A stretch of 32,000 nt of DNA from Nitrosomonas europaea (GCF_900167395.1 NZ_FUWK01000007.1:30001-62000), one strand, 5' to 3'; positions 1-32,000 are shown, numbered from the stretch's first letter. The notes: generated by a model not told the origin, from the sequence alone. Program-made: numbers and translations.

Positions 1-1
1 T

Positions 2-1438
2 GAGCATGAAAAGCTAAGGCCAGTGGAGGTCGCCGCGCCAGCAGAAGCGCTAGATCCAGAACAAAAGAAAGCTTCGGAAGAGCTGGTTTCAATAAACCAA
101 AAAATAGAATCATCCCAAAAGCGTTCACAAGAGATTGCGTTGGAGAACACCGATCTCGCCAAGCGGCAAAAGGCTATCACCAATATCCGCGAACAGTTGA
201 GATTATTTCAGCGCGCATTCGAGCAGGCGCAACAGACTGTCTCCGATGACCTGAAAATTCTGGGTATCACATGGCCTGATTTAGCTGTTATTGATATCAA
301 ACAGCATATCCTTGATGAAAAATCGGCAGAAATTTCCAAGAAACAGGAACAGTTGAAGAGCGAAGCTGAAAAGATTGCCGAAGAGCTGAAGGAGAGTGTC
401 GCATCGCAGCAAAGTTTTACGGCGAAATTGAATGCTCCCCAGCAGCAATTCGAAGCGTACCAGCAACAACTTTCCGAATGGAACAAAAAGCTGGCTTATC
501 TGAAAGGTTCACCTACCGAGCCCGAAACCAAGGTCGGCTTGGAAACTCGTATTGAACAGATCAAGATGTTGCCGGAACAGCACACGGAGTTGGAAGAAAA
601 ACGCTTGCGCCTATCTGGTGAGATTTTCGACACATTAGACGCACAGCGCAAAGCACGCGAAGAGCTTTTCAAACCGGTGCAAGATCTGATCCAGAAAAAC
701 AGCTTGATACGTGAGGATTACAAGCTGCAGTTTCAGGCAACGCTTGCAGCCTCTTCGGAGGCTATCGCCGATCAGTTGTTTGCGCTAATCAAGCAGACTT
801 GGGGGGATTTCCGAGGTCAGGACGAGGCGCCTTCGACGATTAGAAAACTGTTTGACAACTACGATTTGAACTCCAAAGAGGGGGCTCTGGCATTCATCGC
901 CGCCTTGCAGGAAAAGGTTCAAGAAGCCTCAACGCTCTCCGGTGCGACTGTTGGAATTTTTAATCTGGTCAAGAAGGGGCAGTCTGCTATATCAGTATAT
1001 GACTTGATCTTTGGGTTGAACTTCCTTGAGCCGAGATATTCGTTGCTGTTCCAGGACACGCAGATTGAGCAGCTATCGCCCGGTCAACGCGGTGCATTAC
1101 TGCTGATTTTCTATTTGTTGGTGGACAAGGGTAAGACACCGATTATCCTCGACCAGCCAGAAGAAAACTTGGACAATGAGACAGTATTCCGGTTGCTTGT
1201 TCCGGTGCTTTCCGAAGCCAAGAAGCAACGGCAGATCATCATGGTCACGCACAATCCGAACTTGGCGGTTGTGTGCGATGCAGAGCAAATCATCTACGCA
1301 AAGTTTGATCGTGCTGACAATTCAACGGTCAGCTATGAATCCGGCGCTATCGAGAACTCCAATCTGAATGGAATTGTTGTAACAATTCTAGAAGGGACGA
1401 AGCCGGCATTCGACAACCGTTCCGGGAAGTATCACTAA
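2..1438 (+). CDS. SMC/ABC-superfamily coiled-coil ATPase, C-terminal portion (5' end outside window)
   Basis: The frame is open from nt 2: EHEKLRP precedes the GTG at 23 that the ORF track uses. The 478 visible codons lack a Walker A, so the gene must start upstream of the window. About 330 aa of Q/E/K/L-rich, coiled-coil-like sequence comes first. It is followed by LSPGQRG (nt 1073-1093, ABC signature/C-loop), TPIILDQPEENLD (Walker B/D-loop) and IIMVTHNP (H-loop). The TAA stop at 1436-1438 is followed 1 nt later by the mod ATG. Confidence 0.75.
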   Translation, partial: EHEKLRPVEVAAPAEALDPEQKKASEELVSINQKIESSQKRSQEIALENTDLAKRQKAITNIREQLRLFQRAFEQAQQTVSDDLKILGITWPDLAVIDIKQHILDEKSAEISKKQEQLKSEAEKIAEELKESVASQQSFTAKLNAPQQQFEAYQQQLSEWNKKLAYLKGSPTEPETKVGLETRIEQIKMLPEQHTELEEKRLRLSGEIFDTLDAQRKAREELFKPVQDLIQKNSLIREDYKLQFQATLAASSEAIADQLFALIKQTWGDFRGQDEAPSTIRKLFDNYDLNSKEGALAFIAALQEKVQEASTLSGATVGIFNLVKKGQSAISVYDLIFGLNFLEPRYSLLFQDTQIEQLSPGQRGALLLIFYLLVDKGKTPIILDQPEENLDNETVFRLLVPVLSEAKKQRQIIMVTHNPNLAVVCDAEQIIYAKFDRADNSTVSYESGAIENSNLNGIVVTILEGTKPAFDNRSGKYH

Positions 1439-1439
1439 T

Positions 1440-3143
1440 ATGGCAAGTAACCAAAAACTCGAACTCACCTGGATTGGAAAGGAGAAGCGGGCCAAGCTAG
1501 AACCGCGCATCCTGCTCGAAGATCCTGAGAAGTCTTATCATGCCAAGCAGCGTGTTTCGGAGAGTGACGTCTTCGACAACCGGCTGATTTTCGGTGATAA
1601 CCTGCTGGCTCTGAAGGCATTGGAGCAAGAGTTTGCGGGTGAGGTGAAGTGTGTATTTATTGATCCTCCTTACAACACCGGCAGCGCGTTCACACACTAT
1701 GACGACGGGTTGGAGCATTCCATCTGGCTGGGATTGATGCGGGATCGGCTGGAGATCATTAAGCGGCTATTGTCGAATGATGGTTCGTTGTGGATCACAA
1801 TTGATGACAATGAATGCCATTATCTCAAAGTGCTATGCGATGAGATTTTTGGACGAGCCAACTACAAGACTACGATTACATGGCAAAGAAAATACAGCGT
1901 CAGTAATAATTTTCAGGGTATAGCAAGTATCTGCGATTTCGTGCTTGTTTATTCCAAAAGTGAAGCATTCAAAAATAATCTGCTTCCGAGAAGCGAGGAG
2001 TCAGCCGCGCGCTATAACAATCCGGACAATGATCCACGCGGGCCGTGGAAGGCGGTTGACTATCTTAATCAAGCAACGCCAGAAAAGCGCCCAAATCTTT
2101 GCTATGACATCGTTAATCCGAATACGGGTGTTGTCATCAAGAATACAAAAAAGGCTTGGAAATACGATCCCACTACACATCAACGTCACGTTGATGAGAA
2201 GCGAATCTGGTGGGGGCGCGATGGTGGAAATTCAGTTCCTGCCTTGAAGCTATTTTTGTCGGAAGTTCGTGATGGTATGACACCGCATAACTGGTGGTCT
2301 CACGAAGAAGTTGGTCATACCGACGAATCCAAGAAGGAAATGATCGGTCTTTATGGTCCACGAGATGTTTTCGACACTCCAAAGCCGGAACGGCTCCTAA
2401 AGCGCATTCTTGAAATTGCCACCAACCCAGGCGACCTCGTCCTGGACTCCTTCGCCGGTTCCGGCACCACCGGCGCGGTCGCCCACAAAATGGGTCGCCG
2501 CTGGATCATGGTCGAACTGGGCGAGCACTGCCACACCCACATCATTCCGCGCCTGAAGAAGGTCATCGACGGCGAAGACCCGGGCGGCATCACCAATGCG
2601 GTGGACTGGCAAGGCGGCGGTGGCTTCCGTTACTACAGTCTGGCCCCTAGCCTGATTGTGGAGGACCGATGGGGCAATCCGGTTATCAACCCGGAGTACA
2701 ACGCTACGCAATTGTCTGAAGCCTTGTGCAAGCTGGAGGGCTTTACCTACGCTCCATCAGAAACTCGCTGGTGGCAGCAGGGGCATTCCAGCGAACGGGA
2801 CTTTCTCTACGTCACCACCCAGAACCTGTCTGCCTCCCAGTTGCAGGCCTTGTCGGATGAGGTGGGCACGGAGCAAAGCCTGCTGGTGTGCTGCTCGGCC
2901 TTCCACGGCATCAGCGCGGCAGCGGCCGCTGCGCGCTGGCCGAACCTGACACTGAAGAAGATTCCGAAGATGGTGCTGGCCCGTTGCGAATGGGGCCATG
3001 ACGACTACAGCCTGAATGTGGCGAACCTGCCGCTGGCAAAGCCTGAGCCGGAAACACCCGCCTCGCAACCTGCTCCCAAGAAAAAAGGAAAGAAAACCCT
3101 GCCAATGCCAGATTTATTCGGTGATGTGGAGGATGGTGCATGA
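1440..3143 (+). CDS. mod: Type III restriction-modification Mod subunit (beta-class N6-adenine/N4-cytosine DNA methyltransferase)
   Basis: 567-aa ORF. Motif IV (DPPY) is at residues 75-78 and motif I (FAGSG) at residues 338-342, preceded by TPKPERLLKRIL. This is the IV...TRD...I order of beta-class amino-methyltransferases typical of type III Mod. It shares an operon with a type III Res-like gene. Its stop overlaps the next ATG (ATGA at 3140-3143). Confidence 0.9.
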   Translation: MASNQKLELTWIGKEKRAKLEPRILLEDPEKSYHAKQRVSESDVFDNRLIFGDNLLALKALEQEFAGEVKCVFIDPPYNTGSAFTHYDDGLEHSIWLGLMRDRLEIIKRLLSNDGSLWITIDDNECHYLKVLCDEIFGRANYKTTITWQRKYSVSNNFQGIASICDFVLVYSKSEAFKNNLLPRSEESAARYNNPDNDPRGPWKAVDYLNQATPEKRPNLCYDIVNPNTGVVIKNTKKAWKYDPTTHQRHVDEKRIWWGRDGGNSVPALKLFLSEVRDGMTPHNWWSHEEVGHTDESKKEMIGLYGPRDVFDTPKPERLLKRILEIATNPGDLVLDSFAGSGTTGAVAHKMGRRWIMVELGEHCHTHIIPRLKKVIDGEDPGGITNAVDWQGGGGFRYYSLAPSLIVEDRWGNPVINPEYNATQLSEALCKLEGFTYAPSETRWWQQGHSSERDFLYVTTQNLSASQLQALSDEVGTEQSLLVCCSAFHGISAAAAAARWPNLTLKKIPKMVLARCEWGHDDYSLNVANLPLAKPEPETPASQPAPKKKGKKTLPMPDLFGDVEDGA

Positions 3144-4180
3144 GCAAAAAGGTCACAGCTATCCCTCCTGATTACATCGAGTGGCTATCAGACATTAAAT
3201 CTCGTGTAACAGCCGCCCGACAGCGTACGGTGCTGGCGGCCAATGCAGAATTGATTCAGCTCTACTGGCAGATTGGTCGGGATATTCTGCAGCGGCAACA
3301 GTCCGCAAATTGGGGTGACAAGGTGCTTGACCGTTTGGCAAGCGATCTGCGTGCGGCCTTCCCGGAGATGAAGGGCTTTTCGTCCCGCAACCTGAAATAC
3401 ATGCGCTATTTCGCCGAACACTGCCCTCGGCAGGCATTTGGGCAGCAGCCTGCTGCCCAATTACCGTGGTTCCATGTCGTGACCTTGTTGACCAAACTGG
3501 CCGATACCGGGGCGCGCGAGTGGTATGCCCAGCGCGCCATCGCCGAAGGCTGGTCGCGCACCTCGCTGGAACTCAGCATCCGCAATCGTCTGCACGAACG
3601 GCAAGGCCAGGCCGTTACCAATTTCGGGGTTCGCCTGCCCGCGCCACATTCTGAACTGGCGCACGAAGCGCTGAAAGACCCTTACCTGTTCGACTTTCTC
3701 GGCTTGGGCGATAAAGCACACGAGCGTGAAATCGAGAACGCGCTGGTGCGGCACATTACCCAGTTTCTGTTGGAGTTGGGTAATGGATTCGCCTTCGTGG
3801 GTCGTCAGTTCCGGCTGGAGGTGAGCGATAAAGAGTTCTTCATTGATCTGCTTTTCTATCACACGCGGCTCAAATGCTATGTGGTAGTGGAATTGAAAGC
3901 CACCGAATTCAAACCAGAACACGCCGGACAATTGAATTTCTACCTGACGGCGGTGGACAGGCAAGTGAAAGCCCCCGACGACAATCCTACCATCGGCCTG
4001 TTGTTGTGCAAAACCCAGGATCGGCTGGTGGCGGAGTACGCGCTGCATGGTATCGATAAGCCAATTGGCGTAGCCGAATACGAACTGGTGCGCGCTTTAC
4101 CAGAGCGGCTGGTCACCAGTTTGCCGACGGTGGAGGAGTTGGAGAATGAACTTCTGATCGCTCAGGAGACAAAAACATGA
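3140..4180 (+). CDS. DUF1016 / YhcG-family PD-(D/E)xK nuclease-domain protein
   Basis: 346-aa ORF. The N-terminal LIQLYWQIGRDIL...FPEMKGFSSRNLKYMRYF and the C-terminal FFIDLLFYH...YVVVELK (D...ExK) are hallmarks I associate with DUF1016/YhcG proteins. ATGA overlaps occur at both ends (3140-3143, 4177-4180). Confidence 0.85.
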   Translation: MSKKVTAIPPDYIEWLSDIKSRVTAARQRTVLAANAELIQLYWQIGRDILQRQQSANWGDKVLDRLASDLRAAFPEMKGFSSRNLKYMRYFAEHCPRQAFGQQPAAQLPWFHVVTLLTKLADTGAREWYAQRAIAEGWSRTSLELSIRNRLHERQGQAVTNFGVRLPAPHSELAHEALKDPYLFDFLGLGDKAHEREIENALVRHITQFLLELGNGFAFVGRQFRLEVSDKEFFIDLLFYHTRLKCYVVVELKATEFKPEHAGQLNFYLTAVDRQVKAPDDNPTIGLLLCKTQDRLVAEYALHGIDKPIGVAEYELVRALPERLVTSLPTVEELENELLIAQETKT

Positions 4181-5223
4181 GCAAGAAGAAACAAGATGTC
4201 TCTATTGTCCGATCCTCAGCGGCAGAATACCTGACCTTTATTGCCGCCATGGGCGATCAATCGCAATCCGTGGAAATGCGCTATGAGGATGAAAACATCT
4301 GGCTGACGCAGAAGATGATGGCGTCGCTTTACGATGTTACCGTGCCTGCCATCAATCAGCACCTGAAGCGGATTTTTGACGACGGCGAACTACTGCCCGA
4401 GGCAGTTCTTAAGGATTATTTAATAACTGCCGCTGATGGCAAGCAGTACCGCACCAAGCATTACAACCTGCAAGCTATCATTTCTGTTGGCTTCAAGATC
4501 AACAACGTGCGAGCGGTACAGTTTCGCAAATGGGCGGGGCAAATCGTCAAGGACTACACCATCCAGGGCTGGACGATGGATGTGGAGCGCCTGAAAAAAG
4601 GTCACTTGTTCACAGATGAGTACTTTGATCGTCAGCTGGAATATATCCGTGAGATCCGCCTGTCTGAGCGCAAGTTCTACCAAAAGGTAACGGATTTATA
4701 CGCAACGGCATTCGATTACGACAAGGACGCGCTGACCACCCGAGAGTTTTTTGCACTGGTGCAGAATAAATTGCATTGGGCAGTGCATCGACACACGGCA
4801 GCCGAGCTGATTGTGTCACGCGCTGATGCGGGTAGAACGAATATGGGGCTGACGCATTGGGCCGCTGCGCCACAGGGAAAAATTATCAAATCGGATGTTT
4901 CCATCGCCAAGAATTATCTGAATGTGCAAGAGATGGAGTATCTGGAGCGCATTGTGTCGATTTATCTGGATTTTGCTGAACTCCAGGCGATGCGCAAAAT
5001 CCCCATGTCCATGCAGGATTGGGCCAGGCGACTGGATGGGTTCCTGGAGTTCAATGGCAATGAGATATTGATGGGGCCGGGTAAGGTATCGCAGGAGCAG
5101 GCAAAGCTGCACGCTGAAAGTGAGTTCGAGCAATACCGCATCGTGCAGGACAGGTTATTTCAAAGCGATTTTGATCGCTTGTTGTTGCAATTGGAGAGCA
5201 AGAATAAAGAGGAAGGCCAATGA
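4177..5223 (+). CDS. rhuM: RhuM-family protein (function unknown)
   Basis: 348-aa ORF. The N-terminal AAEYLTFIAA...ENIWLTQKMMASLYDVTVPAINQHLKRIFDDGEL resembles RhuM-family proteins (Salmonella SPI-3 RhuM-like), which are often embedded in R-M operons. This assignment is from memory of the family, not from a search. ATGA overlaps occur at both ends. Confidence 0.75.
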   Translation: MSKKKQDVSIVRSSAAEYLTFIAAMGDQSQSVEMRYEDENIWLTQKMMASLYDVTVPAINQHLKRIFDDGELLPEAVLKDYLITAADGKQYRTKHYNLQAIISVGFKINNVRAVQFRKWAGQIVKDYTIQGWTMDVERLKKGHLFTDEYFDRQLEYIREIRLSERKFYQKVTDLYATAFDYDKDALTTREFFALVQNKLHWAVHRHTAAELIVSRADAGRTNMGLTHWAAAPQGKIIKSDVSIAKNYLNVQEMEYLERIVSIYLDFAELQAMRKIPMSMQDWARRLDGFLEFNGNEILMGPGKVSQEQAKLHAESEFEQYRIVQDRLFQSDFDRLLLQLESKNKEEGQ

Positions 5224-7958
5224 ACGCCCGCGTACAAAACCATATCACCGGGCGTTTGTCATTGCGCCCGCCGCAGGCTGAGTCGCTGACACGGTTGAGA
5301 CAGGCACTGGACGCCGCACCGGAAATGCTTGGCCATGAACGCGATGTTTCTGCCATTCTGGCTACGCTGAAGGCCGAGTTTCCGACGCTTGCGGATTTCG
5401 AGCGCGAGTTCCCCTCGCTGTGCTTTGCGCTGGCCACGGGCGTGGGCAAGACGCGCCTGATGGGCGCGTTCATCGCTTACCTGCATCTGGCGCATGGGAT
5501 CAATAACTTCTTCGTGCTCGCTCCCAACCTGACGATCTACAACAAGCTGATCGCGGACTTCACGTGCAATACACCCAAGTATGTGTTCAAGGGCATTGCC
5601 GAGTTCGCCCAGCAACCACCGCTGATCATTACCGGCGATAACTACGACCAGACCGGCGCGGCGGTGGATGATCAGTCGATGGGATTTGCGCACGATGTGC
5701 GTATCAACATTTTCAATATCTCCAAGATCAATTCCGAAGTGCGCGGTGGCAAGGAACCACGTATCAAGCGTATGCGCGAGGTGCTAGGCGACAGCTACTT
5801 CAACCATCTGGCGAATTTGCCCGATCTGGTGTTGTTGATGGATGAATCGCACCGCTATCGTGCCCAAGCCGGCATGCGGGCGATCAACGAGCTTAAACCC
5901 TTGTTTGGTCTGGAGGTGACAGCGACACCGTTTGTGGAATCCAGCAAAGGACCGGTGCCGTTCAAGAACGTGGTGATGGATTATCCGCTGGCGCGGGCGA
6001 TGGAGGATGGCTTCGTCAAGGAACCGGCGGTGGTCACCCAGCGCAACTTCAAGGCCAGCGAGCACACGCCGGAGGAAGTCGAGAAGACCAAGCTGGAAGA
6101 CGGTGTGCGCCTGCACGAAACCACCAAGGTGGAGCTGCTGACCTATGCTCGTGAAAATGGCTTGCAGGTGGTCAAGCCTTTCATGCTGGTGATTGCACGT
6201 GATACGACCCATGCCGGGCAACTGCTGACGTTGCTGGAGTCTGACGCTTTTTTTGATGGCCGCTATGCGGGCAAAGTGATTCAGGTCGATTCCAGCCAAA
6301 CAGGTGCTCAAGAGGAAGAAATGATCTCACGCCTGCTGGCCGTAGAAAGTGTGGACGAGCCGACTGAAATCGTGATTCACGTCAACATGCTCAAGGAAGG
6401 TTGGGATGTAACCAATCTCTATACCATCGTGCCGCTGCGCGCAGCCAATGCGCGCACGTTGATCGAGCAGAGCATCGGGCGCGGGTTGCGGCTGCCCTAT
6501 GGAAAACGTACCGGTGTGGCGGCAGTGGATCGTCTGAACATCGTCGCTCATGATAAGTTTCAGGAAATCATCGACGAAGCCAATCGTGGCGATTCGCCGA
6601 TCCGGCTGAAGCAGGTCATCCTCGATGCACCGAGCGCCGACGACAAGAAGGTCAGCGTACAAGTTGAGCCCGGAGTAGCGGCTCGCCTCGGTTTGACGGA
6701 TGCGCTGATCGTGCAGATCGATGCAGCCGGTACGCCTGATGAGTTGGTATCCAACACCGCACCGACACCCGTGTTTACCACCGAGGCCGAGAAGCAGGCG
6801 GCGCGTGTGGTGATGGAAGTGATCGGCAAGTATGAGGTCAGGCGCGATCTGGTGCCGACCAGCAGTGCGTTGCTCAAGCCGGAGGTGCAATCGGTACTTC
6901 TGGCGGAGGTGGCGGAGCTTTTGCGCCCGATGCAGGGCAGTTTGCTGGCAGGCATCGATGAAGCTGCGCCAACATTGGATTTGTCTACCATAGTGGCGAA
7001 GACGACTGAAATCGTGGTGCAGCAGACTATCGACATCCCGCGCATCGCCGTGGTGCCGAAAGGCGAAGTGACGACAGGTTTTCATCTGTTCACGCTGGAT
7101 GTGAGTCAGCTTTACCTGCAGCCAGGTGAGCACGAAATTGTCGGCCAGATGCTGCGTACCAATGAGCAGTTTACGCTGGCGGCAGAGATCGGATTGAAGG
7201 AGCAGCGCCCGGAAGACTATATCGTTCATGCGCTGGTGGATTTCGACGATATCGATTACTTCACCCACGCCGGATTGCTCTACGACCTCGCAGGGCAGAT
7301 GGTGCAGCATTTGCGTAGCTATCTGTCAGAGGACGAGGCCACCAGCATTCTGGATCGGGATCGCCGTCTGATTGCGCGGGAAATTCATGCCCAGATGATG
7401 GCCCACTTCTGGGAGAAGGCAACGGATTATGAGGTGCAAGTCAGTCGCGGTTTTACGGAACTCAAGCCTTGCAACTACACGGCTGTGGCGGATCAGACAC
7501 CGTGCCATTTTCGCGAAACCGTGGAGGATGTGGGACGCATCAAGCAGATGCTGTTCGGCGGATTTACCAAGTGTCTGTACCCGCTGCAGAAGTTCGATTC
7601 GGATACGGAGCGGCGCTTCGCCGTCATCCTCGAACGCGATGCTGACAAGTGGTTCAAGCCCGCGAAGGGGCAGTTTCAGCTTTACTATAAGCTGGGTACC
7701 GAACAACCGGAGTATGTTCCTGATTTCGTAGTCGAAACGGAGTCGATCATCCTGATGGCCGAGACCAAGAAGCGGGATGATCTGAAAACGGGAGAGGTGG
7801 AAGCCAAGGCAGCTGCCGCCGTGCAATGGTGCAGGCATGCTTCGGACTTCACGGTGAGCGTCGGTGGCAAGCCGTGGAAGTATCTGCTGGTACCCCACGA
7901 CGAGATCAATGAATCGAGACAGCTTACCGACTTCCTCCGCTTTGCGGTGAAGGGATGA
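5220..7958 (+). CDS. res: Type III restriction enzyme Res subunit (SF2 helicase with C-terminal PD-(D/E)xK endonuclease)
   Basis: 912-aa ORF. Helicase motifs are LATGVGKT (I), LLMDESHRY (II, DExH-like), EVTATP (III) and QSIGRGLRLPYG (VI). The C-terminal YVPDFVV...LMAETKK fits a PD...ExK nuclease motif, as in EcoP15I-type Res. Same operon as mod. Confidence 0.9.
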   Translation: MNARVQNHITGRLSLRPPQAESLTRLRQALDAAPEMLGHERDVSAILATLKAEFPTLADFEREFPSLCFALATGVGKTRLMGAFIAYLHLAHGINNFFVLAPNLTIYNKLIADFTCNTPKYVFKGIAEFAQQPPLIITGDNYDQTGAAVDDQSMGFAHDVRINIFNISKINSEVRGGKEPRIKRMREVLGDSYFNHLANLPDLVLLMDESHRYRAQAGMRAINELKPLFGLEVTATPFVESSKGPVPFKNVVMDYPLARAMEDGFVKEPAVVTQRNFKASEHTPEEVEKTKLEDGVRLHETTKVELLTYARENGLQVVKPFMLVIARDTTHAGQLLTLLESDAFFDGRYAGKVIQVDSSQTGAQEEEMISRLLAVESVDEPTEIVIHVNMLKEGWDVTNLYTIVPLRAANARTLIEQSIGRGLRLPYGKRTGVAAVDRLNIVAHDKFQEIIDEANRGDSPIRLKQVILDAPSADDKKVSVQVEPGVAARLGLTDALIVQIDAAGTPDELVSNTAPTPVFTTEAEKQAARVVMEVIGKYEVRRDLVPTSSALLKPEVQSVLLAEVAELLRPMQGSLLAGIDEAAPTLDLSTIVAKTTEIVVQQTIDIPRIAVVPKGEVTTGFHLFTLDVSQLYLQPGEHEIVGQMLRTNEQFTLAAEIGLKEQRPEDYIVHALVDFDDIDYFTHAGLLYDLAGQMVQHLRSYLSEDEATSILDRDRRLIAREIHAQMMAHFWEKATDYEVQVSRGFTELKPCNYTAVADQTPCHFRETVEDVGRIKQMLFGGFTKCLYPLQKFDSDTERRFAVILERDADKWFKPAKGQFQLYYKLGTEQPEYVPDFVVETESIILMAETKKRDDLKTGEVEAKAAAAVQWCRHASDFTVSVGGKPWKYLLVPHDEINESRQLTDFLRFAVKG

Positions 7959-8044
7959 TGATGTTTTTCTGTGAACAGAATGAATGAAGGCGCCGGCTTC
8001 AGAATCAGTCCGGATGATTGTCTGGCTTGTTGACAGAAAAAGTC

Positions 8045-8593
8045 TTAGTTAACCAGGGAATTGCGTGATGGATAGGTCACTGCACCTGACGGTTGGGGGC
8101 AGGCACTTTCCGTTAAACGGGCGATTTCTATTTTGTCATGCCCCATCAGGTGAAAAACGGTTTCACCGTGCATCAGCAGGTAATCAGAAATGATGCGACG
8201 ATGGCAGCGCCACCAGACAGCCTCGGAACACATGATTGCACATCTGCGTTTTCGTCCCAGAGCGATCAGCTTGGCAAGACCCTCGTGAAAAGTATCACTC
8301 AGTGCGTAATCAGCAAAATTGTGGAAGCTCTGATTTTCCCAGAAACCATTTACATTGGACGATACCGTTTTGGATCTGGCACGTAAACCACCCAGTTGCG
8401 GGATATGTTCGTAACTGATTTGGAATGCAGCCAGGCTGTCGGGAAATGTCTCCAGGTTGTACTGCGGATTGGTGCGTGACCGCGGAACGGTACGTACATC
8501 CACAACCTGTTCCACTTCTGCTGCATGCAGTAAGCCGATGAACTCTTCCAGCGTGCGGGTAGAGTGCCCGATGGTGTAAAAGGGCGGATTCAT
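8045..8593 (-). CDS. DUF488-family protein
   Basis: 182-aa ORF. FYTIGHSTRTLEEF...VVDVRTVPRS and AIMCSEAVWWRCHRRIISDYL are characteristic DUF488 motifs. Confidence 0.85.
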   Translation of the reverse strand: MNPPFYTIGHSTRTLEEFIGLLHAAEVEQVVDVRTVPRSRTNPQYNLETFPDSLAAFQISYEHIPQLGGLRARSKTVSSNVNGFWENQSFHNFADYALSDTFHEGLAKLIALGRKRRCAIMCSEAVWWRCHRRIISDYLLMHGETVFHLMGHDKIEIARLTESACPQPSGAVTYPSRNSLVN

Positions 8594-8628
8594 TTTCCAG
8601 TCAACCGGGGAGTGTTTGTTGAAAACAG

Positions 8629-9261
8629 TTATTTCTTACCTGTAATCGTGAAGTAACTCGTCATGAGGTTCCGGTAGTTGGGAATGTGGTTGGAAAAGAG
8701 CTCGCCAAGACCTTCGATATCATTACGCCAGTCACGGTGCAGCTCACAGGCCATGGCAAACCAGTTGATCAACTGTACACCGGCTGCCTGCATTCGCAAC
8801 CAGGCGGTATGACGGGTTACTTCATTGAAAGTACCCGAGGCATCGGTGATGACGAATACTTCATAACCCTGCTCCAATGCTGATAGAGCTGGAAAAGCCA
8901 CACAGACTTCGGTAACGACGCCGGCGATGATGAGTTGTTTACGTCCGGTGTTCTTTACCGCATTGACGAAATCCTCATTATCCCAGGCATTAATGTTGCC
9001 AGGCCGGGCAATGTAGGGAGCATTCGGGAACATTTCTTTCAGTTCTGGTACGAGTGGCCCGTTCGGACCTTCTTCGAAGCTGGTAGTAAGGATAGTGGGT
9101 AATTTGAAATACTTGCCACATGCACCGACAGCCAGAACGTTGTTCTTGAACTCGCTCGGTCCAAAGTCCTGGACTAATGAGATCAGACCTGCCTGGTGGT
9201 CTACCAGTAACAGTGCTGCGTCATCTTTGGAAAGGCGGCTGTATTTGAATGGTTTGCTCAT
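8629..9261 (-). CDS. ycaC: Isochorismatase-family cysteine hydrolase, YcaC-like
   Basis: 210-aa ORF, colinear with E. coli YcaC as I recall it: DAALLLVDHQAGL, LPTILTTSFEEGPNGPLVPELK, ARPGNINAWDNEDF, IIAGVVTEVCVAFPAL, CELHRDWRNDIEGL, SNHIPNYRNLMTSY. A GGAGA SD lies about 9 nt upstream of the ATG. Confidence 0.9.
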   Translation of the reverse strand: MSKPFKYSRLSKDDAALLLVDHQAGLISLVQDFGPSEFKNNVLAVGACGKYFKLPTILTTSFEEGPNGPLVPELKEMFPNAPYIARPGNINAWDNEDFVNAVKNTGRKQLIIAGVVTEVCVAFPALSALEQGYEVFVITDASGTFNEVTRHTAWLRMQAAGVQLINWFAMACELHRDWRNDIEGLGELFSNHIPNYRNLMTSYFTITGKK

Positions 9262-9340
9262 GATTAAATTTCTCCGTAGTTGATGGTCCGAAATGAGTTA
9301 ATTCTGATTCCAACACCAGGGCAATATCTAGCCTGGCAGA

Positions 9341-10870
9341 TCAGTGTTGTTGCTGGGCAATCAAGGCCCGGTATTCGAGCGCCTGTTTGTCGCGCCCGAT
9401 GGCTGCAACGGCGACTGTTTTACCTCCTGTTTTGTAACTGATCAGACAGTCATACGCAGCCATATCGCCTTCGATTTCAAGTGTATCCCATGGTCCCGCG
9501 TAGCCGACGTAACGAATCGAGATGTCGTAATGAGCACTCCAGAAGAAGGGGACATCCTGAAAAGCTGTATTTGCTCCAAGCATGTTTTCCGCCGCTATCT
9601 GTCCATGCCGTTCGGCAAGTACCCAGTGTTCAATTCGTTGTGTTTTGCCACTGGCTTCATCGCGCCAGCGCGCGACATCGCCTGCTGCAAAGATGCCGGG
9701 TACGCTGGTTTCGAGGTACTCATTCACCAAGATACCGTTATCGACGGTGATACCGGCTGCTTCTGCCAGTGATACGCATGGTCTGACACCGACTCCGATG
9801 ATGACGAGATCGGCTGTAAGTTCTTTACCGTTGCTCAGTACGACTTTATGTGGCTCTATATGGGCAAGGGAGGTGCCCATGTGGAATTGCACGCCATGCT
9901 GTTCATGGAGACTGCGAATGAAATCACCTGGTTCAGAGCCGAGTATCTTTTCCAGCGGGTGTTTGTCCAGCGAAACCACGTGCACATCCAGCTCCCGTGC
10001 ACGCAAGGCTGCGGCCGCTTCCAGACCGATGAATCCGGATCCCAGTATGACTGCGGCTTTGGCATGCTTTGCCCGTTCGATGATGGCGCGGCTGTCGGCC
10101 AGGGTACGCAGCGTGAAGACATGACTTTGATTTGCTCCGGGGATCGGTAATCGTACCGGTTCGGCACCGGTTGCCAGCAGCAGACGATCAAACGGGAAGA
10201 TGCGGCCATCAGCAGTCGTGACAGTGTGTCCGGTGGTATTGATCTTTGTGACCGTCGTGTGAAGCTGAAGGTCGATACGGTTGCGCACATAGAAATCATC
10301 AGATTTCAGGGGAATCCATTCTTCCGGTGCATTACCGGCAAGATAATCTTTTGACAGATTGGGGCGGTCGCAGGGCGCATCGGAATCTTCGCTCAGCATG
10401 GTGAGTTGTCCCTGATAGCCGCGCCGGCGTAACATTTCTGCACAAGCAAAACCCGCAGCACCGCCACCGATGATGACGACATTAGCCGGCTGGTTTGCTG
10501 CCGCGACGGGTATGGATCTGGGTTTTGGCGTGATTTTGTCCCGCACCATGATCCGATCTCCATCACGCTCAACCTGCCAGCACGGTAAGGGATCGAATGC
10601 GGGAGCACCGAGGGCTTCACCGCTGCGTAGCGAGAAACAGGCATGGTGCCAGGGACAGCGTACCGTTTCGCCGACGACCAGTCCTTCCGTCAGAGGAGCA
10701 CCATAGTGTGTACAGGTTGCGCCCACGGCCGTTATTTCATCACCTATGCGGGCAAGAATGACCGGTTCGTCTCCTACATGCCCGCGCAGCAGCGGCTGAT
10801 TGCCAAAATCCGAGAGGGAAATACCTTGTGTCAGGTCGGGGCCTGCTTCTTCAGATAAGTATGAAGTCAT
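9341..10870 (-). CDS. Rieske [2Fe-2S] domain fused to an FAD/NAD(P)-dependent (ferredoxin-reductase/AIF-like) oxidoreductase
   Basis: 509-aa ORF. Rieske ligand motifs CTHYGAPL...CPWHHACF sit in the first ~100 aa. They are followed by dinucleotide-binding folds IIGGGAAG and ILGSGFIGLE, and then AAGDVA. A strong SD (AAGGAGGA) precedes the ATG at 10870. Confidence 0.85.
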   Translation of the reverse strand: MTSYLSEEAGPDLTQGISLSDFGNQPLLRGHVGDEPVILARIGDEITAVGATCTHYGAPLTEGLVVGETVRCPWHHACFSLRSGEALGAPAFDPLPCWQVERDGDRIMVRDKITPKPRSIPVAAANQPANVVIIGGGAAGFACAEMLRRRGYQGQLTMLSEDSDAPCDRPNLSKDYLAGNAPEEWIPLKSDDFYVRNRIDLQLHTTVTKINTTGHTVTTADGRIFPFDRLLLATGAEPVRLPIPGANQSHVFTLRTLADSRAIIERAKHAKAAVILGSGFIGLEAAAALRARELDVHVVSLDKHPLEKILGSEPGDFIRSLHEQHGVQFHMGTSLAHIEPHKVVLSNGKELTADLVIIGVGVRPCVSLAEAAGITVDNGILVNEYLETSVPGIFAAGDVARWRDEASGKTQRIEHWVLAERHGQIAAENMLGANTAFQDVPFFWSAHYDISIRYVGYAGPWDTLEIEGDMAAYDCLISYKTGGKTVAVAAIGRDKQALEYRALIAQQQH

Positions 10871-11116
10871 TGCGATCCTCCTTCTTGAAAGCGGTTACCG
10901 ATAGCACTACCTGTAACCGGCCGGCGTGGACAGCTGTGGTTCATATGCGAATGCCTGAAAGACCACAACTACTGCACAGCTATTCATAGCATAGCACGAG
11001 ATCATTTCATCCGCGGGGTATCACCATCGTATTTCCGGGGAGAATCAGTCTCGCAGCAGAACAGATTTGACGGCGGATTTATGATGAGCGGGTGGCAGTG
11101 ACTGGCGGGTTGTCAG

Positions 11117-11581
11117 TTAGATGCCACCCTCGAAACCGATTTGCCGCCAGGCTTCATAAATGATGACTGCTGCCGCATTGGAGAGATTCAGGCTGCGGGA
11201 GGCGGAAAGCATGGGAATGCGGATGCGCTGATCCTGCGGGAAGTTTTCCAGCACTTCGGCGGGTAATCCGCGCGTTTCGGAGCCGAACAGGAACACATCA
11301 TTGCCTGTATAAGCCACCTTGCCATGGTGATGAGTTGCACGGGTGGTGACAGCAAAGATGCGGCATCCATCCATGAGTTTCAGGCAGGATGCCAGATCTT
11401 CATGCACGGTGAGGCGGGCCCATTCATGGTAATCCAGCCCGGCGCGCCGCAGTTGTCGGTCACTCAGATCGAACCCCAGTGGCCGGATCAGATGCAGTTG
11501 TGCACCGGTGTTGGCGCACAGACGGATGATGTTGCCGGTATTGGGGGGGATTTCCGGTTGGTGGAGAATGATCTGGAGCAT
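11117..11581 (-). CDS. trmL: tRNA (cytidine/uridine-34 2'-O)-methyltransferase TrmL (SPOUT family)
   Basis: 154-aa ORF. The N-terminal [21 protein letters not shown] and the C-terminal [18 protein letters not shown] closely match E. coli TrmL/YibK as I recall it. It starts 12 nt after the comF stop. Confidence 0.9.
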
Positions 11582-11593
11582 ACGGGATTGATT

Positions 11594-12406
11594 TTAAGGC
11601 TTGATCGGTCGCTTGGTTTCGTCGTTCCCAGGGAGATCGGTTGCTCTTTTTGCGGCCGGGGCACCCGGAAATGCTCTTGCGATCACCCAGGCACGGACAT
11701 CGGTTGCTCCGTGGCGGCGTATGACCTTGGCCAGTTCATTCAGAGTGGCGCCGCTGGTCATGACATCATCCACGATGGCGACCCGTTTTCCGGAAAAATT
11801 CCGGTTACAGGTAAAGGCATTGCGAACATTCTGTGGACGGTTTTTCCACGGCAGCTCAGTTTGCGAGGGTGTGCTGCGGATGCGTGTACAGGCGGCGGAC
11901 AGCAACTCGACTCCTGTTTGTCTGCATAGATGACGGCTGATTTCGAGTGCCTGATTGAATCCTCTTTCTCGCAGTCTGGCCGGGTGGAGTGGCACCGGGA
12001 TGAGGTAATCAGGCAGAGGATCATCTCGGAATCTGCCCAGCAGCAAGCCGGCCAGTATCGGTGCCAGTGGCAGATCGGAGCGATATTTCAATGCCTGCAC
12101 CAGAGCATCTGCCGGAAAAGTGTAGCGCAAGGCGGCCCGGATATGGCTCCAGGCAGGTGGATTGCGCAGGCAGGTGCCACAAATTTCCGGTGAAGTCATT
12201 GGTAACAGGCAGGACGGACAGTGCACGGGGGGCAATCCGGGAAGATCCTGCAGGCAGGCATTGCAAATATCCTGATGATTGGGTGCCTGGCACAATACAC
12301 AGTGTTTATGGCTGAACAGTTGTGCAATATTTAATCGCCTGTTTAATATTGGAGAGGAAGAAATTGACAATTCGGGTGTTATCCGTAATGATTTCGCACT
12401 ATTCAT
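11594..12406 (-). CDS. comF: ComF-family phosphoribosyltransferase-like protein
   Basis: The N-terminal region is Cys-rich (CVLCQ...CNAC...CPSC...CGTC) and the C-terminal region carries a PRTase motif ([14 protein letters not shown]). The ORF track extends to 12496. I placed the start at the ATG at 12406 (M31), because starts at 12496 or 12442 would overlap the bioB start. The start is uncertain. Confidence 0.7.
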
Positions 12407-12434
12407 TATAACTTGGAGCAGGCTCTCGCCGAGA

Positions 12435-13454
12435 ATGATCATGGAATCCGCAACCAGTTTGATTTCTGAAAAACAGTGCGAATGTGCACATCCCAACTCT
12501 GATTCGGCAGTACAGGGGTCATCATTGCGCTGGTCGATCGCAGCGATCGAATCGCTGCTGGATCTGCCATTTTCTGATCTGATTTTTCAGGCACAGACAG
12601 TGCATCGCCAGTATCACGATGCTAATGCCGTGCAACTGTCCACGCTGATTTCCGTAAAAACCGGTGGATGTTCAGAGGATTGTGCCTATTGTCCGCAGGC
12701 GGCGCGTTACCACACCGGGGTGGAGAATCAGGCGATTCTGTCGCGTGAGGAAGTCGTGGCGGCAGCCACTCAGGCCAAGGAAAGCGGTGCCACCCGTTTC
12801 TGTATGGGGGCGGCATGGCGCGGACCGAAGCAGCGCGATATCGAGTACATGACCGAAGTCATCAGTGCAGTCAAGGCATTGGGGATGGAGACCTGTGCCA
12901 CACTGGGCATTCTGAAGCCAGGTCAGGCTACTCAGCTCAAACAGGCTGGACTGGATTACTATAATCACAATCTCGATACTGCCCCCGAGTTTTATGGCGA
13001 AATCATTACCACGCGTGAATATCAGGATCGGCTGGATACACTGGAGGAAGTGCGTGGCGCCAATATCAACGTGTGTTGTGGCGGTATCGTCGGCCTGGGG
13101 GAATCTCGCATGGCCCGGGCAGGATTGATTGCACAACTGGCCAATCTCGATCCTTATCCTGAATCGGTGCCGATCAATTATCTGGTTCAGGTAGAGGGTA
13201 CACCCTTGTACGGCACGCCTGAGCTCGATCCATTCGAATTCGTCCGTACCATTGCGGCAGCGCGTATTACCATGCCCAAAGCGATGGTCAGACTTTCCGC
13301 CGGCCGCCGGCAAATGCCGGAAGCCATCCAGGCACTGTGTTTTCTGGCGGGTGCCAATTCCATCTTCTACGGCGATAAACTGCTGACGACGGGTAACCCG
13401 GATACGGAAAAAGATCTGGCGTTGTTTGAAAAACTGGGGCTGCATGCATTGTAG
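12435..13454 (+). CDS. bioB: Biotin synthase (radical SAM)
   Basis: Contains the radical-SAM motif [10 protein letters not shown] and is colinear with E. coli BioB ([14 protein letters not shown]...[11 protein letters not shown]...). I set the start at the ATG at 12435 (M53 of the TTG-initiated ORF in the track). 12441 is an alternative. Confidence 0.93.
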
Positions 13455-13459
13455 TCGGT

Positions 13460-14638
13460 GTGCAGGGTAGTCGTATGTTGGCGGATCTGAGCGAAGCGTT
13501 ACGGGAGCGCCAGCAGGAAGGGCTGTACCGTTCACGTCCGGTGCTGGAAGGGCCACAATCTCCACATGTCACTATCGATGGCAGGGATTTTCTGGCTTTT
13601 TGCAGTAACGATTATCTGGGGTTGGCCAATCACCCGGCCTTGATCGAAGCTGCAGCGGAAGGTGCGCGGTGTTATGGCGTCGGCTCGGGCGCTTCTCACC
13701 TGATCAGCGGTCATTTTCGTGCACATCATGAACTGGAGGAAGCGCTGGCGGCATTTGTCGGGCTACCGCGCACCTTGCTGTTTTCCACCGGATACATGGC
13801 CAATATGGCAGTGGTGACTGCGCTGGCAGGCCGGGGAGATGCGATCTTTGCAGATCGCCTCAATCATGCTTCACTCAATGATGCTGCTTTGCTTTCTCGT
13901 GCTCGTTTCATTCGTTACCCGCATCTCGATCTCGATACCCTGGCACGGCAGCTGGAAACGACGAAAGCCCGGCGCCGGCTGGTCGTCACCGATGCGGTAT
14001 TCAGTATGGATGGTGATATGGCACCGGTTGCCGAGCTGCTGACATTGTGTCAGCGCTTTGATGCCTGGCTGCTGCTGGATGATGCGCATGGATTCGGTGT
14101 GCTCGGGGAACGGGGTAAGGGCAGTCTGTATCATTCGCAAAGAATAGAACGGGATACACCCTATCTGATTTACATGGCAACGTTGGGCAAGGCGGCGGGG
14201 GTATCCGGTGCTTTCGTAGCGGCACAAGCACCTGTCGTTGAAACACTCATCCAGCATGGCCGCACCTATGGCTATACTACGGCAGCACCACCTTTGCTGG
14301 CGCACACCTTACTGACCAGCCTGCAACTGATCAGTCAGGAGAGTTGGCGGCGGGAACGACTTGCTTTGCTGATCGAGCGATTGCGGCAGAGGTTGCACTC
14401 CCTTCCCTGGCCATTGCTGCTGTCTGAAACCCCGATACAGCCATTGCTGGTGGGCGAAAGTCAGGAAGCCGTTCGGCTGGATCTGGCGTTGCGTGAGCGT
14501 GGTATCTGGGTGCCAGCTATTCGTCCGCCGACCGTACCACAAGGCATGGCACGATTACGCATCAGTTTGTCTGCTGTGCATACTGAGGCGGATGTCGATC
14601 GATTGGGTGCAGCTTTGCGTGATCTGGCCCAGTGTTGA
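13460..14638 (+). CDS. bioF: 8-amino-7-oxononanoate synthase (PLP-dependent)
   Basis: Colinear with E. coli BioF: FCSNDYLGL, SGHFRAHHELEEALA, VFSMDGDMAP, LDDAHGFGVLG, PLP-lysine context TLGKAAGVSGA, and IRPPTVPQGMARLRISL. The start is GTG at 13460 or ATG at 13475. Confidence 0.93.
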   Translation: MQGSRMLADLSEALRERQQEGLYRSRPVLEGPQSPHVTIDGRDFLAFCSNDYLGLANHPALIEAAAEGARCYGVGSGASHLISGHFRAHHELEEALAAFVGLPRTLLFSTGYMANMAVVTALAGRGDAIFADRLNHASLNDAALLSRARFIRYPHLDLDTLARQLETTKARRRLVVTDAVFSMDGDMAPVAELLTLCQRFDAWLLLDDAHGFGVLGERGKGSLYHSQRIERDTPYLIYMATLGKAAGVSGAFVAAQAPVVETLIQHGRTYGYTTAAPPLLAHTLLTSLQLISQESWRRERLALLIERLRQRLHSLPWPLLLSETPIQPLLVGESQEAVRLDLALRERGIWVPAIRPPTVPQGMARLRISLSAVHTEADVDRLGAALRDLAQC

Positions 14639-14639
14639 C

Positions 14640-15398
14640 ATGGCCTCGATACATATCGAGACGACTGGAAATGGTCCTGATCTGGTGATGTTGCATGGCT
14701 GGGCCATGCACAGCGGTGTATGGGATGGCGTGGTGGAATCGTTATCGCAGCGTTTCCGGCTGCATCAGGTCGATCTGCCCGGGCATGGTGCCAGCCGTGA
14801 TTGTGCGCTGGATTCACTGGATCAGATGACCGAAGTGATTGCGGACCGTTTGCCCGGTCGTTATAGCGTGTGTGGCTGGTCGCTCGGCGGTCAGGTAGCG
14901 ATCAGGCTGGCATTGCAGGCGCCGGAACGTGTCCAGCAACTGGTACTGGTTGCCAGTACCCCCTGTTTTGTCAGGCGCGCGGACTGGCCATGGGGAATGG
15001 AAGATTCCACCCTGACGCTGTTCATGGAAAATCTGGCGCGCGATTATACCCAGACGCTCAACCGTTTTCTGACTCTGCAAGTCAGCGGCAGTGAGGATCA
15101 AGCCCGGGTACTGGCATGGTTGCGTAAGAGTATTCTGCGTGGCCAGCCGCCAACGCCGGCAACACTTCAGGCAGGATTGAAAATTTTGCAGACCAGTGAT
15201 TTGAGGGCTGAATTGAATCAGGTCAGTCAGCCTGTACTGCTGATCCACGGCCGGAACGATGTTATCACCCCGGCCGGCGCAGCAGACTGGATGCAGCAAC
15301 ATTTACCCCGGGCGCGGCTGGTGCTGTTTCCCCATTGCGGCCATGCGCCGTTTCTTTCTTTTCCTGAGCAATTCGTGAGTTGTTTCGATGCATTATGA
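14640..15398 (+). CDS. bioH: Pimeloyl-ACP methyl ester carboxylesterase (alpha/beta hydrolase)
   Basis: Contains LVMLHGW, the nucleophile elbow GWSLGG, and the C-terminal HCGHAPF. It lies between bioF and bioC. The ATG at 14640 is 1 nt after the bioF stop. The track's 14493 start would overlap bioF by ~146 nt. Confidence 0.85.
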   Translation: MASIHIETTGNGPDLVMLHGWAMHSGVWDGVVESLSQRFRLHQVDLPGHGASRDCALDSLDQMTEVIADRLPGRYSVCGWSLGGQVAIRLALQAPERVQQLVLVASTPCFVRRADWPWGMEDSTLTLFMENLARDYTQTLNRFLTLQVSGSEDQARVLAWLRKSILRGQPPTPATLQAGLKILQTSDLRAELNQVSQPVLLIHGRNDVITPAGAADWMQQHLPRARLVLFPHCGHAPFLSFPEQFVSCFDAL

Positions 15399-16284
15399 TC
15401 ATGTACTCGACAAGCGTATGCTGCGTCGATCGTTCGAACAGGCGGCAGCCGGTTATGACCAGTCTGCTGTGTTGCAGCGGGAAATATGTGACCGCATGCT
15501 GTCCCGTCTGGAATACATCAAATATGTTCCCGCCAGAATACTCGATGCGGGCAGCGGAACCGGTTATGGCACGCGCAAGCTGATCGAACGCTATCCTGCG
15601 GCAGAAATCATGCCGATGGATATTGCGCTGACGATGCATCGCTGTGCGCGCATGGCGATCTCGGAGCAAATACCAGGATGGCAGCGCTGGCTGCCATTCA
15701 GGCGCCACTGGCCCAGAGATTATATTTGTGCGGATATCGAACAGTTACCTCTGGGCGAAGCCAGTATCGGGATGATCTGGTCCAATCTGGCGATCCAGTG
15801 GTGTAATGATCTCAGGCAGACATTCGCGGAAGCCTATCGTGTGCTGGAGAACGGCGGCCTGCTGATGTTCAGCACATTCGGACCAGATACATTGAAGGAA
15901 TTGCGGCAGGCTTTCAAGTCAGCGGATTCGTTCAGCCACGTCAATCGGTTTACGGATATGCACGATATCGGTGACATGCTGGTGAATTGTGGCTTTTCAT
16001 TACCAGTCATGGATATGGAATACATCACGCTGACTTATGAGGATGTCAGGGGGGTGATGCAGGATCTCAAGGCAATCGGTGCTCGCAACGTGACACAAGG
16101 GCGCAGGCGCGGATTGACCGGCAAAGCGGCATGGCAGCAAGTAATCGAGCGGTATGAGGCGCTGCGTCAGGATGGAAGGCTGCCGGCCACGTATGAAGTG
16201 GTGTATGGCCATGCCTGGAAACCGGAATCGCGCCAGGTTCAGTTGAAGCCGGAGACACGGCGCAAGCTTGGTCTGGAGCCATAA
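15388..16284 (+). CDS. bioC: Malonyl-ACP O-methyltransferase
   Basis: The SAM motif I LDAGSGTGYGT follows YDQSAVLQREI, matching the E. coli BioC pattern YEQHADLQRQ. Operon context supports the call. It overlaps bioH by 11 nt. An alternative start is M11. Confidence 0.85.
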   Translation: MHYDHVLDKRMLRRSFEQAAAGYDQSAVLQREICDRMLSRLEYIKYVPARILDAGSGTGYGTRKLIERYPAAEIMPMDIALTMHRCARMAISEQIPGWQRWLPFRRHWPRDYICADIEQLPLGEASIGMIWSNLAIQWCNDLRQTFAEAYRVLENGGLLMFSTFGPDTLKELRQAFKSADSFSHVNRFTDMHDIGDMLVNCGFSLPVMDMEYITLTYEDVRGVMQDLKAIGARNVTQGRRRGLTGKAAWQQVIERYEALRQDGRLPATYEVVYGHAWKPESRQVQLKPETRRKLGLEP

Positions 16285-16970
16285 TGGCACCCGCCGGATT
16301 GTTTGTCACCGGCACCGATACCGGAATCGGTAAAACTGTAGTGAGCTGTGCCCTGCTGCACGCTTTCTCGGCTGAAGGCCATACGGTGATCGGAATGAAA
16401 CCAGTGGCGGCAGGCTGTGAAAACGGGCAATGGCAGGATGTGGAAAATCTGAAGAAAGCCAGCAATGTCAGCATGCCGCAATCACTGATCAATCCCTATG
16501 CCTTTGTGGAACCGGTTGCGCCGCATATCGCTGCTCGACAGGCAGGCATCGTTATCGACCTGAGGGTGATTCGGCAGGCCTGTGAACAGCTGCAGGCGGC
16601 AGCAGAGGTAACGATAGTCGAAGGTATCGGAGGTTTTCGGGTGCCGCTGTCATCATCAGGTACACCGAATGGCCGCTATGACACCAGCGATCTCGCCAGA
16701 GTGCTGGGGTTGCCGGTAATTCTGGTGGTGGGTATGCGGCTGGGTTGTCTCAATCATGCATTGCTGACAGCCCGTGCGGTTGAATCAGCCGGATTGAAAC
16801 TGGCGGGTTGGGTAGCGAATACCATCGACCCGGAAATGCTGCAACCGGCGGCAAATCTGCAGACACTGACTGAATGGCTCGACTGCCCGTTGCTGGGTGT
16901 TCTGCCGTTTCAGGAACAGCTCGACGTGCAGCAGCTTGCCGGGCTGATCGATCTGTCCCGACTGGAATGA
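16284..16970 (+). CDS. bioD: Dethiobiotin synthetase
   Basis: Contains the P-loop FVTGTDTGIGKT. The ATG overlaps the bioC stop (TAATG). It is the last gene of the bio operon. Confidence 0.9.
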   Translation: MAPAGLFVTGTDTGIGKTVVSCALLHAFSAEGHTVIGMKPVAAGCENGQWQDVENLKKASNVSMPQSLINPYAFVEPVAPHIAARQAGIVIDLRVIRQACEQLQAAAEVTIVEGIGGFRVPLSSSGTPNGRYDTSDLARVLGLPVILVVGMRLGCLNHALLTARAVESAGLKLAGWVANTIDPEMLQPAANLQTLTEWLDCPLLGVLPFQEQLDVQQLAGLIDLSRLE

Positions 16971-17007
16971 AGCCGGTATCGAAACAGGATCTGAAGCGTG
17001 GCCTGAT

Positions 17008-17958
17008 TTACAGTATCAGTTTGAGTTTCTCGGTGGCCTTGACGAGTTCGATCAGGATGCCGGGTTCCCAGGCCGAATGGCCGGCGTCATTGACTACGAT
17101 ATAGTCGGCCTGCGGCCAGGCCAGGTGCAGATCATGTGCGCTGACGATCGGACAAACGGCATCGTAACGCCCCTGGACAATGACACCAGGCAGATGATGG
17201 ATCTTATGTACATTTTCGAGCAGGCTGTTTTCCGGCAGAAAGATATTATTTCTGAAGTAATGGGCTTCTATCTTTGCCAAGCCGAGCGCAACTGTGTCAC
17301 TGGTGAAATAATCGACTGTGTCAGGATTGGGCAGCAGGGTTGAGCAACTTCCTTCGTAGCGCCCCCACGCTTTCGCCGCTGGCATGTGGACAGCGGGATC
17401 GGGATCCATCAGTAAACGGTAGTAAGAAGAAAGAATGTCGCATTGTTCGATCGGTGAGAGGCGGGCGACAAATTCGCGCCAGACTTCGGGAAAAAAATTG
17501 CGCAAGCCGTACAGGAACCAGTTGATTTCACCGGGCCGACAAAGAAAGATGCCGCGCAGGATGAATCCCAGACAGCGATCAGGATGAGCTTCGCCATAGG
17601 CAAGTGCCAGTGTGCTGCCCCAGGAGCCGCCAAAGATCAGCCATCGTTCGATACCGAGGTGCTGCCGCAAGGTTTCGATATCTTCGATGAGCAGCGGAGT
17701 AGTGTTGTCTCTGGTTTCACCCAGCGGTAGCGAACGTCCGGCGCCACGCTGATCGAAAATGACGATCCGGTAACGGGCAGGATCAAAGAAACGCCGATGG
17801 GCAGGTGTGGCACCCGCCCCCGGCCCGCCGTGCAGGAATAAGACGGGGATGCCGTTCTGATTGCCTGATTGTTCCCAGTACATGGTGTGAGTGTCATCCA
17901 GCGGAAGCATGCCGTGATCATGAGGTTCGACTGGGGGAAAAAGCCCGGTATGTGTCAT
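17008..17958 (-). CDS. pip: Prolyl aminopeptidase (proline iminopeptidase)
   Basis: Contains YWEQSGNQNGIPVLFLHGGPGAG, the nucleophile elbow GGSWGSTLALAY, and a C-terminal HSAWEPG. I placed the start at M20 (17958), giving 316 aa, which is typical for the family. Confidence 0.9.
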   Translation of the reverse strand: MTHTGLFPPVEPHDHGMLPLDDTHTMYWEQSGNQNGIPVLFLHGGPGAGATPAHRRFFDPARYRIVIFDQRGAGRSLPLGETRDNTTPLLIEDIETLRQHLGIERWLIFGGSWGSTLALAYGEAHPDRCLGFILRGIFLCRPGEINWFLYGLRNFFPEVWREFVARLSPIEQCDILSSYYRLLMDPDPAVHMPAAKAWGRYEGSCSTLLPNPDTVDYFTSDTVALGLAKIEAHYFRNNIFLPENSLLENVHKIHHLPGVIVQGRYDAVCPIVSAHDLHLAWPQADYIVVNDAGHSAWEPGILIELVKATEKLKLIL

Positions 17959-18134
17959 GGTATGTTGTACAGGTTTGTTATAAAGGAAGCACAGATTATG
18001 GTTGTGTAATGGCATTTTAGCACTGTGGTATGTCAGGATTGTATCCGGTAGTTTGGCTGGATGATTGCTGTTAACCAGGTCTGATGCTGCCAGTCGAATG
18101 AAAATGGGCTCGCAGAGGTGAGAATACTGTATAG

Positions 18135-18168
18135 TCGCGCGGGTAGCGCGATGCCGATGTAATCGGCA
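18135..18168. repeat. Two abutting hairpins (6-bp stem, 5-nt loop each) in the pip/patatin intergenic region
   Basis: TCGCGC-gggta-GCGCGA (18135-18151) is immediately followed by TGCCGA-tgtaa-TCGGCA (18152-18168). Coordinates are anchored on the 18033..18467 minus-strand ORF translation. Confidence 0.6.
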
Positions 18169-18304
18169 GTGATCAGGCCAGGTAGTTTGCAGGAATTTCG
18201 TACTGCGTGTGTTGTCTGCTGGACAGAAACTTGAAAAGATAAAACAGGAGCAGAAGGATTGATGCTGGTAAAAACCGGGATAAGGTAAATTGCCTGTGGA
18301 CGAA

Positions 18305-26909: not shown

Positions 26910-28298
26910 TCACACCTCTGTCATTTTTTGTGGGTCAACCCATACATCGAATTGTTCTGCGGTGACATAACCCAGCCTGATTGCGGCTTCTTTTAATGTC
27001 AGCATTTCATGATGGGCTTTTTTGGCTATTTCTGCTGCTTTGTCGTAACCAATGTGAGGATTGAGCGCGGTTACCAGCATCAGAGACTCCTGTAAATGCT
27101 GCTTGATTCGTACTGTATTGGCCGTAATACCGGCTGCGCAATGGGTGTTGAAGCTTTCTGCACCATCTGCGAGCAAACGTGTACTTTGTAAAAAATTGTG
27201 AATGATCAGTGGTTTCATGGTATTGAGTTCGAAATTTCCCATGGCGCCTCCCAGATTGATTGCAACATCATTGCCCATGACCTGACAGGCAAGCATGACA
27301 ACTGCTTCCGATTGGGTAGGATTGACTTTTCCGGGCATGATCGAACTGCCGGGTTCGTTCTCCGGGATAAGGATTTCACCAATACCGCAACGCGGGCCGG
27401 ATGCCAGCCAGCGGACGTCATTGGCAATTTTGATCAGTATAGCTGCTAGTGTTTTCAGCACCCCATGCGCATGGACCAGTGCATCATGCGCGGCCAGTGC
27501 CTCAAATTTATTGGCAGCTGTTATAAAAGGATAGCCGCTGAGGCGTGCAATTTCTGCCGCGACACGGCGTGCAAATTCCGGATGGGTGTTGAGACCGGTA
27601 CCTACGGCTGTCCCCCCCAGCGCCAGTTCGAGCAGATGCGGCAGCGCAGATTCGAGATGAGCCAGGCCATGATCGAGCTGTGAAACATAGCCTGAAAATT
27701 CCTGCCCCAGTGTAAGCGGGGTGGCATCCTGCAAATGTGTGCGGCCGATCTTGACGATATCCGAAAATGCTGCCGATTTGGAAGATAATGTTTTACGTAG
27801 TGCTTCCAGTGCCGGAATCAACCGGTTGCGGATGGCTTCCACGGCAGCAATGTGCATGGCAGTGGGAAAAACGTCATTGGAAGATTGTCCTTTGTTGACA
27901 TGGTCGTTAGGGTGCACCTTGCGACCTTTGCCCCGTGTACCGCCCAGAATTTCCGAAGCGCGGTTGGCCAGCACCTCGTTCATGTTCATATTGGTTTGTG
28001 TGCCGGAACCGGTTTGCCAAACTACCAACGGAAATTCGCCGGCGTGTTCTCCTGCCAGCACTTCATCGGCAGCGGTGATGATTGCCCGGGCGATGTTCTC
28101 GTCCAGTAATCCCAGATCATGATTGACACTGGCAGCGGCGCGTTTGACCAGCGCCAGTGCGTGGATCAGGGCTGACGGCATGCGTTCGCCCGAGATATTG
28201 AAGTTGTTGAGCGATCGTTGTGTCTGCGCACCCCAGAGGGCGCTGGCAGGCACCTGTACTGTGCCTATTGCATCATGTTCTTCGCGATACTGGTCCAT
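26910..28298 (-). CDS. fumC: Class II fumarate hydratase
   Basis: 462-aa ORF with the fumarate lyase signature [13 protein letters not shown] and the typical N-terminus ([23 protein letters not shown]). Confidence 0.95.
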
Positions 28299-28343
28299 GG
28301 TAGTTTTCCAGAAAAAGTTAGCGGGTTTTGTGGAAAAGAATGA

Positions 28344-28763
28344 TCAGCCGTGGGTATTGAATTGCTGTTCAAACACTTCGAGTAATACTGGTGGCTGGGG
28401 CTGCCATCCTTTCTTACGATGTTCCGCGACGACATTGGTGAAAATACCCCCGCGCACATAGAATTTCGAAGTCAGCCGGATAAAACGGGGTTTCATGGCG
28501 GCCACCAGATCATCCAGAATCCGGTTGGTCACTGCTTCGTGGAAAGCGCCTTCATCACGGTATGACCAGATGTAGAGCTTGAGACTCTTGAGTTCGATAC
28601 ATTTTTTGTCGGGAATATAATCCAGCGTCAGTCGTGCAAAATCCGGCTGTCCGGTTTTGGGGCAGAGGCAGGTAAATTCCGGTATTTCCATGTGAATCCG
28701 GTAATCACGTGTCTGGACGGGATTTTCGAAGGTTTCCAGTTGTTTTGAAGGCTGTGTGGTCAT
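28344..28763 (-). CDS. queF: NADPH-dependent 7-cyano-7-deazaguanine (preQ0) reductase, unimodular type
   Basis: 139-aa ORF. It has the catalytic Cys context [15 protein letters not shown] and the QueF motif [14 protein letters not shown]. Confidence 0.9.
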
Positions 28764-28786
28764 GGTTTCCTTGGTTCTTTCAGTTC

Positions 28787-28817
28787 CTGGTTTTTCTAAA
28801 TCATTTAGAATAACCAG
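28787..28817. repeat. 31-nt near-perfect inverted repeat in the queF/smc divergent intergenic region
   Basis: CTGGTTTTTCTAAA-tca-TTTAGAATAACCAG has 14-nt arms matching 13/14 (one T-T mismatch). Coordinates are anchored on the queF ATG (28763) and the 28829..29119 minus-strand ORF. The right arm contains TAGAAT (28806-28811) on the plus strand. The left arm gives TAGAAA on the minus strand. Confidence 0.7.
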
Positions 28818-28850
28818 TTAGCTCAAAATTATAACCTGTTACCTTCCAAA

Positions 28851-31800
28851 TTGCGCCTGACCGAAATCAAACTGGCCGGTTTCAAAACATTCGTTGATCC
28901 TGCGGTGGTGCCTGTACCGGGGAATCTGGTCGGAATCGTTGGGCCGAATGGTTGCGGCAAATCCAATGTCATCGATGCGGTACGCTGGGTGCTAGGGGAA
29001 TCACGCGCCTCAGCATTACGGGGGGAGTCACTGCAGGATGTGATTTTCAACGGATCCGCCACGCGCAAGCCGATCGGCCGGGCCAGTGTCGAACTGGTAT
29101 TCGATAACAGCTCGGGCAAAGCGGCGGGCCAGTGGAAATCCTACAGTGAAATAGCCATCAGGCGCGTGATTCAGCGCGATGGGGAATCATCCTATTACAT
29201 CAATAATATTCATGTGCGCCGGCGGGATATCACCGACATGTTCCTGGGAACGGGTGTCAGCGGGCGCGGTTACGCCATCATCGAACAGGGGATGATTTCC
29301 CGCATTATCGAGGCCAGGCCGCAGGAGCTGCGCACTTTTCTCGAAGAAGCAGCCGGCATTACCCGATACCACGAAAAGCGCCATGAAACCGGGCTGCGCC
29401 TGGCTGATGCACGTGGCAACCTGCAGCGTGTGGACGATATTCTCGAAGAGCTGGACAAACAGCAGCAGCATCTTGAAGCACAGGCGGAATGTGCGGTCCG
29501 TTATCAGGATTTGCATAGGCAGTTGACTGCCGCGCAACATACACTCTGGACGTTGCATAAGCAGCAGGCCGCCGAATCACGACACCAGGCACAGGTAGAG
29601 GTTGAACGCTTGGTGCAGGAAATGGAAACCATCCGATCCGGTATGCAGGAAACAGGCGAAAAGCTGGATGAGTTGCGCCTGTACCACCGGGTGGTGAATG
29701 ATCGTCAGCATCAGATTCAGGGAGCGTTGTATGCTGCCAATGGTGAAATTGCGCGTATCGAACAAAACATCCGGCATATTCGTGCAAACAGAGAGCAGCT
29801 CGATCGTCAGCTTGCTGAAGCTGAACTGCAACTGCAGAACCACGAGCAGCAACTGAACGAAGTCAACGAAAACCTGACGTCCTGGCAGGATAAACTGGAG
29901 CAGGCGAAAAATTGTCACTTGTCCTGCAAAGAGGAACATATCGTGGAAGCCGGGAAGCTGCCGCAAATGGAATCGGCTGCGCAAGCAGACCAGGTGCGGT
30001 TGATCGGGTTGCGGGAAAAGCTGGCGCTGGCCAGACAGAATGAGAAATTGCTGCAAAACCAGCAGGCGTATGCCGAAAAAACGTTGCATCAGCTGGTGGT
30101 GCGTCGCGAACGCCTGCTGGAAGAGCAGTCGAGCCAGCCGGAGATCGATCCGGTGCAACTGGATGAGTTGCAGATGGAATCTGCAGAGCTTGCTGCCATG
30201 CTGGAGCAGAAGCAGCATTCACTCAGCACACTGGAAACGCAGGCGTATACCGTACAGCAGGAACGTGACGCGATCCTGCAAATCATTCAGTCGCTCGAGC
30301 GGGATATGGCTCGGGCAAATGCCCGGTGTGATGTTCTGCAACGCTTGCAGGATCAGATCGAAGATAACCAGGAGTTGAATGCGTGGATGGCCAGACTTCA
30401 GTTGAATCTGTTGCCGAGGCTGTGGCAGCAGATTTCGATTGAATCAGGCTGGGAAACGGCGCTGGAAGCCGTGCTGCGCGAGCGTATCCAGGCAGTTACC
30501 GTGGACCGGTTGGAACAGATGCTGGAGTGGGAAGCACAGCGGCCATCGGCAAAATGGGCCGTGTGCGAACTCGTTCCGGATCGACCAGTGAGCAATGACA
30601 CGGATCAACGAACATGGAAGCCACTCAGTACATTACTGAGTTGCCGCAGCCCGGCGGTGCAGGCCGTGCTGGGAAACTGGCTGTACGGTGTGTTCGTCAC
30701 TGACAGCCTGACAGCTGCGCTGGCTGACAGATCGCTGCTTACCAGCGGAGAGATGCTGGTAACAGCGGAAGGACACAGTATAACCAGTTGCGGAGTAAGC
30801 TACTTTGCGCCTGATTCTGCAGTGCATGGTATCTTGCAGCGTCAGCGCGAAATTGCTCAAATCAGGGAAGAATGCGAACAAATCGGACAGTCTGTTTTAT
30901 CCCAACAGCAGACGCTGGCTGCGGTGGAGCAGGATGATCAGCAGATCGCGGCGGATATCGTACAACTTCGTAAAGTGATCGAAGAAATCAGAACGCAGCA
31001 GCACGACCGGCAAATACAGATCGTACGGTTGACACAGCAAATAGAGCGTGTGGCGCAACAGCAGGCTCAACTTGAAATCGAACTGGCTGATCTGGCAGTG
31101 CAGATCGAAGAAGAATCATCACAGAAACAGCAGGCAGAAACAGAGCTCGTTGTGTGTGAGGCGGAAAGAGTAGAGCTGGAAGCTCAGGTAAATCAGGCAG
31201 AATCTGCCTGCCAGTCATCCGGGCGGGCACTGGCATCACAGCGATCACGGGTGCAGCGTTTATCGGACAGGTTACATGAAACGGCTTTCGGTGAGCAGGA
31301 TTGTCAGAACAGAGTCATCGATTGTGAACGGCGTATCGGTATGATTACCCGGAATAGCGTCATCCTGACTGAAAACATGCAAAGGTTGCAGCACGCTCGT
31401 GCTGATCTGGATGAATCGACACTGACAGCAGATACAGTACATTGGCAGATACAGCGCGATCAGCATGAACAGGCGCTGATGGCAGTTCGGCACGAGCTGG
31501 AAAATATGGACGATACATTGCGGGAAATGGAACAGGCCCGGATGTATGCTGAACAACGGCTGCAAGAATGTGGTGAGGCGGTTGGTCAGGCGCGGCTCCG
31601 TGAGCAGGAAGCGGAAATGACCGAAGCCCGGTTTGCAGACAAGCTGGCGGAATCAGGTGAAACTATGCTGGAAATGGTGCCGCAGTTCGTCAATGAATCG
31701 CCAGCAAAACTGCAAACACGTATCAACCGGCTTACCGGGGAGGTCACTGCTCTCGGGCCGGTCAACCTGGCAGCGTTACAGGAGCTGGAGGCATTGAAAT

Positions 31801-32000
31801 CACGCCGGATTCATCTCGAAGAACAATCTCATGATTTACGTGAAGCCATTACGACACTGGAGCAGGCCATTCGTCAGATCGATCGTGAAACCCGGGAGCG
31901 TTTGCAGGAAACATTCGATCAGGTCAATCAGAATCTTGCCGGGTTGTTTGCTTCCATTTTTGGTGGAGGGGTTGCGGAGCTGGTGTTGAGTGGTGAGGAT
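28851..32000 (+). CDS. smc: Chromosome segregation protein SMC (first 1050 codons; 3' end outside window)
   Basis: TTG start, reading (M)RLTEIKLAGFKTFVDP...GIVGPNGCGKSNVIDAVRWVLGE (Walker A). Long Q/E/L-rich coiled coils follow, with a hinge-like segment around 30400-30850. The C-terminal LGPVNLAALQE...IDRETRERLQETFDQVN...FGGGVAELVL runs into the window edge. It is absent from the ORF track only because no stop falls inside the window. My hand translation found no in-frame stop. Confidence 0.9.
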   Translation, partial: MRLTEIKLAGFKTFVDPAVVPVPGNLVGIVGPNGCGKSNVIDAVRWVLGESRASALRGESLQDVIFNGSATRKPIGRASVELVFDNSSGKAAGQWKSYSEIAIRRVIQRDGESSYYINNIHVRRRDITDMFLGTGVSGRGYAIIEQGMISRIIEARPQELRTFLEEAAGITRYHEKRHETGLRLADARGNLQRVDDILEELDKQQQHLEAQAECAVRYQDLHRQLTAAQHTLWTLHKQQAAESRHQAQVEVERLVQEMETIRSGMQETGEKLDELRLYHRVVNDRQHQIQGALYAANGEIARIEQNIRHIRANREQLDRQLAEAELQLQNHEQQLNEVNENLTSWQDKLEQAKNCHLSCKEEHIVEAGKLPQMESAAQADQVRLIGLREKLALARQNEKLLQNQQAYAEKTLHQLVVRRERLLEEQSSQPEIDPVQLDELQMESAELAAMLEQKQHSLSTLETQAYTVQQERDAILQIIQSLERDMARANARCDVLQRLQDQIEDNQELNAWMARLQLNLLPRLWQQISIESGWETALEAVLRERIQAVTVDRLEQMLEWEAQRPSAKWAVCELVPDRPVSNDTDQRTWKPLSTLLSCRSPAVQAVLGNWLYGVFVTDSLTAALADRSLLTSGEMLVTAEGHSITSCGVSYFAPDSAVHGILQRQREIAQIREECEQIGQSVLSQQQTLAAVEQDDQQIAADIVQLRKVIEEIRTQQHDRQIQIVRLTQQIERVAQQQAQLEIELADLAVQIEEESSQKQQAETELVVCEAERVELEAQVNQAESACQSSGRALASQRSRVQRLSDRLHETAFGEQDCQNRVIDCERRIGMITRNSVILTENMQRLQHARADLDESTLTADTVHWQIQRDQHEQALMAVRHELENMDDTLREMEQARMYAEQRLQECGEAVGQARLREQEAEMTEARFADKLAESGETMLEMVPQFVNESPAKLQTRINRLTGEVTALGPVNLAALQELEALKSRRIHLEEQSHDLREAITTLEQAIRQIDRETRERLQETFDQVNQNLAGLFASIFGGGVAELVLSGED

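Follow-up and report, generated by a model that had tools for sequence, protein, structure and literature searches.

A Nitrosomonas europaea operon that probably pairs an SNF2-Mod-Res core with three swappable embedded genes

Genes of the operon

The window analyzed here is a 32,000-nucleotide stretch of Nitrosomonas europaea DNA, and its positions 2-7958 hold five intact, tightly coupled plus-strand genes, as read from the ORF coordinates and the sequence itself. The ORFs (2/23..1438, 1440..3143, 3140..4180, 4177..5223, and 5220..7958) coincide with those of the initial annotation, and the four junctions read as it described them. A single base separates the trlF stop from the mod start (CAC TAA T ATG, 1436..1442, + strand), followed on the same strand by stop/start overlaps between mod and the DUF1016 gene (GC-ATGA-GC, 3140..3143), between the DUF1016 and RhuM genes (AC-ATGA-GC, 4177..4180), and between the RhuM gene and res (CA-ATGA-AC, 5220..5223). 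Because each ORF comprises at least 346 codons, matches its family strongly, and has intact catalytic motifs (as the motif scan found throughout the locus), the five are not chance features.

The first ORF is open at the window start. Retrieval of the upstream sequence, a step proposed in the initial annotation, recovered the preceding gene and the full-length TrlF from identical public contigs, including AL954747.1. The preceding gene encodes a 965-aa SNF2 helicase, and its stop codon overlaps the trlF start (TAATG). Since this co-oriented gene adjoins just outside the window, the unit has six genes, and the window contains all but the first gene of this N. europaea ATCC 19718 operon, which is flanked by pilQ on one side and by a convergent DUF488 gene on the other. 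The five-gene unit first proposed is confirmed with two corrections: a sixth gene precedes it, and its first ORF (2..1438) encodes only residues 550-1027 of the 1027-aa TrlF.

The mod gene (1440..3143, +) encodes a putative beta-class N6-adenine DNA methyltransferase of the type III kind (PF01555, 2e-47; PADLOC MTase_III, 2.7e-218), with PDB matches to the Helicobacter pylori type III Mod (6k0w, 2e-44) and to EcoP15I Mod (4zcf_A, 1e-30). The motif scan placed DPPY (1662-1673, residue 75) ahead of FAGSG (2451-2465, residue 338), so that motif IV (DPPY) lies N-terminal to motif I (FxGxG), which is the type III order, with the target-recognition region placed between the two motifs. The res product (5220..7958, +) has the type III architecture as well, with an SF2 (DExH) helicase (Walker A, DExH, and motif VI) joined to a C-terminal PD-(D/E)xK nuclease (PF04851; PADLOC REase_III, 1.1e-213). 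Its motifs are GVGKT (5439-5453, residue 74), DESH (5841-5852, residue 208), QSIGRGLR (residue 417), and PD...ETK (7719-7769, residues 834-850), and its catalytic residues are invariant across 9 diverse homologues. The two genes do not form the mod-then-res pair of a two-gene system; as initially noted, they are split by the DUF1016 and RhuM genes, here over 2 kb. The SNF2 protein, outside the window, has its best matches among DrmD models (PADLOC, 6.7e-198; NF038318, 663 bits), although the NF038318 (DrmD_b) score lies below the cutoff of 950 and covers the helicase core alone. From these matches, we classify it as a DrmD/BrxHII/RapA-like helicase.

The part of trlF within the window (2..1438, +) encodes a coiled coil and a C-terminal ABC ATPase lobe, in which the motif scan, together with PF13304 and PF02463 matches, located an ABC signature (LSPGQ, 1073-1087, +) and a Walker B motif (IILDQPE, 1142-1162, +). 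This fragment matches NCBIfam family NF045780 at 6.7e-98, and the full-length protein belongs to the family, with 673 bits (cutoff 350) over model positions 1-944; the identical protein carries the TrlF family name at NCBI. Weak matches to the Ppl, AriA, and mad3 models were also obtained. The N-terminal domain, which lies outside the window, is predicted to adopt a PHP fold (pLDDT 87), its top PDB match being RNase AM (4e-8). On this structural model, TrlF, a relative of Ppl, is predicted to join a PHP phosphoesterase to a coiled-coil ABC ATPase. PADLOC-DB v2 does not list TrlF as a separate system, and we found no published test of it in the literature.

The slot between mod and res holds two genes. 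The first (3140..4180, +) belongs to the DUF1016/YhcG PD-(D/E)xK nuclease family (PF17761 and PF06250; family match, 3e-66), has an ID...ELK motif at about 3842-3898 in the motif scan, and matches PADLOC candidate PDC-S02 over its full length (4.6e-158). The second (4177..5223, +) is a RhuM-family gene (PF13310, 3e-102) with a full-length match to PADLOC candidate PDC-S05 (2.3e-145). Both PDC-S02 (DUF1016) and PDC-S05 (RhuM) are candidate defense families that emerged from the embedding screen of Payne et al. (10.1101/2024.01.29.577857), whose candidate HMMs derive from genes nested in BREX, DISARM, or type I R-M, and RhuM and DUF1016 genes adjoin R-M genes elsewhere (PMC3710099, PMC9881135). 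Taken together, the Pfam, PADLOC, and NCBIfam matches uphold the five families originally assigned: ABC/SMC-type ATPase, type III Mod, DUF1016, RhuM, and type III Res.

Core and inserted genes in related loci

We compared the operon with about 160 related loci in total, including a Res-seeded metagenome sample of 80 loci in which Res is 57-88% identical; gene calls in these loci come from a simple ORF picker, and small "other" inserts may be spurious. In the Res-seeded sample, Mod lies directly upstream of Res in 67 of 79 loci, and a same-strand SNF2 gene lies upstream in 37 of the 41 evaluable ones, the other four (4/41) having no recognizable SNF2. The SNF2 gene keeps its 5' position across loci, its identity co-varies with that of Res, and it abuts Mod directly where inserts are absent. 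A bare, contiguous SNF2-Mod-Res triad occurs on a Ketogulonicigenium plasmid, and triads with other inserts occur on further plasmids, SNF2 having been found in all six plasmid contexts examined in which Res is at least 43% identical. Horizontal transfer of the cassette as a whole could make the SNF2 linkage look stronger than it is.

The content of the two gaps varies. The SNF2-Mod slot of the Res-seeded sample holds TrlF in 4/37 loci and AIPR in 11/37, and the Mod-Res slot is empty in 24/67, with DUF1016 in 9/67, RhuM in 8/67, and the two together in no locus of that sample. Near-identical cores differ in what they carry: the Res proteins of locus L086, with IetA/IetS, and locus L033, with TrlF and AIPR, are 96% identical, and L106 and L071 carry different inserts at 93% Res and 96% SNF2 identity. 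Between such cores, homology breaks off sharply at gene borders, nucleotide similarity ending at the SNF2 stop codon and returning toward the 3' end of mod and in res. The genes inserted in related loci match Iet, Kiwa, OLD, GmrSD/HEC-06, SoFic, type IIG R-M, AIPR/AbiU-like proteins, and GHKL ATPases; judged by these matches, they include published, named defense systems as well as PADLOC candidates.

The inserted families also have relatives in other settings. A DUF1016 homologue (71% identical) lies inside a type I operon, hsdM-hsdS-DUF1016-hsdR, and an Aeromonas type I R-M operon carries DUF1016 and RhuM together. The closest RhuM homologues looked up (83-86% identical) all occupy the Mod-Res slot of the same host type, those at 85% belonging to Azotobacter, Alcaligenes, and Neisseria loci. 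The Neisseria locus has the same DUF1016 and RhuM lineages in reversed order, and between them stands a 95-aa fusion joining the head of Res to the tail of Mod, which from its sequence we read as a recombination scar. For TrlF, relatives at least 60% identical were inside SNF2...Res loci in 30/30 cases; at 50-60% identity, 2/17 were embedded, plus one with Res and without SNF2, and below 50%, 0/3 were embedded. None of the 30 TrlF plasmid records listed coincided with the 34 Res records listed, and SNF2, Mod, and Res are all absent from the context of a Vibrio plasmid TrlF.

Interpretation of the operon

We consider it probable that the operon consists of a conserved SNF2-Mod-Res core and three independent, swappable inserts in its two gaps. 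By sequence comparison, the core would be the SNF2 helicase with type III-like Mod and Res, and the cargo would be TrlF in the SNF2-Mod gap and DUF1016 and RhuM in the Mod-Res gap. Nested modules are favored over one system because cores with 93-96% identical Res bear different cargo, because TrlF fills so few SNF2-Mod slots and has relatives that stand alone on plasmids, and because relatives of DUF1016 and RhuM are embedded in type I R-M operons. The composite defense locus on a type III core suggested by the initial annotation holds for the type III-like mod and res, but the conserved partner is SNF2 and not the ATPase. The neighborhood analysis that it called for, seeded here with Res and TrlF, likewise found mod, res, and SNF2 conserved, but the ATPase, DUF1016, and RhuM genes interchangeable (TrlF in 4/37). 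Moreover, the ATGA overlaps are generic rather than specific to this locus, since an ATGA overlapping the res start closes 23/25 DUF1016 or RhuM inserts in other loci.

Under this core-and-insert arrangement, Mod would methylate the host's own recognition sites, and Mod with Res would cleave incoming DNA that lacks this methylation, following ATP-driven communication along the DNA. By analogy with its relatives in DISARM, ARMADA, and type 3 BREX, the SNF2 protein might serve as an accessory motor. The three cargo genes would be co-transcribed with the R-M genes, with their translation coupled, and would provide separate defense layers, namely a PHP nuclease gated by an ATPase, a further nuclease, and a putative toxin. 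Recombination within the conserved core genes on either side appears to swap cargo from one related locus to another, and the stop/start overlaps that would tie res translation to the preceding gene would survive the exchange. We infer the defense activity of the triad, TrlF, DUF1016, and RhuM from their sequence matches.

An alternative, which we regard as possible though doubtful, grants that the cargo is swappable and holds that it is not autonomous. By analogy with PrrC/EcoprrI, TrlF and/or RhuM would guard the host R-M system, kept inactive by Mod/Res (or SNF2) until phage inhibition of restriction sets them free, and the embedding would reflect physical coupling beyond co-expression. The confinement of TrlF (at least 60% identical) to this host alone and of the closest RhuM homologues to its Mod-Res slot is in line with such guarding, as are the stop/start overlaps retained at both ends of almost all inserts. 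There is also precedent, in that PrrC is found almost only within type I R-M systems (Payne et al., 10.1101/2024.01.29.577857) and a multilevel role for RhuM has been proposed by Anantharaman et al. However, whole-cassette transfer could explain the host-restricted distribution equally well, and at greater divergence TrlF, DUF1016, and RhuM homologues are found in other hosts or on their own. Given the TrlF and RhuM distributions, these two cargo lineages may depend on their host rather than be fully autonomous.

It is improbable that the operon is an ordinary two-gene type III R-M system in a defense island with SNF2, TrlF, DUF1016, and RhuM as unrelated neighbors. PADLOC and Pfam do call Mod and Res type III, the four evaluable loci without recognizable SNF2 would fit, and a Gordonia Mod-Res pair, distant at 34% Res identity, lacks SNF2, but the recurrence of SNF2 on the same strand in 37/41 loci and all six plasmid contexts, its fixed 5' position, its co-variation with Res, and its abutting Mod when cargo is absent argue against chance adjacency. 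We give very little credence to a single integrated, unnamed system that requires all five (six) genes, with the ATPase, DUF1016, and RhuM as restriction-complex subunits or regulators: coupling is unbroken over all junctions and close TrlF relatives always have an SNF2...Res context, but cores whose Res and SNF2 are 93-96% identical bear unrelated genes in the same slots at the occupancies given above, bare triads exist, and the same cargo families are found in type I R-M operons.

Comparison with known systems

We found no paper describing or naming this SNF2-Mod-Res host system. The operon resembles type III R-M, represented by EcoP15I, in its Mod motif order, in the DExH helicase and C-terminal PD-(D/E)xK nuclease of Res, in having mod upstream of res with res translation coupled to the preceding gene, and in that the best PDB matches of both proteins are type III subunits. 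Type III cleavage needs Mod and Res together, ATP, and two inversely oriented unmethylated sites, and the modification is one-strand methylation. The operon differs in having SNF2 as a conserved third partner and in a Res that matches EcoP15I Res weakly (1.3e-6), which points to distant kinship with the biochemically studied enzyme.

Class 1 DISARM consists of the DrmA helicase, DrmB (DUF1998), and DrmC (PLD) with DrmD and DrmMI. Here, a DrmD-like gene stands alone, and no DUF1998 or PLD gene was found between pilQ and DUF488. ARMADA, in turn, has a YprA-like helicase with DUF1998, a Vsr nuclease, and a PglX-like methyltransferase (10.1101/2025.09.15.676423), and was rejected as Res has no DUF1998 and Mod is a PF01555 protein. 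The likeness to class 1 DISARM (DrmD and DrmMI), ARMADA (ArmA and ArmB), and type 3 BREX (BrxHII and PglX) lies in the combination of a RapA-like SNF2 protein with a methyltransferase, and in a helicase-nuclease effector paired with these genes. The operon differs from them in having no DrmA, DrmB, DrmC, or YprA/DUF1998 helicase, and in a methyltransferase that is a type III Mod and not PglX- or DrmMI-like. Hma combines the HmaC DUF499 ATPase, the HmaA SNF2 helicase, and the HmaB methyltransferase (PMC8565338, PMC12839542); TrlF is instead an ABC/SMC-type ATPase without an HmaC match, SNF2 matches HmaA at 1.6e-50 versus 6.7e-198 for DrmD, and HmaB is not among the best 25 of 63 Mod matches, which are type III, type II, and orphan methyltransferase models. 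The MADS model has mad6, mad7, and mad8 as mandatory genes, and the sole MADS match here is a weak one to mad3 through the ABC ATPase domain (3.9e-15). By these comparisons, the operon is none of DISARM, ARMADA, Hma, and MADS.

PrrC/EcoprrI and RloC are anticodon nucleases embedded in type I R-M. They are similar in that an effector gene containing an ABC ATPase is nested in, and co-expressed with, an R-M operon, and they differ in that TrlF has a predicted PHP domain rather than a HEPN nuclease and that the host here is type III-like. Ppl, a PHP and ABC ATPase protein, is said to be a single-gene defense, reportedly from Gao et al. 2020. The predicted domain plan of TrlF is alike, with an N-terminal PHP phosphoesterase followed by a coiled-coil ABC ATPase, although TrlF is a separate NCBIfam family and scores 98.6 bits against the Ppl model (NF042955), far under its cutoff of 1000.

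The closest parallel in layout is the "guilt-by-embedding" described by Payne et al. (10.1101/2024.01.29.577857) for defense genes lying within Hma, BREX, DISARM, and type I R-M, where, as here, variable same-strand defense genes are nested within a DNA-modification system. The initial view that this is not a named system thus stands for the exact layout but not for the embedding phenomenon, which has been described. The host differs, as the SNF2-Mod-Res triad falls outside the four host types mined in that study; the kind of layout is already known, and the host type is one not previously mined.

A six-gene unit and its chromosomal setting

ORF calling placed five plus-strand ORFs at positions 2-7958 of the window, just as the initial annotation had them, and reading the sequence bore out the junctions that it described (TAA-T-ATG at 1436-1442 and ATGA overlaps at 3140, 4177, and 5220). 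The first ORF (2/23..1438) is the 3' part of an ATPase gene (PF13304/PF02463) that covers positions 491-944 of the 944 in the NCBIfam model of TrlF family AAA-like ATPases. It is followed, all on the plus strand, by mod (1440..3143; PF01555; PADLOC MTase_III, 2.7e-218), a DUF1016 gene (3140..4180; DUF1016_N and YhcG_C; PADLOC PDC-S02, 4.6e-158), rhuM (4177..5223; PF13310; PADLOC PDC-S05, 2.3e-145), and res (5220..7958; ResIII, PF04851; PADLOC REase_III, 1.1e-213). A motif scan revealed intact catalytic motifs: Mod keeps DPPY followed by FAGSG, Res keeps GVGKT, DESH, QSIGRGLR, and PD...ETK, TrlF keeps LSPGQ and IILDQPE, and DUF1016 keeps ID...ELK.

A look-up of the exact Mod protein in public contigs recovered this locus along with 10 kb of sequence upstream. 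This sequence carries, in order, pilN-O-P-Q, a gene for a 965-aa SNF2 helicase, and the full gene for the 1027-aa TrlF, of which residue 550 marks the start of the window. The stop codon of the SNF2 gene and the start codon of trlF overlap (TAATG), and the unit therefore comprises six genes; the coupling and gene order proposed for a five-gene unit stand, and its gene count does not, the SNF2 gene lying outside the window.

In the N. europaea ATCC 19718 record (AL954747.1), the locus lies at ~2.49-2.51 Mb. It is flanked by pilQ and a convergent DUF488 gene, beyond which the chromosome continues with ordinary genes, the bio operon among them. The unit begins 100 nt past pilQ, and the gap (L001:3918-4019 in the public locus L001) holds a GC-rich hairpin, AAGGGGGCTTGATATAGCCCCCTT, the sole standout in a promoter and terminator scan of the operon that otherwise gave no more signal than shuffled sequence. 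A small HTH gene precedes the SNF2 gene on Salmonella, Klebsiella, and Cupriavidus plasmids and is absent from the N. europaea locus. The DUF488 gene (8045-8593, minus strand) is convergent with res, 86 nt downstream of it, and matches PADLOC PDC-M45B, a multi-gene candidate component (1.3e-27). When an empty site was sought via the identical DUF488 protein, the locus was present on every contig found, with DUF488 adjoining in each assembly. No att-like direct repeats were found flanking the six genes, the window holds no tRNA genes or Rfam families, and a megablast of window positions 1-8000 against E. coli genomes returned no match.

Further assemblies that cover this N. europaea locus differ in some genes: TrlF is split into 365 + 625 aa in two of them (L002/L169), in which Res is also cut to 878 aa, and into 489 + 514 aa in a third (L166), in which the DUF1016 gene product is 351 aa long and has no Pfam match. 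These changes could be assembly errors or genuine decay in cultures. Elsewhere in the window, a signaling cluster at 24257-26324 consists of a GGDEF gene (24257-25075), a short EAL-like ORF (25082-25771), and an HDOD ORF (25596-26324). The latter two overlap by ~175 nt, each matching only part of its domain, and may represent a gene with a frameshift or a wrongly placed start; immediately downstream of the cluster, GC content falls to 0.45.

Within the N-terminal 330 residues of TrlF, D16, H18, H20, E95, D274, and H276 are invariant among 28 homologues. The best fold matches of the model of this region (pLDDT 86.9) are all PHP domains, namely those in RNase AM/TrpH, in PHP phosphoesterases, and in the alpha subunit of Pol III (best E-value, 4e-8; TM-scores, 0.35-0.55). 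The invariant residues and fold matches together indicate that TrlF joins a predicted PHP phosphoesterase or nuclease to an ABC ATPase with a coiled coil. Our literature search for TrlF and the origin of its name turned up no paper on the protein, the word occurring there in unrelated senses. By sequence, neither RhuM nor DUF1016 has a relative in the PDB, and the predicted structure of RhuM, built from a shallow alignment (≥83% identity), was unusable at a pLDDT of 38.7.

SNF2, Mod, and Res in related loci

Neighborhood analyses seeded separately with the ATPase and with Res, as the initial annotation had suggested, revealed that the cargo varies and that SNF2, Mod, and Res recur. On plasmids, the Res-seeded survey uncovered a contiguous SNF2-Mod-Res with no other gene (Ketogulonicigenium), SNF2-hyp-Mod-Res (Sphingopyxis), HTH-SNF2-IS256-Abi-hyp-Mod-Res (Salmonella IncFIB), SNF2-AIPR-HTH-hyp-VapC-Mod-hyp-Res (Deinococcus), WYL-SNF2-AAA ATPase-DUF4276-Mod-IS-Res (Aeromonas), and, with a Res only 34% identical, a plain Mod-Res (Gordonia). 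A metagenome scan, whose query was an alignment of nine Res proteins, yielded at least 496 confirmed relatives in the SNF2-associated type III-like clade; the loci that it returned for comparison numbered 80 (Res 57-88% identical to the query). Mod lies immediately upstream of Res in 67 of 79 of these loci, and SNF2 was found in 37 of the 41 having enough upstream sequence.

The SNF2 gene keeps a constant 5' place in the locus, its identity between loci rises and falls with that of Res, and it immediately adjoins mod where cargo is absent. Its fixed place, its frequency, this covariation, and the direct abutment support a three-gene core, of which SNF2 would, judged purely by co-occurrence, be a true third partner alongside Mod and Res. 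The best matches of the N. europaea SNF2 protein are DrmD models (PADLOC, 6.7e-198; NF038318, 663 bits against a cutoff of 950, with the helicase core alone covered), followed by the BrxHI/BrxHII models (PADLOC PDLC02500, 7.5e-73) and, in the PDB, RapA (3e-36). On Cupriavidus and Klebsiella plasmids, SNF2 homologues (44-51% identity) lead HTH-SNF2-methyltransferase-DEAD/DEAH helicase triads.

Cargo genes sit in two slots, SNF2|Mod and Mod|Res. The former was filled in all 37 metagenome loci (TrlF in 4, AIPR in 11), and the latter, in 67 loci, was empty in 24, contained DUF1016 in 9, and contained RhuM in 8; DUF1016 and RhuM never occurred together in this sample. Further cargo at related loci includes KwaA and KwaB (Kiwa), IetA and IetS, an OLD nuclease, GmrSD/HEC-06, SoFic, a type IIG R-M enzyme, a 772-aa LmuB-like ABC ATPase, GHKL/paraMORC-like ATPases, Schlafen-AlbA2, and a zeta-like kinase.

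A TrlF scan that took a single genome from each species found 74 loci, in which ORFs were called and compared with the six operon proteins; TrlF was scored as embedded when it lay between the SNF2 gene and a Mod...Res pair. It was embedded in 30 of 30 evaluable loci at ≥60% identity to the window's TrlF, in 2 of 17 at 50-60% (one more had Res without SNF2), and in 0 of 3 below 50%. The gaps of these loci also hold AIPR/AbiU-like, 665-aa GHKL ATPase, DUF2130, HTH-M78 peptidase, and Bro-N/PDC-S13 genes. None of the 30 TrlF plasmid records listed, of 65 matched, was among the 34 Res plasmid records, and the neighbors of TrlF on an IncC plasmid of Vibrio cholerae are hypothetical genes and IS elements.

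Apparent exchange and stacking of cargo

Cores that are nearly identical carry different cargo. Two public loci, L086 and L033, have Res proteins that are 96% identical and SNF2 proteins that are 86% identical, yet the first holds IetA/IetS and the second TrlF and AIPR; likewise, L106 carries 366-aa and 228-aa genes and RhuM, whereas L071 carries TrlF and a GHKL gene (Res 93%, SNF2 96% identical). In these pairs, nucleotide homology extends up to the SNF2 stop codon, is lost, and reappears in the 3' portion of mod and within res, and the presence or absence of RhuM falls precisely between mod and res.

The cargo families also occur in other hosts. Among plasmid homologues, the one closest to the DUF1016 of the window (71% identity) sits in an hsdM-hsdS-DUF1016-LprI-hsdR operon, and a type I operon of Aeromonas has the order hsdM-DUF1016-hsdS-RhuM-hsdR. 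Both families have been reported adjoining or within R-M operons (PMC9881135, PMC3710099), and the PADLOC candidates PDC-S02 and PDC-S05 were derived from genes found nested within BREX, DISARM, or type I R-M systems (10.1101/2024.01.29.577857). By these comparisons, the cargo genes appear not to be bound to the SNF2-Mod-Res host, with the caveat that the three close RhuM homologues looked up (85-86% identical; Azotobacter, Alcaligenes, and Neisseria) all occupy the Mod|Res slot, again within SNF2-Mod-Res loci.

In the Neisseria locus, the order of RhuM and DUF1016 (85% and 75% identical, respectively, to their counterparts in the window) is reversed. Between them, a 95-aa ORF (L180:8041-8328, on a Neisseria sp. 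metagenome contig) joins the Res N-terminus (residues 1-20) to the last 82 residues of Mod, and looks like a scar from the fusion of two Mod-cargo-Res units; no such scar is present in the N. europaea locus. An integrase gene lies directly 3' of res in Azotobacter and Alcaligenes (L178:10859-11722 and L182:10856-11719), so the triad and its cargo may travel on an integrative element there; neither an integrase nor a flanking repeat was seen at the N. europaea locus.

Across loci, 23 of 25 DUF1016 or RhuM inserts terminate in an ATGA overlapping the res start, and the majority begin by overlapping the mod stop codon by 4 nt. This recurrence makes the coupling a general trait of the slot and no hallmark of a special five-gene machine. 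The initial annotation had proposed a composite defense locus with a type III core and left a choice between one system and nested modules; its composite nature holds, and the evidence decides for nested modules upon a three-gene core. We infer the mechanism of the locus from protein families and genomic context.

Recurrent embedding in the SNF2|Mod slot marks three proteins as candidate defense genes: the 665-aa GHKL ATPase (L015:14991-16988, no PADLOC match), the 772-aa SMC/LmuB-like ABC ATPase (L090:3625-5943), and the DUF2130 protein (L029:8664-9956). The clade has two well-defined slots already holding Kiwa, Iet, OLD, GmrSD, and SoFic, and the slot-sharing TrlF, DUF1016, and RhuM join these three as ranked candidates for new defense functions. 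The locus also raises the question of why a type III-like enzyme retains an SNF2 partner. In N. europaea, it is likely a transformation barrier.

Comparison with known systems

Mod and Res satisfy the sequence definitions of type III R-M, but Res is remote from EcoP15I and the two-gene rule is broken in this locus. TrlF shares its domain plan with Ppl, yet scores 98.6 bits against the Ppl model, whose cutoff is 1000. Hma has a DUF499 ATPase (PMC8565338, PMC12839542), MADS requires mad6-8, ARMADA has a YprA helicase and a PglX-like methylase (10.1101/2025.09.15.676423), and no DrmA, DrmB, or DrmC of DISARM is found in the locus; all four were rejected. The paraMORC paper (PMC2292703) places GHKL genes in type III-like and in SNF2-containing R-M operons, treating these as separate classes, and does not describe the triad. 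Our search, limited such that absence from it is no proof, found no paper naming the SNF2-Mod-Res triad.

A broader joint reading is tentative and, in our judgment, rather doubtful: the triad might be an unrecognized, widespread three-component restriction class that connects type III R-M in evolution with the modules pairing SNF2 and a methyltransferase in DISARM, ARMADA, and BREX type 3. In this reading, restriction would need the SNF2 motor, both slots would serve as a dedicated site of defense-cargo exchange, and certain cargo, namely the TrlF and RhuM lineages of this locus, would act as obligate host guards, as PrrC does for type I R-M.

Payne et al. (bioRxiv 10.1101/2024.01.29.577857) predicted 145 new defense candidates from their nesting inside Hma, BREX, DISARM, and type I R-M loci and confirmed seven systems. 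The embedding pattern is the same here and the host type differs; at the level of gene order, our data show the SNF2-associated type III-like R-M clade to be an additional host type for putative embedded defense genes.
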